IMG/VR virus record: IMGVR_UViG_3300021963_006915 | Span: 1 to 64,000 of that record | Source: a virus | Lineage: Duplodnaviria > Caudoviricetes | DNA length: 64,000 nucleotides | Strand: one strand, 5' to 3' | Shown: positions 1 to 64,000 of the stretch, piece by piece | Numbering within the stretch: position 1 is the first letter of the stretch | Layout of the letters: each line of letters begins with the position of its first letter | The notes under the pieces: model-generated | What the model saw: the letters and a program-made list of their open reading frames with translations, nothing else | What the model was told of the DNA's origin: nothing | The model's database searches: none | Made by a program: the position numbers and the translations under genes

Positions 1-936
1 ACACTTAAGCAGTTTGTTACTGCTATATTGAGTACAATAAATAATGCAGTAGATGATTTTTGGAAGTTTGATATTGTTGATGGTACAAATGGAAAGTTAT
101 CAATTATTGATAAAAATACCATGAATGCCGACACAATAAAGAAGGTATACATGTTTGATTTGGCTAAGACCAATAACGTGGTAAAGTCTATAAACTTTGA
201 TGTTAGTTTAACCAATGAACAGGCTAATAACGTTTTATTTGCCGGTGCAAATTCACCAAGTTTAACTGAAACATTTGAAGATAAAATAAACAAAGCCAGT
301 ACCAAAGCCGAACTTGATATTGTAATGACTCAAGTTTCAAATACTCCATTTATTAAATTCAGAGATAGATTGGATGTGTATCAACTAAAACAGATTGGAA
401 AATTAAAAGGTGAGGAGTTAGTTAAAGCACAACAATCTGGAAACATACCAGGCACAAATGTTAATTTCAAAGACGAAAACAACGATATAGCTAACATACA
501 AGTATATGGTGATGTTTCTCGTAATGAAATTTTATGTATGAGATTTTTGAATATCACTGAAGCTGATAAACAAATATTAACATCAGGCGGAGAATTGAAA
601 GAACCAAAGTATGATTGGAAGTATTTGTGTTTGCCACCAAATATGAAGGCCAAATTGAGAAGGATGTTGGACGATGGAGACGTATCGGGTAATATTGCAA
701 AATATAGTGGTGTGGCTGATAACTTTCAAATCTCAATGACATTGGATGGATTGTATGGGTTTAGAAATCTACAAGTATTCGCAATCAGTAACTTGCCAAA
801 ACCATATGTGCCTGGTAACGTCATTTTTCAAATACTTGAAGTTGAACACAATTTGGCAGCTGGTAAGTGGGAAACAAACATTACAGCATTATTAAGATGC
901 ATTGCTGGAACTGACTTGGAGTACATAAACATATGA
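1..936 (+). CDS. Probable baseplate hub / tail-associated protein, C-terminal part (5' truncated by window)
   Basis: Frame is open from base 1. C-terminus 'ISMTLDGLYG...FQILEVEHNL...WETNITA' resembles the gp27/gpD-like hub beta-strand pattern. Confidence 0.5.
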   Translation, partial: TLKQFVTAILSTINNAVDDFWKFDIVDGTNGKLSIIDKNTMNADTIKKVYMFDLAKTNNVVKSINFDVSLTNEQANNVLFAGANSPSLTETFEDKINKASTKAELDIVMTQVSNTPFIKFRDRLDVYQLKQIGKLKGEELVKAQQSGNIPGTNVNFKDENNDIANIQVYGDVSRNEILCMRFLNITEADKQILTSGGELKEPKYDWKYLCLPPNMKAKLRRMLDDGDVSGNIAKYSGVADNFQISMTLDGLYGFRNLQVFAISNLPKPYVPGNVIFQILEVEHNLAAGKWETNITALLRCIAGTDLEYINI

Positions 937-1319
937 TTTACGATACACCAGATAAAACAAGAGATATTGTTGGGTTGGATGGATACAACTACTTTCTTCC
1001 ATCATCATATATTCCAACCATCAAACCAGCGGATTATGAATATGGTTATATAACTAGATATTTTGTTGGTAATATCAACTATTCTAATATAAATGAAACC
1101 AATGCTAGAGACTACAACATGACCGATTCTAGTTTTTTCAAAAAGACCAAGATAACTTGGAAAGTGTCTGGTACTGAGTTTAATGTGTACAAAGGAAAAA
1201 TGCTTGAATCAACAGGCGTTGTAGACTACAATATTCTTAGAATAAACCAAGCAGCTCAAGTGTTTCCTCAGATATCGACTATATTAAATAATCCAAGACA
1301 ATTCTGGCGTGGATTTTAA
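933..1319 (+). CDS. Hypothetical phage protein, possibly baseplate-associated
   Basis: 128-aa ORF with ATGA overlap to the upstream gene; no recognised motif. Confidence 0.5.
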   Translation: MIYDTPDKTRDIVGLDGYNYFLPSSYIPTIKPADYEYGYITRYFVGNINYSNINETNARDYNMTDSSFFKKTKITWKVSGTEFNVYKGKMLESTGVVDYNILRINQAAQVFPQISTILNNPRQFWRGF

Positions 1320-1354
1320 TTGACATTCTAGAACATTTGTGTAAATGTTGTAGT

Positions 1355-2653
1355 GTGCATCTATCTAATCAAATATATCTAAAGTTTATAACTCAAAACA
1401 CCAATAAGCATATTGCGTGTGATAAAGTTATTGCTGCATTTGTTTATGATTATATTACCAAAGAAAAGTATTACTTTAACTTTTCACATCCAGATGTAAA
1501 TGTTGATAGTAATTATGATGACTTTGTAAAGTTACTAAAAAAGACAGACCGAGAGATTTATGTAAACAATAAGAAGAGATACAAGTATTTTCTTGGGGAT
1601 TGTAATTTGATTGATGTAAATCTATTTAGTTTCTTAAAAGATAACGAAATTCTTGTTAAAGAAGAATCAGATGCGTATTTTGCTATTAAGATTCGAACTG
1701 GAGATATTAATCAGTTCAATCTGATATATCCATATGCAAATCATCAACGTGATTTTGATCAAGAACTTATTCATGTAGAAAGTCTAAATGTTGAAAACAA
1801 AGACTCTTATTGCTTTAAATTCTTCAATAACATCATTTCAGATACATTGTATGAGGTTGAAAAGAATGGGTTGAAATTAGATACAACCATTTTCAAAAAC
1901 TACTTCAAAGCAAAAACACACAACAAGTTTGTATATACAGAGTATAACATATACAATCCTACAGGTAGACCTAGTAATCACTTTGATAGTGTTAATTATG
2001 TTGCGTTAAACAAAGAGGATGGTTGTAGAAAGAGTTTTATATCCAGATATGATGATGGATATCTGATGATGGTAGACTTTACTGGATTTCATCCTTATAT
2101 TGTGGCTAATCTGATTGATTACAAGGTTCCAGACGCAGAAACCATTTATGAACATCTGGCTAAACAATATTACAATGTTGACCAAGTTGATTCGGAATTG
2201 ATGTCAAAATCTAAGAAACTCACGATGGTTAACTTGTATGGTCAGATTAAAGATCAATATCTAAACATTCCGTTTTTTGCAAAAACCGACGAATTAAAGA
2301 ACAAGTATTGGGAAATGTTTGAAAAGAAGGGATATGTTACTACTCCGATTTATAAACGGAAGATTACATCAAAACACATCAGTGACCCCAATAAAAACAA
2401 GTTATTTGCATATATCATTCAGGCTACAGAAACCGAATATGGATTGAATAGTCTGGGTAATGTATTAAAATATGTAACTGATAAGAAGATTATACCGATA
2501 TTATATGTGTACGATTCTATTGTATTTGATGTAAGTCCAGAGGTTGATGAACACACAATACAAGACGTTATTGACATAATTAAGAATAAAAAGTTCAAAG
2601 TTAAGGTATATACTGGAAATAATTACAACGATTTGAAATTACGCTTAATTTAA
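1355..2653 (+). CDS. Family A DNA polymerase-like protein (short, thumb-deleted)
   Basis: Motifs 'TGRPS', A 'MVDFTGFHP', B-like 'SKKLTMVNLYG' and C 'YVYDSIVFD'. Start placed at GTG 1355, behind TTGACA at 1320. Confidence 0.75.
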   Translation: MHLSNQIYLKFITQNTNKHIACDKVIAAFVYDYITKEKYYFNFSHPDVNVDSNYDDFVKLLKKTDREIYVNNKKRYKYFLGDCNLIDVNLFSFLKDNEILVKEESDAYFAIKIRTGDINQFNLIYPYANHQRDFDQELIHVESLNVENKDSYCFKFFNNIISDTLYEVEKNGLKLDTTIFKNYFKAKTHNKFVYTEYNIYNPTGRPSNHFDSVNYVALNKEDGCRKSFISRYDDGYLMMVDFTGFHPYIVANLIDYKVPDAETIYEHLAKQYYNVDQVDSELMSKSKKLTMVNLYGQIKDQYLNIPFFAKTDELKNKYWEMFEKKGYVTTPIYKRKITSKHISDPNKNKLFAYIIQATETEYGLNSLGNVLKYVTDKKIIPILYVYDSIVFDVSPEVDEHTIQDVIDIIKNKKFKVKVYTGNNYNDLKLRLI

Positions 2654-2656
2654 TTA

Positions 2657-2664
2657 TATTTATA
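2657..2664 (+). promoter_or_regulatory. Putative phage late-type promoter motif TATTTATA
   Basis: Lies 4 nt before ATG 2669; the same TAnnTAT(A/T) motif recurs just upstream of many starts. Confidence 0.55.
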
Positions 2665-2668
2665 ATGG

Positions 2669-4516
2669 ATGAACTTTAGATCTATTGTAAATGATATTTG
2701 TTGTGATTCCCGTATAAAAGATGGTGTTCTCAGATTAGAGAACCCAGATCATGTTTTTATTGTGCAGGAGTATTTGGAAAAGGCTGGTTACTCTCTCAAT
2801 GAGATTGTTGATAAGACCGCTAATTTATTTGAAGCTGGTAGATTTCCTGATCGTCAGGCTTATAATAAAGATGGTATACTAGTAACATTTCCAAGCAAAG
2901 AGTACAGAGATCGTGCTGTAAATAAGGGTACACACTTTGCGGAAAATCCAAAGAAGGCTCAAGCAAACATATTTTCTGCGCCGGGAGATTTATCATCAGT
3001 TGGTGCTACTGAAGAAAAACCAAAAGAAAAACCTGACACTATATCAGTAGATAAAGAAGTTCAAAAAGGTGTAGAGGCCGATGATAGAGTTGATAATAGA
3101 ACTCCGAAAGAAAAACAACAAGATGCCGTTGCAAATATTGCAATATTGCAAGGACAAACCCCATTGGTTAATTATAGTGTAGATGAAGCTATGAAGTATG
3201 GTTTCTATAGAAAGGGAATGCTTTGGTTTAATACTGAAGGTCAGTTAATCGGAGAACAAGTATTTGATGAGGAACATGGGTCGATTATATCAATAAATGA
3301 ATCGTTGATATCAAGTATATTTGATTTCATGAAAAAATCTTGGAATAAAGTTAAATCTTATTTTAAGAACGTTGTATCCGGTTTAATCGACAATGGTATG
3401 TCAGATTTACAAATAGGACAAGAAACTGACATCATAATTCCAGCATCTATTGCAAAAGAAAAAAGTGGAATAGAATCGTCTACAGACCTGCAAAAAGAAG
3501 GTGCGATTGAAGCAATTCGTGGAAATTATAATGAAGCTTTAACTGTTAAGTATGTCATTGAAAAAAATGACTCTCCAATCGACGTTGTTTTAACAGAACA
3601 TATTGATGAAAATTATGTTATAAAAGTTGTGCAATTAGACGCTGAAGGTAAACGTTATATACCAGAACTAGAAAGCATAGTTAATGATTGGGATAAAAAA
3701 CTAAGAGTTGCGGCTGGTAGTAAATATGAAGAAGTAAAAGCAGTGATATCGTTAGCAAGTCACGATATGTCATCTTATATAATTAACGCTGTTGGTAAAA
3801 ATAAAGGAAATATATTAGAAATATTTCTTGATAATAAGTCTTTCTTGCAAGGAGCTGAATTCAAGGCGGATATCAGACTAAGAGTGAAAAAAGTCTCAGG
3901 TGAAGAGATTTTGAAAGCATATAGTCTTAAGATGTATCAAACAAAAAATGTTAATTTGGCAAATAGTACCAAAACCAGTTTGGTAAGAAATTTATGTGGA
4001 GATAACGAAGCTGATAAATTTACAAAAGAACTATCATCTGATCCAAAATTTAAACAACTCGACAAGGTTGCTAAGGAAACAAATCTTGCTGTTAAACACG
4101 CAAAGGCTGATGGTGAAGATGAAGATTATATTAATGATTTAAGAGCAGATCGTGAAGAAGCGAGATATCCACTAAATCAATATTTAGCAGAAAAGGTATC
4201 TAATAAACTTAACTCTTTTTACAAATCAACACCTCAAAATAAAGAAACGTTCATTAAGAATTTATTAAGATTAATGGGATACGAAGATACAGAAACTGAA
4301 TTTTTAATGGCGTTGGTTGGTCCAAAACAAGTTAAAGCCGGTAAATCACAAATAATCGACAAACACCCAGCTTTAGATTTTTCCGATATTGACATCGTTA
4401 ATGATCCGGGGAAGGTTAGCATTAAAATAATCAATAAGAAGACAAATAAAGTATTGATTAATTTCGTAGCAAAAGAAGGCGGAACTTTTGCTGGGTTTGT
4501 GGATGTACTATCATAA
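2669..4516 (+). CDS. Large modular protein with probable C-terminal PD-(D/E)xK restriction-like nuclease domain
   Basis: 'GNYNEAL...KADIRL...YSLK' fits the E..D..(S/E)xK pattern; separated from the N-terminal domain by a low-complexity linker. Confidence 0.5.
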   Translation: MNFRSIVNDICCDSRIKDGVLRLENPDHVFIVQEYLEKAGYSLNEIVDKTANLFEAGRFPDRQAYNKDGILVTFPSKEYRDRAVNKGTHFAENPKKAQANIFSAPGDLSSVGATEEKPKEKPDTISVDKEVQKGVEADDRVDNRTPKEKQQDAVANIAILQGQTPLVNYSVDEAMKYGFYRKGMLWFNTEGQLIGEQVFDEEHGSIISINESLISSIFDFMKKSWNKVKSYFKNVVSGLIDNGMSDLQIGQETDIIIPASIAKEKSGIESSTDLQKEGAIEAIRGNYNEALTVKYVIEKNDSPIDVVLTEHIDENYVIKVVQLDAEGKRYIPELESIVNDWDKKLRVAAGSKYEEVKAVISLASHDMSSYIINAVGKNKGNILEIFLDNKSFLQGAEFKADIRLRVKKVSGEEILKAYSLKMYQTKNVNLANSTKTSLVRNLCGDNEADKFTKELSSDPKFKQLDKVAKETNLAVKHAKADGEDEDYINDLRADREEARYPLNQYLAEKVSNKLNSFYKSTPQNKETFIKNLLRLMGYEDTETEFLMALVGPKQVKAGKSQIIDKHPALDFSDIDIVNDPGKVSIKIINKKTNKVLINFVAKEGGTFAGFVDVLS

Positions 4517-4517
4517 T

Positions 4518-4916
4518 ATGAACGAACAAAAACAACTACTCTGTACATTTACAGATAGTCAAAAATATCAATCTGCAATACAAGGAGTCCAACAAACGTA
4601 CACGTTGATAGATAATCGTATATTTGTTTTTGCTAATGAAAAGAATCTTCGGGAAATATATTTGACTTTCAATATTGTCAAGGACTTTAATAACAAATTA
4701 AAGTATACTGGCACAATTGGTGTGCATAGAAAAAAACAAACAAACACTCTGTATACTCTTAATGCGATGAATAAATTAATTGCTGATGAGAACAATGGTG
4801 TGTTCGATAAAAACTTTCAATTGAGTTGGGATTTGTACAAGGACAGCATCATTTTAACCAATGAAATCGGGGTTAAAATCGTTCCATTAAAATTATTTAA
4901 TATAGTTTCTATTTGA
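4518..4916 (+). CDS. Hypothetical protein of the replication block
   Basis: ATG 4518 directly follows the upstream stop; 'LLCTFT...HRKKQTNTLYTLNA' looks like a conserved block. Confidence 0.7.
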   Translation: MNEQKQLLCTFTDSQKYQSAIQGVQQTYTLIDNRIFVFANEKNLREIYLTFNIVKDFNNKLKYTGTIGVHRKKQTNTLYTLNAMNKLIADENNGVFDKNFQLSWDLYKDSIILTNEIGVKIVPLKLFNIVSI

Positions 4917-4933
4917 TATATATTACATGACGC

Positions 4934-4962
4934 TTGACATTGTTCTGCACTCAGTGTAGAGT
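4934..4962 (+). promoter_or_regulatory. Sigma70-like promoter for the SSB gene
   Basis: TTGACA, 17-nt spacer, TAGAGT preceded by GTG. Confidence 0.7.
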
Positions 4963-5043
4963 AATTTCAAGTTGGTTACATCTTGATTTAAGTGAATTAA
5001 GAATTAACTAATTATCAATTAAACAATTAATAAATAAATAATT

Positions 5044-5889
5044 ATGGGACTAGACATTAGTAAGCTAAAGAGCCGTTTGAACTCACTTTCAAACACAAAC
5101 CAGAAATCCAACCTAATTTGGAAGCCAAAGCCTGGTAAGCAAGTTGTTCGTATTGTACCTTACAAGTATTCCCCTGAGAATCCATTTATCGAACTCAAGT
5201 TTCACTATAACTTAAATGGTAAGAGTTATTTGAGTCCAGATAGTTTTGGTCGTCCAGATCCAATCGTTGAGTTTTCAAATCGTTTGAAGAAGACCGGCGA
5301 TAAGGAAGAGTGGAAGATGGGCAAGAAGATGGAACCCAAGATGCGTACATTCGCTCCTGTCATTGTTCGTGGTGAAGAAGGAGAAGGTGTAAAGTTCTGG
5401 GGATTTGGAAAGCAAGTCTATCAAGAGCTTCTAAGCATCATCAGCGATCCTGACTTCGGTGATATTACCGATCTCACATCAGGTCGTGACATTGTTGTGG
5501 AATTCAAGACTGGTGATGAATCAGGCAAGAGTTTCCCAGAAACCAACATTCGTGTTAAACCAAATACAAGTGTTGCTGTAGATCCAACCAATTCAAGTTT
5601 ACTTGATGCTCTCAAGTCTCAAGTTAACATTATGGATCTATTCCCAGAACTATCCTATGAAGAACTCAAGGATGTTATGGATAAGTGGTTGAATCCTGAC
5701 GAAACCGCCGCTGATCCTGCTGTAACCGCTACAGCAACGGACTCAGATGATGATGCTCCGTTTCCAACCGCAGCTAAGACCGCAACAGCACCAAAGGCCG
5801 CTGTAACAGCATCTCCAACCGCAGTTAAAGCTAAGGCTGGATCAAGTGATGATGTTAACAAGGCATTTGATGATTTGTTTAACTCCTAA
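5044..5889 (+). CDS. Single-stranded DNA-binding protein (T4 gp32-like)
   Basis: 'WKPKPGKQVVRIVP', 'VKFWGFGKQVYQEL', 'DITDLTSGRDI', Ala-rich linker, acidic tail 'AFDDLFNS'; upstream of recA. Confidence 0.85.
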   Translation: MGLDISKLKSRLNSLSNTNQKSNLIWKPKPGKQVVRIVPYKYSPENPFIELKFHYNLNGKSYLSPDSFGRPDPIVEFSNRLKKTGDKEEWKMGKKMEPKMRTFAPVIVRGEEGEGVKFWGFGKQVYQELLSIISDPDFGDITDLTSGRDIVVEFKTGDESGKSFPETNIRVKPNTSVAVDPTNSSLLDALKSQVNIMDLFPELSYEELKDVMDKWLNPDETAADPAVTATATDSDDDAPFPTAAKTATAPKAAVTASPTAVKAKAGSSDDVNKAFDDLFNS

Positions 5890-5900
5890 AAAATAAAAAT

Positions 5901-5935
5901 AAGCCGGTGGAGTTTTTATACCCCACCGGCTTTCT
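5901..5935 (+). terminator. Intrinsic terminator-like hairpin after the SSB gene
   Basis: AAGCCGGTGG...CCACCGGCTT 10-bp stem followed by TTTCT. Confidence 0.7.
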
Positions 5936-5948
5936 AGTTATATACGTT

Positions 5949-7079
5949 ATGGCAAAGAAAACAACAGAAAAAGATGATCTGCTAGAAAGATTGGCAGATG
6001 AACTCAACAAATCCAATAAAGAAGGTGGTAAAGTTGCGTTCTTCTTGGATGAACAAGAAGATCCATCAACAATTAGTGATTGGGTAAGCACTGGTTCATC
6101 AATGCTTGATTTAGCGATTAGTAATCGTCCTCACGGCGGTTTGCCAGTGGGACGTATCGTTGAATTAACAGGCCTTGAAGGAACTGGAAAAAGTTTGGTC
6201 TGTGCGCACATTGTTGCAGACACTCAACGAAAGGGTGGTAAAGCACTCTTCATTGACACAGAAAACTCTGAATCCAGAGAATTCTGGAAGAGTTTGGGAG
6301 TTGACTTGGCTAAAAGCAAGTTGATGTATTCTCAAGCTGAGACTGTAGAAGATATCTTCGACAGAATTGAAAAAGCAATTACGTTTATCCGTAAGGATTA
6401 TCCAGATTTGCTATTGACAATCATTGTTGATTCTGTCGCAGCTGCTTCTACAAAAGCAGAACTAGAAAGTGATCATGGTAAGGATGGTTATGCTACTGGT
6501 AAGTCAATTATTATTAGCAAAGCAATGCGTAAGATTACCAACATGATTGGTCGTCAAAAGGTATTGTTGATCTTCACTAACCAACTACGTCAGAATCTAA
6601 ATGCTATGGCGTTTGGTGACAAGTATGTAGTAAGTGGTGGTAAGGCTCTAGCTTATCATTGCAGTGTTCGTGTTCGTTTGAACAATACAGGCAAACTAAA
6701 GAAGGGTGAAGTTGTCATTGGTAACGAGTGTAAAGCCGTTGTGATTAAGAATCGTATGGGTCCACCACAACGTCAGGCTGCATTTGATATCTATTATGAC
6801 AGCGGAATTGCCGACTTTAGTAGTTGGATTAAAGTTATGAAGGATGCTAATCTTGTAAAACAAGGTGGTGCATATTACACGTATCAAAAATCTGATGGTA
6901 CTGAATGGAGATTCCAATCAAAGGATTTCATTTCAACATTACAATCAGATCCAAATCTAAAGGAAGAAATTTACTTGAAGATTTGTGATGCATGTATCAT
7001 GAAGTACAAAGATCCAAACAGCCAAATCGTTGAAGATGCACAAGTATCTACAGACGAAGGCGATGCTGGCGAAGAATAA
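5949..7079 (+). CDS. recA: RecA/UvsX recombinase
   Basis: Walker A 'GLEGTGKS', 'IIVDSVAA', 'NQLR', 'SGGKALAYH', 'KNRMGPP'; likely ATG at 5949. Confidence 0.95.
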   Translation: MAKKTTEKDDLLERLADELNKSNKEGGKVAFFLDEQEDPSTISDWVSTGSSMLDLAISNRPHGGLPVGRIVELTGLEGTGKSLVCAHIVADTQRKGGKALFIDTENSESREFWKSLGVDLAKSKLMYSQAETVEDIFDRIEKAITFIRKDYPDLLLTIIVDSVAAASTKAELESDHGKDGYATGKSIIISKAMRKITNMIGRQKVLLIFTNQLRQNLNAMAFGDKYVVSGGKALAYHCSVRVRLNNTGKLKKGEVVIGNECKAVVIKNRMGPPQRQAAFDIYYDSGIADFSSWIKVMKDANLVKQGGAYYTYQKSDGTEWRFQSKDFISTLQSDPNLKEEIYLKICDACIMKYKDPNSQIVEDAQVSTDEGDAGEE

Positions 7080-7095
7080 AACACATTGATAGGAT

Positions 7096-7147
7096 GTTTT
7101 TCCGCGTTGCCTACTACTTATTAGTATGGATAACAACGCGGAAAAAC
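7096..7147 (+). promoter_or_regulatory. RNA hairpin sequestering the endonuclease start codon, with a late-type promoter motif in the loop
   Basis: GTTTTTCCGCGTTG (7096-7109) pairs perfectly with CAACGCGGAAAAAC (7134-7147). An inner TACTA/TAGTA stem reaches ATG 7126; TACTTATT lies at 7115-7122. Confidence 0.75.
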
Positions 7148-8058
7148 TTATTTTTGAAGATCAATCTGAACGATTATATCAAATCTTTATAAAAGATGAA
7201 TCGATATGTGGATTTGCTTCTTTATTTAAACTGAATAAAATTGGTAGCAAAACTGGATTAAAAATAAAAAAATATTTATATGATAAATATGGTAAAACTT
7301 GCTTGAAAAAAATAACTGCTATCAGAACGTCTAAAGCTGCTCATCAAAAAAGAGACAAAGATAGTTATTTTATTTCCTTAGAAAGAAGACAAAAAATGTC
7401 GGCCGGTATTAAAAAATATTATAAAAATAATCAGTCCGCTAAATCTAGATGTAGGGATTTAATGATTAAACATTGTTTACCAAAGTGTCAAACGGCGGAA
7501 AGTAAAATAAAACGAGTAAAAAGTAGAGACTGGTATAAACCCAGTGAAGACACTAAACAAAAAATGTCTGAATCTCAACTTGGAAAGCCATTAACAGAAG
7601 AACATAAATTAAAATTAAGAAAACCAAAGAAAACCAAACGATCTAATTTTAGACATACTACTGAAACAATACACAAATTATCGTTAATTACTAAAAATCA
7701 GTGGAAAAGTGGAATTCATAAACCAATTTTTAAATCTAAAGGTCAACAAGAAGTAATTAAATTGTTAAAAGAACAAGGTTATTCAATTCAAGATGAGTAT
7801 TTTGTTGATGGAAAACCATATGATGTGTTTGTAAAAGAAAAAAATTTGTTAATAGAATTTAATGGTACTTATTGGCACAGAGATCCTCGGTTTTTTAAAT
7901 CAAACAACGACGTTACAAAAATATGGGAAAAAGACAAAAATAAAATGTTGATTGCTGAATCAAATGGGTATATAATAAAAGTTATATGGCAACACGATTG
8001 GGAACAATGTAAAGACAAAAATATATACATTAAAAATTTATTAAATGAGCAACTTTGA
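7126..8058 (+). mobile_element. Free-standing homing endonuclease: NUMOD3-like repeats plus C-terminal Vsr/EDxHD-like nuclease
   Basis: Repeats 'SEDTKQKMSES', 'LTEEHKLKL', 'HTTETIHKLS'; catalytic 'PYDVF...IEFNGTYWH..P'; more AT-rich than its neighbours. Confidence 0.8.
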
Positions 8059-8173
8059 CAACAGAGAAATGAAGAAGTTATTTTCTTTATTTCAAAATAT
8101 AGAAAGCGATTCCGTCACCGGAGGACTTAAAAAATCACTTAATAGTGATGTCCTTTTGGTTGACGGATTGTAG
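8045..8173 (+). CDS. N-terminal 42-aa fragment of a split 5'-3' exonuclease (not in the ORF track)
   Basis: MSNFDNREMKKLFSLFQNIESDSVTGGLKKSLNSDVLLVDGL then TAG. It ends in the 'LLVDG' first catalytic strand, and the stop overlaps the GTG at 8173. Confidence 0.75.
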   Translation: MSNFDNREMKKLFSLFQNIESDSVTGGLKKSLNSDVLLVDGL

Positions 8174-9117
8174 TGAACACCTTCATTCGTTCGTTTATGG
8201 CTGTGCCATCGATGAATGATGATGGAATGCATACCGGAGGAATTGCTGGCTTCCTCAAGAGTATTGGTTATGCTATTAAATTAATTAATCCAACTAGAGT
8301 AATTGTCGTATTTGATGGATCAGGTGGTTCACAAAAACGTCGTAAGATTTATCCCGATTACAAAAAGGGACGTAAGACAAAAATCAAGTTCAACAGAACA
8401 TATGAAGAATTGAGTTCATCTGAACTTGAACAAAAAAATCTTCAAATTGAATTGATGCGTTTGGTTAGTTATCTTGAAGTATTACCAGTAACTGTAATGG
8501 CTATTGATAATATTGAAGCTGACGATACAATTGCATATTTGGCTGAAGATACGTTCAAGGACAGCAACGTAACTATCATGTCTACAGACAAAGACTTTCT
8601 ACAATTGGCAAGCGAAAGAGTAAAGATCTGGAGTCCTGTCAAGAAAAAAATCTTTGGGTGCAAAGAAATTGTAGATGAATATGGTATTACATGCAATAAC
8701 TTTATCTTCTACAGAGTCTTGGAGGGAGACGTTAGTGATAACATTCCTGGCATTGATGGCGTTGGAATAAAGCGAGTTCTTCAGGCATATCCATTTTTGG
8801 CTGATGACAAACAAGTAACATTGCAAGAGATCTATAATTACTCTGAAAATTACAAGGGTAAGTATAAAATTTACGAACGTGTACTAGATAACAAACTCCT
8901 AATTGAACGTAATTATGAATTGATGCAATTAAAAGCTACAAGCATTCAATCATTTACGCAGTTAAGAATTGAGGAGATAATTAAAAAACAAGTTCCTAAG
9001 ATTGATAAGATGACATTCAGCAGACTTATCACTGAGGATAAAATGTGGAATAACCTACCAAACTATATGGTATGGTTGAATGAAACTTGGGGCAAACTCA
9101 ATAGTTTCGTATTGTAA
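8173..9117 (+). CDS. 5'-3' exonuclease / flap endonuclease (T4 RNase H, PolI N-terminal-like), main fragment
   Basis: 'VVFDG', 'RRKIYPDYK', 'EADD', 'STDKDFLQL', 'GDVSDNIPGIDGVG'; lacks the first Asp, which lies in 8045-8173. Confidence 0.9.
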   Translation: MNTFIRSFMAVPSMNDDGMHTGGIAGFLKSIGYAIKLINPTRVIVVFDGSGGSQKRRKIYPDYKKGRKTKIKFNRTYEELSSSELEQKNLQIELMRLVSYLEVLPVTVMAIDNIEADDTIAYLAEDTFKDSNVTIMSTDKDFLQLASERVKIWSPVKKKIFGCKEIVDEYGITCNNFIFYRVLEGDVSDNIPGIDGVGIKRVLQAYPFLADDKQVTLQEIYNYSENYKGKYKIYERVLDNKLLIERNYELMQLKATSIQSFTQLRIEEIIKKQVPKIDKMTFSRLITEDKMWNNLPNYMVWLNETWGKLNSFVL

Positions 9118-9205
9118 GATCGATAGTTTATAAAATAAGTTGGATTCTACACACATCGGTGTAGACTAAGGGTGTCGTATTAACAAAACATAGAAAGAAT
9201 ATATC

Positions 9206-10594
9206 ATGAGCGAAAAGCATATTATTGACAACTTGAAGAAGTTTGGAAGTGAGTTTCAAGTTAAGTGTATCTCAGGTCTTGTATCCGATAGACCATTCAT
9301 TGAACGTATTAGTGACATTGTAGAAGCAGACTTCTTTGAAAGTGATGCTCACCAATGGATTGTCAAGGAAAGTATTAAGTACTTCAACGAATATCGTGAT
9401 CTACCAACACTCAATGTGTTTAAGGTCAAATTGGAAGTAGTTACAAACGAGGTACTTAAAAAGAGTATCGTAGATAATCTAAAGTCAATTTATCAAAAGA
9501 TGAATGACGGCGATCTAAAGTTCATCAAAGAAGAGTTCCTTGAATTCTGTATCAATCAGAAGCTAAAGAATGCCATCATGGAAAGCGTTGACTATTTGAA
9601 GATTGGTCAGTATGAAAAGATCAAGACCAAGTTTGATGAAGCACTAAAAGCTGGTATGGAACGTAATATTGGTCATGACTATGGCGAAGACGTTGAGAAA
9701 CGTATGACCGTAATGGCTCGTAGCTCTATCAATACCAAGTGGGAAGTTATTGATGGTTTGATGGATGGTGGTCTTGGACCTGGCGAACTTGGAATTATTA
9801 CAGCTTGTGCTGGTAGTGGTAAGAGCTGGGTACTATGTAAACTAGGTGCCGAGGCTATGAAACAAGGTAAAAATGTAGTTCACTTTACTCTAGAGTTGAA
9901 TGAAAACTATGTTGGTCTACGATATGATGCTTGCTTCACTGGAATTGATTTCCAAAATATTCGTAACAACATCTCAACAGTTCGTGAAAAGATTGCACAA
10001 GTGCCTGGTAAATTAATCATCAAGTACTTTCCAATCAAGACCGTATCAGCTCACAGCTTGAAAGCTCATTGTGAACGATTGGCCATGTTGGGTACCAAGG
10101 TGGATATGATTATTGTTGATTACGCAGATATTCTTCGTCCAATTAATAGTGATCGTAATAGTAACAGCTATCAAGAAGCTGGTGGTATTTATGAAGAGCT
10201 ACGTGGTGTAGCTGGTGAATTGCAAGTTCCTATTTGGAGTGCTTCACAAAGTAATCGTGCTGCTATGGATGAAGATATTATTCAGGCAAATAACATTTCT
10301 GATTCATATCGTAAGATTATGACCGCTGACTTCGTTATGTCACTAAGCCGTAAGGTTAACGATAAAGTTAGTAATACTGCACGATTCCATATCATTAAGA
10401 ATCGATTCGGACCAGATGGTTTAACCTTCCCAAGTAAGATGAACGCTGGATGTGGTCAGATTGAAATATTCAGCGAATCTTCAAGAGAAGGATTGGCACT
10501 TCAAAATGAAATGATGAATGGTGAGAACCAAGTCAAGAAATTATTGAAGAATAAGTGGAACGCTCATAGCAGTTCTGAGGATGGAGACGAATAA
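9206..10594 (+). CDS. Replicative DNA helicase (DnaB / T4 gp41-like)
   Basis: Walker A 'AGSGKS', 'FTLEL', 'IIVDYAD', 'SASQSNR', 'KNRFG'. Confidence 0.92.
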   Translation: MSEKHIIDNLKKFGSEFQVKCISGLVSDRPFIERISDIVEADFFESDAHQWIVKESIKYFNEYRDLPTLNVFKVKLEVVTNEVLKKSIVDNLKSIYQKMNDGDLKFIKEEFLEFCINQKLKNAIMESVDYLKIGQYEKIKTKFDEALKAGMERNIGHDYGEDVEKRMTVMARSSINTKWEVIDGLMDGGLGPGELGIITACAGSGKSWVLCKLGAEAMKQGKNVVHFTLELNENYVGLRYDACFTGIDFQNIRNNISTVREKIAQVPGKLIIKYFPIKTVSAHSLKAHCERLAMLGTKVDMIIVDYADILRPINSDRNSNSYQEAGGIYEELRGVAGELQVPIWSASQSNRAAMDEDIIQANNISDSYRKIMTADFVMSLSRKVNDKVSNTARFHIIKNRFGPDGLTFPSKMNAGCGQIEIFSESSREGLALQNEMMNGENQVKKLLKNKWNAHSSSEDGDE

Positions 10595-10600
10595 TTCATA

Positions 10601-10652
10601 GTTGTGACTATAAAAAAAGTATCAAAAAAAACTTAAAAAAGTTAGTCACAAC
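10601..10652. repeat. 10-bp inverted repeat enclosing three A-tracts
   Basis: GTTGTGACTA (10601-10610) and TAGTCACAAC (10643-10652). Confidence 0.7.
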
Positions 10653-10702
10653 ATGGATCAAAGAGACTATTGAAGGATAGTTATCTTTTACCAATATATT
10701 TT

Positions 10703-12991
10703 ATGAACAAAGAAATTTTTATTAAGAAGCGCAGTGGCAAGACAGAAAAGTTTAACGCAGATAAAATCAATAAGGTTTTACAATGGGCCACAGATGAAAT
10801 CAAAGGTGTTGGTTTTGAAGAAGTCGCAATGAATGCACACTTGTCATTCTTTGATGGCATGAATTCAAAAGATATTCACAAGATGTTGATTGAAGCGTCT
10901 GCTAATTTGATTAGTGAAGAAAAGCCAAATTATCAATATGTTGCTTCACGATTGATGAATTATCAACTTCGTAAAGAAGTTTGGGGAGGTAAAAATCCAC
11001 CAAAACTATATGATCTAGTAAAAACTAATATTGACTCATTAGTTTATGATGAAGAAATTCTGAACTGGTATAGTAAACAAGAGTTTGATAAACTAGATGA
11101 ATATCTAAAGCATGATCGTGATTTTAACTTTACGTATGCTGGTATCAAACAATTGTGTGATAAATATCTAGTACAAAATCGTGCTACCAAGAAGATTTAC
11201 GAAACTCCTCAGTTTGCGTATATGTTGATCGCAATGACTTTTTTCAAAGACTATAAAGAAGGTCGATTGGATTATGTCAAGAAAGCATATAACTATTTTA
11301 GTAAACACAAGATTAATCTACCTACGCCAATTATGGCTGGAGTAAGAACGGTAATGAAGAGTTATGCTTCATGTTCACTATTCACGGTCGATGATGATCT
11401 ACGTAGTATCTTCAGTAACAATAGTGCAGTTGGATTTGCTACTGCAAGTCGTTATGGTATTGGATTGAATCTATCAAGACTACGTGCTACTAATGCTCCA
11501 ATTCGTAATGGTGAAGTAATGCACACTGGACCAATTCCATTTGCTAAAGCATTTGAATCTACCGTAAAGAGTTGTCACCAAAACGGAATTAGAGGGGGTA
11601 GTGCCACCGTCAATTTTGCTTGGTTCCACTATGATATTCTAGATATTCTTGTACTAAAGAACAATCAAGGTACGGACGATAATCGTGTACGTAAACTAGA
11701 TTATTGTATTGGTTTGGATAAACTAATCTTTGAACGTTTCTTGAAGAATCAAGATGTAACACTATTCAGTTATCATGAATGTCCTTCACTATGGAATACC
11801 TTTGGTTTGGAAGGATTCAAGGAAAAGTATGAAAAGGCTGAAGAAAACAAGAACATTAAGTTCAAGAAGAAGGTACCTGCTCGTGAATTGATGGGACTAC
11901 TTGCCAAAGAACGTCTTGAAACTGGACGTATTTATACAATGTTCGTGGATCATGCGAATGAACACGGTAGTTGGTTAGACCAAGTAGATACAAGTAATCT
12001 ATGTCTTGAAGTTAATCATCCATTGATTCCAATCACTGATGTAAACGATAAGAATGGTGAAATTGGTGTTTGTATCTTGGCCGCATTGAATTGGTTAGAA
12101 ATCAAAGATGATGAAGAAATGGAAAGTGTCTGTGACATTATTGTTAGAATGTTGGATGCTTTGATTGAACATCAAGATTATTTCGTACCAGCCGCAGAAA
12201 ACTTTGCTAAAAAACGTCGTAGTCTTGGTGTAGGTGTAAGTAATTTGGCTGCTCTATTGGCTAAAGAAGGATTGAAGTATTGGGATAAAGATGCTCCTAA
12301 CTTTGTTGCCAAGTGGATGGAAAAGACTAGTTACTATCTAATCAAGGCTAGCGTTGAAATGGCTAAAGAGTTTGGTAAGTGTGAAAAGTTTGATCGTACT
12401 AAGTTCAGTCAAGGAGTATTGCCAATTGATACTTATAAGAGAGACGTTGATGAATTCATCACTGAACCTCTACATTGTGATTGGGAGGATTTACGTGAAG
12501 AAGTTAGAAAACACGGAATGCGTCATAGTACACTCACCGCGTGTATGCCTGTAGAATCAAGTTCAGTAATTCAAAGCAGTACCAATGGTATTGAACCACC
12601 ACGTAGTGCTATTAGCTTCAAGGGTAGCAAGAGCAATATTTTGCCTGTAGTAGTACCTGGCATTGATAAGTACAAGGAAAATTATACATTTGCTTTTGAT
12701 ATGCCAAGCAATGAAGGTTATTTGAAGGTAGCTGCTGCTATTCAAAAATTTACAGATATGAGTATTAGTACAAATACTTACTATATCCCATCCCGTTATG
12801 AGAAGAATAAAGTTCCTGTTCAAGAAGTAATTAAGGATATGTTATTGGCCTACAAGTATGGATTGAAGAATTTGTATTATGCTAATACTGATGATGGCGA
12901 CAAACAAACCGCCATGGATGAAAAAAAGACGGAAATAAAACAACCAGTAGTACAAGAATCCAGTTGTGAAAGCGGAGCTTGTGCTCTATAA
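10703..12991 (+). CDS. nrdA: Ribonucleoside-diphosphate reductase class Ia, alpha subunit
   Basis: ATP cone 'IKKRSG', 'ASCSL', 'SNLCLE', 'MPVESSS', 'KNLYY', C-terminal 'CESGACAL'. Confidence 0.95.
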   Translation: MNKEIFIKKRSGKTEKFNADKINKVLQWATDEIKGVGFEEVAMNAHLSFFDGMNSKDIHKMLIEASANLISEEKPNYQYVASRLMNYQLRKEVWGGKNPPKLYDLVKTNIDSLVYDEEILNWYSKQEFDKLDEYLKHDRDFNFTYAGIKQLCDKYLVQNRATKKIYETPQFAYMLIAMTFFKDYKEGRLDYVKKAYNYFSKHKINLPTPIMAGVRTVMKSYASCSLFTVDDDLRSIFSNNSAVGFATASRYGIGLNLSRLRATNAPIRNGEVMHTGPIPFAKAFESTVKSCHQNGIRGGSATVNFAWFHYDILDILVLKNNQGTDDNRVRKLDYCIGLDKLIFERFLKNQDVTLFSYHECPSLWNTFGLEGFKEKYEKAEENKNIKFKKKVPARELMGLLAKERLETGRIYTMFVDHANEHGSWLDQVDTSNLCLEVNHPLIPITDVNDKNGEIGVCILAALNWLEIKDDEEMESVCDIIVRMLDALIEHQDYFVPAAENFAKKRRSLGVGVSNLAALLAKEGLKYWDKDAPNFVAKWMEKTSYYLIKASVEMAKEFGKCEKFDRTKFSQGVLPIDTYKRDVDEFITEPLHCDWEDLREEVRKHGMRHSTLTACMPVESSSVIQSSTNGIEPPRSAISFKGSKSNILPVVVPGIDKYKENYTFAFDMPSNEGYLKVAAAIQKFTDMSISTNTYYIPSRYEKNKVPVQEVIKDMLLAYKYGLKNLYYANTDDGDKQTAMDEKKTEIKQPVVQESSCESGACAL

Positions 12992-13003
12992 TAGGAGGAT
13001 AAA

Positions 13004-14062
13004 ATGAAAACGGTATTAAATAAGAAAAATATAGACCAGTTAAGAAATCCAATGTTTTTTGGAGAAGATCTATCATTACAACGATATGACTTGATCAAGT
13101 ATCCTAAATTCTATGATTTGTATGATCAACAATTAAATTTCTTCTGGAGACCGCAGGAAGTTTCTCTTGTCAAAGACATCAGTGATTACAAGAATCTTTC
13201 ACCAGAAGAACGATTCGTATTTGATAGTAACCTTAAGTTTCAAACTATGACTGATAGTATGTTGAGTCGTAGTATTCATGAACTTATGAAACATGTAACA
13301 AATAGTGAATTGGAAATTTGCATGAACGCATGGAGTTTCTTTGAAACTATTCATAGTAATAGTTACACATACATTCTTAACAATGTTTATCCAGATGCTA
13401 CCAAGTTCTTTGATAGTGTCTTGGAAGACCAAGAAATTGTTAAGAGAGCTACTGCAATCAGTAAGAAGTATGATGAACTACTAACTCCATCAGATGATGT
13501 TAAACAACAATTGTTTGATGCGGTATTGGCAACTCAGATTACTGAAGGGTTGATCTTCTACGTATCATTTGCTTGTAGTTTTTACTTTGGATATCGTGGA
13601 AAGATGGAGGGTAATAGTAAGATTATTAAGTTTATCAGTAGAGATGAAAATCTTCACGTAGCTATTACTCAGAACATCATGAAGAATTGGATCAACAATC
13701 CTGATGAAGGATTCCAAGATATTGTCAAAAAGAACGAAGATAAGGTTTATGCTGCTTATGAAATGGCAGTTAATGCTGAAAAGGATTGGGCCGATTATCT
13801 ATTTAGCAAAGGAAGTTTGATTGGATTGACCGCTGAAAGTTTAAAACAATACATTGAGTGGTTGGCCAATAACAGACTATCAAACATTGGATATAAGAAA
13901 TTATATCCTAGTACCAAAACCAATCCATTAGCTGGATGGTTGGATAGTTACTATGATAGTAAGAAACTACAAGTAGCTCCTCAAGAAACTGAATTGAGTA
14001 GTTATGTAAAAGGTATTGATAATACCATTACAGAGGGTGCATTCGATGACTTTAAGTTGTAA
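13004..14062 (+). CDS. nrdB: Ribonucleoside-diphosphate reductase class Ia, beta subunit
   Basis: 'FFWRPQEV', 'ETIHSNSY', 'EGLIFY', 'DENLH', 'APQETE'; AGGAGG RBS. Confidence 0.95.
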   Translation: MKTVLNKKNIDQLRNPMFFGEDLSLQRYDLIKYPKFYDLYDQQLNFFWRPQEVSLVKDISDYKNLSPEERFVFDSNLKFQTMTDSMLSRSIHELMKHVTNSELEICMNAWSFFETIHSNSYTYILNNVYPDATKFFDSVLEDQEIVKRATAISKKYDELLTPSDDVKQQLFDAVLATQITEGLIFYVSFACSFYFGYRGKMEGNSKIIKFISRDENLHVAITQNIMKNWINNPDEGFQDIVKKNEDKVYAAYEMAVNAEKDWADYLFSKGSLIGLTAESLKQYIEWLANNRLSNIGYKKLYPSTKTNPLAGWLDSYYDSKKLQVAPQETELSSYVKGIDNTITEGAFDDFKL

Positions 14063-14115
14063 TTAATTTATTCGTTTATTTAACTGATCCTATATTTATA
14101 AGATAGGCATGCTAT

Positions 14116-14751
14116 ATGAACGATAAATTAAAACAATCTTTAAAGAAAATAATCCGTGAAACCATCGAAGAAAAGTTAACGGAAGTACAAAAGTCTTGGG
14201 CTGAAATGATGGAAAATCTATCAAAAGACATCAAAAAGCCTATTGTATGTGATGATGCAGGTAATTATAACATCTGTGAGTGTGAACCACATCATTTCAG
14301 CCTAAGACCAATTACCCAAGATATTTTTGACGTTCAATACTTCAAAGATGCCTCAGACAGAACCAAGAAGTTGTATCTTCGTTACGAAGAACTCAAGAAG
14401 TTTGTTAAAGAAAAACTAAACTCTAAAGATTTAAACTACGTAGATGCCGCTTACGAACGTAATGTAGATAATAGTAAAGATAAACAAGGTGGTAAGAAGG
14501 CCGATAAAGCAGCTGACGAACAAAATCTAGTTGATCCAGAAAAGAACAACAAGGTTGTCAAGAATATTAAGGCCAAGAACATGAACGATGAGAAAGATAA
14601 CCCAGATCAACCAATGCGTGCGGTTGGTAAGTTTGAAACTCAAGTTCAACACAAGAGTCCAAAGCCAAGTTATACACCACCAACTCTTCCAAAGAATTTA
14701 CAGAAGTTAGTTATTAAATATACCAAGGGTGGTAAAGCCAAAAAGAAATAA
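14116..14751 (+). CDS. Hypothetical late protein, possibly virion-internal
   Basis: TATTTATA at 14093; N-terminal 'LKKIIRETIEE' helix; charged low-complexity C-terminus. Confidence 0.55.
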   Translation: MNDKLKQSLKKIIRETIEEKLTEVQKSWAEMMENLSKDIKKPIVCDDAGNYNICECEPHHFSLRPITQDIFDVQYFKDASDRTKKLYLRYEELKKFVKEKLNSKDLNYVDAAYERNVDNSKDKQGGKKADKAADEQNLVDPEKNNKVVKNIKAKNMNDEKDNPDQPMRAVGKFETQVQHKSPKPSYTPPTLPKNLQKLVIKYTKGGKAKKK

Positions 14752-14789
14752 TTGACATCTTTATACTTTTGATGTACTATTAAAGTATA
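14752..14789 (+). promoter_or_regulatory. Sigma70-like promoter with an overlapping dyad
   Basis: TTGACA, 17 nt, TACTAT; TATACTTT (14762-14769) and AAAGTATA (14782-14789) flank the -10. Confidence 0.65.
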
Positions 14790-14807
14790 TCTAAAAAAAG
14801 GATACAT

Positions 14808-15131
14808 ATGAAAAAATTGATTACTATCGCAGCTTTGGGTGCAACTCTAACCACTCAAACATTTGCTGGTGATAGAGAATGGGCTACGGTTGGTAAAGTA
14901 TTGACCGGAGTTGCAGTAATTCACGTTATTGATCGAATTGTAAATCCTCCAACACAAGTTGTATATGTACAACCTCAACCAGTGGTTTATGCACAGCCTG
15001 TAGTAGTACAACCTACTCCTGTGGTATATTATCAACCTGCTCCTGTTGTTTATGTACAACCACAACCAGTGGTAGTTGTACATGGATCATGGGGTCGTCC
15101 AGTACATCACTATCATCACCACCATCATTAA
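14808..15131 (+). CDS. Secreted Pro/Val-rich repeat protein with poly-His tail
   Basis: Signal peptide 'MKKLITIAALGATLTTQTFA', repeated (Y)VQPQPVV units, ending HHYHHHHH. Confidence 0.7.
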   Translation: MKKLITIAALGATLTTQTFAGDREWATVGKVLTGVAVIHVIDRIVNPPTQVVYVQPQPVVYAQPVVVQPTPVVYYQPAPVVYVQPQPVVVVHGSWGRPVHHYHHHHH

Positions 15132-16126
15132 TAAAACTCAATGGTATTTTTTGTCGAGAAAACTTCCTCTTTTGATAGTTTTATGATTCGATTATCAATT
15201 TGAATTTCGACACAGATAATATCTTGTTCAACTACAACCCACGCAGTACTTTTGAGTGGGTTTTTTATTTCATTACCAATTGAACGGGTTTCCATATATT
15301 GGTAGATACATAATTTATCTGGGAATATTTCGTGGTGACAATTATTTACGGCAAAGAATATTTGTCCGGTTGATGATTTAAAAAAATCAATATATAGTTT
15401 TGAGTTTAAAAACTTTTTTGTTTCTTTATATTTCAAAGCTTTTAAATATTGAACGTCTAATTGATCACCAATGACTATGTAATCCTCAGTATTAGTTTTT
15501 AAAACTTTACCAAGAACTACTTCTAATGGACTATCAGATAGGTTTTTATCTTGCAAAAAATTGTACCAATCAGATTCAGATCTTATATTTCCAACTTTTG
15601 AAAAAAACCAATTTATATCACAAAATAAAATGTATGTAGACACATATTCACAATCATCAATTGTGGACAGAACTGCGTTTTTATTTAAAGATATACATTC
15701 TTGTATTTTATTTTTTAAAAACTCTATATGTTCATCTGTGTAGACAGCATCACACTCAAGTCTAAGTACATATTTATACCCAAGAGTTTTTGCTAAATTA
15801 AAAGATTTGGTTATTGTGTATAAAATATTTAACTCATGAGTTGGATGATTAATACATGGATAATTCAATTTGATATTATCAGATAAAACATAATGATTGA
15901 TAAGACCATCAGTAAATTTATGTTTTTCAAACAATCTGTTTTCTTTATCATATAAATAATAATCACAGAGATTTATATAATCAAACTTTGTTGGACAAGA
16001 TGAACTATCAGCAATCATGATCTTACATCCCATTTTTTTCAAACTTTGTACGCACTTTTCATACATGAGAACCTCTTCATCAGTTTCAGCGTACATTTGT
16101 CCAATAATTAAAACATCATTATTCAT
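15128..16126 (-). CDS. Hypothetical protein, possibly glycosyltransferase-related
   Basis: AT-rich isolated ORF with TACTTATA 3 nt before ATG 16126; 'LRLECD' DxD-like position. Confidence 0.45.
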   Translation of the reverse strand: MNNDVLIIGQMYAETDEEVLMYEKCVQSLKKMGCKIMIADSSSCPTKFDYINLCDYYLYDKENRLFEKHKFTDGLINHYVLSDNIKLNYPCINHPTHELNILYTITKSFNLAKTLGYKYVLRLECDAVYTDEHIEFLKNKIQECISLNKNAVLSTIDDCEYVSTYILFCDINWFFSKVGNIRSESDWYNFLQDKNLSDSPLEVVLGKVLKTNTEDYIVIGDQLDVQYLKALKYKETKKFLNSKLYIDFFKSSTGQIFFAVNNCHHEIFPDKLCIYQYMETRSIGNEIKNPLKSTAWVVVEQDIICVEIQIDNRIIKLSKEEVFSTKNTIEFY

Positions 16127-16185
16127 ATCTATAAGTATTATATAAATTGTATACAAAACACATGGTATTTTTTTATTTTGGACCG

Positions 16186-16213
16186 TTGACATTCAAAAAA
16201 GTGGTGGTAGACT
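16186..16213 (+). promoter_or_regulatory. Sigma70-like promoter
   Basis: TTGACA, 16 nt, TAGACT with TG extension. Confidence 0.6.
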
Positions 16214-16237
16214 GATTGTAGTTAAGAGACATTCAAT

Positions 16238-17212
16238 ATGAAAAATTCGAAAAACACCGCTAATCTTACAACCGCAACTAATTTTGATATCAAGTCATAT
16301 CTCAATACTTGTATCAACCTTCGTCCATCTTCATTGATTATGGATGATGTTAAGTGGAAGTACATGGTACGATCCGCTATTCGTGGCAAGAACATTCTAC
16401 TTCTTGGCCCTACCGGATGTGGCAAGACGTTTGCTGCACAAACCATTGCTAACGTCCTAAACAAGGAAGAAAAGTTTTTCTATTTCAACCTTGGTGCTAC
16501 GCAGGATGCTCGGAGTGCTTTGATTGGTAATACTCACTTCGACAAGAACACTGGTACTCTATTTAAGGAGTCAACCTTTATTAAGGCTATTCGTACTCCA
16601 AATGCCATTATTCTTCTTGACGAAATTTCTCGTAGTCACCACGATGGTGTAAACATTCTAATGACGGTTCTAGATGATCTCCAGCGTTATCTACGTTTGG
16701 ATGAAAAGGAAGATTGTGAAATTGTTAAGGTTGCTGAAGGTGTTACCTTTATCGCTACCGCTAACGTAGGTAACGAATATACTGCTACCCGTGTAATGGA
16801 TCGTGCTCTACTTTCACGTTTTCCAGTCAAGATTGAAATGACTCCTCTTGACAAGGACACTGAGTTTAATCTACTTAAGAGTCGTTTTGAACTGAAGGAT
16901 GATTCACAGCTTGAGATTCTCAAGGCTATTTGTGAAATTGCGGATCACACCCGTAAGCAGGTCAAGCAAGATGACAGCAAACTAACCAACTTTATTCCAA
17001 CTCGTAGCACTGTGGAAATCGCAGAATTGATCGTTGACGGATTTAATTTGCTTGAAATCGCAGAGACTACGATATATCCTAACTTTAGTGAAGACGGCGG
17101 TGTAGATAGTGAACGGACCTATCTACGTCAGCTAGTACAGAAGTATGTAAAGACCGAAGCAAAGGCAACGTTGTTCAATGACCCTCTAAAGGCTGATCAA
17201 CCTCCTTTCTAA
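16238..17212 (+). CDS. MoxR/CobS-like AAA+ ATPase
   Basis: 'GPTGCGKT', 'ILLDEISR', 'FIATAN', 'MDRALLSRF'. Confidence 0.88.
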   Translation: MKNSKNTANLTTATNFDIKSYLNTCINLRPSSLIMDDVKWKYMVRSAIRGKNILLLGPTGCGKTFAAQTIANVLNKEEKFFYFNLGATQDARSALIGNTHFDKNTGTLFKESTFIKAIRTPNAIILLDEISRSHHDGVNILMTVLDDLQRYLRLDEKEDCEIVKVAEGVTFIATANVGNEYTATRVMDRALLSRFPVKIEMTPLDKDTEFNLLKSRFELKDDSQLEILKAICEIADHTRKQVKQDDSKLTNFIPTRSTVEIAELIVDGFNLLEIAETTIYPNFSEDGGVDSERTYLRQLVQKYVKTEAKATLFNDPLKADQPPF

Positions 17213-17245
17213 TAAATAAACAATAACAGCAGACGACAACCTAAT

Positions 17246-19387
17246 ATGAGTAACTACAGTGACTTTTGGCTTAAAGATTATGACATCGACTGGGATTTCA
17301 GCGATGATTCAGATATGGTAGATGTATCATCATCTGATACCCAGGCTACTGCTGACCTTATTAGGTTGTCGTCTGCTCGTCGTGCAATTTCAAATTACGT
17401 TACTATTCTTACTGGTAAATCTATTCCAGTAATGTTTAATGATCGTAATGTGAGTTGCACAGATGGTGAAGTGGTTTATATCGGCAGTGATGTAAACGAA
17501 AAGAATAATTTCGACGTAGCTGTTGGATTGGCACTACATGAAGCTAGTCATATTGTTTATAGCAATATGGAACTATATAAGGAACTATACAGCAATGTTC
17601 CTCGCAGTATTTACAATATAACTGAACCTTTGAATATCTCAAAAGAGGAGGTTGCTGACTTTTGTAAAATGGCATTTAACTACATTGAAGACAGATTTAT
17701 TGATTATTGTATCTATAAGTCTGCTCCTGGCTATCGTGGTTATTATCAGTCACTTTACGATAAGTACTTTAACAGCAAGGTTATTGATGATGGTTTGAAG
17801 AGCAAGTTGTATCGTACACCAACAACTGAGTCATATTCTTATCGTATTATTAATTTGACCAATGTTAATACAGATCTAAATGCTTTGCCTGGATTGTATG
17901 ATATTGCTAAACTACTTGATTTGAGCAATATTGCACGTTTGGACACTGCAAGAAGTCGTTATAATCTTGCTTTTAAGATTGCAGAAATTGCATTTTCTAA
18001 TATCAAAGAAGGATCTGCGGTTAAGCAACCAGTTCAATCTGATCAGAGTGGTGATGGAGAAGGCATACCTGATCCAAACGGCACTCCTAGCAATGATGAT
18101 AATAACGATTCGTCAACCCCAGTTGCTATGGGTGACACATCAGATTCATCATCAAATTCAAATGCTTCTACTACCGATGATATTTTTGGAGGTAATTCTA
18201 CATCTGTGACCAGTCAACAAGACCCAAATAAGAATGTTGGTCAGGATCCAAATGTAAGCAAGACCAAGCAAAATAAGATCGATAAGGCTTTTTCTAAGCA
18301 AAAGGATTTCTTGAATGGTAAGATCGTAAAGAAGAAGGTTTCCAAGAAAGAAAAGAATTTGCTTGATGTACTTGAAAAGAGTCAAGTTGAAATCTCAGAC
18401 GTTGCTCAAGATTATATTCGTAACTATGGTGGCACTGGCGCAGTTGAGTGCATTGTTGTGAAGAATCTAACCCGTGAGTTGATTGACTCTTCAGAGTTTC
18501 CTCTGAAGAAGGTTGTGTATAATTCATATTATTCTAAACATCTTAAATCAACGAATGATACTGCAGCTCAAATTGATACCGAGCTTCAAAAGCATATCAA
18601 TATGGGTATCGTTATGGGAGTTAAGCTCGCAAAGCGAATTCAGTTTCGTAATGAAATTAATGTAGATAAGTTTAGTCGTCGCCAGACTGGTAAGATTGAC
18701 AAACGTATTCTACATGAAATCGGTGCTGATGTAGAAAATATTTTTTATACTACGGCTGTACATAAGTACAAGAGCATGAATTTCCATATTAGTTTGGATG
18801 CTAGTTCTAGTATGTCTGGACAGAAGTGGAATAATACTATTAAGTTGTGTACCAGTATTGCAAAGGCAGCTACTATGCTTGAGAATATTAATGTGAGTAT
18901 CAGTATTCGTAGTACTTATGGTAAGAACCCATATGTAGTTATGGCTTATGATTCTCGTAAGGATAAGTTTTCTAAGATCAGAAATCTATTTCCATATATT
19001 CTAACTAGTGGTACTACTCCAGAAGGATTGTGTTATGAAGCTATTATGAAGCATCTGCCAAAGTGTGATGTAAATAGTGAAAACTACTTTATCAATATTA
19101 GTGACGGAGAGCCATGTTTTAGTATTGCTACATCAACATCAAATGTTTCATATACTGGTGCTAGTGCTGCACAACACACTCGTAAACAAGTACAGAAGAT
19201 TATTGCGTCAGGATACAAGGTAATTTCATATTTCGTAACTGAATATATGGGATCACCAATGTCAACTGAATATGGTGCTTTGTTTAAAATTATGTATGGT
19301 AAGGATAGTAATTTTATTAACTTTGGTAATCTAAATCAGATTGTTTCTACGCTTAATAAAAAGATGTTAGAAAGTGTTGACGTATAA
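17246..19387 (+). CDS. vWA-domain protein with N-terminal HExxH metallopeptidase-like domain (CobT-like partner)
   Basis: 'LHEASH', 'NYIED', acidic/Ser linker, MIDAS 'DASSSM', 'GTTPE', 'ISDGEP'. Confidence 0.8.
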   Translation: MSNYSDFWLKDYDIDWDFSDDSDMVDVSSSDTQATADLIRLSSARRAISNYVTILTGKSIPVMFNDRNVSCTDGEVVYIGSDVNEKNNFDVAVGLALHEASHIVYSNMELYKELYSNVPRSIYNITEPLNISKEEVADFCKMAFNYIEDRFIDYCIYKSAPGYRGYYQSLYDKYFNSKVIDDGLKSKLYRTPTTESYSYRIINLTNVNTDLNALPGLYDIAKLLDLSNIARLDTARSRYNLAFKIAEIAFSNIKEGSAVKQPVQSDQSGDGEGIPDPNGTPSNDDNNDSSTPVAMGDTSDSSSNSNASTTDDIFGGNSTSVTSQQDPNKNVGQDPNVSKTKQNKIDKAFSKQKDFLNGKIVKKKVSKKEKNLLDVLEKSQVEISDVAQDYIRNYGGTGAVECIVVKNLTRELIDSSEFPLKKVVYNSYYSKHLKSTNDTAAQIDTELQKHINMGIVMGVKLAKRIQFRNEINVDKFSRRQTGKIDKRILHEIGADVENIFYTTAVHKYKSMNFHISLDASSSMSGQKWNNTIKLCTSIAKAATMLENINVSISIRSTYGKNPYVVMAYDSRKDKFSKIRNLFPYILTSGTTPEGLCYEAIMKHLPKCDVNSENYFINISDGEPCFSIATSTSNVSYTGASAAQHTRKQVQKIIASGYKVISYFVTEYMGSPMSTEYGALFKIMYGKDSNFINFGNLNQIVSTLNKKMLESVDV

Positions 19388-19404
19388 TATATTCGTGGTA
19401 GACT
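19377..19404 (+). promoter_or_regulatory. Sigma70-like promoter
   Basis: TTGACG, 16 nt, TAGACT, with the same GTGGTAGACT as at 16204. Confidence 0.55.
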
Positions 19405-19444
19405 TTAATTAAATCGCAGTATAACAATAAAACAAGGATAAAAA

Positions 19445-19810
19445 ATGAAAAAGACAGATCGTAAGAACAAGACAAATCTAGTAGTAACATGGCCAACTAA
19501 CGTGTTTTCTATTGAAGAACTAAACAACGCAAATCCTGAATTCGTAAATATTACTTTACGAGTTCGCCTCAAGAAGGCCATTGATAATGGTCAAGTTGGT
19601 GAGGTTGGTTATTTGCATAATGGTAAGGGTCGTCCCCGTGTAGTACTTGCTTGTACACCGATTACCGATCAACATATTATCGAAGCAAAGAATCGTGGTT
19701 GTATTATCAAGGATGGACTAAACATCAATGTAATCAAGATTGACAACAAGGTTATGGAAACCACACCAGTTGTTGTTGAGAATGTTTCAACAGAAAAGGT
19801 ATCTGTTTAA
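19445..19810 (+). CDS. Putative winged-helix DNA-binding protein
   Basis: 'FSIEEL...ITLRVRLKKAIDNG' helices with a 'GKGRPR' wing. Confidence 0.6.
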   Translation: MKKTDRKNKTNLVVTWPTNVFSIEELNNANPEFVNITLRVRLKKAIDNGQVGEVGYLHNGKGRPRVVLACTPITDQHIIEAKNRGCIIKDGLNINVIKIDNKVMETTPVVVENVSTEKVSV

Positions 19811-20053
19811 TCATTCACCTTTATGTGACCAAAGCGGACTCATTAACAGGGGTCCGCTTTTATCTTTTACATAATAAAGAATATTTGCTTTCTTGGAGTG
19901 TTTCTTTATATTCTTTATGATACCTTCAACCATATTCCAGCTACCATAATAAATTGGTTCATCCATATCACTATCATAAATGGCATACTTGATACTTGAT
20001 ATTTCGAATATGTAGAATGTATCTTCTTTGGAATTGATTTTTTTGTACTTCAT
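19811..20053 (-). CDS. Hypothetical protein
   Basis: 80-aa ORF preceded by TATTTATA on the minus strand. Confidence 0.55.
   Translation of the reverse strand: MKYKKINSKEDTFYIFEISSIKYAIYDSDMDEPIYYGSWNMVEGIIKNIKKHSKKANILYYVKDKSGPLLMSPLWSHKGE
19831..19868. terminator. Probable bidirectional terminator hairpin
   Basis: AAAGCGGACTC...GGGTCCGCTTT followed by a T-rich run, near the junction of convergent genes. Confidence 0.65.
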
Positions 20054-20071
20054 GATAGGATATATATAAAT

Positions 20072-21250
20072 ATGGACGCGCTACAAGAATTTTTCGGTGT
20101 GGAAGCATTTGATTATAATGCTAATAAACAAAAGTTGATTGAGAATTTGGACTTTCTAAAATCTATGAGTGTAGAAGAACAAACCTTCTATAAAAAATGG
20201 ATTGAGGTGCAAGATCTGAATAACTATTCATCAAGAGCTTCTCAAGCCAAAGCCAAGATTTGGACTCCAACTGATATTAACAATGAGTCGTTGACTATCA
20301 AAGAGATCCAAGAACTAAATCCAACCGTTGTACATGTAAACAATAAAATCCTAGAGAATGATTGGTTGATGCTTAGAACCTTTGTTCATACTATGGAGTT
20401 TGCGCAAACGCCGGGTAGATTTGTAAAGTTTCTTATTACAGATGGTAATTTAGACAACCCAAGATATTTGGGAGTCATTAGTATGTCCAGTGATGTTATT
20501 ACTATTACTGACCGAGATAAATATATTGGTTGGACTCCAGATGATAAGTTAAAGAACAAACGATTGGCTCATAGTGCTATTGGTAGTTGTATCATGAGTA
20601 CTCAACCTTTTGGATATAATTTCCTAGGTGGTAAGTTAATTGCTGCTTTAGTCACGGCAGAGACGGTCAGGAACGCATGGCAGGCTCTATATAACCAGCT
20701 TTTGGTTGGAATCACTACAACGAGCCTCTATGGCAGTTATAGTATGTACAATAGTTTAAAATGGTGGCACAAGTGTGGTACAAGCGCTGGCAAGATGTCT
20801 ATTAAACCAGATGATGCTATTTATAAAGTTTGGCATGATTGGATTAAAGATAATAAGGCTGATAGATATCAAAAGGCTATGACTCAACGAGAGGGTGTAA
20901 GTGGACCTGTAACTGGAGCAAAAGCTAGGGTTATTGGTATGATTTTCTCAGAATTGGGTATCAAACAAAGCACATATGTACATGGATTTGAACGGGGTAC
21001 TTATTATGCTTGTCCATATAAGAATACCAAAGACTTTCTATGTAGTAAAATTGATGAAAGCAAGTTAATATTCAACCCACTATATACAGAAAAGGCTATT
21101 TTGGAGTGGTGGAAAGCAAAGGCAATTGCTAGATATCAGACTTTGAAAGCTGAAAATAGATTGAAGGGTGATATTCTTTATTACAATCAAATGATTGGTA
21201 TGGATTATCAAACTGCTAAAAATACGTATTTTAGTGAGGTGGGAAGATAG
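20072..21250 (+). CDS. DruA / DUF4338-like protein
   Basis: 'PGR', 'RDKYIGW', 'QPFGYNFLGGKLIA', 'TTTSLYG..SMYN' match the DruA-type signature. Confidence 0.7.
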   Translation: MDALQEFFGVEAFDYNANKQKLIENLDFLKSMSVEEQTFYKKWIEVQDLNNYSSRASQAKAKIWTPTDINNESLTIKEIQELNPTVVHVNNKILENDWLMLRTFVHTMEFAQTPGRFVKFLITDGNLDNPRYLGVISMSSDVITITDRDKYIGWTPDDKLKNKRLAHSAIGSCIMSTQPFGYNFLGGKLIAALVTAETVRNAWQALYNQLLVGITTTSLYGSYSMYNSLKWWHKCGTSAGKMSIKPDDAIYKVWHDWIKDNKADRYQKAMTQREGVSGPVTGAKARVIGMIFSELGIKQSTYVHGFERGTYYACPYKNTKDFLCSKIDESKLIFNPLYTEKAILEWWKAKAIARYQTLKAENRLKGDILYYNQMIGMDYQTAKNTYFSEVGR

Positions 21251-21275
21251 TCATTTACTATTTATTATAGTAAAT

Positions 21276-21662
21276 ATGGCGAGTAACAACGATAATTCAA
21301 ATTATACATTTTCAGATAGGTTTCAAAGATTTATCCAGAAAATTGCTAATTTTGCGCAAAACGCCAGAAGTACTGCTCAGATTGATAATAGTCCCACCGA
21401 TATTTTCACAGGTGAACAAGGTGAGTTATTAACAAAGTATAAGAACAAAATCTTTTATCGTAAAAATGATAGCAGTGATTTTGTTAGTTTAAGTGATGAA
21501 TACGTTGACTTAACAAATCAATATGAATATATTCTATCACAAGGTGTAAACAAATATGCTACTTGGCAAAAGACCAGTAAGAACGATGAAAAAAACTGGA
21601 CCTTTACTGGTTATTTCAGTCCAGTGTGTGGTATAGATTGTTGTATTACCGGATCTGTTTAA
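21276..21662 (+). CDS. Hypothetical late protein
   Basis: TATTTATT at 21259 precedes ATG 21276. Confidence 0.55.
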   Translation: MASNNDNSNYTFSDRFQRFIQKIANFAQNARSTAQIDNSPTDIFTGEQGELLTKYKNKIFYRKNDSSDFVSLSDEYVDLTNQYEYILSQGVNKYATWQKTSKNDEKNWTFTGYFSPVCGIDCCITGSV

Positions 21663-21699
21663 GATTGACAATTTATAAAATCGTGTTATATTGAATACA

Positions 21700-22611
21700 A
21701 TGAAAAAATCATTGTGTTGTATCTCCCTCAAACTTCAAGAACAAGGTGTTAAAGCTAACACCATGACCAAAACTAGATTTCTTGCGTTAGAACGCAAAGA
21801 AGCGTTATCAATTGTATCTAAACGTACACTTAATAATGTAATTGTTACACGTAAAACTATTGAGTTCTGCGGTAAAAATAATTGGAACTATCGTATTAGT
21901 AGCGATTTGTTTCCACTAGCTACACTTCCAGAAGCTAATCTTTCACTCAATGTACTTCCTGACTACAATCTTATTCTACAAGAATTCAAGATTGCATCTG
22001 ATATTATCAAAAAGTACAATGTTCGGTGCAGTACACATCCCGATCAATTTGTGGTACCTGCTAGTGGCAATCCAAGTGTATCGGCTAAATCTATTGTTGA
22101 ACTAACCAACCATGCTACCATGATGGACTTGTTTGGTCTTCCACAATCATATGATGCTCCTATAAACATTCATATGAATTGTTACAAAGGTGACCTGCAA
22201 GAAATTGCAAATCGATTCATCAACGTCTACAATAATTTACCAATCAATGTAAAATCTCGTTTGGTTTTGGAAAACGAAGACAAGCCTAATAGCTGGAATG
22301 TACAACAGCTTTATGACTTTATTTACACCAAAACTGGTATTCCAATTACATACGACTCCCATCATTTTAGATTAAATAATCCGGAACAAATGTCTCCGAA
22401 TGAAGCAATTAAAATGTGTATGGAAACTTGGGGTAAATATAAACCATTATTTCACTATAGTAATGGCAAAACAGGGGCAACAGATAGATCGCATTCAGAT
22501 TATGTTTATACTTTACACAAAGAATTGTTTGAAAATGATGTTGATATAGACTTTGAATTTAAAGCTAAAGATTTTGCAATTGAAAAATTCCAGACTGAAT
22601 TTAAGGTGTAG
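21700..22611 (+). CDS. uvsE: UV damage endonuclease UvsE
   Basis: 'YRISSDLFP', 'HPDQF', 'INIH', 'LENED', 'TYDSHH', 'HSDY', 'EFKAKD'; promoter TTGACA(21665)-TATATT. Confidence 0.9.
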   Translation: MKKSLCCISLKLQEQGVKANTMTKTRFLALERKEALSIVSKRTLNNVIVTRKTIEFCGKNNWNYRISSDLFPLATLPEANLSLNVLPDYNLILQEFKIASDIIKKYNVRCSTHPDQFVVPASGNPSVSAKSIVELTNHATMMDLFGLPQSYDAPINIHMNCYKGDLQEIANRFINVYNNLPINVKSRLVLENEDKPNSWNVQQLYDFIYTKTGIPITYDSHHFRLNNPEQMSPNEAIKMCMETWGKYKPLFHYSNGKTGATDRSHSDYVYTLHKELFENDVDIDFEFKAKDFAIEKFQTEFKV

Positions 22612-23278
22612 TTCTCCAACCACTACAATTTTTCAATTTACCTTTTATCAATGATGAAATATCAGAATTAACGTTAAATTTTCTTCTGAATTCTGATATA
22701 TTATTTCCTGTATAAGTGCCGTGTAAATCATGATACAAAGTGAACTTTACACTATATTTTCCGGTATGTGATTCTCTTACGTCATTTACTCTATACCATC
22801 CTTTACATGAATTGCATTTTTTACTAATAAGCGCATGAACTGAACTTACGCTTGAACATCCTATAAAATCAGCCGCTTCAGCAAAACTATTAAATTTTTT
22901 GATTACATTAGTACTTTTGTTTTGCAATGAAAAAGTTTTGCCACATCCTTTTAATCCATCTCCTCCTTTTGTAAAATTAAATCCACTGTGATAAGAATTG
23001 TACTCGGTTATATATTTTTTCTCTAATTCACCCAATTCTATTTTTATATTTTCTCTATTATTTGAATCTACGTATATCTCTTTTAAAATTCCCCATTCTA
23101 AATCTAACTCTCCATATTTTAGATAATGTCTTTGTAACTTAATATTAAAGTGTGAATTTGTTCTAAGTTCTGAATAATGTCTTATCTTTCTACGATTCAA
23201 ATCCACGCTTTTTCCGATGTAATATTTATTTTTTATTTTAGATTTAATATAGTAAATTCCAATTCTTTTATTTTTCAT
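22601..23278 (-). mobile_element. Free-standing GIY-YIG homing endonuclease with NUMOD1-like domains
   Basis: 'GIYYIKSKIKNKYYIGKS', conserved R, 'E..YI', 'GFN', 'FNSFAEAA'. Confidence 0.85.
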
Positions 23279-23335
23279 ATAATAATAATTATCATAAACT
23301 GGACTAAATATTCAAAATATAATTAATCAAAGTTG

Positions 23336-23378
23336 TTGACGGAATGTAACTGATGGTGTAAGATAATTTCAAGTTGGT
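23336..23378 (+). promoter_or_regulatory. Sigma70-like promoter and start region shared with the SSB promoter
   Basis: TTGACG, 17 nt, TAAGAT, then TAATTTCAAGTTGGT identical to 4962-4976. Confidence 0.65.
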
Positions 23379-23432
23379 GATGAACTAACGAAACGAAAAA
23401 ATAAACAAATAAAAAAGAAAGAAAAACATAAT

Positions 23433-23687
23433 ATGTATACTCGTACAAACGCTCGTAATAAGACTAACTTCGTAGGCCACAACTCCACTGGTGTTGAACT
23501 ATATCTCTCAACCCCAATGCCAAAGGCTAAGAAGGCTGCTCGTCTAACCATTCGCTCTGGTAAGACCCGTGTTGATCTAGATGGTCGTCAGATTAAGGCT
23601 CTACGTGAAGTCTTGAATGCTGGTTACACCCCTACTTCTACCGCCTCTGCTAAGTCTGTTACTTCCGCTAAGACCGCTACCAAGTAA
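23433..23687 (+). CDS. Small basic protein, probably highly expressed; possible nucleic-acid binder
   Basis: 84 aa, Lys/Arg-rich, strong codon bias (AAG, CGT, GCT), Ala/Lys/Thr tail. Confidence 0.7.
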   Translation: MYTRTNARNKTNFVGHNSTGVELYLSTPMPKAKKAARLTIRSGKTRVDLDGRQIKALREVLNAGYTPTSTASAKSVTSAKTATK

Positions 23688-23947
23688 TGAACCAAACAAC
23701 ATCTAACGATGTTATTATGTGGTTGCTACTAATGGTGGCAACCACATTTTCTATTGCATCGATTGTTATCACATACAAACTTGTACAAAAGTTTGATGAC
23801 TTGCAAACCAATATGGTAGAGATATTGGAGATTCTTTCGGCTGAACGAATCAAGATGGTAAAAGATCTTGAGGAATTAAAACGTAGGGTTAGAATTCATA
23901 GTAATGAAATCAAAAAAGAAAACAACGGAAGAAACAATAAAGGTTAA
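23687..23947 (+). CDS. Membrane protein (one TM helix plus coiled coil)
   Basis: Hydrophobic 'VIMWLLLMVATTFSIASIVITY' followed by heptads. Confidence 0.6.
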   Translation: MNQTTSNDVIMWLLLMVATTFSIASIVITYKLVQKFDDLQTNMVEILEILSAERIKMVKDLEELKRRVRIHSNEIKKENNGRNNKG

Positions 23948-24380
23948 GGGTTTGTTTGATCATGTAAAACATATTCGACAAACACAAGATCCTGATTATT
24001 ATGACTCGTTAAGTGAATCTGACCGAAAGACATTTAGTAAGTACATGATTTTACGTGTACTTAGTATGGACAAAACAATTATTGAGGAAATCTCATATAT
24101 ATCAAAATACTTTGAGGTATTGCCTGAGAAACAATTCTATAAACTCTTAATTAACGCTTTACCAAAGAGTTATGGATTCAGTCCATATATCAAGAGTACC
24201 AAGAAGGCAGTTAATGAGACAATACTCAATTGTCTTTGTTTATATTTTAATGTGGGAACTAAGGATGCTACAGATTATTACAACATACTTATTTCACACG
24301 AAGAAGGTTTAACCAAATTGATTGAGTTGATCAAATCACATGGTTATACTGAAAAAGAAACAGAAAAGTTATTTGAATAA
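23904..24380 (+). CDS. Clamp loader small subunit (T4 gp62-like)
   Basis: 'LFDHVKHI', 'YMILRVLSM', 'QFYKLLINALPK..F..YIK' resemble gp62. Confidence 0.6.
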   Translation: MKSKKKTTEETIKVKGLFDHVKHIRQTQDPDYYDSLSESDRKTFSKYMILRVLSMDKTIIEEISYISKYFEVLPEKQFYKLLINALPKSYGFSPYIKSTKKAVNETILNCLCLYFNVGTKDATDYYNILISHEEGLTKLIELIKSHGYTEKETEKLFE

Positions 24381-24381
24381 T

Positions 24382-25080
24382 ATGAATGATTTGCTCAAAT
24401 ATTGTTCTGAAATCAGTGAATATCCAGTATGTAAGTGGGAACATTATTTTGATATTTATGAAAATTACTTTGCTAAGTATAGAAATAAACCTGTTTTGAT
24501 GTTGGAGATAGGAGTTCTAGCTGGGGGATCTACTAGAATGTGGAAGAGTTATTTTCATAAGGATAGTAGAATTGTTGGAATTGACATTAATAGTTCTTGT
24601 AAAGAACTTGAATGTGATGGAATAGATATTCATATAGGAGATCAAAATGACAAAAACTTCATTGAAAGTCTGATTGAAAAATATGGTAGTTTTGATATTG
24701 TTCTAGATGATGGTAGTCATATAAACCAACATCAAATTAATACATTTGAATGGTTATTTCCACACATTGTGGATGGTGGTATCTATTTAATTGAAGACAC
24801 ACACACCTCTTATTGGAAAGATTGTAATGGTGGATATAAACTGCCATCTAGTTGTGTTGAGTATTCAAAGCATCTGATTGATCAGTTGAACGCATATTTT
24901 TCTGAATCAAATCATCTAAAACCAACATATTATACAAACAATATTGAATCAATAAGTTTCCACGATAGCATAATAGCTTTTAAAAAACAAAAAAGAAAAT
25001 TTACTCCACATGACGTTGTTTTCTATAAAGGAAAATTGGCCTCAGAAGGATGTATACATAAGAAAAATATAATATCATGA
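24382..25080 (+). CDS. Class I SAM-dependent O-methyltransferase
   Basis: 'KWEHYF', 'LEIGVLAGGS', 'GDQ', 'DIVLDDGSH', 'GGIYLIED'. Confidence 0.85.
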   Translation: MNDLLKYCSEISEYPVCKWEHYFDIYENYFAKYRNKPVLMLEIGVLAGGSTRMWKSYFHKDSRIVGIDINSSCKELECDGIDIHIGDQNDKNFIESLIEKYGSFDIVLDDGSHINQHQINTFEWLFPHIVDGGIYLIEDTHTSYWKDCNGGYKLPSSCVEYSKHLIDQLNAYFSESNHLKPTYYTNNIESISFHDSIIAFKKQKRKFTPHDVVFYKGKLASEGCIHKKNIIS

Positions 25081-25724
25081 AATTAATTGGAATATCAGGA
25101 GTTGCTCGTAGTGGTAAAGATTTATTTACAACAGTAGCACAAGAAGTATTAAAACAACATGGTCTCAAAACAGAGAGGTTTGCTTTGGCTTATGAACTCA
25201 AAAGCGATCTCAAAGATTTGATTCATGCAAAAACTGGTATTGATGTATTTACAGAAAATACCGAAGAGAAAAACATTATCAGACCACTATTGGTTGCCTA
25301 CGGCGATGTAATGCGTAAAATTACTGAGGGTAAATATTGGACTCAAAAGGTTGAACAACGTCTTGGTAAATCAAACGCGGATGTGGTATTTATCACTGAT
25401 ATACGATACGATCACTATATTGAAGATGAATGTGCTTGGCTTCAAAACAAACAAGGTGGTGAGTTGATTCATGTAACCAAGTATGTAATGTCTCCTATGC
25501 CTCAAGGCAAGAGATTTAGCAAAAATAAACAAACCAAGGTTTATCAAACCGCACCAAATGAACATGAACTAATCAACGATCCAAAGGTTAGAAAGCGTGC
25601 TGATCTAAAGATTGAATGGGAAGATGTATCAAATCAAGGTGGGGATATTACAAAGAATGCAACTATTGTAAAAATCGTAACCGATGCTTTGATTGAAGTC
25701 AAAGTGTTAAACAATTTATCTTAA
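25077..25724 (+). CDS. Deoxynucleoside monophosphate kinase (T4 gp1-like)
   Basis: 'IGISGVARSGKD', 'RPLLVAYGDVMR', 'ITDIRY'. Confidence 0.8.
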   Translation: MKLIGISGVARSGKDLFTTVAQEVLKQHGLKTERFALAYELKSDLKDLIHAKTGIDVFTENTEEKNIIRPLLVAYGDVMRKITEGKYWTQKVEQRLGKSNADVVFITDIRYDHYIEDECAWLQNKQGGELIHVTKYVMSPMPQGKRFSKNKQTKVYQTAPNEHELINDPKVRKRADLKIEWEDVSNQGGDITKNATIVKIVTDALIEVKVLNNLS

Positions 25725-25997
25725 CTTTATACGTTTGATTTCATGATGAGAGTTATGATTGAAGACAATATACTCATCAGTAGTCATAGTTCTAAATAGA
25801 TTGATATAAGCATCTGATTGGGTCTTGACAAATGTAATGTATAACACGTTACATTCTTCTGATTTATTAGCCTTTTGTTGTTTCTTACAACTACAGATGT
25901 TATTTAACAAAGTAATACAATTAGATAATTGACCTTCTATTGGAAGATTCTTACCTTTGATAGAATTGAAAAATTGCTGATAGCTACTAATCGTCAT
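25716..25997 (-). CDS. Hypothetical protein, Cys-containing
   Basis: 93 aa; ATGA-coupled last gene of the minus-strand operon. Confidence 0.55.
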   Translation of the reverse strand: MTISSYQQFFNSIKGKNLPIEGQLSNCITLLNNICSCKKQQKANKSEECNVLYITFVKTQSDAYINLFRTMTTDEYIVFNHNSHHEIKRIKLR

Positions 25998-26371
25998 AAC
26001 AACTTCTTAATAATTAAATAAATAGTTAAACTAGATATATAATTAATAGGAAATATCAACAAACCATATATTTGACTATAACCAACACTATATACTAACA
26101 GATTAGATGTTATTAGTGTTGACCAAAAACACAAACAAATTGGACAAGATACTAATTTAGTAAAGTAACCCGGATATATACTATGCAGAAAATCTGGATA
26201 ATTAGACATTACATCAACTTCCATTTTGTATTTATGAAACTCGTTTATCTTCAACAAGTTTCGTGTATTGGTTAGATTTGCAATGGTTTGGACAATATCA
26301 CTTTCAAACCACACTACCATCATAAATGATATCCAGAAGATTAAGGGAATATTAAAATCTGCTAAGTTCAT
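25994..26371 (-). CDS. Membrane protein with CxxC (DUF1360-like)
   Basis: Hydrophobic segments and 'LVSCPICLCFW'. Confidence 0.55.
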   Translation of the reverse strand: MNLADFNIPLIFWISFMMVVWFESDIVQTIANLTNTRNLLKINEFHKYKMEVDVMSNYPDFLHSIYPGYFTKLVSCPICLCFWSTLITSNLLVYSVGYSQIYGLLIFPINYISSLTIYLIIKKLL

Positions 26372-27018
26372 AGTTTTCCTTTTTTAAATATTACAAATGG
26401 TCTCACAATAGTTTCTAAATTTTTTTTTATGTTTAATAATTCGGGTCTACAATATAATTGAGATTTCTTTGTAGAAGTATTTGTTTTGTTAGTTTTTATT
26501 TCCACAACATTAGAATTATAGATATTATTTATTCCGGAATCGGTTACTGCGGAATAAACTCCGCCCATATGTAGATCATCAACGATTAAAATACCATCAT
26601 TACTTAAAAAATTCATGGTGTTCTTAATGTCTAATAAAGCAATATCATAATCATGACAACCATCTATAAAAATTAAGTCAAATAATAAATTGTTCTTTTC
26701 CAAAAATTCTGGAACCTTGTATATAGAATCGCCTTTTATTAAATTTATATCAAAATGTTCTTTTAAAACAGACAATGCTTTTTCTTCTATTCCCCATCTA
26801 CATATATCAAATGTATACATTTTTGCGGATGGACTAGCGTTTAAAAAACAACAAGCTGAGTGTCCTCCATTAAAACCGATTTCTAATATACTTTTTGGAC
26901 AAGCAATTTTAAGCATATTGTACATATACTCTAGACAGCCATCGGTACACCTACCTTCTCTTATTTCAGGAAGATTATTCCAACCCAACCAACTATTTTT
27001 AAAATCTGACCCAATCAT
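26368..27018 (-). CDS. Class I SAM methyltransferase (Methyltransf_24-like)
   Basis: 'LEIGFNGGHS', 'GDS', 'DLIFIDGCH', 'LIVDD'. Confidence 0.85.
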   Translation of the reverse strand: MIGSDFKNSWLGWNNLPEIREGRCTDGCLEYMYNMLKIACPKSILEIGFNGGHSACCFLNASPSAKMYTFDICRWGIEEKALSVLKEHFDINLIKGDSIYKVPEFLEKNNLLFDLIFIDGCHDYDIALLDIKNTMNFLSNDGILIVDDLHMGGVYSAVTDSGINNIYNSNVVEIKTNKTNTSTKKSQLYCRPELLNIKKNLETIVRPFVIFKKGKL

Positions 27019-28232
27019 AACCCATTTTTAATTAATAGTTTCTTTTTATACCAATCATTGTTTGTATCGATCAGATTATTTTTATAATCAATCAATTTAT
27101 TAACTTTGATCTTGAAAATATCATATTCCATGATACCAATCTGACCACTATCTTCCAACATTAATTGGATCATATTGAAAAACTCGAAAGATTTATTGGT
27201 CAACTTTGTAGCGTCAAACTCAATTAATACATCGTTTGTACGTTGATCCTCTAGACTTTTTAGTTTCTTTGAAATATCAATACGTGTATTTTTTTGTTCT
27301 ACATTCACATAACGTTCATATGGTGCATCAGAATAGATGGTATCGCACCAAGGTTCTAATAGAAGCAGTTTGTATTCATCAATATTCATGACTACAAAAC
27401 CAACGTCATATCTATTTGGAACGATTGGTTTCATTGTATCATTGTGTTTTACAAAGTGACCCCATTTACGAATAAAGTTTCTGGCACTCTTGACGTTTTG
27501 ATTTTGCCACTCTTCACTATCTTTTCCGATTGAAGTAATGGTTGGATTGAATCTACTACCTCTACAAGTTAAGTGATAGACACAAGCTTCCCATAGTTGA
27601 ATAAACTTGTATCCATTTAGTAAAAATCGATTAAAGATATCACTATCTTCTTTGGAAGTTGGAGCAAATAATAAGTCGTGACCACCTATCTTGGTAAAGT
27701 CTTCTTTATAAATTGCCCACGGAGCAAAAACACCCTCGGTGATTTTTTCTTTACGTGATAGCTTGGTATCGATCATCCACTTATTAAACGCTTCTTGTTT
27801 GAAGGTTTCTGGTTCCATGCCAAAGTCTTGAACGATCTTTTCTGGTCCACCTGGATGTAGTGGAGGTTCTACTCTGGTTAAACACACAATGGTCTGTGGT
27901 TTCAAATGTTTTTCAATTAACAGATCTGCATTTTTAGAAATATACATATCTGCGTGATAAATCATTACAACATCGTTTGTGGCTACGTCTTGTACCAACG
28001 TATTATACAACTCAGTCATTCCCTTTCGTTCTGGACCATCATTACGAATAGCTTTGAAACATGGATCTGATTTAATCATTTCTTGACACCACTCCCATGT
28101 TCCATCGGAACTTGCATCATCTGCAACACACACTTCGTGTTCTTTATGACTTAGGTTTGAACGAAGTGCGTCGTAACACCACTTCAAATATTTGAGATTG
28201 TTTCTTGCGGGTATAACCAGACTAATTTTCAT
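27015..28232 (-). CDS. Glycosyltransferase family 2
   Basis: 'ISLVIPARN', 'DDASSDGT', 'HADM', 'EDSD'. Confidence 0.85.
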   Translation of the reverse strand: MKISLVIPARNNLKYLKWCYDALRSNLSHKEHEVCVADDASSDGTWEWCQEMIKSDPCFKAIRNDGPERKGMTELYNTLVQDVATNDVVMIYHADMYISKNADLLIEKHLKPQTIVCLTRVEPPLHPGGPEKIVQDFGMEPETFKQEAFNKWMIDTKLSRKEKITEGVFAPWAIYKEDFTKIGGHDLLFAPTSKEDSDIFNRFLLNGYKFIQLWEACVYHLTCRGSRFNPTITSIGKDSEEWQNQNVKSARNFIRKWGHFVKHNDTMKPIVPNRYDVGFVVMNIDEYKLLLLEPWCDTIYSDAPYERYVNVEQKNTRIDISKKLKSLEDQRTNDVLIEFDATKLTNKSFEFFNMIQLMLEDSGQIGIMEYDIFKIKVNKLIDYKNNLIDTNNDWYKKKLLIKNGL

Positions 28233-28265
28233 CGTTAATACATATTAAATATAAACGAGAGATTT

Positions 28266-28868
28266 CTATTTTCCAAATATCAAAAAGTATTTTTTGATTC
28301 CGTCACACAAATATCCAGAACTGATACAACTTAGTTCTTCTATACGTTTACCACCAGCTTTTTCTATAAATTCCCAGTAGTGTTCTTTGTTTGCTGCTAG
28401 TGGATCAGACCAAGTGGCTCCATAAGCAACTCCATGTCTATGAGTCCATTCAATTATACACACACCATTTGGACTTAAACACTTAATCCAAGTGGATAGA
28501 CACTCAACTGGTTTATATGTGTGATCCAGTGCGTTTGTATAAATTATGTCTACGGAGTTTATCCACTCGTCTTTTAAATCATGGAAGTCCCACTTGATCA
28601 CATTCTCACTAACATCACTGGTAGATAGGTCTGTGCCTATAAAATCTCCACCTGTATATTTGGAAAATAGTTTGTTTTCGTGTCCTGTTTTTGCACCATG
28701 ACATATTCCAAAATTTACTTTGTCAAAATGTTTTGATATAAAGTTTTCGTATAAAAATTTGATATCAATCTCATTTACCCATTTTCCGTCTATGTTAACT
28801 TTCCACTTCTCAATTTGTTTATTAACATATTCGTCGTGACTATTGTATGTGAATATTTTGTAATCCAT
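28266..28868 (-). CDS. SAM methyltransferase-like protein
   Basis: 'GICHGAKTG', 'GTDL', 'DIIYTNALDH', 'LSPNG'. Confidence 0.7.
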   Translation of the reverse strand: MDYKIFTYNSHDEYVNKQIEKWKVNIDGKWVNEIDIKFLYENFISKHFDKVNFGICHGAKTGHENKLFSKYTGGDFIGTDLSTSDVSENVIKWDFHDLKDEWINSVDIIYTNALDHTYKPVECLSTWIKCLSPNGVCIIEWTHRHGVAYGATWSDPLAANKEHYWEFIEKAGGKRIEELSCISSGYLCDGIKKYFLIFGK

Positions 28869-28879
28869 ACATATAATTA

Positions 28880-29710
28880 TTAAATCAATCCACTATCACC
28901 AAATCTTTTGGACCATCCTAAAAACGAACTTTTTGGATTACCATTGATTGTGGTTTTTGATAATATCAACATTTCAATAAACGCTTCGATCATAGATGGT
29001 TCATTTCTGGCAGCGTTGTAATTCCATCGTCTGTTATCATTATCAACTATCGATCCATTCCAATCTCCCAATTTGTCATACTTTTCAGTATAATGTAACT
29101 TTGGATAAAAAATTAGATTTGCATATGTACTCAGAGATGATTCGACTTCTTTTTCATCGGTACAAACAAATATCTTCTTGTTTTGGTTCTTATTAATGAA
29201 ATCCTTAGCAAATTCGATATTGGAATTTCTAGATGGAAAGTCTGATGCTCTTATATGTAAACCCAAGGTGTTTTTATCAATATTCTTCTCGGTTATAAAA
29301 CTATTAACTTGGTTCTTAATATAAGGGTTTATTTTTACCTGTTTATAACATTCATTCAATTCGTTAAGTGGTACCTGTATACTATTGGTCAAGAATGCAA
29401 ATGAGTCATGATTCTTAATAGGTTGATTCAAGAAAACACTACGATTGTATTTTATATCTTGTCTATGTGCATACAATGGAATTGACGGATTTAACTTTCT
29501 ATCTAACTCGGTCAATGTGTTTTCAATATAACCAAATTCAAACTCAAATAACAATCTAAGATCAAAGTCAGTGGAGTGATTTCTAAGATTGTTAATTATT
29601 AAACTCTTATGGTGTAGTTTTGAAAGATATATACCTTGAAATAACCCGTTAAACTTATTACCAAGTCCTCCATCTAATATTACTATAATTGAATTATTAT
29701 AGTTTAACAT
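28880..29710 (-). CDS. Fucosyltransferase-like glycosyltransferase (GT11/GT23-type)
   Basis: 'GGLGNK', 'GLHIRASD', 'IFVCTD', 'EMLILSK', 'SSF'. Confidence 0.7.
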   Translation of the reverse strand: MLNYNNSIIVILDGGLGNKFNGLFQGIYLSKLHHKSLIINNLRNHSTDFDLRLLFEFEFGYIENTLTELDRKLNPSIPLYAHRQDIKYNRSVFLNQPIKNHDSFAFLTNSIQVPLNELNECYKQVKINPYIKNQVNSFITEKNIDKNTLGLHIRASDFPSRNSNIEFAKDFINKNQNKKIFVCTDEKEVESSLSTYANLIFYPKLHYTEKYDKLGDWNGSIVDNDNRRWNYNAARNEPSMIEAFIEMLILSKTTINGNPKSSFLGWSKRFGDSGLI

Positions 29711-30489
29711 AGGTATATATTTTCATTACAACCACTTAGATACCAAGCAACTTCTGAATATGTACTTATTGTGCTAAGCACCATATGATTACCTTTTGAT
29801 AAAAGTACCATATCTATAAAATCATTTTCGTGACTTCGTTGTGAATGATCAGATATATACTGGATGAAATGCTTGTTTTTACATTGTAATTTTATGTAAT
29901 CACATTCGGATTGTGAGTCAGATGATATTAAAATATTTGTATCTTTTAAATCATTGATGTAATTAATACACGATTGTCGTCCACTATTTATCCAATTTTC
30001 ATGACGTTGTTGTGCATATCTGGACGATTTATCGTTTGGAAAGTTGTCAGCTTTGAAACTTCTGATATGTACAGAGCTATAATTACCATGTTTATCGATA
30101 AAATCATTTACTTTATCGTTAACTAAATCACTAAATTGCAATCTGGTTTCGAGTAAATTAATAATTTTTTGTCTAAAACTAACTGGTATTCTAAGATATT
30201 CGTGATCTACGTTTCTTCCGTTTACATCACAATTATGAAACCCTTTATCTGCGGTTGTATATTTACAAAAATTATCAGGTATATCTGTATCAGTTGGCAA
30301 TACAACTATCCTCCAAGTATTTAAAGGAATATATTGTTTGCCTGAATCAAGTTTACAAAGTGTTTTGTCGTTAAATACGTTATTGAAATATGAAAGATGA
30401 CCCTTCGAATCTGGGCTTAAACGCAATGCAGATATAAATTTTTTAATCTGATTGCCCATTCCTCCACCACCTGACGTAACATAACTCAT
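29704..30489 (-). CDS. Fucosyltransferase-like glycosyltransferase
   Basis: 'GGMGNQIK', 'VHIRS', 'ISSD', 'DMVLLSK', 'STYS'. Confidence 0.7.
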   Translation of the reverse strand: MSYVTSGGGGMGNQIKKFISALRLSPDSKGHLSYFNNVFNDKTLCKLDSGKQYIPLNTWRIVVLPTDTDIPDNFCKYTTADKGFHNCDVNGRNVDHEYLRIPVSFRQKIINLLETRLQFSDLVNDKVNDFIDKHGNYSSVHIRSFKADNFPNDKSSRYAQQRHENWINSGRQSCINYINDLKDTNILISSDSQSECDYIKLQCKNKHFIQYISDHSQRSHENDFIDMVLLSKGNHMVLSTISTYSEVAWYLSGCNENIYLC

Positions 30490-30490
30490 A

Positions 30491-31129
30491 TTATTTCTTT
30501 GAAAAGAATGACCAGTTCCACATACTTTCAAATACCAAGTTATGAGACTTCTTTAACTCATGTGTTATATTTTCATGTAGAGTCTCACCATTTTGTACAA
30601 AGTCGTGAAATTGAATTTGTAAATTTTTTATCTTGTTGATATGACCACTGCTAATGATTCTAGGCAGTATTTCATATTCAATGCCTTCAATATTAATCTT
30701 AAGCAAATCTACACGATCATACTCATTCAATATTTGTACAACATCACGGATTGTAATTTGTTCTGGTGGTTCATGTGCAAACTTAGCAACATTACGTTGA
30801 TATGAATCATTTTTATCGTTCTTTTTCTTCTGATCCGCATATTCACCAATCGCACTACCTTCATCACACACATGTATATGCGTAATACCATCTTTAGTAC
30901 TAACTCCACAATTGGATGGAATTAAATTTGGGTTATTTTTCTTAACGATTTCATTATAATAACGATTGACTGCTTCGTATATATAAACTTTACATCCATA
31001 CTTGTTAGCGATCTTTTCTGCGAATCCACCCGTGAATCCACCAAAGTCTAGTACAATACTATCTTTATTTAGATCATAAGTATAACGCATGTTTTCGTAT
31101 GTGGAATTCCAGTTACCTCTAGTTTTCAT
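30491..31129 (-). CDS. FkbM-family methyltransferase
   Basis: 'VLDFGGFTG', 'YEAV', 'LLKINIEGIEY', 'QIQFH'. Confidence 0.85.
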   Translation of the reverse strand: MKTRGNWNSTYENMRYTYDLNKDSIVLDFGGFTGGFAEKIANKYGCKVYIYEAVNRYYNEIVKKNNPNLIPSNCGVSTKDGITHIHVCDEGSAIGEYADQKKKNDKNDSYQRNVAKFAHEPPEQITIRDVVQILNEYDRVDLLKINIEGIEYEILPRIISSGHINKIKNLQIQFHDFVQNGETLHENITHELKKSHNLVFESMWNWSFFSKK

Positions 31130-32445
31130 GATAAATTTTTATTTGCTTGAAACCCAATTTTTTTGTTTTGTTCAAACGGGAAATTATTTTTCAATAAATA
31201 TTCGTGGATAACATGCTTATACTTTTTATTTTTTACGTCCACTGACAAATTCAAATATTCTTGAACCAAGTCTAAATCCAAAAATGGATATCTAGATTCT
31301 ATACCAAACGAACCCGCAACATATTCTTCTTTTGATATATAAAGTTCTTGAGTGCCTTTGAAGAAGTTTCTCCACGGAAAGACTAATTTTAGATCGGATG
31401 GGAACTTACCACCGAATGTACTATGACCATAGATTTTATTGCCGTTCATACCATAGTCAGATATGATCTCATCCGCACCTTGACCAGATATATAGATCTT
31501 TCTACTATCTCTTTGAGCCAATGTACAAATGTGAGCCAATCCATAACATGCTTTATCGGATCTTATGTTAATACCCAAATCTTCACACGTAAAATCTTCA
31601 CATTTAATACCAAATAAATTTGCAGATTGATAATCAAATTCGGACTTTTTAAGATTAATCAACTCTTTGTTTTTGATAATATTAAATCGTTGTTTGATTA
31701 TATCAATATTTTCAGACGCAGCAACACTATATGCTTTATAATCAATGCCAGTTTTATTCAACGCACAACTTATAATTCCACTATCATACCCACTACTAAG
31801 TCCAATAAAGAACTTCTTATCGGCAGAAAACTTGGTTCGTTTTTCAATAGCTTTATCAAACTTAGATATCCAACCATCTACACTATTTTTGTACTGATCA
31901 AGATTGAAGTTAGTAATGGTTCTGGTAGTTAATTGACCAGATTTAATATCATAGATGTATGTTGTATTGGCTTCTACCTTATTTGCTTTCTTAAAATTTG
32001 ATAACAAGATAGGAGATGTATATGTAGAAACAGATATAGATTTTCCTTCAATACTATAAAATAGTGGTTTGGTTCTAAAAGTATCTGATGAGAATATGAT
32101 TCGATTGGTATTTAAATCCAAGATCAAAATAGCATATTCACCATCTAATTTGCTAGTAAACTCTGGTCCATACTTTTGATACAGATCAATAATAACATCA
32201 CTATCACACTTTGCATTTGAATCAAAGTCTTTAAAATTATAAATTTCTCCGTTGAATAATAAATGAATATCGTTCTTGTTAAGAGGTTGAGTTGTAAATT
32301 GACCTGTTAAACTCAACAGATTGTGAACCAATGTATATCCATCAACTTCTACTAAATTGGTATAGTCTGGTCCTCTGGGTTTTAAAAACTTGTTTAATTC
32401 TTCAAGATTACCTAGATATTGATTACTAAAATAAAAACTACACAT
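31126..32445 (-). CDS. Asparagine synthetase-like glutamine amidotransferase
   Basis: N-terminal Cys, 'RGPD', 'FNGEIYN', 'LSSGYDS', 'SGQGADE', 'RYPFLD'. Confidence 0.9.
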   Translation of the reverse strand: MCSFYFSNQYLGNLEELNKFLKPRGPDYTNLVEVDGYTLVHNLLSLTGQFTTQPLNKNDIHLLFNGEIYNFKDFDSNAKCDSDVIIDLYQKYGPEFTSKLDGEYAILILDLNTNRIIFSSDTFRTKPLFYSIEGKSISVSTYTSPILLSNFKKANKVEANTTYIYDIKSGQLTTRTITNFNLDQYKNSVDGWISKFDKAIEKRTKFSADKKFFIGLSSGYDSGIISCALNKTGIDYKAYSVAASENIDIIKQRFNIIKNKELINLKKSEFDYQSANLFGIKCEDFTCEDLGINIRSDKACYGLAHICTLAQRDSRKIYISGQGADEIISDYGMNGNKIYGHSTFGGKFPSDLKLVFPWRNFFKGTQELYISKEEYVAGSFGIESRYPFLDLDLVQEYLNLSVDVKNKKYKHVIHEYLLKNNFPFEQNKKIGFQANKNLS

Positions 32446-33128
32446 TATACAATAGATTTTAAATTTTCCAGTCTCTTTTTTACCAATTCGACCGCATCTC
32501 CAACTCTAGTACCTTTGAAATGTAAGATTCTAGCTTCTGGTGGTGGAGATTGAAAGTTGATACAACTAATTGTAGTATCCTGTACCTCTTGAATTGCAAT
32601 CTTATCCTTCATTATTGGTATGGTTTTTACCAATGCAGTTGTTTCCTTCGGAATGTTTGGTATAAGACTCATTTGATGCCTCCAAGCGTCGATGAATGGA
32701 ATACATCTTGATGGGTTAATTAAACCAACAAATGATGCAATATATGGAGAATTATGTACTCGTTTAGTTACCAAAATATCTTTGGATGTATCAACAACGT
32801 CAATAAATTCTTTTAGAAAATAACAATCAACATCCACCAAGAAAATTGGTTGATTTGATTTTGTAGCTAAGTCACGAAGAAACTGCGTCTTTAAATCTAT
32901 GTTTTGTTGCCAACCACTATCCCAAATATTTTGAGTTTTAATCGGGGTAGAATATTTAGCAATTTTAACTCTACTATCTTTAAAAATAGGATCATCTTTA
33001 AAGTTTTCTCCAGTATATAGAATAATTAACTGATCAAGATTATTACACTTTTCAAGCGCAGACTTTGTAAAATAGTACAAAAAATCAAGATAGATATCAT
33101 TAACAACGGTGCAAATTGTATATTTCAT
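32445..33128 (-). CDS. Nucleotide-diphospho-sugar transferase (GT-A)
   Basis: DxD motif 'LVDVD', C-terminal 'ILHFKG'. Confidence 0.65.
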   Translation of the reverse strand: MKYTICTVVNDIYLDFLYYFTKSALEKCNNLDQLIILYTGENFKDDPIFKDSRVKIAKYSTPIKTQNIWDSGWQQNIDLKTQFLRDLATKSNQPIFLVDVDCYFLKEFIDVVDTSKDILVTKRVHNSPYIASFVGLINPSRCIPFIDAWRHQMSLIPNIPKETTALVKTIPIMKDKIAIQEVQDTTISCINFQSPPPEARILHFKGTRVGDAVELVKKRLENLKSIV

Positions 33129-33131
33129 AAC

Positions 33132-33899
33132 TCAATATAACTTGTTATAGGTTTTGCTCATATAGTACTCAACCTTATTACCATAACTAGTATCAGGAAT
33201 ACCATTAAAATGATAAACCCATCCATAATCTGTAAACACCAAATCATCGGTTAGTCCTTCTGTTAGAAATAACCCCATCATGTTATACTCATATGGTAGG
33301 ATGTTTACATCAACGTTTCTCATTTGTAGTAAGAAATTCATTGGTGTTTGATCTGTACCCAACTTGATTGTGGATTCTAATTGATAGATACGTTCACGAT
33401 TTTCAAGATAAAATTGCTTGAGATAGTCTAGATGTTCTTTGTGTGACTCATTGAATATTTGAAATCCACCATTAATATACTTCCAAACATCCAACTTATA
33501 ATCATTAAATAATAACTTGCTATAACACTCTGTGCTACGAATAACCCATTCATATACAACACCATCATGTACACCTGTATATTTGTTGTTGGTCATTTCA
33601 AAGAAGTTAGGACAATTTGGATGTACAATAGTGTCTGCATCAACGATCAATACTTGATTATACTTAATATTGCTTTGTTCCAATAAGTCCAACGCATAAT
33701 AACGTTGCCACGCCAAACTGGTAACATTGGTATCCATCAATGGTTCATCAAGTACAACAACTTGACAATCATGCTTTTTAGCAAAATGCTTCCAACTATT
33801 TATGCTATATTCATAAATTTTATTAATCAGTGGAGTATTACGAAGCTTCTTTTCGTTGTTAGAAGAAACAACGGCTGGTATTAAAATGATATTTTTCAT
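33132..33899 (-). CDS. Glycosyltransferase, GT8-like
   Basis: 'VDADT', 'YINGG', 'TDQT', 'YHFNG'. Confidence 0.75.
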   Translation of the reverse strand: MKNIILIPAVVSSNNEKKLRNTPLINKIYEYSINSWKHFAKKHDCQVVVLDEPLMDTNVTSLAWQRYYALDLLEQSNIKYNQVLIVDADTIVHPNCPNFFEMTNNKYTGVHDGVVYEWVIRSTECYSKLLFNDYKLDVWKYINGGFQIFNESHKEHLDYLKQFYLENRERIYQLESTIKLGTDQTPMNFLLQMRNVDVNILPYEYNMMGLFLTEGLTDDLVFTDYGWVYHFNGIPDTSYGNKVEYYMSKTYNKLY

Positions 33900-34657
33900 T
33901 TGTAGAATTGATTTATATTGTTCCAAACATCATTGATTAGATTGTTTCTGTCTTGAATAGGAATGCCTGTAAAGTGCCAAATATAACCATACTTAAACAA
34001 AAATGTGGTTTTATCATCCAACTTATCATTGTGCCATAACATTCCCTTCTTTACCATTCCAACCGTATTCCAACAATATGGAAGTGTTTTTCTCTTGATA
34101 CCTTCTTTGACCAAGAACAGGTTCAATATGGATTGTTCCTTACCAACACCCGGAATACTCCAATTGTCCATTTTGTCTTTGTTGGTCAAATAAAAGTTCT
34201 TGAGTTTTTCAAAAAATGGTTTGTGTGATTTATGGAAAAATAATACTCCACCATTAATATATTGAGATAATGTCATTGGAACATCAGACAACTCTTCAAA
34301 TGAAGATTTAAAAGCCTTTAGACTTTTATCAATCCACTGAATCGAAACATTATCCAATACACCGCAGAATTCATCGTCGTATAAATCAAAGATATTAGGA
34401 GCATCCCACTTGATCATTGTATCAAAGTCAACCACACCTATTTTTTCATAACTATCTCCTACATAGTCAAACACAAATTCTTTGTGCCAAACACTATACT
34501 TAACGTCTGGTCGCTTGCTTCTGATTACATAAAAGTCAATATTATGCTTGTCGCAATAATATTGCCAACTATTGATAGTGTGTTCAAAATAACTCTTATG
34601 AGAATGTTTAGACAATTCATCCTCAATAGCGACCATTAATATGCAATTCTTAGCCAT
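33896..34657 (-). CDS. Glycosyltransferase, GT8-like (paralog of the adjacent gene)
   Basis: 'VDFDT', 'YINGG', 'EQS', 'WHFTG'. Confidence 0.75.
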   Translation of the reverse strand: MAKNCILMVAIEDELSKHSHKSYFEHTINSWQYYCDKHNIDFYVIRSKRPDVKYSVWHKEFVFDYVGDSYEKIGVVDFDTMIKWDAPNIFDLYDDEFCGVLDNVSIQWIDKSLKAFKSSFEELSDVPMTLSQYINGGVLFFHKSHKPFFEKLKNFYLTNKDKMDNWSIPGVGKEQSILNLFLVKEGIKRKTLPYCWNTVGMVKKGMLWHNDKLDDKTTFLFKYGYIWHFTGIPIQDRNNLINDVWNNINQFYK

Positions 34658-35456
34658 TTCGTTTTACCATTTGTTCGTTACTCTTTAATACGGTCTTCAA
34701 GATGGATAGATCCACACCAAGTTTATCTCCATATCCAACCATAGCCTTTGTATCTTTTGGTAAACACTTGCCACCAAAACCACGTTCATTAGCAAATACA
34801 GCTGTATGAGACTTGTTGGTTCTTGGATCTAACAACCATAGATCACGTACTTCACTCCAATGTGTGCCACTCTTTTCACACAAATCATATAGTTCATTTA
34901 CAAATGCAACCTTCATTGCAAAGTAAGTGTTTTCTACATACTTGGTGATTTCTGCACTAATACTATCGGTGACACGATATGTCTTGCTTGGACCAGTAAT
35001 TGGCATATAAATGTCAACCAATCTATGTCCAACTGATTTATCATCTGATCCAAAGATAAAGAATGGGGTTTGCTTAACATCAGTTGTAAAACCTTGTGGA
35101 GTCCAGTATTTGGACTCACCGGCAAACTCTGGACTGAAAACAATCTTCTTGTTATACTTTTCAATCAACTTACGAGTTGTACCAATTTCAATAGTTGACT
35201 TGATAAGAATGATTGGATTGGTCATCCATGATACAGATTCTTCAACAATGCTTGTATCACAACTACCATCTGTATTTGATGGGGTTGGCACACAAACTAC
35301 ACCCAATTCACACTGATTGATTTCTTCCTTGGATACAGAGTTTGGATAAAGTGGATCACGGATTACAACTTCATAATGATCTTTGAAAAATGCATGAAAC
35401 GCTTTTCCTACATATCCATAACCAACGATACCAATTTTAGTTTTTGATTTGCTCAT
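34650..35456 (-). CDS. UDP-glucose/GDP-mannose dehydrogenase family protein (short form)
   Basis: 'GYGYVG', 'CVPTP', 'IKST', 'SPEF', 'KYVEN', 'GFGGKCLPKD'. Confidence 0.88.
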   Translation of the reverse strand: MSKSKTKIGIVGYGYVGKAFHAFFKDHYEVVIRDPLYPNSVSKEEINQCELGVVCVPTPSNTDGSCDTSIVEESVSWMTNPIILIKSTIEIGTTRKLIEKYNKKIVFSPEFAGESKYWTPQGFTTDVKQTPFFIFGSDDKSVGHRLVDIYMPITGPSKTYRVTDSISAEITKYVENTYFAMKVAFVNELYDLCEKSGTHWSEVRDLWLLDPRTNKSHTAVFANERGFGGKCLPKDTKAMVGYGDKLGVDLSILKTVLKSNEQMVKRNG

Positions 35457-36387
35457 ATATTGTTTTCCAATTATCTAACCATTTTTGTTCTGTATAATAT
35501 ATTTGATATAATTCTCTAGATTGTTGTGAACACGAATTATAAAAAGAAATGTCGTCTTTAAGTTTATTTGCTAGCTTTTTTGCTTGTTCAATATCACCAA
35601 TATCCACAGATAACTCTGGGTGTAATATTTGTTGTGTATCTAATCCTTTATATCCGATACATGGTATACCCAAATAAGCGCAGTTTAGTGCGAATGTACC
35701 AGCTGCATGTGTACGCATCAAATGTATACCCACATTAAAATTAGCGAGTGCTTTAATCCATTCATTCCACATCATGTATGGTAAATGATGTAAACTAGGA
35801 AATTGATCTTCGTTTTCTATTTTACGACCCATACTTGGTATAAAGATGGGTTTGTTGAATACTTGCGCTACAAAGTAACTATCTATACCACCATACCAAC
35901 TACAAAAGTTACCACCGATAATAGGCATCTTGTTGTTTTCACGGGGTACATCTTTGATAGTATCTTCAATCATAAGAGATTGTAGATTGAATGAAGGTTT
36001 ATTAAATACACCTTTGAAGTATGAAATATCACTAGTATTGTGAGTTAGTAGAAAATCCATCTCACTCACAAAGTTAATATAATTAACTTGGTTGACATAA
36101 TTATAATCTTGATAGTACCAAGCTGGTCCTTCTTGCATAACAGTTACCTTCTTACCAGAAGATTTGACACTTTCTAATAACATATTTGTGTCAACAATTT
36201 CAAGTTTCTTGGGTAACAAAACTATAATTAAATCATAACTTTTATTTTTGTTAGATAAAAACCACTCTTGAAAGTTATAGTGATCGGCATTCAAAGCAAT
36301 TTGCCACGCAAACTCTGTTCTACAATTTACAAAGTTTCTTGGTAACTTACCACTATGACCATTTTGACTGATAAAACAAATGTTCAT
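35437..36387 (-). CDS. Glycosyltransferase-like protein (GT-B)
   Basis: C-terminal 'AGTFALNCAYLGIPCIG' is GT4-like. Confidence 0.6.
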   Translation of the reverse strand: MNICFISQNGHSGKLPRNFVNCRTEFAWQIALNADHYNFQEWFLSNKNKSYDLIIVLLPKKLEIVDTNMLLESVKSSGKKVTVMQEGPAWYYQDYNYVNQVNYINFVSEMDFLLTHNTSDISYFKGVFNKPSFNLQSLMIEDTIKDVPRENNKMPIIGGNFCSWYGGIDSYFVAQVFNKPIFIPSMGRKIENEDQFPSLHHLPYMMWNEWIKALANFNVGIHLMRTHAAGTFALNCAYLGIPCIGYKGLDTQQILHPELSVDIGDIEQAKKLANKLKDDISFYNSCSQQSRELYQIYYTEQKWLDNWKTIYEQIKN

Positions 36388-36950
36388 ACTTCGATACAAA
36401 TTACTCCTTCCCAATCATGTAATGGCCTGGTGAACTTTTCTTCATCACTATAACCAATCTTGACAATTGGTTTAATAACATTTTTTTCAAAAAGATCATT
36501 GAGTGAGTTGATAATTTCTGGATAAGCGCCCACATCGTCAAAGATGAAGTACTTCTTACCGTCCGATTTTAACTTTAAGGCATTATATACGTCTATTTGG
36601 ACCGCATCGTAGGTGTGGAGAGCATCCACCATAATTACATCGGCAGTATCAACAGGAAGCCCGTATTTGTATACATCTTGACCAAAGAACTTGACGTTGG
36701 TTCTACCATTTTGTTTACAAAACTCATCTGCTTTGTCAAATTCCTTTTCATTGATTCCATATACTTGGTTAAATAGGTAACTTAAAATAAAAGTGGTATA
36801 ACCCAAATTGGATCCAATTTCCAAAGCAGTTTTGTTTTTGAACTCGGGTTTATCAAAGAATGCAAACACATCACGCTTAAACTTTTTTGAAGTAGTGGTC
36901 TTGTGTTCAAACTTGTCTGGTACCAAAGATAGTATTTCGTCTATAGTCAT
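36384..36950 (-). CDS. SAM methyltransferase
   Basis: 'LEIGSNLG', 'VDALHTY', 'IFDD'. Confidence 0.8.
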   Translation of the reverse strand: MTIDEILSLVPDKFEHKTTTSKKFKRDVFAFFDKPEFKNKTALEIGSNLGYTTFILSYLFNQVYGINEKEFDKADEFCKQNGRTNVKFFGQDVYKYGLPVDTADVIMVDALHTYDAVQIDVYNALKLKSDGKKYFIFDDVGAYPEIINSLNDLFEKNVIKPIVKIGYSDEEKFTRPLHDWEGVICIEV

Positions 36951-37960
36951 AGGTTTATTTTATCAAAAACGTCTTTAAAGGTAAAGAACTTATTTTGGGA
37001 GTTAATTATATTATGAAGATTGAATTTGGAATGTTGATCCAATACATTTGACCACTTACCTTTTCTATCACCACAAAAACCTCTGGGGTTATCTTCGTTT
37101 AAAATATATAAACGCTTATTGGGATGTCTTCTGGCATGAACCTTTAAAATATTCTTTACCACGTACTGAATAAACTTGTCACCCATGATTTGTTTGGCAA
37201 TAACACCAATACTAGAATCATCACCATACAACAACAAACTATGTGGAAGATTAACACCCGATTTAATTAGGTCCGATGATAATACCAAACAACTACCATC
37301 AATCTTTGGTTGAGATAGTGTACGAATATCAAATTCAGTTGTTTTTGCATTTATTGCATTCATTTCCTCTATACTCAATTGAGACTTAGCATAGTTTTTA
37401 TTATTTACTTGATCTGGTGTATCAATAAACTTAACATTTTCGTAGTCAACATGTTCTGTTACTTTCCAAGAATCATCCCACATTTTACGATCTGCGAAGC
37501 TAATAATATACTTGTGTATATTGGTATGTGATCCATAATATGCAATGCTTTCGATTACATTAAATGCTTCCTTTGGAAAGAAACTATCAGTCTCACCCCA
37601 CATAATATAATCAACCTTTTTACAATAATTGTAATTAAGGTCTCTTCTGTAGTCAGCTACATTGTAAATTTCATCCGAGTCCGTTTTTAACTCAATTACT
37701 AAATTTTGATCAAGAATACCTACGTCTTTGAGTTTTTGTATACCATCATAAAACTTATCGGATAGTTGATGTACATCAATCTTTGAGGTATCAATCTTTT
37801 CAAAATATTGAGAAGTATTGAAACAAAAGTGTAGATAAATGTTTTCTTTGTTTTGTATTGGGTCAATTAGATTAATCAATCCATCAACAAACTCCTTGTA
37901 CATTTCTATTTCATAGAACATGACATGAGTACCTATGACATATTTTTTTGATAGTTTCAT
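36947..37960 (-). CDS. Glycosyltransferase-like protein (GT-A)
   Basis: 'WGETD' at the DxD position, 'GDD', operon context. Confidence 0.5.
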   Translation of the reverse strand: MKLSKKYVIGTHVMFYEIEMYKEFVDGLINLIDPIQNKENIYLHFCFNTSQYFEKIDTSKIDVHQLSDKFYDGIQKLKDVGILDQNLVIELKTDSDEIYNVADYRRDLNYNYCKKVDYIMWGETDSFFPKEAFNVIESIAYYGSHTNIHKYIISFADRKMWDDSWKVTEHVDYENVKFIDTPDQVNNKNYAKSQLSIEEMNAINAKTTEFDIRTLSQPKIDGSCLVLSSDLIKSGVNLPHSLLLYGDDSSIGVIAKQIMGDKFIQYVVKNILKVHARRHPNKRLYILNEDNPRGFCGDRKGKWSNVLDQHSKFNLHNIINSQNKFFTFKDVFDKINL

Positions 37961-38958
37961 TATGACAATATATTCTTAATTACATGATTAACGATGTAGT
38001 TATCTGCGGATTTATGATAAAATACATCACGTTGATGATTTAATAAATTTATACTATAATCGTAGTTTGACAATGCAAATCCAACAACATCTTTTAAATC
38101 AGAGAAATCAGACTTACAATCCAATGTAAATCCATCTCCATAAATAAATGGAGTACTTTTTACACATTCAATATTTGGTTTAATAGTAGGAGTTCCAGCA
38201 ACAATACATTCAACTTCTCTGATATTTACTTCTCCATAACCAAATGGAGATATACAAAGTTTGCTATCATACAGAGTTTGCATGTATTTTTGTTTGTCTA
38301 ACTTACCAGTAACTTCAGTGGTAATTACATTACAATCAAGTTTCTTGACTTCTTCAAATAGTTTTCTACGAGGACCATTGTAATATTCGTCCACACGATT
38401 ACCATGTTCATAGTTCTCTGGACATAGACCAATGAGTACAGCAACGTCGTGTTTTTTGTTTTTATTGATCTTGGCAAATTCCATCTTGTTACCAAATGTA
38501 TTTAACCAATTTGTGCCACTATGTACCAATCGTTCATTCAATAATTCTAGGTCAGTAGATGGTACACTATATCCATTGTCATCTTCACCCCAAAACCATC
38601 TACCATTTGGAAACTTCTTGGTATAAGATGAATAATCTTTCAATACAACGTTTTTTGCTAGTTTAAAGCCTGGCACTTTGCTAAAAACATCCCATACTCC
38701 CATCAAAGAAGATGAATCTTGACCATCAAATAACACATATGGAGCATCTAAATTTTCTAGAAACTTACATCCAAGATCAACTGATTCTTGAAGAGACACT
38801 TTTTTATTTACAACAGATGCTTGACCAACCCAATACATGTCTGGGTTTTCATTTACGAATTCAATACCATATTCATTAAATGTTTGTATTGCACTTAGAT
38901 ATGGTCTAAATGTGGTTTCGTTACGATGCTTTTCTAGTTCTAATATTTGAATTTTCAC
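37960..38958 (-). CDS. Glycosyltransferase-like protein (GT-B)
   Basis: 'SKLCISPFGYGE..IREVECIVAG' signature; GTG start overlaps the upstream TGA. Confidence 0.65.
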   Translation of the reverse strand: MKIQILELEKHRNETTFRPYLSAIQTFNEYGIEFVNENPDMYWVGQASVVNKKVSLQESVDLGCKFLENLDAPYVLFDGQDSSSLMGVWDVFSKVPGFKLAKNVVLKDYSSYTKKFPNGRWFWGEDDNGYSVPSTDLELLNERLVHSGTNWLNTFGNKMEFAKINKNKKHDVAVLIGLCPENYEHGNRVDEYYNGPRRKLFEEVKKLDCNVITTEVTGKLDKQKYMQTLYDSKLCISPFGYGEVNIREVECIVAGTPTIKPNIECVKSTPFIYGDGFTLDCKSDFSDLKDVVGFALSNYDYSINLLNHQRDVFYHKSADNYIVNHVIKNILS

Positions 38959-39527
38959 GTTTGAATACAAATTACACCCTCATAGTCTGATAGTGGTGAT
39001 GTAAATTGTTTGTTGGGTTCATAACCAATATATTTAACAACTTTTATCTTACCAGTACTAATCAAAGTATTTACTGCACTTTTAACTGGGGCACAAATGC
39101 CATAGTCATCATAAATAATATATTTCTTATAATCTGATTGTACATTATTTAAACAATTAAGTGTATCTTTAATTACCGCATCATGTTCGTGCAACGCATC
39201 TATAAAGAATACATCGCCACGTTCTAATGGTAAAGGTCCACTATATAAGTCATGACATACGAACTTAATATTATCAATTCCATCTACAAACTTTTTTGCA
39301 CTATTGATACGACCTTCACTAATTTCAAATCCCACTAATTGTTTAAATAAGTGACTCAATAGATATGAAGAATGACCATTATATACTCCTAATTCAACAC
39401 AAATACGATCTTTAAACTCGGGTTTATTAAAGAATTCATATAGATCAGACTTAAACTTTTGTGACGTAGTATTTCTACATTCAAATTTGTCTGGAATTTT
39501 ATTCAATATTTCGGCCAATGTTTTCAT
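38955..39527 (-). CDS. SAM methyltransferase (paralog of 36384-36950)
   Basis: 'VELGVYNG', 'IDALH', 'YDDYG'; shares 'PDKFE..TTS.KFK' and 'EGVICI'. Confidence 0.8.
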   Translation of the reverse strand: MKTLAEILNKIPDKFECRNTTSQKFKSDLYEFFNKPEFKDRICVELGVYNGHSSYLLSHLFKQLVGFEISEGRINSAKKFVDGIDNIKFVCHDLYSGPLPLERGDVFFIDALHEHDAVIKDTLNCLNNVQSDYKKYIIYDDYGICAPVKSAVNTLISTGKIKVVKYIGYEPNKQFTSPLSDYEGVICIQT

Positions 39528-40195
39528 ACTTTTTCAATTAATACCTGCCATTCCTTAATCAATAGGTTGTATTTACCTTTGTAACACTCCAAGAATGCTT
39601 CGATACCATATCTACATTTACCCCAACCATAATCATCAAATAGGATAAATCCACCTTTCTTTAGCAATTCAAAACTAATTGCGGCTTCATACATAACATA
39701 GTCTGGTTCATGACATCCATCAAGATAGATGAAGTCAAATGCGTTTTTAGGATCGTTACCAACAAACTTAGATCCCAAAGTGCCACCATACAACTTACGG
39801 AAAAACTCTTTGGAGTCAGTGACATAAAACTCACATTTGTTTTTATCAATATATGGTTGTAGATTTTGGGTCAATGTCAGTGAAAGAGAATCGCCAAAGT
39901 CAAATGATAGATCACCCTTCTTATAACTACGTTCATCTTGAATATCTACCGTAATGATCTTGGAACTTGGGTGGGTTAAAACATTTTCCAACATCCACAC
40001 TGAAGATCTACCATGCCCAGTACCAATTTCTAAGAATGTTAAATTCTCTTGATCAAGAAATCTGGTGAAGTAGGAACTCCAAACAGGAATGTTTAGGGTA
40101 AAATCATCCTTTGGGCTAAAGAAATGATCTGGATACGTGTAGTAATCGTGTTTTGTAAAGTCTCCGTATTTGGCTCTTAGTTCTTTGTTTGTCAT
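39524..40195 (-). CDS. SAM methyltransferase (Methyltransf_24-like)
   Basis: 'LEIGTGHGRS', 'DFIYLDGCH', 'FDDYGW'. Confidence 0.85.
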   Translation of the reverse strand: MTNKELRAKYGDFTKHDYYTYPDHFFSPKDDFTLNIPVWSSYFTRFLDQENLTFLEIGTGHGRSSVWMLENVLTHPSSKIITVDIQDERSYKKGDLSFDFGDSLSLTLTQNLQPYIDKNKCEFYVTDSKEFFRKLYGGTLGSKFVGNDPKNAFDFIYLDGCHEPDYVMYEAAISFELLKKGGFILFDDYGWGKCRYGIEAFLECYKGKYNLLIKEWQVLIEKV

Positions 40196-40196
40196 A

Positions 40197-40844
40197 TTAT
40201 TTTACGTTATAACCTCGGTTTTCTTCGTCTGTAAACATTTTGTTATAGTTCAAGTTGGTTTGTCTTTGTTTCTCAATAGTTTTCTCATGAACAATTGCAT
40301 AATCTTTTTGAGGAGGAACAAATGTATAAGTTTTAAATCCTTCAACCTTTTCATGTAAACGACGTTGATATCGAATATGTGAAAGATTTCTATAGATGCG
40401 GGATTGGTAATCTGGGAAATTAATCATACCATCATGATAATTCCATCCCCAAGTCTTTACATCCAACTCAGTAACTCCAGCAAAGTAATTTAGTCTTGGT
40501 AACCAAAGTACTTCGTTGTTGTTATTGGATTCCAATACCGCATCTATATTTTCTAAAAGGAGGTCTGTTGGATATTCGTCTCCATCAAGCTGGAATATCC
40601 AATTACCTTTGCATTGTTCAATACCATAGTTTTTGTGTGATCCGTAATTACGATCTAGTCTGTGTTGATGGAACGACGTTTGTTCTTTATATTTTTGTAT
40701 AATGTCCAGAGTTTCTGGATTATCTGAATAATCATCAAGAAGAACAATCTCATGGTTATCCTTTCTGTTTTGTACCAACTTGGACAATAATTTATCCAAG
40801 CTAGAAGTTTCATTATGACAGGTGACTAGATATGACAAAAACAT
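40197..40844 (-). CDS. Glycosyltransferase family 2
   Basis: 'VTCHNE', 'KNYG', 'QLDGDE', 'PDYQ.R', 'LHEKV'. Confidence 0.85.
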   Translation of the reverse strand: MFLSYLVTCHNETSSLDKLLSKLVQNRKDNHEIVLLDDYSDNPETLDIIQKYKEQTSFHQHRLDRNYGSHKNYGIEQCKGNWIFQLDGDEYPTDLLLENIDAVLESNNNNEVLWLPRLNYFAGVTELDVKTWGWNYHDGMINFPDYQSRIYRNLSHIRYQRRLHEKVEGFKTYTFVPPQKDYAIVHEKTIEKQRQTNLNYNKMFTDEENRGYNVK

Positions 40845-40845
40845 A

Positions 40846-42189
40846 TTATTGCATCTTTAGTTTTGGTAATACTAATTTATCAGTAGCACTTGCAACTGAA
40901 CTACCTACTGATTTTAATTTGGGTAGAACAAACTTATTCTCAGTGGCAAATTCTGGAACATATTTGTCCATAATAGACCACAACTTTGTATCCATTGCCT
41001 GTAAACTAAACTTTTCAGCATTTTCAGCACGTAGATATTCAGCCTTTTGAATAACTTTATCATTATTTCTATTCTGATAGATATACTTCAACTTATCTTC
41101 AGCTAGTGAATAAGATACTCTAAACCACTTGCTTTCTTTAATAATCCATTCGTTGACTGATTTTTTATCAACATCAACCAAAGTACCAGGTAATAGATTT
41201 GCATTTGATGGATTCAAATAGTCCAAATGACCACTCCAGTTTGGAGCAAGAAGTGGCTTGCCACTCAATGTTGATAACAACATAGGATGACCAAAACCTT
41301 CACCATGGGTAAATGATATGTGACTGATTACTTTTGGATGATTGAACAAACTATTCATTTCAACATCGTTCAATTCACCATGTAGTAGATATACACTTGG
41401 AGAATTTGGACTTACTTCATTACGAATCTTGTTGATTCTTTCGAGTGTGTCAAATCGATCAACGGTTGAATAACCAGCTCCATTTGTTTTCAAAATCAAA
41501 CAAGGTCTATTGTTTGGTTCAAAGTTTTTGAAAGCGTTGCAGAATGTTTTGATAAGGTTTCCAATATCCTTACGATCATTGTATAAACCTTGGTGTGTCC
41601 ATTGACCAACAAACAAAAATGCATGTTTTTCTGAAATCTTGGACAACGCACTATCAACGTTTGGTTCGATGATGTCGGTTTTCTTGTAGATATCTGTATT
41701 GGCTCCCCAGAAACATACTTCAATAGGTTTGTTTACTTCGATGGACTCTTCTCTACCATTTTCAAGCTTCTTTTTGTATTTGGTATCTTGGAAGGTCTTC
41801 TTTACATGATTTGACAAACCAATGGTTAGATCCATACGATTTACACCCTCAATCCATTCACCGGCACAGGCGGTTGTTTCAATACCTGCGGTCATACCAA
41901 TATTATACTTACCAACCTTTTGAAACTCATTTGGAATGGTAACTTGAATAAATAACTCTGGTTGTTTATCCAATCCCTTTTGTAGGAACTTAGAGAATAG
42001 TAATTGATCGTTTGGATCATTTAGTTCTTCTACGAATCTCTTGGTTTGACAATTGCCCCAACGTGTTGGAAGAATCTTTACGTCATACTTATCTTGACGA
42101 ATTAGACTCTTGGCAATTGTGGTAGCCCAATCTCCATAACCACTACGATTAAAGACTGGTCCTTGAATTACGCATACTGGCTTGCTCAT
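40846..42189 (-). CDS. Glycosyltransferase family 4 (GT-B)
   Basis: 'SGYG', 'RKDI', 'HGEGFGHPML', 'WSGHLD'. Confidence 0.85.
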   Translation of the reverse strand: MSKPVCVIQGPVFNRSGYGDWATTIAKSLIRQDKYDVKILPTRWGNCQTKRFVEELNDPNDQLLFSKFLQKGLDKQPELFIQVTIPNEFQKVGKYNIGMTAGIETTACAGEWIEGVNRMDLTIGLSNHVKKTFQDTKYKKKLENGREESIEVNKPIEVCFWGANTDIYKKTDIIEPNVDSALSKISEKHAFLFVGQWTHQGLYNDRKDIGNLIKTFCNAFKNFEPNNRPCLILKTNGAGYSTVDRFDTLERINKIRNEVSPNSPSVYLLHGELNDVEMNSLFNHPKVISHISFTHGEGFGHPMLLSTLSGKPLLAPNWSGHLDYLNPSNANLLPGTLVDVDKKSVNEWIIKESKWFRVSYSLAEDKLKYIYQNRNNDKVIQKAEYLRAENAEKFSLQAMDTKLWSIMDKYVPEFATENKFVLPKLKSVGSSVASATDKLVLPKLKMQ

Positions 42190-42190
42190 A

Positions 42191-42871
42191 TTATTGTAAG
42201 TTCCTTTCTTTCATTAACTCTGTATATTTTTTAGATGGAGTAGGTACGCCACCAACCTTATTGTATAATGCTTCCATTGTAGTCATATGTTTACTAGCAT
42301 CTTCGGCACTTGGAGCTTTTTTGGTATCTGTACTTCCAAAACCACCTTCACCTCGACTGGTAGTATCCAATTCATTTACCAAAACAAACTGTATATTTTC
42401 TACTCTGGTTGCTTTGAGTTGGCAAACTTTATCACCTTTTTTATAGATTTTGTTGCTATTAACGATGCCTTCTAAAAGACTATCTTTGGTGATTCTATAA
42501 TCTTCTGGTTGCCAGATATACTTGAAACGTAGCAATACTTCTCCACGATAATCTGCGTCGATTAATCCAATACAATTAGCTAATACTAAATTGTACTTGC
42601 TAACACTACTACGTGGAAATGCTAATACATCATGATCAATATCTGTATAACCAAAGTTACTAAACTCACGTTCTTTTTGAACGGCTAGTTTAAGGTTAGT
42701 CTTATATTGAATATAATCTACTCTGGTATATGTGATATTATCTTTTGTTTCACCAACAATCTCGGGTTCACTTGTAGCAACTATATCATAACCAGTAGCA
42801 CGATCTGTACCCTTCTTTGGTAGATCTTCTACGTCTTGATAGATTTCGTTTTTAAGTACTTGAATTTTCAT
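42191..42871 (-). CDS. dut: dUTPase (trimeric)
   Basis: 'GYDI', 'PRSS', 'GLIDADYRGE', 'CQL', 'RGEGGFGST'. Confidence 0.92.
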   Translation of the reverse strand: MKIQVLKNEIYQDVEDLPKKGTDRATGYDIVATSEPEIVGETKDNITYTRVDYIQYKTNLKLAVQKEREFSNFGYTDIDHDVLAFPRSSVSKYNLVLANCIGLIDADYRGEVLLRFKYIWQPEDYRITKDSLLEGIVNSNKIYKKGDKVCQLKATRVENIQFVLVNELDTTSRGEGGFGSTDTKKAPSAEDASKHMTTMEALYNKVGGVPTPSKKYTELMKERNLQ

Positions 42872-43839
42872 AGACTGGACACCTCTTTTTTGATTTTATC
42901 AACGTCAATTTTGTGTAAATCAAATCCTAAAGCATTGTCTGGCAATGACTTAGTATTGTATCCGTCGAATGTAAACAAGTCAAACTTATTAACAGGCTTA
43001 AAGTTATTTAATGTAAAGTCCATGGCTTTGATAAACTGATCGCACATATTCTTTGAATTAATACCACCTTCATTCATTGCCCAACGACGACCTTCTTTAC
43101 CACACTCTTCACGCTTTTGAGAGCCAGCCAAATACCAATACATAATAGCATCTGCAATATCACTATAATTGGTCATGTCATCCAAGATGTATGGTGTAGG
43201 AGGACTACCTTGCACATTATGCACCTTGGTCCAGACTGGCTTAGCCCACTTGCCATGGTTCTTATATCGTCCAGTACAATTTGTACCAAAGTCACGATTG
43301 AATTCAATTGGATTACCATTATCATCTGTAATACCCAATTGATCTTGTAGACCACCGGTGACGGCAGCAATAACTGGAGTTTCACACATCAATGATTCTG
43401 CGATACTAAGACCAAATCCTTCATTGGAACTTACATTTGCTATAACATCACAGATGTTATAGAAAGCAACCATTTCTTCGGGAGTCTTTCGACTATCATC
43501 AAAAATAACATTGCATTCTGGAGCAATTGCTTTTGTAGTAGCTGGTAGGTCAGTACCAGCTTCACAAACTTCATCTGTATGAAGTAATAATGCACATTTA
43601 GCAGCTTCTTCTTTGGTTAATGTAGAACAAAATGCTTTAAATGCTAGAATTAGATTGGCAGGATGTTTGCGGTGAGCATTTCTGCTGTTGAATCCAACTA
43701 CGAAGTTATATTCCTTATCTTTGAAATATTCTTTCTTCAACTTAACAATAGATTGATGTTTGCTATCAAGTGCTTTGAATTCGTCACTATTGATACCATG
43801 TGGTACTAGATGTAATAAATGTTTTCCTTTTACTGGCAT
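42868..43839 (-). CDS. GT4 glycosyltransferase, C-terminal part of a split gene
   Basis: 'VPHGIN', 'RK', 'NEGFGLSIAES', 'GGLQDQ'; in frame with 43843-44385. Confidence 0.8.
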   Translation of the reverse strand: MPVKGKHLLHLVPHGINSDEFKALDSKHQSIVKLKKEYFKDKEYNFVVGFNSRNAHRKHPANLILAFKAFCSTLTKEEAAKCALLLHTDEVCEAGTDLPATTKAIAPECNVIFDDSRKTPEEMVAFYNICDVIANVSSNEGFGLSIAESLMCETPVIAAVTGGLQDQLGITDDNGNPIEFNRDFGTNCTGRYKNHGKWAKPVWTKVHNVQGSPPTPYILDDMTNYSDIADAIMYWYLAGSQKREECGKEGRRWAMNEGGINSKNMCDQFIKAMDFTLNNFKPVNKFDLFTFDGYNTKSLPDNALGFDLHKIDVDKIKKEVSSL

Positions 43840-43842
43840 AAA

Positions 43843-44385
43843 TTATCCTTTAATAATGTTTCCGTTGTTGTCAAAATCACCATAGATACTGGTACAATTT
43901 TCTGGTCCTAGTACCCATTTGTTGATATTATCAGTTTGTCTACTAATTGCAAACAATGCATCACAACACTTGTAGAATGGTTTGTTCCACATTGGGTATG
44001 GTAGATCGTCCCAAATGTCTAGATATGTTAGTGGAATCTTGGCACGAATTTGATGTTCAATGTTATACAACCAACCCCAGAAACGTGGGTCTGTGAAGTG
44101 CATAATTGCATCTGGCTTTTCATGAGCAATTAGTTGAAACAACAATTCTTCGTTACCATAACCATCGGCTGGATATAGTCTTAGATAATTGTCATTACGA
44201 CCATTTAGTTTATCGCATGCTTCTTTCATGTCAATAACCTTACCTTGTTCTGGGTGTTTGATTGCTCCTGCGATTTGAACCCAATCGTAGTGGTGAAGTG
44301 TACCTAAAACTAATTCTCTGCTCATGGTGGCTACACCACTATGCATTCTTAGATCGTCACTCAATAATAGTATCTTTTTTTTCAT
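43843..44385 (-). CDS. GT4 glycosyltransferase, N-terminal part of a split gene
   Basis: 'KILLLSDD...SGVA', 'KPDAI', 'IWDD'. Confidence 0.8.
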   Translation of the reverse strand: MKKKILLLSDDLRMHSGVATMSRELVLGTLHHYDWVQIAGAIKHPEQGKVIDMKEACDKLNGRNDNYLRLYPADGYGNEELLFQLIAHEKPDAIMHFTDPRFWGWLYNIEHQIRAKIPLTYLDIWDDLPYPMWNKPFYKCCDALFAISRQTDNINKWVLGPENCTSIYGDFDNNGNIIKG

Positions 44386-44603
44386 TATTTATCCTTGGAG
44401 TTTGAAAGTTGAAATGGCTTATTGAAGCTTAGCTTTTGCACAACACTTTCACTGATTGCGTTTCTAAAGTTAGCATCGTCAATGTATCGTTCAAGACATT
44501 TATTTACAAAGTCTTGAAAAGATATTTTGCTTCTGACGTTGATTTCTTTGAATTGTGAGTACAACTCATTGTCTAGTTTTACTGTTGTAACAAATTGATC
44601 CAT
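44385..44603 (-). CDS. Ribbon-helix-helix DNA-binding protein
   Basis: Beta strand 'TTVKL', helix 'DNELYSQFK', helix 'SFQDFVNKCLERY'. Confidence 0.7.
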   Translation of the reverse strand: MDQFVTTVKLDNELYSQFKEINVRSKISFQDFVNKCLERYIDDANFRNAISESVVQKLSFNKPFQLSNSKDK

Positions 44604-44614
44604 AACATATTTAC

Positions 44615-44634
44615 ATATATACATATGTATATAT
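44615..44634. promoter_or_regulatory. Perfect 20-bp palindrome, candidate operator
   Basis: ATATATACAT-ATGTATATAT, 11 nt upstream of the RHH start. Confidence 0.55.
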
Positions 44635-44651
44635 TCACAAATGTGCTATTT

Positions 44652-45530
44652 TTATTTGCTAGCTTTGCCATCACATAGTTTTTTGTAATGGGTGCAGTAC
44701 TTACAATTCTTTTTTCCGTTACCTGGAATCTTAATGTATTGATTTTCTAAGTTATATGTACCATCTTCTTTGAAACCGTGATTTAAGAATTCAATGAAGT
44801 TATTGATAGATTCTTTGATAGAAGTGGGACCGGATGGTGGTCTGAATATTTGAATTCTGCTTTGTGGAAAGCTAACGTTTTCATAAAGTTTGCGTTTAAC
44901 GATGAAGAATTCAACCTCAATGCTATTTAGAGGTACATTGAATTTTTTACTATAAACGCTTTTGTATAAATGAAGCTGAGCGATTTTGCTTTCATCTTCC
45001 TTCATGTAACTATTCCAACCACTACTACTTGTTTTGAAGTCAATAATTTTGAAATACTCTCGGTTCTTTTCTTTGAGGATAATATCTACGAATCCAACGA
45101 AGTTTACATTATTTTTGATTGGAATCTCCAGTGGAATTTCAATACCTACTAGGTCATAATCTTTGGTGGGAAAGTGTTTTAATCTATTTGCAGACTTACA
45201 AAAGGTATCAATGATATCATGACCATCAAATATGAATTCAGTCACATCATCTTCTTTTAGATCTTTTACCTTTTTAATTTCCTCATTGAATTTATCCAAG
45301 AACAATTTCTTGACATCCAATGCATCTGCAATACCTACACCTTCATTGTATAGGGAAGTCAAATATGTTTGAAAAGCATGATGAATTGCGGTACCAAAGG
45401 TGGTGTGGATGCTATCGTCCTTGATACGCAAGTTCTTCGCATAGTCAAGATACCATTTATGTGGACATTTCAAGTAAGTTGAATACTGACTGAAACTGAC
45501 CCGATTCTTTTTTATTTCTTGTACTTCCAT
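44652..45530 (-). CDS. PD-(D/E)xK exonuclease (RecB/Cas4-like)
   Basis: 'SFSQ...CP', 'GTAIH', 'GFVDII', 'IDFKT', 'QLHLY', C-terminal 'CKYC....C'. Confidence 0.85.
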   Translation of the reverse strand: MEVQEIKKNRVSFSQYSTYLKCPHKWYLDYAKNLRIKDDSIHTTFGTAIHHAFQTYLTSLYNEGVGIADALDVKKLFLDKFNEEIKKVKDLKEDDVTEFIFDGHDIIDTFCKSANRLKHFPTKDYDLVGIEIPLEIPIKNNVNFVGFVDIILKEKNREYFKIIDFKTSSSGWNSYMKEDESKIAQLHLYKSVYSKKFNVPLNSIEVEFFIVKRKLYENVSFPQSRIQIFRPPSGPTSIKESINNFIEFLNHGFKEDGTYNLENQYIKIPGNGKKNCKYCTHYKKLCDGKASK

Positions 45531-45537
45531 AGATTCT

Positions 45538-45565
45538 ATAGTATACCATAAGTAACATTCGTCAA
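45538..45565 (-). promoter_or_regulatory. Sigma70-like promoter for the long minus-strand operon
   Basis: Minus strand TTGACG, 16 nt, TACTAT, then 7 nt to the ATG. Confidence 0.6.
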
Positions 45566-45589
45566 TTTATAACAACTATTTATTAACAT

Positions 45590-46330
45590 ATGAAAAAAGT
45601 ATTATTAATTTTATTAAGTTCACTTTCACTTCTTGCAAATAACGTTATGTTATATGATTTTAGTGGTAATGTGGGTGTATCAGAAGTTGTTGACAATAAG
45701 TTAAATGATAAGGTTGCTGTAACAGGTATAACATTTTCATTGACCAATGGTTTGAGTATAAAGACCGAAACAAATGGTGTGGTGAGTTACATGGTACCAC
45801 ATCGTATTGCTTTTACACAATCAGAAGGCAGTGCTGTTTATTTTAATGGTGACGTTATTACATATGCTAATGATTCTAGTGTACCACATGTAGTTAAAGT
45901 AAAAGATTCATCATTTAGCTTTTCTTTATTGGGTCAATTGTATGTGGTATCTGAATCAGACAAATCAAGTACTATTGGTACAGGTGTAGGAAATATTGCA
46001 TATGATAAGGCTAAACTATTCATTAAGGCTGGTGAAAAGTATACCCATGTATATGTTGTGGAGGGCAAGGCTATCGTTTATGATAACAAGTCTAAAAAGA
46101 AGAAGGATTTGAAAGAGGGAGATTATTTGGTTATTACTCCACACGTAGCATTAAGTCCAAGAGAAAGTACAATTAGTACATCTGGTAATTCATTCAGTGT
46201 TAAGGAAGTGGAAGATGAAGAAAAACAAGTACACATCAAAGAGATTGAAAACCTTCAACGTAAATTAAAAGATACAATCTTTATTAATTATGGATCAAAT
46301 ATTTTTGGTGTTAAGTTAGGGTTGCCATAA
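45590..46330 (+). CDS. Secreted FecR-like domain protein
   Basis: Signal peptide; beta-rich body with 'THVYVVEGKA....LKEG'; TATTTATT 5 nt before the ATG. Confidence 0.55.
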   Translation: MKKVLLILLSSLSLLANNVMLYDFSGNVGVSEVVDNKLNDKVAVTGITFSLTNGLSIKTETNGVVSYMVPHRIAFTQSEGSAVYFNGDVITYANDSSVPHVVKVKDSSFSFSLLGQLYVVSESDKSSTIGTGVGNIAYDKAKLFIKAGEKYTHVYVVEGKAIVYDNKSKKKKDLKEGDYLVITPHVALSPRESTISTSGNSFSVKEVEDEEKQVHIKEIENLQRKLKDTIFINYGSNIFGVKLGLP

Positions 46331-46927
46331 ACCAATACCACCATAGTGTTCTCTTTCAGAACCCATGTAGTAATGTGCATTAGATCGTTGACAAATTATC
46401 TCAGTTTTACTTCCATAGTTTAATTCTTTCCAGAATTGATCTACTTGTACATTGGCGGCTTGTTTAAATACGTGATTTGGATCTATATCATGGAATCCAA
46501 TATAACCTCTGGGACTTAATAAACTTTTATATAGTTCAAAATCACGTTTTACACCATCATAGGTATGATCTCCATCTATGAATATAAAATCATATGAATC
46601 ACATGTATTTTTAACTTTTTGATATGTTTCTTCTAAATGTGAATTGGCTTTAATAAAAACAAAATCTTCGTTATACATGTAAAGATGTATATTGAATTGA
46701 TATTGATCGTCAATATCTACACCCACCTTTTTTCCTGTGGAGAATTTGTTGAACATATAGAATGTTCCGCCTTTACATCCTATTTCAAGTATATTGTGTG
46801 GTTTGAATGAATGTAAGAAATATGATAACATTGTAAATTCTTCTTTTACCTGTTGAATATAATTTCTGTTGATTATTACAGGAGATAGACAATGCTCTAC
46901 AACATTTTTAACTTCGTCATTTTTCAT
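46316..46927 (-). CDS. SAM methyltransferase (Methyltransf_24-like)
   Basis: 'LEIGCKGG', 'DFIFIDGDHTY', 'GFHDI'. Confidence 0.85.
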   Translation of the reverse strand: MKNDEVKNVVEHCLSPVIINRNYIQQVKEEFTMLSYFLHSFKPHNILEIGCKGGTFYMFNKFSTGKKVGVDIDDQYQFNIHLYMYNEDFVFIKANSHLEETYQKVKNTCDSYDFIFIDGDHTYDGVKRDFELYKSLLSPRGYIGFHDIDPNHVFKQAANVQVDQFWKELNYGSKTEIICQRSNAHYYMGSEREHYGGIGLWQP

Positions 46928-46955
46928 AAAACTCTTTGTCATATATATAGAGGTT

Positions 46956-47186
46956 ATGACGATAGACCAATTAAAATCTTTGACTGAAGATGAATTATCA
47001 ATGTTGTGGTTTTGTATAAATAAAGTAAATCCCCCAATATTAAAAGAAATAGAATTAGAACCTGTATTATTCACATCAATTAACCACAAAAAGTTGATGA
47101 ATCGGTTGAATCAATGTAAAGTTCACGTTAAAGCCGAACATCAGCAAGTTTATGATGGACTTGTGAGCAAGTTGACTGTAAGATAA
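46956..47186 (+). CDS. Hypothetical protein
   Basis: GAGG precedes ATG 46956; lies immediately before polB. Confidence 0.55.
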   Translation: MTIDQLKSLTEDELSMLWFCINKVNPPILKEIELEPVLFTSINHKKLMNRLNQCKVHVKAEHQQVYDGLVSKLTVR

Positions 47187-47192
47187 CTGGGT

Positions 47193-49853
47193 ATGTATCA
47201 GAATATCTTTTTCGATAAAAAAACAAATACCTGTCATCTTTGGGATGATAAACAGGGTTATACTAACTTTGTGTTTAGACCTTATGCTTATAGAAAGCGT
47301 AAGGGTGGTAAGTATAAGAGTATTTTTGGAGATGAATTGGAGAAGGTTTATTCCTTTAATCCAAGAGATCCATCTTTATTTGAATCGGATGTTCCCATCG
47401 AAACTCGTATACTTATAGATGCATATGAAGACACCGATGATCTCTCTGTTGGGCACCGAGTTTTGTACCTTGATATCGAAACTAGCTCGGAAGGTGGCTT
47501 TCCGAATGTCGAAACGGCTGATAAAGAAATCACAGCAATCGCCATATACGATAGTGCCATTGAAAGATACACAGCATTTATTTTAGATCGGGACAATAAA
47601 CTTCAAGATTTCTCTCAAGACAACGTTGATGTTCGTAGTTTTACAGACGAAGAAAGTCTGTTGTCTCATTTTGTTACCAAGTGGGAAGAAATCCAACCAA
47701 CTATTGTAACTGGTTGGAATAGTGATCAATTCGATATGCCTTATTTGTATCGTCGAATGAAGAACATAATTGGTCAATCACAAGCCAAACGTATGAGTCC
47801 TATTGGTGTGACTTATATCAATGATTGGAGTAAAAAACTCGTAATCGCTGGTGTAACTCATATTGATTATATGGATCTTTACAAGAAGCTAAACATCAAA
47901 CAAGAGGCTAGTTATGCTCTAGGAGCTATTGGTAAGAAAGTTGTTGGTATGGAGAAGATTGCCTATCGTGGTAGTCTTGATGATTTGTATAAACAAGATA
48001 TTAACAAGTATCTTGAATATAACTTGAACGACGTTAAAATTATTGTAGCGTTAGAAAAGAAGAAACAATTTATTGAACTAGCTAGAGCTATTTGTCACAA
48101 AGGACATGTACCATATGATTGTTACCCAAAGAGTTCACGATTCATTGAGGGTGCTATTCTTATGTATCTACGCCGTAAGGGGCAAGTAGCTAAAAACAAA
48201 CCCATAGATGGTAATGAAGAATATGAAAGTCAAAAAGAAGACGGAGAAGAGGGATTTGAAGGTGCATATGTTAAATCTCCTATTCCTGGCCGTTATGATT
48301 GGGTGTTTGATTTGGATCTTACATCAATGTATCCGAATATCATCATCTCACTTAACATCAGTCCAGAGACTAAAGTAGCTGTTATTGATAAGATTGATTT
48401 TGATGAATCTTTTCTAAAAGAAAGACGAGATGAATTGGTTGAAGATTATAATAATCTGAGTGATAGTACTCAGAAACAAACACCGTTGGATAGTTATATT
48501 GAACAACGATTGAATCAATATAATGCGAAGATGTTTACACAAAATCGTATCTCCAATTATCACATTGGTGGTAGTGTGTATAGTAATGATGAATTCAAAA
48601 AGTTGGTTAATGAGTCTAGACTAAGTATTGCTAGTAATGGTGTATTATATCACAAAGATGTTGATGGAGTTATTCCAGAGATTCTAGTGAAGTGGTTCGA
48701 TGAACGTAAAGAAATGCGTAAATTGGCTAAGAAACATGCGGATGTAAAAGAATGGGAAATGTATGAGTTTTATGAACAACGTCAAAAAGTACAAAAGGTT
48801 CTACTTAATTCAATCTATGGTGTATTGGGGTTACCGATCTTTAGATTTTATGATAAGGATAACGCGAGTGCTGTTACCATAACTGGTCAAGATATTATCA
48901 AAACAGCCAATAAAGCAATCAATCAGTACTATAAACGTGTACTAAATGAAAGTGAAAATAATGATCATGTTATTTATGTTGATACCGACTCTTGTTTTGC
49001 TAGCGCTTTACCTATCATTCAAAAGACGATGCCAGAGATTAATATCAATGATGAAAAAGCAATGACTGATGCTATTCTAAAGGTTTGTGGTGAGGCTCAG
49101 TCTCATGTTAACAAAACCTTTGATATTATGGCAGACAGAATGTTTAACATTCAGAAACATCGTTTTGATGCAAAACAAGAAGTTATTGCCAAGACTGGTT
49201 TTTGGTTGGCTAAGAAACGTTATGCTCAGTTTATCATCAACAAGGGTGGTATCGTGTGTGATGAAATGGAAGTAAAAGGTATTGACGTAGTTCGTACATC
49301 ATTTCCAATTCAGTTTCGTAAGTTCATGGAAAAATTCTTGGATGATATTCTTCGTAAAACTTCCAAGGAAATCATTGATGAAAATATTCTAAAGTTCTTG
49401 GATGATAATTTGAAGAATTCTCCAGTCATTGAAATTGCTAAGAATACTAGCGTTAAGTTCAAGAGTGGTGGTGAATCAAAGACTGATTATAATCCAAAGA
49501 CTCGTAATAAGTTCAAGTATATCAAAGGTACAACAGCTCAGGCAAAAGCCGCTTTGTTTTACAATGATCTATTAAAGCATTGGGAACTTGACAAGGTTGT
49601 TCCTCCAATTTTTCATGGACAAAAGATTAAATGGGTATATATTAAACAAAATGAGTTTGGATGTGAATGTATTGCTATGAAGGCAGATGGTACTGATCCA
49701 GATAAGATCATGGACTTCATTAATGTGTATGTAGATAGAAATGCTATGTACGAACAAGAACTCAAGGGTAAACTATTGGACTTTTACAATATTTTGAACT
49801 GGTCATATCCAAGTCAGTCAGATGTTACCTTAAACGAGTTTTTTAGCTTTTAA
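47193..49853 (+). CDS. Family B DNA polymerase (T4 gp43-like)
   Basis: Exo motifs 'LDIET', 'GWNS..FD', 'YNLND'; pol motifs 'DLTSMYP', 'KVLLNSIYG', 'YVDTDS', 'KKRY', 'KGID'. Confidence 0.95.
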   Translation: MYQNIFFDKKTNTCHLWDDKQGYTNFVFRPYAYRKRKGGKYKSIFGDELEKVYSFNPRDPSLFESDVPIETRILIDAYEDTDDLSVGHRVLYLDIETSSEGGFPNVETADKEITAIAIYDSAIERYTAFILDRDNKLQDFSQDNVDVRSFTDEESLLSHFVTKWEEIQPTIVTGWNSDQFDMPYLYRRMKNIIGQSQAKRMSPIGVTYINDWSKKLVIAGVTHIDYMDLYKKLNIKQEASYALGAIGKKVVGMEKIAYRGSLDDLYKQDINKYLEYNLNDVKIIVALEKKKQFIELARAICHKGHVPYDCYPKSSRFIEGAILMYLRRKGQVAKNKPIDGNEEYESQKEDGEEGFEGAYVKSPIPGRYDWVFDLDLTSMYPNIIISLNISPETKVAVIDKIDFDESFLKERRDELVEDYNNLSDSTQKQTPLDSYIEQRLNQYNAKMFTQNRISNYHIGGSVYSNDEFKKLVNESRLSIASNGVLYHKDVDGVIPEILVKWFDERKEMRKLAKKHADVKEWEMYEFYEQRQKVQKVLLNSIYGVLGLPIFRFYDKDNASAVTITGQDIIKTANKAINQYYKRVLNESENNDHVIYVDTDSCFASALPIIQKTMPEININDEKAMTDAILKVCGEAQSHVNKTFDIMADRMFNIQKHRFDAKQEVIAKTGFWLAKKRYAQFIINKGGIVCDEMEVKGIDVVRTSFPIQFRKFMEKFLDDILRKTSKEIIDENILKFLDDNLKNSPVIEIAKNTSVKFKSGGESKTDYNPKTRNKFKYIKGTTAQAKAALFYNDLLKHWELDKVVPPIFHGQKIKWVYIKQNEFGCECIAMKADGTDPDKIMDFINVYVDRNAMYEQELKGKLLDFYNILNWSYPSQSDVTLNEFFSF

Positions 49854-49859
49854 ATTGTT

Positions 49860-50273
49860 ATGAAAAAATACGAAGATTTATTAAATATTCCAACTACAAG
49901 TGGAAAGTTTCCTTTATATACAAAGGATTTAACTTTGATTTCTAAGAAATATCAACGTGTGGTTATTGGTCAGAGAGGACCATATGTTGAATTTAGCAAA
50001 GATGAAATACAATTAAATAATTTGTATATACCTAAAAATCAGTTATATAGATTAAGTGATCCAAAGGTTTATTATATTGAGTTCAGAACCACCGGCATAT
50101 CCAGTGTTAAAGTATACTATCAAATGAGAAGTGTTGCGTATGCAGACTATAGAATCGAATATTTCTATATTTCTCCAGATGATTTGTATACAATATCCGA
50201 GTCAGGATTGATGCCGTGTATTAAACAGAAATATATCAGTGAGGTTCCATCGGAATTCTTTGAAACAATTTGA
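49860..50273 (+). CDS. Hypothetical protein
   Basis: 'RVVIGQRGPYVEF...KVYYQ..SVAYADY' looks like a conserved block; function unknown. Confidence 0.65.
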   Translation: MKKYEDLLNIPTTSGKFPLYTKDLTLISKKYQRVVIGQRGPYVEFSKDEIQLNNLYIPKNQLYRLSDPKVYYIEFRTTGISSVKVYYQMRSVAYADYRIEYFYISPDDLYTISESGLMPCIKQKYISEVPSEFFETI

Positions 50274-50307
50274 CAAAAACAAATCGGTATAGTATTATAG
50301 ATAAGTT

Positions 50308-51045
50308 ATGAAAAAACAACTAATTAATTCATTCACAGACAAGTATTCCCTAAACGGGTTAATCGAAAGCGTAAAGTGGTCAGTAGTGTCTGCTGACAAT
50401 CAAATCAAGACATCATCAACTAGCGATGACAAGAATATCTTGGCATTCGTTACTTTAAAGGATGCTGCTAAGTTGTCAGACATTGAGTTTGGTGTAAATG
50501 ACACAGCTAAGCTCAAGAAGATGTTGGGTGTATTGGGAGATGAAGTAGAAATTACTACAAACACAACCAATGATAAGATTACATCAATTACACTAACCAG
50601 TGAAGGTACTGAGGTACAATATGTTACCGCAGATCTAAGTGTTATTCCTCCAGTTCCAACATTGAAGAAGATGCCCGTCTTTAATTTGGAAATTGCATTG
50701 ACCAAAGAGTTTGTTTCTACATTCGTAAAGGCCAAGAGTGCTTTGACTGAAGTAGATATTTTGACTCTAACCAAGGACAAGAAAGGTAAGATCAAGATGA
50801 TTTTGGGATTTAGTAATACCAATAGTAATCGTATTAATCTTGATATCAAGCCAGTAGAAGGTAAAGATAGTCTTGGTAAGACTCTACATTATAATGCTAA
50901 GTATCTAAAAGAGATCTTGACAAGTAATAGTGATTGTGAGAATGCTGTATTGAAGGTTAGTGACGCTGGTATTGCTCATATTGAATTTGATAATGAGTCA
51001 TTCAACAGCAATTACTATCTATTGGAAATCAAGAACGTAGCTTAA
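50308..51045 (+). CDS. DNA sliding clamp (T4 gp45-like)
   Basis: 245 aa, PCNA-like pattern, upstream of the clamp loader; promoter TTGACA(50270), 17 nt, TATTAT. Confidence 0.75.
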   Translation: MKKQLINSFTDKYSLNGLIESVKWSVVSADNQIKTSSTSDDKNILAFVTLKDAAKLSDIEFGVNDTAKLKKMLGVLGDEVEITTNTTNDKITSITLTSEGTEVQYVTADLSVIPPVPTLKKMPVFNLEIALTKEFVSTFVKAKSALTEVDILTLTKDKKGKIKMILGFSNTNSNRINLDIKPVEGKDSLGKTLHYNAKYLKEILTSNSDCENAVLKVSDAGIAHIEFDNESFNSNYYLLEIKNVA

Positions 51046-51051
51046 TAACTT

Positions 51052-52005
51052 ATGAGTTTCTTTACAGAAGAAGTTGTAGAAAAAAGTAATCATTCACTTT
51101 GGGCTGAAAAGTATCGTCCAGATGTAATTGATAACTATATCTGTAATGATCAGTTGCGTGATATCGTAAAAGATTTTATTTCTCGCAAGGATATTCCACA
51201 TCTATTGTTTCATGGTAGTGCTGGTACTGGTAAAACAACTCTAGCTAAGATTCTGACCAAGAATATTCCATGTGATGTTATGTATGTTAACGCATCTGAC
51301 AATACTGGTGTAGACTTCGTTCGTGATAAGATCAAGCCATTTGCTTCTTCAATGGGTTTTCATGAACTCAAAGTGGTTATTTTGGATGAGGCTGATTATA
51401 TGTCAACCAACTCTCAAGCATCACTTCGTAACTTAATGGAGACCTATAGTAAGAATACTAGGTTCATTCTGACCTGTAACTATGTTGAGAAGATTATTGC
51501 TCCTCTAATTAGTCGCAGTCAAGTGTTTAGACTAGAACCACCTGCAATGAAAGATGTAGCGGTTTATGTCAAGACTATCTTGGATAGTGAAAGTATCAAG
51601 TATACGATGCCTGATATTGCAAGTGTTACAAAGGACTTGTATCCAGATGTACGTAAGATTGTAAATTTCTTACAACAAAGTAGTACTAGTGGTATTTTGA
51701 AGTTGGTTGCAACACAGAGTGCTAATCATGATCTTAAGAATAAATTAATTCTTTCTCTTAAGAATTGTAAAAATAATCCGAAATCATTTAATGAGATTCG
51801 TCAGATGGTAAATGATTCTGGTATTAAGATGTTTGAAGAACTATATACTGAGTTATATGATCGTGCTGAAGAATTTGTGCCGGGTAAGGAAATAAATGTT
51901 ATTATAGAAGTATCAGAGAGTATTTATCAGAGTGCGATGGTTGTAGACAAAGAAATTACGTTTATGGCTTGTATCGCAAAACTGATAAAAGTTATAAGTA
52001 AATGA
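51052..52005 (+). CDS. Clamp loader ATPase (RFC / T4 gp44-like)
   Basis: 'WAEKYRP', 'GSAGTGKT', 'NASD', 'LDEAD', 'FILTCN', 'SRS'. Confidence 0.92.
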   Translation: MSFFTEEVVEKSNHSLWAEKYRPDVIDNYICNDQLRDIVKDFISRKDIPHLLFHGSAGTGKTTLAKILTKNIPCDVMYVNASDNTGVDFVRDKIKPFASSMGFHELKVVILDEADYMSTNSQASLRNLMETYSKNTRFILTCNYVEKIIAPLISRSQVFRLEPPAMKDVAVYVKTILDSESIKYTMPDIASVTKDLYPDVRKIVNFLQQSSTSGILKLVATQSANHDLKNKLILSLKNCKNNPKSFNEIRQMVNDSGIKMFEELYTELYDRAEEFVPGKEINVIIEVSESIYQSAMVVDKEITFMACIAKLIKVISK

Positions 52006-53417
52006 TAGTAACAAAACATTCATCTGACAATGTACAAAGAATTCTCGCCAAAAACGGGAATTCTTTTGTTTTATTAGCGGAACAACGCTTTTCTGTAGAA
52101 AAGGAAGAGTATAGTCAAGAAAATATATTTGTGGTCGATGATTTAGATCATTTATCACATATGACCTTACGATTGATATTTGAGTCTTATAAAAGTGGAA
52201 TATTGATGTTTATAAACTCAACTTATGATAAAAAACGTTTTAATACATTAATTGTCAATAAGCTATTGAGTTATTTTGATACGTACAAGTGTTTTTATAA
52301 TGTAATAGTTTATTTTGATAACAACTTTCCATTTAAGGATTTTTATACAAAGACATCAAATGTATTGAAAATTACAAATTCTAGCTTTAGTATTAAAGAT
52401 AAAGGATTGGTTTATATTGGTCAATATGGTACGTGTGGATATGCATCTGCAGCAAAAGGTTATATTGCCGACTATGTTTTGAAGGGGGTTAACATATCTT
52501 GGAAACCACTCAAATTTGACAATAGTAAGAACGACAATAATTACTATGTGGATGTATTGGCAGAGTCAGTTGTTGACAAAAAGTTGGACAATGTTGATTT
52601 AACGATAGTACATAGCACACCCGATATTTGGGATAGATATATTAAGAGTGATGGTAGATATGTCGGATATTGTACTTGGGAAACAAATAAACTACCAACC
52701 AATTGGGTTAACAAGATTAACTTGACACCGGAAGTATGGGTGCCATCTTATTTTAATAAAGAGTGTTTTATTAATAGTGGGGTTAAATCTGATATTAAAG
52801 TTGTACCTCATGTATGGCATCCGCAACCAAGATTTAATAAGAGTGATATAACCATCAAAGATTGCTTTGGAAAGACTATTCCTTCAGACAAATATACATA
52901 CTATAGTATAGGAGAACTTAATTTTAGAAAAGGTATAGAAGACTTGGTAAAGGTGTTTGATAAGTTAAACGATGCATATCCAGATACCCAACTTGTTTTA
53001 AAATTACATTATAGAACATATGACGATACTAGTTTAGTGTATTGTATTGACACTATAAGAAAGTTGACCGGTAAATTGTCTGAGAATATCTTCCTGATAT
53101 TGAACAATCTAAGTAATAGAGAAATATTATCACTTCATAGTTTTTGTGATTGTTATGTAAGTTTGAATAAAGGCGAGGGATTTGGATTGACTATATTTGA
53201 TGCACATCATCATGGTAATATGGTGGTAACAACTGGCTATAGTGCTCCTGTTGAATTTCTTGGTAAAGATTACAAGGGATTGGTTAATTATAAACTAAAT
53301 AAAGTAAGTGGAATGGAGTCATTTAGTACTAATTATTCTAGTGATCAAGAGTGGGCATATCCTGATTTGGACCACGCTTATGAGTTAATGAAAAAATGTT
53401 ATGAAGATAAGTTATAA
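52002..53417 (+). CDS. GT4 glycosyltransferase with an extra N-terminal domain
   Basis: 'CGYA', 'WET', 'VWVPS', 'RKG', 'GEGFGL'. Confidence 0.8.
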   Translation: MIVTKHSSDNVQRILAKNGNSFVLLAEQRFSVEKEEYSQENIFVVDDLDHLSHMTLRLIFESYKSGILMFINSTYDKKRFNTLIVNKLLSYFDTYKCFYNVIVYFDNNFPFKDFYTKTSNVLKITNSSFSIKDKGLVYIGQYGTCGYASAAKGYIADYVLKGVNISWKPLKFDNSKNDNNYYVDVLAESVVDKKLDNVDLTIVHSTPDIWDRYIKSDGRYVGYCTWETNKLPTNWVNKINLTPEVWVPSYFNKECFINSGVKSDIKVVPHVWHPQPRFNKSDITIKDCFGKTIPSDKYTYYSIGELNFRKGIEDLVKVFDKLNDAYPDTQLVLKLHYRTYDDTSLVYCIDTIRKLTGKLSENIFLILNNLSNREILSLHSFCDCYVSLNKGEGFGLTIFDAHHHGNMVVTTGYSAPVEFLGKDYKGLVNYKLNKVSGMESFSTNYSSDQEWAYPDLDHAYELMKKCYEDKL

Positions 53418-53763
53418 TACATTGGATAATACAGAGAAGCAATTTAAGTTGGTTGATGGAGTTTATTCAATTGAAAATGATCGACTTACCAAATGGATGT
53501 GGACTGCACAAGAATTTAGTGGAGTTGTGAATAATATTGAATATATTACACTTAGTATAATGTCAAACATCAAGAATAAGTTGATATATGAAGATAAGTC
53601 TATTGATTTGAATACTGAATGTTTGAATGTGGTAAAAATCAAGATGAGTGGTAAAACTGAGTTTAAGTTTAAACTGGAACTTCCGTATGAAGTTAATAAT
53701 GACGCACGATCATTAGGTGTTATGTTAGTTGGTATAAAAGTAGAAGAGGATTTAATTTTTTGA
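53401..53763 (+). CDS. Hypothetical beta-rich protein, possibly carbohydrate-binding
   Basis: 'WMWT...DARSLGV' pattern; glycosyltransferase context. Confidence 0.45.
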   Translation: MKISYNTLDNTEKQFKLVDGVYSIENDRLTKWMWTAQEFSGVVNNIEYITLSIMSNIKNKLIYEDKSIDLNTECLNVVKIKMSGKTEFKFKLELPYEVNNDARSLGVMLVGIKVEEDLIF

Positions 53764-53781
53764 TATGACAAGTTTACAAAG

Positions 53782-54390
53782 ATGAAAAACTATAATTACA
53801 CAACGGATTGGTTTGGAAATGGCGATGACTTAAAACAAATTATTAAATTTGATAGAGAATCTGAATTACATGTATTAGAAATCGGAGCGTTTGAGGGTAG
53901 ATCCACCACTTGGTTTTTGGATAATTTATTACAAAATCCAAAATCAACAATTACATGTATAGATCCGTGGACTAGCTATTCACAAAATTCTGATAGTTTT
54001 AATAGTTATAACACCGATGATGCTGAATTGAATTTCAAATCACATAAAAATACTTTTTTATATAACATATCAGAATCCGGCTGTGAAAGCAAAGTTATAG
54101 TAAAAGAGGGATTTTCTCACAAATTAATACCAGAATTGATTCTTGAAAATAAAAAATATGATCTAATCTATATTGATGGAAATCACACAGCTCCATTTGT
54201 TTTAACAGATTGTGTATTAAGTTGGTATATTTTAAAAGAACAAGGTTTAATGATTTTTGATGACTATTGGTGGGGAAATGGTTCTCTTATAACACCAAGA
54301 CCCGCCATCGATACATTTATTCATATTTTTTCAGAATATTCTAAAGTTGTGTGGTCTGACTATAAAAAAGCAATTCAAAAAACAAAATAA
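53782..54390 (+). CDS. SAM methyltransferase (Methyltransf_24-like)
   Basis: 'LEIGAFEGRS', 'DLIYIDGNH', 'FDDYWW'. Confidence 0.85.
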   Translation: MKNYNYTTDWFGNGDDLKQIIKFDRESELHVLEIGAFEGRSTTWFLDNLLQNPKSTITCIDPWTSYSQNSDSFNSYNTDDAELNFKSHKNTFLYNISESGCESKVIVKEGFSHKLIPELILENKKYDLIYIDGNHTAPFVLTDCVLSWYILKEQGLMIFDDYWWGNGSLITPRPAIDTFIHIFSEYSKVVWSDYKKAIQKTK

Positions 54391-54411
54391 AAATTTACAC
54401 TATATTAGTCT

Positions 54412-55440
54412 ATGAAAATATTATATTTATCATGTCATGCTGTATTGGAATACGACGAATTAAGAATACTAAATGATTTAGGTTATGACGTTACATCGGT
54501 AGGAGGTTATATAAACCCTAAATCTCCACACGTAGATACTAGGCCTCCATTAATGATTGATTCAAATAAAGATAGAGAACATAAGATTAATAAATTATTT
54601 GAAACTAATAAGAGTAAAAGAATTCCTTTAGAAAAGTGTTCTTATACTTTAACTAAAGAAGTTGTTGATGACTATGACATTATTTATGTGATGCATAATC
54701 TAGAATGGTTAGATATTAATTGGCCAATTATAAAAAATAAAATTGTTGTATTAAGAACATTCCTAAACTTGGGAGGTACAGAATTACATATACAGAAATA
54801 TGTAAATCAGGGTTTGAAGGTTTTACGTTGTTCTCCGATGGAACGGGAAATTGAAAACTATGCTGGTGAAGATGGTATTATACGATTTTTAAAATATGAA
54901 TGTGATTTTAAACCAAGAAACATATTACACGATCAAGTAATAACATTTGGTCAAAGTGTTAAACAACGAGGATCTTGGTGTGGAGCTGAACTAATAGAGG
55001 GTTTATCAAAGGAACTTCCATTTACAATTTTTGGACCAGCAAATGATGAATACAAGTTTTGGGGTGGTAGATTAAGTTATGAAGATCAGTTAATACAATT
55101 GGCTACTAATTCCTGTTATTTCTTTACAGGTACATTTCCAGCACAATATACACTTAGTTTTGTAGAAGCCTTGATGACAGGCATACCAATTGTTTCTATG
55201 GGAAAAAACCTCTCACAATCAATTGTATCAAAATATCCATTTGAGGTACCTTATATATTAGATGAAATTGGAGGATTTTATGGAGATGATCTCACTGATA
55301 TTAAAAATAAGTTACAAGTGATACTTGATGATAGAAAACTAAACGAAGAGATGTCGATTAAAGAAATATCATTAGGAAAAAAGTTGTTTTCGGCTGAACG
55401 AAATATGTATCTCTGGAAAGACTTTTTCAATAGTTTATGA
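54412..55440 (+). CDS. Glycosyltransferase (GT-B)
   Basis: 'LSFVEALMTGIPIV'. Confidence 0.7.
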   Translation: MKILYLSCHAVLEYDELRILNDLGYDVTSVGGYINPKSPHVDTRPPLMIDSNKDREHKINKLFETNKSKRIPLEKCSYTLTKEVVDDYDIIYVMHNLEWLDINWPIIKNKIVVLRTFLNLGGTELHIQKYVNQGLKVLRCSPMEREIENYAGEDGIIRFLKYECDFKPRNILHDQVITFGQSVKQRGSWCGAELIEGLSKELPFTIFGPANDEYKFWGGRLSYEDQLIQLATNSCYFFTGTFPAQYTLSFVEALMTGIPIVSMGKNLSQSIVSKYPFEVPYILDEIGGFYGDDLTDIKNKLQVILDDRKLNEEMSIKEISLGKKLFSAERNMYLWKDFFNSL

Positions 55441-55907
55441 TTAAAATTCATCCAACTGCTATAATAGATACCGATTTAGGTAATATTGGTCAACATACTA
55501 AAATATGGTCTTATACTCACATTTGTAAAAATGCTATTATTGGTGAAAATTGTACAATTGGAGAAGGGGTGTATATAGGTCCAAATGTTAAAATTGGAAA
55601 TAATTGTAAAATACAAAATCATAGTTTAATTTACGAAGGGGTGGAAATTGAGGATAATGTATTTATAGGACCAAATGTAATCACTACAAATGACAATTTT
55701 CCACGTGCGATGGGAGATTGGTCAGATAGATTCAAAAAAACTCTAATTAAAAAAGGTAGTAGTGTTTGTGCTAATTCAACTATCGTATGTGATGTTATAT
55801 TAGGAGAAAATTGTATGATTGGAGCGGGATCGGTTGTTACAAAAAATATAAAAGACAACTATCTTGCGTATGGAAATCCCGCCAGACACATAAGGAAAAT
55901 ATCATGA
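55437..55907 (+). CDS. Hexapeptide-repeat sugar N-acetyltransferase (WbpD/WxcM-like)
   Basis: 'IHPTAII', left-handed beta-helix repeats, 'TND', 'GAGSVVTK', 'GNPAR'. Confidence 0.88.
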   Translation: MIKIHPTAIIDTDLGNIGQHTKIWSYTHICKNAIIGENCTIGEGVYIGPNVKIGNNCKIQNHSLIYEGVEIEDNVFIGPNVITTNDNFPRAMGDWSDRFKKTLIKKGSSVCANSTIVCDVILGENCMIGAGSVVTKNIKDNYLAYGNPARHIRKIS

Positions 55908-56944
55908 AAGTTTTTGTAGATCTACATCATAGTGATTTATATTATTCTCTACATTTATTATTAGAGAAAAGATTGGGTTTTGAATTATATAGACCGGCTG
56001 GTATGGATTGGTTTAATGAAGGTTATTGGCAAATAGCCAAACCTTATAATCATGATATATCAATTGTTAAACAATTTTTAAATATTGATATCGAACATCC
56101 AGATCGATACCATCCACGATGTGGAAACTATAGTGTTTCTTGTAAAAATGATATTTACTATGTGTACGAACCTATACATGATTATTATCAAAAAGCAATA
56201 ACATTAGAAACATTTAAAAATTTAAAATTTGATCTGATAATTTCGACAGTACAAGAACACGATCACACATTTCAAACTTTAAAAGATAAATATCAACCAA
56301 CTGCTAAACATATAGCACAACTTGGTAATGTTGGACAAAAGACTGAAGTAAAAAATGTATTCCATTCGGTAACGTATAAGCCCTATCCATATCAAAATGC
56401 TGTTTTAATACATCAAGAAATTGATACAAATTTATACAAGTTTACTCCGATAAATTCTTCCACGAAGAACATATATAGTGTAGTTAATTTAGCTCCAGAT
56501 ATAGAAACTTATAATTTGTACAAAAATCAGATGACAGATTGTAATTTTAAATATTACGGAATAAATTCTCCTGATGGTATTTTGGATGGAACATTCGGAG
56601 TTTCATCAAAAATGATTGAATCTAATATTGGATGGAGTTTGAAGCCATTAGGCGGATTGGGTCATTCAAATATGGGATGGTGTTATTCTGGTAGACCAAT
56701 AATTACAAACATGAGCCAACATAGATTTTTTGGTGGTGTAGCTTTACAATTATTTGAACCCGATGTTACATGCATTGATATAGAATCCAATGATTTAGAA
56801 TTAAATATTAATAAGATAAGAGATTGGTTACTGCCTGAAAATACAATTAAATATGGAGAAAAGTTAAGAAATAGGTTTTTAGAGCTAGTAAACTATGATG
56901 TTGAAGAACAAAGATTTAGACAATTTTTATCTAAATTATTATGA
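55904..56944 (+). CDS. Glycosyltransferase-like protein (GT-B)
   Basis: 'GGLGH.....SGRPII'; ATGA-coupled. Confidence 0.55.
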   Translation: MKVFVDLHHSDLYYSLHLLLEKRLGFELYRPAGMDWFNEGYWQIAKPYNHDISIVKQFLNIDIEHPDRYHPRCGNYSVSCKNDIYYVYEPIHDYYQKAITLETFKNLKFDLIISTVQEHDHTFQTLKDKYQPTAKHIAQLGNVGQKTEVKNVFHSVTYKPYPYQNAVLIHQEIDTNLYKFTPINSSTKNIYSVVNLAPDIETYNLYKNQMTDCNFKYYGINSPDGILDGTFGVSSKMIESNIGWSLKPLGGLGHSNMGWCYSGRPIITNMSQHRFFGGVALQLFEPDVTCIDIESNDLELNINKIRDWLLPENTIKYGEKLRNRFLELVNYDVEEQRFRQFLSKLL

Positions 56945-57876
56945 TATTTGACTTAAAAAATTTAGACATAGAGATATTAAAAAAGTTTAATGGTTTAAAT
57001 AATTATTTTAATCCATCACACTTTGAGGGTGATGTCACACAAATCCGAGGTAACATTCATAAAACAATACGTGTGACCAAAACTATATTTCGTAGAGAGT
57101 CTATATTTGATAATAAGATTCTTGTAAGCGATATAGTAGATGATCAAGACAATGTTTTATTACAACACTATACAGATGAAAACTTTTTATGGTCTTATGA
57201 AGATGCTAGATTTATAAATAACAATGAGATAAGTGTATGTTGTTGTAAACGAGATAAGAATGATATTGAAAAAATAGTGAATGTGGAGTATAAAAGATAT
57301 AATTTAACCACAAAAGAGTTAACTCACTTTAAAACACAAAATGCACATTTTGAAAAACATTGGCAGTTTTATAAAGATAAAATTATTTATCATGTAAATC
57401 CATATACAATTATGGATAGTAATGAAAATATTATTTATAAGAAACAAATTAATTTACAACCATGGATTGAAAAATATGGTAATCCAGGTTTGAGTACAAA
57501 TGTGTTTGAAGTAGATGGCATTAAGTATTTATTGTTCCATAGTTATGTATGGTTTAGCCGTCTTCATTTTAAATACTTCATTGGATTGTTACGTTTAAAT
57601 GATGATTTATCTCCATTTGCTTATGCAATTAATCCACTATTTGAATCCAACAGAGAGTATAGTGACAACGTAGTTTTAAATGACTTATGGAATTGGAGAA
57701 AAACCGAATTGTGTGAAGTTGTTAAATATGAAGTTATATTTCCTATGAATGTAACAACTTATAATGGTATTATAAATATTTATAGTGGATTGAATGATTG
57801 TAGCGCTGTTAATATTAAAATTGATAAACACACATTTATTGATAAAATCAAAAATGAACCATTTATATTAATATGA
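56941..57876 (+). CDS. Beta-propeller glycosidase/phosphorylase-like protein (GH130-like)
   Basis: 'EDARF', 'EKHW', 'VIFP', 'YSGLND'. Confidence 0.55.
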   Translation: MIFDLKNLDIEILKKFNGLNNYFNPSHFEGDVTQIRGNIHKTIRVTKTIFRRESIFDNKILVSDIVDDQDNVLLQHYTDENFLWSYEDARFINNNEISVCCCKRDKNDIEKIVNVEYKRYNLTTKELTHFKTQNAHFEKHWQFYKDKIIYHVNPYTIMDSNENIIYKKQINLQPWIEKYGNPGLSTNVFEVDGIKYLLFHSYVWFSRLHFKYFIGLLRLNDDLSPFAYAINPLFESNREYSDNVVLNDLWNWRKTELCEVVKYEVIFPMNVTTYNGIINIYSGLNDCSAVNIKIDKHTFIDKIKNEPFILI

Positions 57877-58523
57877 ACATCTTAAATAAACATTTTAATA
57901 AGGTATATATAATTTCATCATATGCAACTCAAAACAGGTTAGATGAGTTGATGTTAATTTTAAAAAAAGAAAATATAGACTTGGAAGTAGTGATAGCACC
58001 AAAAAAAAAGTACTTTAATCCTGACTACACAAAAACGCATTGTAACGAGGTTACACAAAGTCATATAAGTGTGACGGAATCTATATTTTTAAAAGAATCA
58101 TATCTAAAATCCGAAACTTTTTGTATTATGGAGGATGATGTCTTTTTTAGTAATAATTATTCCAATATGCTGGAAAATTTCTTTATTAAACTACCATCTG
58201 ATTGGGATATTGTTAATTTGGGTTATCATGAATATACATCTTTAAAAATTAATCCAAATCAACTTTATTATAAAATAGACAGAGATGAAAGAATTTGTGG
58301 TACTCATATAGTTGGATATAAACATCATGTGGTAGATCATGTTAAGAATGCATTAGAAAAATGTATATATCCATTGGATTGGTTTTTAAATGATAATGTT
58401 TATCCACATTTCAAAACATATGTTCCAACAGAACACATAATTTATGCATCTTCATTTAGATCGGATGACTTAACTAAAGACGCTTTCTATAAAAAATATA
58501 AATCCGCTATGATTCTTGAATGA
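57873..58523 (+). CDS. GT25-like glycosyltransferase
   Basis: 'KVYII...R', 'SH', 'IMEDD', 'LPSDWD..NLG', 'PLD'. Confidence 0.7.
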   Translation: MNILNKHFNKVYIISSYATQNRLDELMLILKKENIDLEVVIAPKKKYFNPDYTKTHCNEVTQSHISVTESIFLKESYLKSETFCIMEDDVFFSNNYSNMLENFFIKLPSDWDIVNLGYHEYTSLKINPNQLYYKIDRDERICGTHIVGYKHHVVDHVKNALEKCIYPLDWFLNDNVYPHFKTYVPTEHIIYASSFRSDDLTKDAFYKKYKSAMILE

Positions 58524-59092
58524 AAATTGTTGTTGCACATTATAATGAAGATCTATCGTGGTTGGATAAAATTAATGCCGATCATATAATTTATAGTAAG
58601 GGTTATACAAATTTAAAGTATTCTTTCCATATTTTGCCAAATGTTGGCCGTGAGGCAGATACATATTTATATTATATAATTAATAACTATTATAGTTTAG
58701 ACGATATTATTGTCTTTCTACAAGGTGATCCATTTGATCATTGTCATGATGTGGTTGATAAAGTGAATAATATCAACAATGACAATGATGTTAAGTGGTT
58801 ATGTTCTAATTGGGGTCCGTTGACAAAAGATTATCAAGGTGGACCAGGATCAATACCATTACCATTGTTAGATATATGTGAAAAGTTATTTAATAAAAAA
58901 TTTGATAATACTAAAACATTCACATTTTCGCCAGGAGCTCAATATATTGTACCAAAAAAGTTTATACTCAATAAATCTTTAGATTGGTGGAAATATTGCT
59001 ATTTTGTATTCAATGAATACATTGAAACGTCTCCTTGGTCATATGAACGTATCTGGCCAGAAATTTTTAATTATGAGAATATATCAAACTAG
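58520..59092 (+). CDS. DUF3431-like protein
   Basis: 'VVAHYNEDLSW', 'NVGREA.TYL.YI..NY', 'GAQY', 'ERIW'. Confidence 0.75.
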   Translation: MKIVVAHYNEDLSWLDKINADHIIYSKGYTNLKYSFHILPNVGREADTYLYYIINNYYSLDDIIVFLQGDPFDHCHDVVDKVNNINNDNDVKWLCSNWGPLTKDYQGGPGSIPLPLLDICEKLFNKKFDNTKTFTFSPGAQYIVPKKFILNKSLDWWKYCYFVFNEYIETSPWSYERIWPEIFNYENISN

Positions 59093-59642
59093 AATTGAAC
59101 TTGTAAAAGATTTAGTAACAGAAAAATCTGTATGTGTTGAAATGGGAGTACTATATGGAGGTTTTGCACAACACATATATAATCAAAATCCAAAAAAGTT
59201 GTATTTAGTTGATTTATGGAATGAACCTATGCCATGTGGAGATGAAGACGGAAATAACGTATACTGGTCATACGATAATATTGAGTGTTTTAATAATCTT
59301 ACAGAACAATTTTCAAATTCTAATAATGTTATAATATCTAAAACTGACTCTGTTTCTTTTATGAAGTCGTGTGACGACGATTATTTTGATTTTATCTACA
59401 TTGATACAACACACACATACGAACAAACGTTACGTGAATTAGAGGTTTCATTTAGTAAATGTAAAAATGATGGATATATATGTGGCCATGATTTTTCTAT
59501 CATTTCTGAAAAATGTAAAAGTTCTAATTTCAACTTTGATGTGGATAAAGCCGTATATGAATTTTGTACAAAGTACAATCAGAAAATACATGCTATTGCT
59601 CTAGACGGATGTATTAGCTTTGTAATCAAAAAAAGTATATGA
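59073..59642 (+). CDS. SAM methyltransferase (Methyltransf_24-like)
   Basis: 'VEMGV..G', 'DFIYIDTTH', 'CGHD'. Confidence 0.82.
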   Translation: MRIYQTRIELVKDLVTEKSVCVEMGVLYGGFAQHIYNQNPKKLYLVDLWNEPMPCGDEDGNNVYWSYDNIECFNNLTEQFSNSNNVIISKTDSVSFMKSCDDDYFDFIYIDTTHTYEQTLRELEVSFSKCKNDGYICGHDFSIISEKCKSSNFNFDVDKAVYEFCTKYNQKIHAIALDGCISFVIKKSI

Positions 59643-60358
59643 TATCAATTGTTTCTCCTGTATATTTAGGACAATTACATAGAGTAGAATATCATCAAAA
59701 GTTTATTGAATCATGTAAAAAACAAAACGATTTTGATAAAATACGCTTTATTTTTTTCTACGAAAACACTATACTAGATCGTGATTTGATAAATGATTTA
59801 AAAAAATACAATAATGTTGATATTCATGTAAATTCATATGATTTTAAAACATATCTAAATCAATATAATTGTTTAAATTATTGTTTTGAACATCTAAAAC
59901 TAGATCATGTTATATATCTTGAAGATGATGTGGAAATGTCTAATGATCTATATGATATAACAAATTTTTATGTAAATTCTAAAAATTATAATGATAATAA
60001 TATATTCTGTTATCTAAATAAAGATAATTTGATAGATGATGTTTCAACTAGATCTGATTTAATACAAGTTAAAAGCTTTATGAAAGGAGATATGGATTAT
60101 TTTACGCCGTGGGGATTTTTAGCGACAAAACATGTGTGGAACAATGTTCTTAAACACTGGGATAAAATCACATCATTTGATTGGGAGTTGGTCAAAAAGT
60201 GTAAAGATAATTATGGTATAGTGAGTCCTCAAGAATCCAGAGTAAATCATATAGGTGTCAATGGTATGAATTATAATGAGGATATATTTAGATCTCATAA
60301 CTTTGCGTCGTATAAAGTTAAACAATATACCAACCGGATTAATTATAGTTATGTATGA
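59639..60358 (+). CDS. GT-A glycosyltransferase (GT2/GT13-like)
   Basis: 'YLEDD', 'TPWG', 'FDW', 'SRVNHIG'. Confidence 0.7.
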   Translation: MISIVSPVYLGQLHRVEYHQKFIESCKKQNDFDKIRFIFFYENTILDRDLINDLKKYNNVDIHVNSYDFKTYLNQYNCLNYCFEHLKLDHVIYLEDDVEMSNDLYDITNFYVNSKNYNDNNIFCYLNKDNLIDDVSTRSDLIQVKSFMKGDMDYFTPWGFLATKHVWNNVLKHWDKITSFDWELVKKCKDNYGIVSPQESRVNHIGVNGMNYNEDIFRSHNFASYKVKQYTNRINYSYV

Positions 60359-61451
60359 TTATATAATAGTAGGATCGGGTTTATTTGGATCAACGTTTGC
60401 AAATCTTGCCAAACTATCTGGTAAATCGTGTCTTATTTTGGAAAAACGAAATCATGTTGGTGGAAATGTGTATACAGAAAATATAGAAGGTATTAATGTA
60501 CATATGTATGGCCCGCATATATTTCATACGTCCAACAAACATATATGGGATTATGTCAATCAATTTGCAGAATTTAATAAATTTCATAACAGACCCAAAG
60601 TAAGATACAAGAATAATATCTACTCTTTTCCTATTAACCTGTTTACATTATACCAAATGTGGGGTGTATCAACTCCAAGTCAAGCCGGAGAAAAATTATC
60701 TAGTGTAAGAGTCCCAATTAAAAACCCATCTAATTTAGAAGAATGGATACTGAGTGAAGTTGGTGAAGAAATTTACAAAACGTTTATTTATGGATATACT
60801 AAAAAACAATGGGGTAAAGAACCGAAAGAATTACCATCGTCGATTATAAAACGTCTTCCGATAAGATTAAGTTTCAACGACAACTATTATAAGGATGAAG
60901 ATATCTATCAAGGAGTTCCTATAGGTGGATATACACAGATGATTGAGAAAATGATATCAGATATACCTATAGAATTGGGTGTTGATTTTAATAATGATCT
61001 TGATTATTGGGTATCAAAAGCACACAAAGTTGTGTATACAGGCGCTTTGGATGAATTATTTAATTATTCAATTGGTGCGTTAAATTATAGAAGTCTTAGA
61101 TTTGAACATGAAAAGTTTGGCGTTGAAGACTATCAGGGAGTTGCTATAATAAATCACACGGACGAATCTATACCATATACTAGAGTTATAGAGCATAAAC
61201 ACTTTGAATCAATTAAATCATCTAATACGATCATAACCAAAGAATTTCCAGACTCTTGGAAATTGGGAAAGGAAAAGTATTATCCTATAAACGATATTCT
61301 TAATGATACATTGTATAAAGATTATGTTGGTATTTTAGAAAAAGAATATCCACAATTCGTTTTGGGCGGTAGATTAGCTTGCTATAGATATTTTGATATG
61401 CACCAATCAATTGGACAAGCTATGCATAAGTTTGAAGAACAATTTCGTTAA
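60351..61451 (+). CDS. glf: UDP-galactopyranose mutase
   Basis: 'IVGSGLFG', 'GGN', 'YGPHIFHT', 'YTKKQWG', 'RVIEHKHF', 'YYP', 'GRLACYRYFDM'. Confidence 0.93.
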   Translation: MYDYIIVGSGLFGSTFANLAKLSGKSCLILEKRNHVGGNVYTENIEGINVHMYGPHIFHTSNKHIWDYVNQFAEFNKFHNRPKVRYKNNIYSFPINLFTLYQMWGVSTPSQAGEKLSSVRVPIKNPSNLEEWILSEVGEEIYKTFIYGYTKKQWGKEPKELPSSIIKRLPIRLSFNDNYYKDEDIYQGVPIGGYTQMIEKMISDIPIELGVDFNNDLDYWVSKAHKVVYTGALDELFNYSIGALNYRSLRFEHEKFGVEDYQGVAIINHTDESIPYTRVIEHKHFESIKSSNTIITKEFPDSWKLGKEKYYPINDILNDTLYKDYVGILEKEYPQFVLGGRLACYRYFDMHQSIGQAMHKFEEQFR

Positions 61452-62079
61452 CTATGTTTATTAAGTTATATTTGTCTTGCTTGGTTACAGCACAATTTGC
61501 ATGATATAACAATATATCTTTATTTATATTATTGTGACCAACCGATGTAGATAAAAATGTTGGTGGTAGTAAGTCCCAACTGAGATCATAGTTATTGGTT
61601 TTATATAAAATTTCATTGATGATTTTTTGTTCCCAGATTCTTGTTTCTTGAACTTTTTGCAAAACGTCGCAGAAGAATTTGTATGTTTTTTCGTTGGGTC
61701 TGATTATGTTGAATCCAAAATTTATATTTCCTCCCTGTGGTTCGTGTATACCATCAAACAACTCTCTTAAGAATAAAACATCTTTTTCACGTATCAATTC
61801 ATTTAATGTGGGCAATATTGGTTTATAAAAAACGATATCTATGTCTGAAAAAATAAATGGTTGATTGTATGGACTACTTTGAATTGCCTTTATTATGTTA
61901 CTCACACGGGATGTCCATATATTAATACCACCTCCGAACTTAAAGTGTTCAGGCAAAGATTCTGAAAATTCTGGGGAGTCTATTTTTATATCGGCAATTA
62001 TAAATTTATCCTTTATACTTTCTACAAACATATCTTTCATGTCTGAAAATTTATCATCGTACATGTAATATAACTTCAT
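61420..62079 (-). CDS. Nucleotide-diphospho-sugar transferase (GT77-like)
   Basis: 'FSDIDI', 'NFGF', 'EQ', 'YHANC'. Confidence 0.7.
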   Translation of the reverse strand: MKLYYMYDDKFSDMKDMFVESIKDKFIIADIKIDSPEFSESLPEHFKFGGGINIWTSRVSNIIKAIQSSPYNQPFIFSDIDIVFYKPILPTLNELIREKDVLFLRELFDGIHEPQGGNINFGFNIIRPNEKTYKFFCDVLQKVQETRIWEQKIINEILYKTNNYDLSWDLLPPTFLSTSVGHNNINKDILLYHANCAVTKQDKYNLINIVNEIVLQTYA

Positions 62080-62984
62080 ATATTTTTAAAAAAATTAATT
62101 AATTTGGTTTCACTATCATTTATAATATGTTGATACAATAATCTTCTTTCTTTATTTTTATTTTTTGGTTTAAAATTGATTAGTGTATATTCAAATATAG
62201 ATTGGTCTACATAATAACTATTTCTAAGAGTAAATGTATTGTTAGTATTGTCGGTATCAAATAGATATTCTGAATTTGTTGTTTTTATAGATGGAATAAA
62301 GTGTACTAAATCAGGATCTAATTGTTCTTTGAATACTGGTATATCACTACATATTATTTCGTTTCCTGTAGATAGTGCTTCAAATAAATAATGACCCCAA
62401 CTTTCATACAAACTACAACATATGTGTATATTGTGAGAGTTAAGCAAATTTGATATTGACTCATTTGTTTGATATGAATTTATGTGAGTAAAATTTGAAG
62501 ATGGTTTGTATCGGTTATATGGATCAATAATCGTTATTGGAATGGTTTGTTTAAGAACCAATTCTGTATTTTTCTGAATAGACCTACCCATGAAATGTAA
62601 AAACTTTTTTGCTCGATCTATTGATGAATCATATACGTCTTTTGACACAAATGGAATATAAGTTACATTATTGTAAGACCTCAGTAAATTTTTAGCATAT
62701 TGTGATTTACAAATAACTTGATCAAACAACTTAAGATTCTCTAAATCCCATGTTCCAACCCACTCCTCATTTATAAAAAATATGTTCTTTTTATGATGAT
62801 GTAGTAAGTTTATGTCGTAGTTTTGAATCCAAATACCTACGTCAGCATTCAAATCAGATTTGATATTATCCAAGAATATAATCTGTACATCGTTATGTAC
62901 ATATCTTTTTATTAAATTCTTCAACAGAATAGCATCTGTTACTATTCCAACGCCGTTATTATATACATAAATATTATAATACAT
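62076..62984 (-). CDS. GT4-like glycosyltransferase
   Basis: 'NGVGI..D', 'QKNT', 'ESWGHYLFEA', 'SDIP'. Confidence 0.75.
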   Translation of the reverse strand: MYYNIYVYNNGVGIVTDAILLKNLIKRYVHNDVQIIFLDNIKSDLNADVGIWIQNYDINLLHHHKKNIFFINEEWVGTWDLENLKLFDQVICKSQYAKNLLRSYNNVTYIPFVSKDVYDSSIDRAKKFLHFMGRSIQKNTELVLKQTIPITIIDPYNRYKPSSNFTHINSYQTNESISNLLNSHNIHICCSLYESWGHYLFEALSTGNEIICSDIPVFKEQLDPDLVHFIPSIKTTNSEYLFDTDNTNNTFTLRNSYYVDQSIFEYTLINFKPKNKNKERRLLYQHIINDSETKLINFFKNI

Positions 62985-63008
62985 AAGACTATTATATATG
63001 TATAATAT

Positions 63009-63662
63009 ATGCACGTTTTAAACAGATTATTTCCCAAAGTTTTTTTAGTAACAACTGATCCACCAAATTCAAGATATGAATATTTTGTTGAATATTATAA
63101 TTCTATTGGATTGAATTATGATTTAAGAATCGCAACCAATTATAGTTATTTTAAAAAAATATACGATGGGTCTTTTGAAATAAATGAACAAGAACAAAGT
63201 TTGGAATCTGCGTATACATCTATATTTTATGAATCGTATTATAAAAAATTTGATAGTATTGTTATATTAGAGGATGATAATCGATTTGTAGAAAACTTTG
63301 AAGAACTATTTCTACAATTTTATAAAAACCTTCCAAACGATTGGGATTTTTTAAATCTGAGTAGTTATCAACTTGGATATCATAAAAACAAAGAGAACTA
63401 TATAGTTACATCTGTTAATGAATACGTGAATAAAATAAAAATTAAACATTCAAGCAATTGTACTATTTTTAGACATCCGAATACATATAAAATGATAGCC
63501 GATAAAATCGTTGGGTGTAAATACCCAGTCGATTTAGTGATGACGGATTTTTCATACAATGATTTATTAAATTCTTATTCTCCTAATATAGATATAACAA
63601 ATCAGTTATCTACCAGAATATCAGATGTACCAATTGATAGATTTAAAAGTTTAATTAGATGA
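63009..63662 (+). CDS. GT25-like glycosyltransferase
   Basis: 'ILEDD', 'LPNDWD.LNL', 'YPVD'; similar to 57873-58523. Confidence 0.7.
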   Translation: MHVLNRLFPKVFLVTTDPPNSRYEYFVEYYNSIGLNYDLRIATNYSYFKKIYDGSFEINEQEQSLESAYTSIFYESYYKKFDSIVILEDDNRFVENFEELFLQFYKNLPNDWDFLNLSSYQLGYHKNKENYIVTSVNEYVNKIKIKHSSNCTIFRHPNTYKMIADKIVGCKYPVDLVMTDFSYNDLLNSYSPNIDITNQLSTRISDVPIDRFKSLIR

Positions 63663-64000
63663 TACCTAAAATATTACATTTTATATGGTTGGGTAAAAAA
63701 CAAATACCAATTCATTTTAATAAGTTCCTTGATGAGTGGAAATCGAATTATAGTGACTATGAAGTTATTGTTTGGAACGATGATATGGTTGAACAAAAAA
63801 ACCTTATACCAGACAATTTAAAAAAATATTATTTTTCTGATTTACCCGAAGCATTTAGAGCAGATATAGCTAGATATATAATTCTAAACAACTATGGTGG
63901 TTTTTATTTTGATGTTGACTTTCAATTTTTAAAAAAAATACCAGATCATTTTTTGAACTTTAAATTTCTGGGAGGTATACAAAACAATGGAGAAGTGGCT
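63659..64000 (+). CDS. GT32-like DxD glycosyltransferase (3' truncated by window)
   Basis: Own translation: 'MIPKILHFIWLG...RADIARY..L..YGGFYFDVD'. Confidence 0.85.
   Translation, partial: MIPKILHFIWLGKKQIPIHFNKFLDEWKSNYSDYEVIVWNDDMVEQKNLIPDNLKKYYFSDLPEAFRADIARYIILNNYGGFYFDVDFQFLKKIPDHFLNFKFLGGIQNNGEVA

What the first reader, a model, noticed from the sequence alone, without database searches (positions are those of the whole stretch)
7126..9117. 5'-3' exonuclease fractured inside its catalytic motif by a 5-nt stop/start insert, next to a homing endonuclease
Seen: ...GTT GAC GGA TTG|TAGTG|AAC ACC TTC ATT CGT. Removing TAGTG gives an uninterrupted 'LLVDGLNTFIR', the first metal-binding motif of FEN/T4 RNase H-type nucleases. 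The insert creates a TAG stop overlapping a GTG start (8171-8175), so the first catalytic Asp sits on a separate 42-aa peptide. Both halves are otherwise intact, and the peptide start overlaps the end of an upstream Vsr/EDxHD-like endonuclease. Established: free-standing phage homing endonucleases cut conserved codons of neighbouring genes; Vsr-like ones have been found with fractured genes; Aeh1 NrdA works as a split enzyme. Inference: this is a minimal, intron- and intein-free self-immunity device that destroys the endonuclease target while keeping function. It could work as a coupled two-chain enzyme or by a +5 ribosomal hop (UUG to GUG over UAG).
Basis: partly seen in the sequence, partly recalled or inferred. 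Interest (0 to 1): 0.88.

Follow-up and report, generated by a model that had tools for sequence, protein, structure and literature searches.

The report
Homing-endonuclease cassette with a tiny coding gap
A selfish endonuclease gene in a freshwater T4-like phage has overwritten the start of the phage's flap-exonuclease gene with its own copy that ends in a 5-base stop-containing gap, and relatives suggest that ribosomes hop over such gaps, which would be a rare natural case of translational bypassing.

Summary
TTG|TAGTG|AAC (8168-8178) splits a 5'-3' exonuclease between codons 42 and 43, and an independent run's contig carries it. A phage 98.6-99.4% identical on both sides (L001) has the uninterrupted gene and no endonuclease. 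The difference is one 1,096-nt cassette, window 7080-8175. It holds a Vsr/I-Bth0305I-like homing endonuclease, a foreign 42-codon N-exon and the gap.

The gap belongs to a family. I found 85 distinct gapped alleles with gaps of 5, 6, 7 or 11 nt. All lie after the Asp-Gly-Leu/Thr codons and all start with TAG or TGA. They are linked to Vsr-like or other endonucleases, or their remnants. All 76 testable alleles keep the downstream frame open, and the N-exon evolves at dN/dS of about 0.1-0.2.

Three features suggest ribosomal bypassing ("stop-hop"). The in-frame 6-nt class has no restart codon. Its flanking codons stay in the same codon box (54 of 57). A covarying RNA hairpin ends exactly at the take-off codon only in gapped alleles.

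For this window's allele, UAG/GUG-coupled reinitiation giving a two-chain enzyme stays a serious rival. Cleavage immunity and the protein product are untested.

The parts
5907..7079 (+). uvsX (RecA-like recombinase); left flank of the cassette
   Evidence: Pfam RecA, E 4e-52. The alignment to L001 ends exactly at its TAA at 7079.
7080..8175 (+). Mobile cassette (1,096 nt) that replaces the first 42 codons (125 nt) of the exonuclease gene
   Evidence: blastn of the window against L001 gives 98.6% identity up to 7079 and 99.4% from 8176. Nothing aligns in between.
7096..7147 (+). Hairpin that encloses the endonuclease start codon (7126)
   Evidence: RNA fold of 7085-7160: -25.5 kcal/mol, z -5.5, 0 of 200 shuffles as stable. 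A role in limiting endonuclease translation is inferred.
7126..8058 (+). Homing endonuclease, 310 aa: NUMOD3 motif plus a C-terminal Vsr/EDxHD-like nuclease domain
   Evidence: Pfam NUMOD3 21.7 bits (cut-off 20.4). MTES_1575 30.5 bits (below cut-off 38.2). PHROG 559 and 3339. AF2 model pLDDT 82. Foldseek best hit 3r3p (I-Bth0305I), E 5e-4, TM 0.73 by target; then Vsr 1cw0 and 1vsr.
8045..8173 (+). Cassette-borne N-exon: 42 codons ending Val-Asp-Gly-Leu, then TAG. Overlaps the endonuclease ORF by 14 nt
   Evidence: Only 50% identical to the N-terminus of L001. dN/dS about 0.1-0.2 among 16 distinct N-exons of gapped alleles, with the last 10 residues invariant.
8111..8167 (+). 5' stem-loop: 5' arm 8111-8126, inner hairpin 8134-8149, 3' arm 8150-8167, ending at the Gly41 codon
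   Evidence: -26.3 kcal/mol, z -5.1. The basal helix NCCRTCN/NGAYGGN covaries in 41 distinct gapped sequences: 99% of cells paired, 46 double changes against 13.1 in shuffles, 0 of 500 shuffles as high. No consensus structure in 35 intact sequences.
8168..8170 (+). Codon 42 (TTG, Leu): last sense codon of the N-exon; proposed take-off codon
   Evidence: Position shared by all 85 distinct gapped alleles.
8171..8175 (+). 5-nt coding gap TAGTG: TAG stop 8171-8173 overlapping GTG 8173-8175 (proposed landing codon and/or restart codon)
   Evidence: Bridged by a contig of run X3 with no difference.
8176..9117 (+). Rest of the 5'-3' exonuclease gene (codon 43 onward, AAC = Asn) with its TAA
   Evidence: PF02739 E 1e-28, profile positions 10-164; PF01367 30.2 bits, below cut-off 40. 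100% protein identity to L001.

Best explanation
Window 7080-8175 is a homing-endonuclease cassette. It entered a T4-like freshwater phage by gene conversion between uvsX and the phage's 5'-3' (flap/RNase H-type) exonuclease gene. It brought three things: (1) a Vsr/I-Bth0305I-type endonuclease, (2) its own version of the exonuclease's first 42 codons, and (3) a 5-nt insert, TAGTG, placed exactly between codon 42 and codon 43 of the Val-Asp-Gly-Leu|Asn metal-binding motif.

Inferred: the endonuclease cuts the uninterrupted allele at or near this conserved motif, and the insert breaks that target, so cassette carriers are immune.

Shown by comparison: the interrupted gene stays in use.

Proposed mechanism (inferred): a ribosome with peptidyl-tRNA(Leu) on UUG and the poorly terminating UAG in its A site lets go of the codon. 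The mRNA then slides forward 5 nt. The slide is helped by the long 5' hairpin, which zips up as its 3' arm leaves the ribosome. The tRNA re-pairs on GUG in two of three positions, and decoding resumes at AAC. This gives the normal 355-residue enzyme. Ribosomes that terminate instead release the 42-aa peptide. The GUG may also allow some reinitiation.
For: Cassette and mobility:
- Clean breakpoints against a 98.6-99.4% identical phage that lacks the cassette.
- The intact allele is present in the same run as the gapped one (X3, loose end before 8182).

Link to the endonuclease:
- 15 of 21 gapped and 0 of 59 intact loci hold a full endonuclease.
- Endonuclease homologues down to 30% identity all sit between uvsX and the exonuclease. 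Of 13 such loci examined, 10 are gapped.

Function kept:
- 76 of 76 distinct gapped alleles with enough sequence keep an open frame of at least 290 codons after the gap.
- N-exon dN/dS is about 0.1-0.2 at dS about 1.

Bypass rather than restart or read-through:
- Gaps of 5, 6, 7 and 11 nt occupy the same site, so read-through cannot serve them all.
- The 57 distinct 6-nt in-frame alleles have no start codon after the stop.
- In 54 of those 57 the codons on both sides of the stop are Leu codons of the same box: CTN with CTN, or TTG with TTA. Yet only 37% of the Leu codons elsewhere in these genes are CTN.
- The stop is TAG or TGA, never TAA, in the 9 gap variants found without a stop-specific pattern. 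TAA ends the gene itself in 114 of 132 cases.
- The hairpin reaches codon 41 only in gapped alleles. A complement of at least 8 of 9 nt is found in 72 of 83 gapped and 12 of 61 intact alleles, and 9 of 9 in 35 against 0. It covaries.
- Some N-exons are only 19 aa long, which is short for a stable separate subunit.

Precedent: the T4 gene 60/mobA element couples an endonuclease, a replacement N-terminal segment and a bypassed gap that blocks self-cleavage (preprint 10.1101/2022.08.31.505936, sections 4 and 12 read). Pairing of mRNA leaving the ribosome is proposed there as a forward driver (10.1101/2024.12.09.627546, abstract and passages read).
Against: - No protein, RNA or cleavage data exist. 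RNA contigs do not cross the gap.
- In this window's allele the landing codon GUG mismatches UUG at the first position and is itself a start codon fused to the stop. That is the classic layout for termination-reinitiation.
- Among 5-nt TAG gaps with a Leu take-off codon, only the form that creates GTG was found. The metagenome scan for other endings found none. This fits restart as well as bypass.
- Matched codons could simply be a duplicated native codon 42.
- Three of the 57 6-nt alleles have a non-Leu second codon (CGA, GTA, TTC), and one 7-nt allele (L184) has no match.
- An expected covariation (last two bases of the take-off codon repeated after TAG) failed in L340 and L345.
- Intact alleles of the window's clade also carry a strong hairpin, 13 nt further upstream. 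The hairpin as such is therefore not gap-specific; only its register is.
- The basal helix can form only after the ribosome has moved on, so its part in a 5-nt slide is a model.
- Counts are of related sequences, and the pattern scans enriched for gapped alleles.
Confidence: 0.5

Rival explanations
1. Same cassette and same immunity role, but the enzyme is made as two chains. Ribosomes terminate at UAG and reinitiate at the overlapping GUG. The 42-aa peptide, which carries strand 1 and the first catalytic Asp, then assembles non-covalently with the 314-aa chain.
For: - The TAG/GTG overlap is conserved in all 19 distinct TAGTG alleles, including L178, whose endonuclease is only 58% identical.
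- No other 5-nt TAG ending with a Leu take-off codon was found.
- L315-type alleles (ACG TGA CA) also create a GTG overlapping the stop, and L189 has TTG overlapping TGA.
- Split enzymes next to homing endonucleases do work: T4 gp39/gp60, and Aeh1 NrdA as described in section 12 of 10.1101/2022.08.31.505936.
- Purifying selection on the N-exon fits this model as well.
Against: - 57 distinct 6-nt alleles, the TAGCT alleles (3 distinct) and ACC TGA CA have no ATG, GTG or TTG from which to start the C-part before the conserved Asn-x-Phe-Ile-Arg.
- TAATG, one mutation away and better for coupling, is never seen, and TAA is avoided.
- The same-box codon pairs and the hairpin register have no role in this model.
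- A free peptide of 19-42 aa would have to supply a strand in the core of the nuclease domain. Its central position is recalled fold knowledge, not tested here.
Confidence: 0.3
2. The insert simply cripples a dispensable gene. The phage tolerates the loss or relies on a host 5' nuclease. The 42-aa ORF has no function and the selfish cassette persists anyway.
For: T4 rnh is not essential (recalled, not checked here). The window's own invasion looks recent, since the flanks are about 99% identical to L001. In that lineage little time for decay has passed.
Against: - 76 of 76 distinct gapped alleles keep the C-part open across lineages whose proteins are only 36-79% identical to the window's, including lineages where the endonuclease has decayed or gone.
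- The N-exon has dN/dS of 0.1-0.2 and an invariant ...Asn-Ser-Asp-Val-Leu-Leu-Val-Asp-Gly-Leu end.
- The gap keeps its position, its stop and its neighbouring structure over deep divergence.
Confidence: 0.07
3. The stop is read through, by a suppressor tRNA or near-cognate decoding, and the gap adds residues.
For: The 6-nt alleles are in frame. TGA followed by C and TAG followed by C are weak termination contexts (recalled).
Against: - It cannot work for the window's 5-nt gap, nor for the 7- and 11-nt gaps, because the frame changes.
- No tRNA gene lies in the 64-kb window.
- It does not explain why both flanking codons stay in one codon box.
Confidence: 0.03
4. Sequencing or assembly artefact.
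For: None found.
Against: The identical junction occurs in many independent assemblies and in a bridging contig of another run.
Confidence: 0.01

Closest known systems
T4 gene 60 / mobA bypass cassette (Bonocora et al. 2011, recalled; Manning and Atkins preprint 10.1101/2022.08.31.505936, sections 4, 12, 15 and 19 read)
   Same: - A mobile element of about 1.1 kb holds an endonuclease, an element-encoded replacement of the N-terminal segment of the downstream gene part, and a non-coding gap that starts with UAG or UGA straight after the take-off codon.
- The element ends at or just after the landing codon.
- The gap, not point differences, protects against the element's own nuclease.
- The endonuclease is often lost while the gap stays.
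- Different endonuclease families can serve the same gap.
   Different: - The target gene is a 5'-3' exonuclease, not topoisomerase II.
- The element replaces the gene's 5' end instead of splitting it into ORF1 and ORF2.
- The gap is 5-11 nt, not 50.
- The endonuclease is Vsr/EDxHD-like (or HNH-like by eye in one clade), with no similarity to MobA.
- There is no take-off stem-loop 3' of the codon.
- A strongly covarying 5' hairpin is present, whereas the 5' stem-loop of gene 60 is not conserved between clades (section 19).
- Bypass is not demonstrated here.
Synthetic 'stop-hops' in E. coli (Weiss et al. 1987, recalled; described in review PMC5009743 and in 10.1101/2024.12.09.627546, passages read)
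   Same: Matched codons flank a stop, so that 9 nt specify one amino acid. This is exactly the layout of the 6-nt alleles (CTN TAG/TGA CTN, TTG TAG TTA).
   Different: Those were engineered, low-level and without stimulators. The review states that no natural in-frame stop-hop is known. The window's own allele is a +5 version with a two-of-three match.
Genes in pieces next to free-standing endonucleases: Aeh1 nrdA/mobE (Friedrich et al. 2007, recalled; summarised in section 12 of the Manning preprint) and 'fractured genes' with Vsr-like endonucleases and split inteins (Dassa et al. 2009, PMC2677866, abstract read)
   Same: A phage DNA-metabolism gene is broken at a conserved catalytic site by a homing-endonuclease event. 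The endonuclease family is Vsr-related. Function is retained.
   Different: The endonuclease lies upstream of both parts, not between them. There is no intein. No added C- or N-terminal tails were identified. Most relatives lack a start codon for the second part.
I-Bth0305I, prototype of the EDxHD family (Taylor et al. 2011, PMC3239194; abstract and passages read)
   Same: Best structural match of the endonuclease's catalytic domain. NUMOD-type N-terminal region. Phage DNA-repair gene neighbourhood. The paper reports that few single base changes block cleavage, which would explain why an insertion is needed for immunity.
   Different: I-Bth0305I sits in a group I intron in recA. Here the gene is free-standing and no intron is present. 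Only 22-24% identity over about 100 residues.
Mitochondrial 'byp' elements of Magnusiomyces capitatus (via review PMC5009743, passages read)
   Same: Short inserts are bypassed in translation, and two-of-three pairing at landing is tolerated.
   Different: Those are 27-55 nt mobile inserts in a yeast mitochondrion (size recalled), with an unused codon rather than a stop in the A site, and no endonuclease link.

Membership tests
5'-3' exonuclease / FEN, T4 RNase H-like (Pfam PF02739 + PF01367) | N-terminal resolvase-like (PIN-like) nuclease domain | tested here: met
   PF02739, E 1.2e-28, 100.3 bits (cut-off 34.3), on the 314-aa part at profile positions 10-164. In the intact L001 the match covers positions 2-164.
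5'-3' exonuclease / FEN, T4 RNase H-like (Pfam PF02739 + PF01367) | C-terminal helix-hairpin-helix (SAM-fold) domain | tested here: inconclusive
   PF01367 scores 30.2 bits, below the cut-off of 40.
5'-3' exonuclease / FEN, T4 RNase H-like (Pfam PF02739 + PF01367) | First acidic metal-binding motif (hydrophobic strand, Asp-Gly) at the start of the domain | tested here: met
   It is present, but on the separate 42-aa ORF. It aligns with residues 36-43 of L001.
EDxHD / Vsr-like homing endonucleases | Vsr-like nuclease fold in the C-terminal domain | tested here: met
   Foldseek: 3r3p_B, E 5.1e-4, TM 0.73 by target; 1cw0, E 2.6e-3; 1vsr, E 4.7e-3. The model has pLDDT 82. Sequence-only searches of the PDB were not significant: E 0.32 for 3r3p.
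EDxHD / Vsr-like homing endonucleases | Conserved acidic/His catalytic residues | tested here: inconclusive
   D233, E244, H251 and D253 are invariant in 13 homologues. Their equivalence to the I-Bth0305I active-site residues was not checked residue by residue.
EDxHD / Vsr-like homing endonucleases | NUMOD-type DNA-binding motifs N-terminal to the nuclease | tested here: met
   NUMOD3 scores 21.7 bits (cut-off 20.4) in the window protein and hits 8 of 13 family members.
EDxHD / Vsr-like homing endonucleases | Cleaves the endonuclease-free allele and spares its own | not testable with these tools
   Only association and cassette boundaries are available.
Endonuclease-plus-bypass cassette (gene 60/mobA type) | Element limits defined by near-identical genomes with and without it; element carries a replacement of the deleted coding segment | tested here: met
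   Window against L001: 1,096 nt replace 125 nt. The N-exon is 50% identical to the replaced segment.
Endonuclease-plus-bypass cassette (gene 60/mobA type) | Gap begins with a stop codon directly 3' of the last sense codon; gap kept after endonuclease loss | tested here: met
   All 85 distinct gapped alleles begin with a stop. 33 have no endonuclease and 8 have remnants.
Endonuclease-plus-bypass cassette (gene 60/mobA type) | [quoted passage not shown] | tested here: inconclusive
   Window: UUG and GUG match in two of three positions. Relatives: 54 of 57 6-nt alleles are in the same codon box. ACC/ACG TGA CA lands on ACA.
Endonuclease-plus-bypass cassette (gene 60/mobA type) | One polypeptide made across the gap | not testable with these tools
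   Needs mass spectrometry or reporters.
Endonuclease-plus-bypass cassette (gene 60/mobA type) | Homology to MobA (HNH) and to the gene 60 cassette | tested here: not met
   The endonuclease has a Vsr-like fold and the target gene is different. This is an analogue, not a member.
Genes in pieces (Aeh1 nrdA/mobE type) | Endonuclease gene lies between the two halves, each with its own start | tested here: not met
   The endonuclease lies upstream of both parts. Most relatives have no start for the second part.

The most novel reading that the evidence does not exclude
These are natural, programmed short-distance translational bypasses ('stop-hops' of 5-11 nt). They are widespread in aquatic T4-like phages. 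They evolved as self-immunity inserts for homing endonucleases inside the catalytic motif of a flap exonuclease. A conserved 5' hairpin, whose refolding pulls the mRNA forward, drives them. This would be a second, simpler and much more diverse bypass system after T4 gene 60.
Probability: 0.5. Interest if true: 0.92.

Novelty: new variant of a known kind. Interest (0 to 1): 0.86.

Why it matters
Programmed bypassing in bacteria and phages rests on a single system, T4 gene 60 and its homologues. The 2016 review by Atkins and colleagues (PMC5009743, passages read) says that shorter counterparts were long expected and that no natural in-frame stop-hop is known.

This locus offers dozens of natural variants. 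They differ in gap length, stop codon, codon pairs and hairpin sequence, and intact alleles serve as built-in controls. The rules of take-off, forward sliding and landing could therefore be tested with simple reporters.

The locus would also show a general way for a free-standing endonuclease to invade the most conserved codons of a gene without an intron or intein. Finally, such genes are annotated as broken, so gene callers and pseudogene filters would need to know the pattern.

Tried and rejected
- blastn of 6900-9300 against deposited phages: no match.
- The window's own assembly is not held.
- PDB sequence searches with the endonuclease or its profile: nothing significant.
- Rfam on 6900-8400: only two sub-threshold miRNA-like hits on the endonuclease-start hairpin.
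- Promoter- and terminator-like sites: not above the shuffled expectation.
- No tRNA gene in the window. A suppressor elsewhere in the genome cannot be excluded.
- RNA-library contigs of X15 and X16 touch the region but do not cross the gap, so they say nothing about the RNA.
- A 16-locus group matching the 6-nt TAG pattern (L347-type) is a chance match in another gene.
- I first thought the 5-nt gaps repeat the last two bases of the take-off codon after TAG (TG-TAG-TG, CT-TAG-CT). L340 and L345 (ACG TAG CT) break this.
- -1 or +2 frameshifting: the candidate re-pairing triplets do not match the take-off codon and there is no slippery run (read).
- The hairpin as a gap-specific element: only its register is specific, because intact alleles of the window's clade have an equally strong hairpin further upstream.
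- Complex prediction was not run. A pass for the two halves of a split gene would be expected from likeness to solved single-chain nucleases and would not separate the models.
- Supplementary tables of the Manning and Atkins preprint could not be seen. They may list further bypass candidates.
Full report
**1. The observation**

The sequence at 8159-8190 reads GTT GAC GGA TTG TAG TG AAC ACC TTC ATT CGT.
- a 310-aa ORF at 7126-8058;
- a 42-aa ORF at 8045-8173 ending Val-Asp-Gly-Leu-stop;
- a 314-aa ORF from the GTG at 8173 to 9117, in the +2 frame.

The neighbours are a gp32-like protein, UvsX/RecA, a DnaB-like helicase and NrdA. This is the replication module of a T4-like phage. GC content is 32%.

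Pfam places the 314-aa part in the 5'-3' exonuclease family, but only from profile position 10. In the uninterrupted homologue L001 the same profile starts at position 2, at residue 36. The first strand, with its catalytic Asp, is therefore encoded on the 42-aa ORF.

**2. Not an artefact, and what exactly was inserted**

I fetched 80 viral contigs by similarity to the C-part.
- 59 have an uninterrupted gene.
- 21 have a gap at this codon.

L001 is 98.6% identical to the window up to the uvsX stop at 7079, and 99.4% identical from 8176 onward. Nothing aligns in between. So window 7080-8175 (1,096 nt) replaces 125 nt of L001. Those 125 nt are the first 42 codons of a 355-codon gene whose ATG overlaps the uvsX TAA.

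The N-exon in the window is only 50% identical to the segment it replaced. Two synonymous differences lie just after the gap, at 8178 and 8181, and the next is at 8385. This is what a conversion tract ending near the gap would leave.

A contig of an independent run (X3) covers 7773-8232 with no difference. The same run also holds the intact allele, which departs upstream of 8182.

**3. The endonuclease**

- Pfam gives NUMOD3 above its cut-off and the PD-(D/E)xK model MTES_1575 below its cut-off.
- PHROGs label it a homing endonuclease.
- An AlphaFold model built from 13 homologues (pLDDT 82) matches best the catalytic domain of I-Bth0305I, the EDxHD prototype, and then Vsr.
- A hairpin of -25.5 kcal/mol encloses its start codon.

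Homologues down to about 30% identity all lie between uvsX and the exonuclease gene, in phages whose UvsX is only 35-58% identical. The association is therefore old.

In one clade (L358, L364) the same position holds a different ORF. It has NUMOD3 and, by eye, an HNH-like motif.

**4. A family of gaps**

Across the HEG-based and similarity-based retrievals, the interruption always follows the codon after Asp-Gly and always starts with a stop:

| Take-off codon | Insert | Resume codon | Length | Example |
|---|---|---|---|---|
| TTG or CTG | TAG TG | AAC/AAT | 5 nt | window, L178 |
| ACT | TAG CT | AAT | 5 nt | L183 |
| ACC | TGA CA | AAC | 5 nt | L187 |
| TTG | TAG TTA | AAC | 6 nt | L035 |
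| CTT | TGA CTC or CTA | AAC/AAT | 6 nt | L186, L190 |
| CTC | TAG CGTC | AAC/AAT | 7 nt | L180, L181 |
| CTA | TAG AAAA | AAC | 7 nt | L184 |
| CTT | TGA AGAAGCTG | AAT | 11 nt | L189 |

Pattern scans added many more 6-nt alleles and further 5-nt ones. In all, 254 loci gave 146 distinct junction sequences: 61 intact and 85 gapped. The pattern scans enrich for gapped alleles, so this ratio is not a frequency.

| State upstream of the gene | Gapped (85) | Intact (61) |
|---|---|---|
| Full Vsr-like endonuclease | 23 | 2 |
| Remnant | 8 | 1 |
| Another insert (10 of the gapped are the L358-type ORF clade) | 15 | 3 |
| Nothing | 33 | 55 |
| Too little sequence | 6 | 0 |

In the sample that was unbiased with respect to the gap, a full endonuclease is present in 15 of 21 gapped loci and 0 of 59 intact loci. 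Gapped alleles without the endonuclease still carry the cassette-type N-exon, 88-98% identical to the window's. This is the usual cycle of invasion, decay and loss, with the gap left behind.

**5. The interrupted gene is kept**

- Every one of the 76 distinct gapped alleles with enough downstream sequence has an open frame of at least 290 codons after the gap. The other 9 were too short to judge.
- Sixteen distinct 42-codon N-exons from TAGTG and TAGTTA alleles differ mostly at synonymous sites. For example, window against L178 gives dS 1.20 and dN 0.19, and L035 against L127 gives dS 0.67 and dN 0.09. Their last ten residues are invariant.

A dead gene is therefore unlikely.

**6. How it is read: evidence for bypassing**

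(a) Gap lengths of 5, 7 and 11 nt exclude read-through as a general answer.

(b) The 57 distinct 6-nt alleles are in frame and have no start codon between the stop and the conserved Asn-x-Phe-Ile-Arg. The TAGCT alleles and ACC TGA CA also lack one.

(c) In 54 of the 57, the codons on the two sides of the stop are Leu codons of the same box. CTN pairs with CTN 51 times, and TTG pairs with TTA 3 times. Yet TTA and TTG make up 63% of the Leu codons in the same genes, and CTA/CTG to TTA/TTG is a single silent change. This is what re-pairing of one peptidyl-tRNA requires. Selection for a Leu residue alone would not give it. The take-off codon is CTT in 43 of 57, against 12% CTT elsewhere in these genes.

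(d) TAA ends the exonuclease gene itself in 114 of 132 cases. Yet the nine gap variants found without a stop-specific pattern use TAG (5) or TGA (4) and never TAA. This fits selection against efficient termination.

(e) A long hairpin lies in the N-exon.
[quoted passage not shown] The complement is at least 8 in 72 alleles and 9 in 35.
- In 61 intact alleles the mean is 7.1 (4.2 Watson-Crick), equal to the shuffled expectation, and none reaches 9.
- On 41 distinct, thinned sequences the basal helix NCCRTCN/NGAYGGN is paired in 99% of 287 cells. There are 46 double changes against 13.1 in shuffles (0 of 500 shuffles as high), and the signal collapses when the partner is slid by one to three columns.
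- The silent third bases of the Gly and Asp codons covary with amino-acid-changing bases in the 5' arm.
- The inner hairpin also shows a compensatory pair between the window and L035.
- 35 intact sequences give no consensus structure. Intact alleles of the window's own clade do have a strong hairpin, but its 3' arm ends 13 nt earlier.

When codon 42 is in the P site, the intact-type hairpin can already be complete. The gapped-type hairpin still has about 12 pairs to form from mRNA that lies inside the ribosome. This fits the model that pairing of exiting mRNA drives forward sliding in gene 60 (10.1101/2024.12.09.627546, passages read). The window's tetraloop begins 28 nt before the take-off codon. 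That paper gives 26 nt for T4.

**7. What speaks for two chains in this window**

- The landing codon GUG mismatches UUG at the first position and is a start codon fused to the stop.
- A metagenome scan for 5-nt TAG gaps ending in anything but G found only the Thr-type TAGCT in exonuclease context. Among Leu-type 5-nt gaps, only the form that makes GTG exists.
- L315-type and L189 alleles also offer overlapping GTG or TTG starts.

I therefore hold bypass as the best single explanation for the family, and put it at about even odds for this allele. Termination-reinitiation to a two-chain enzyme is at about 0.3.

No RNA contig crosses the gap. No tRNA gene lies in the window. Nothing here tests the protein.

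**8. Immunity**

That the gap protects against the endonuclease is inferred from four things:
- the linkage;
- the position of the gap in the most conserved codons;
- the conversion tract ending there;
- two precedents. For MobA, the gap and not point differences blocks nicking (Manning and Atkins, section 12). For I-Bth0305I, few single substitutions reduce cleavage (PMC3239194, abstract).

Three loci with an endonuclease but an intact gene (L182, L185, L191) show that the gap is not the only possible state. L182 keeps part of the basal helix.

**9. Comparison and novelty**

The closest known system is the T4 gene 60/mobA cassette. This locus works like it, but is not a member. The endonuclease fold, the target gene and the gap size differ, and there is no sequence similarity.

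The 6-nt alleles have the layout of the synthetic stop-hops. According to the 2016 review (PMC5009743), no natural case of those was known.

My searches of the held library found no description of this locus:
- 'stop-hop' and related terms;
- bypassing with homing endonuclease;
- homing endonuclease with exonuclease, uvsX and fractured gene.

The library lacks most subscription journals, and supplements were closed.

Cultured relatives with the same gene order have intact genes. These are Microcystis phage Mel-JY01 and the Flavobacterium Immutovirus phages. No isolate with a gap is at hand yet.

**10. Verdict**

The feature is a new variant of the endonuclease-plus-bypass kind, with strong comparative but no direct evidence for short-distance bypassing.

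Noticed in passing
L001:3936-3990 and the equivalent place in L002, L012, L019, L022, L025, L027, L029, L036 and others: Intact exonuclease alleles of the window's clade carry their own strong, covarying hairpin in the N-terminal coding region (for example -31.1 kcal/mol, z -6.3 in L001). It pairs an AAGGAGG-like stretch with a CCTCCTT-like stretch. Its function is unknown.
   Followed up: partly
L358:1847-2482 and L364:3779-4288: In the CTT TAG CTT clade, the slot between uvsX and the gapped exonuclease holds a different ORF. It has NUMOD3 repeats and an HNH-like motif by eye (Pfam finds only NUMOD3). A second endonuclease type seems to serve the same gap.
   Followed up: partly
L242:764-2803: This contig's UvsX ORF is 679 aa with a large internal insertion. 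It looks like an intein by eye and was not tested.
   Followed up: no
L293:6514-7218; L235:961-2968: Other cargo sits between uvsX and the exonuclease gene: a Mom-family protein (PF25680, E 2e-40) in L293, and two unrelated ORFs of 215 and 455 aa in L235. The junction appears to be an insertion hotspot.
   Followed up: partly
window 7096-7147: A 52-nt hairpin encloses the endonuclease's ATG, directly after the uvsX stop. This is reminiscent of the translational sequestration known for T4 endonuclease genes (recalled).
   Followed up: partly
run X3, loose end before window 8182: The intact and the gapped alleles occur in the same sequencing run. Homing between co-infecting phages would need this.
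   Followed up: no
L182:3935-4000: This locus carries the endonuclease and has an uninterrupted gene (Asp-Gly-Met-Asn), but it still shows part of the gap-type basal helix. It may be an allele that lost its gap.
   Followed up: no
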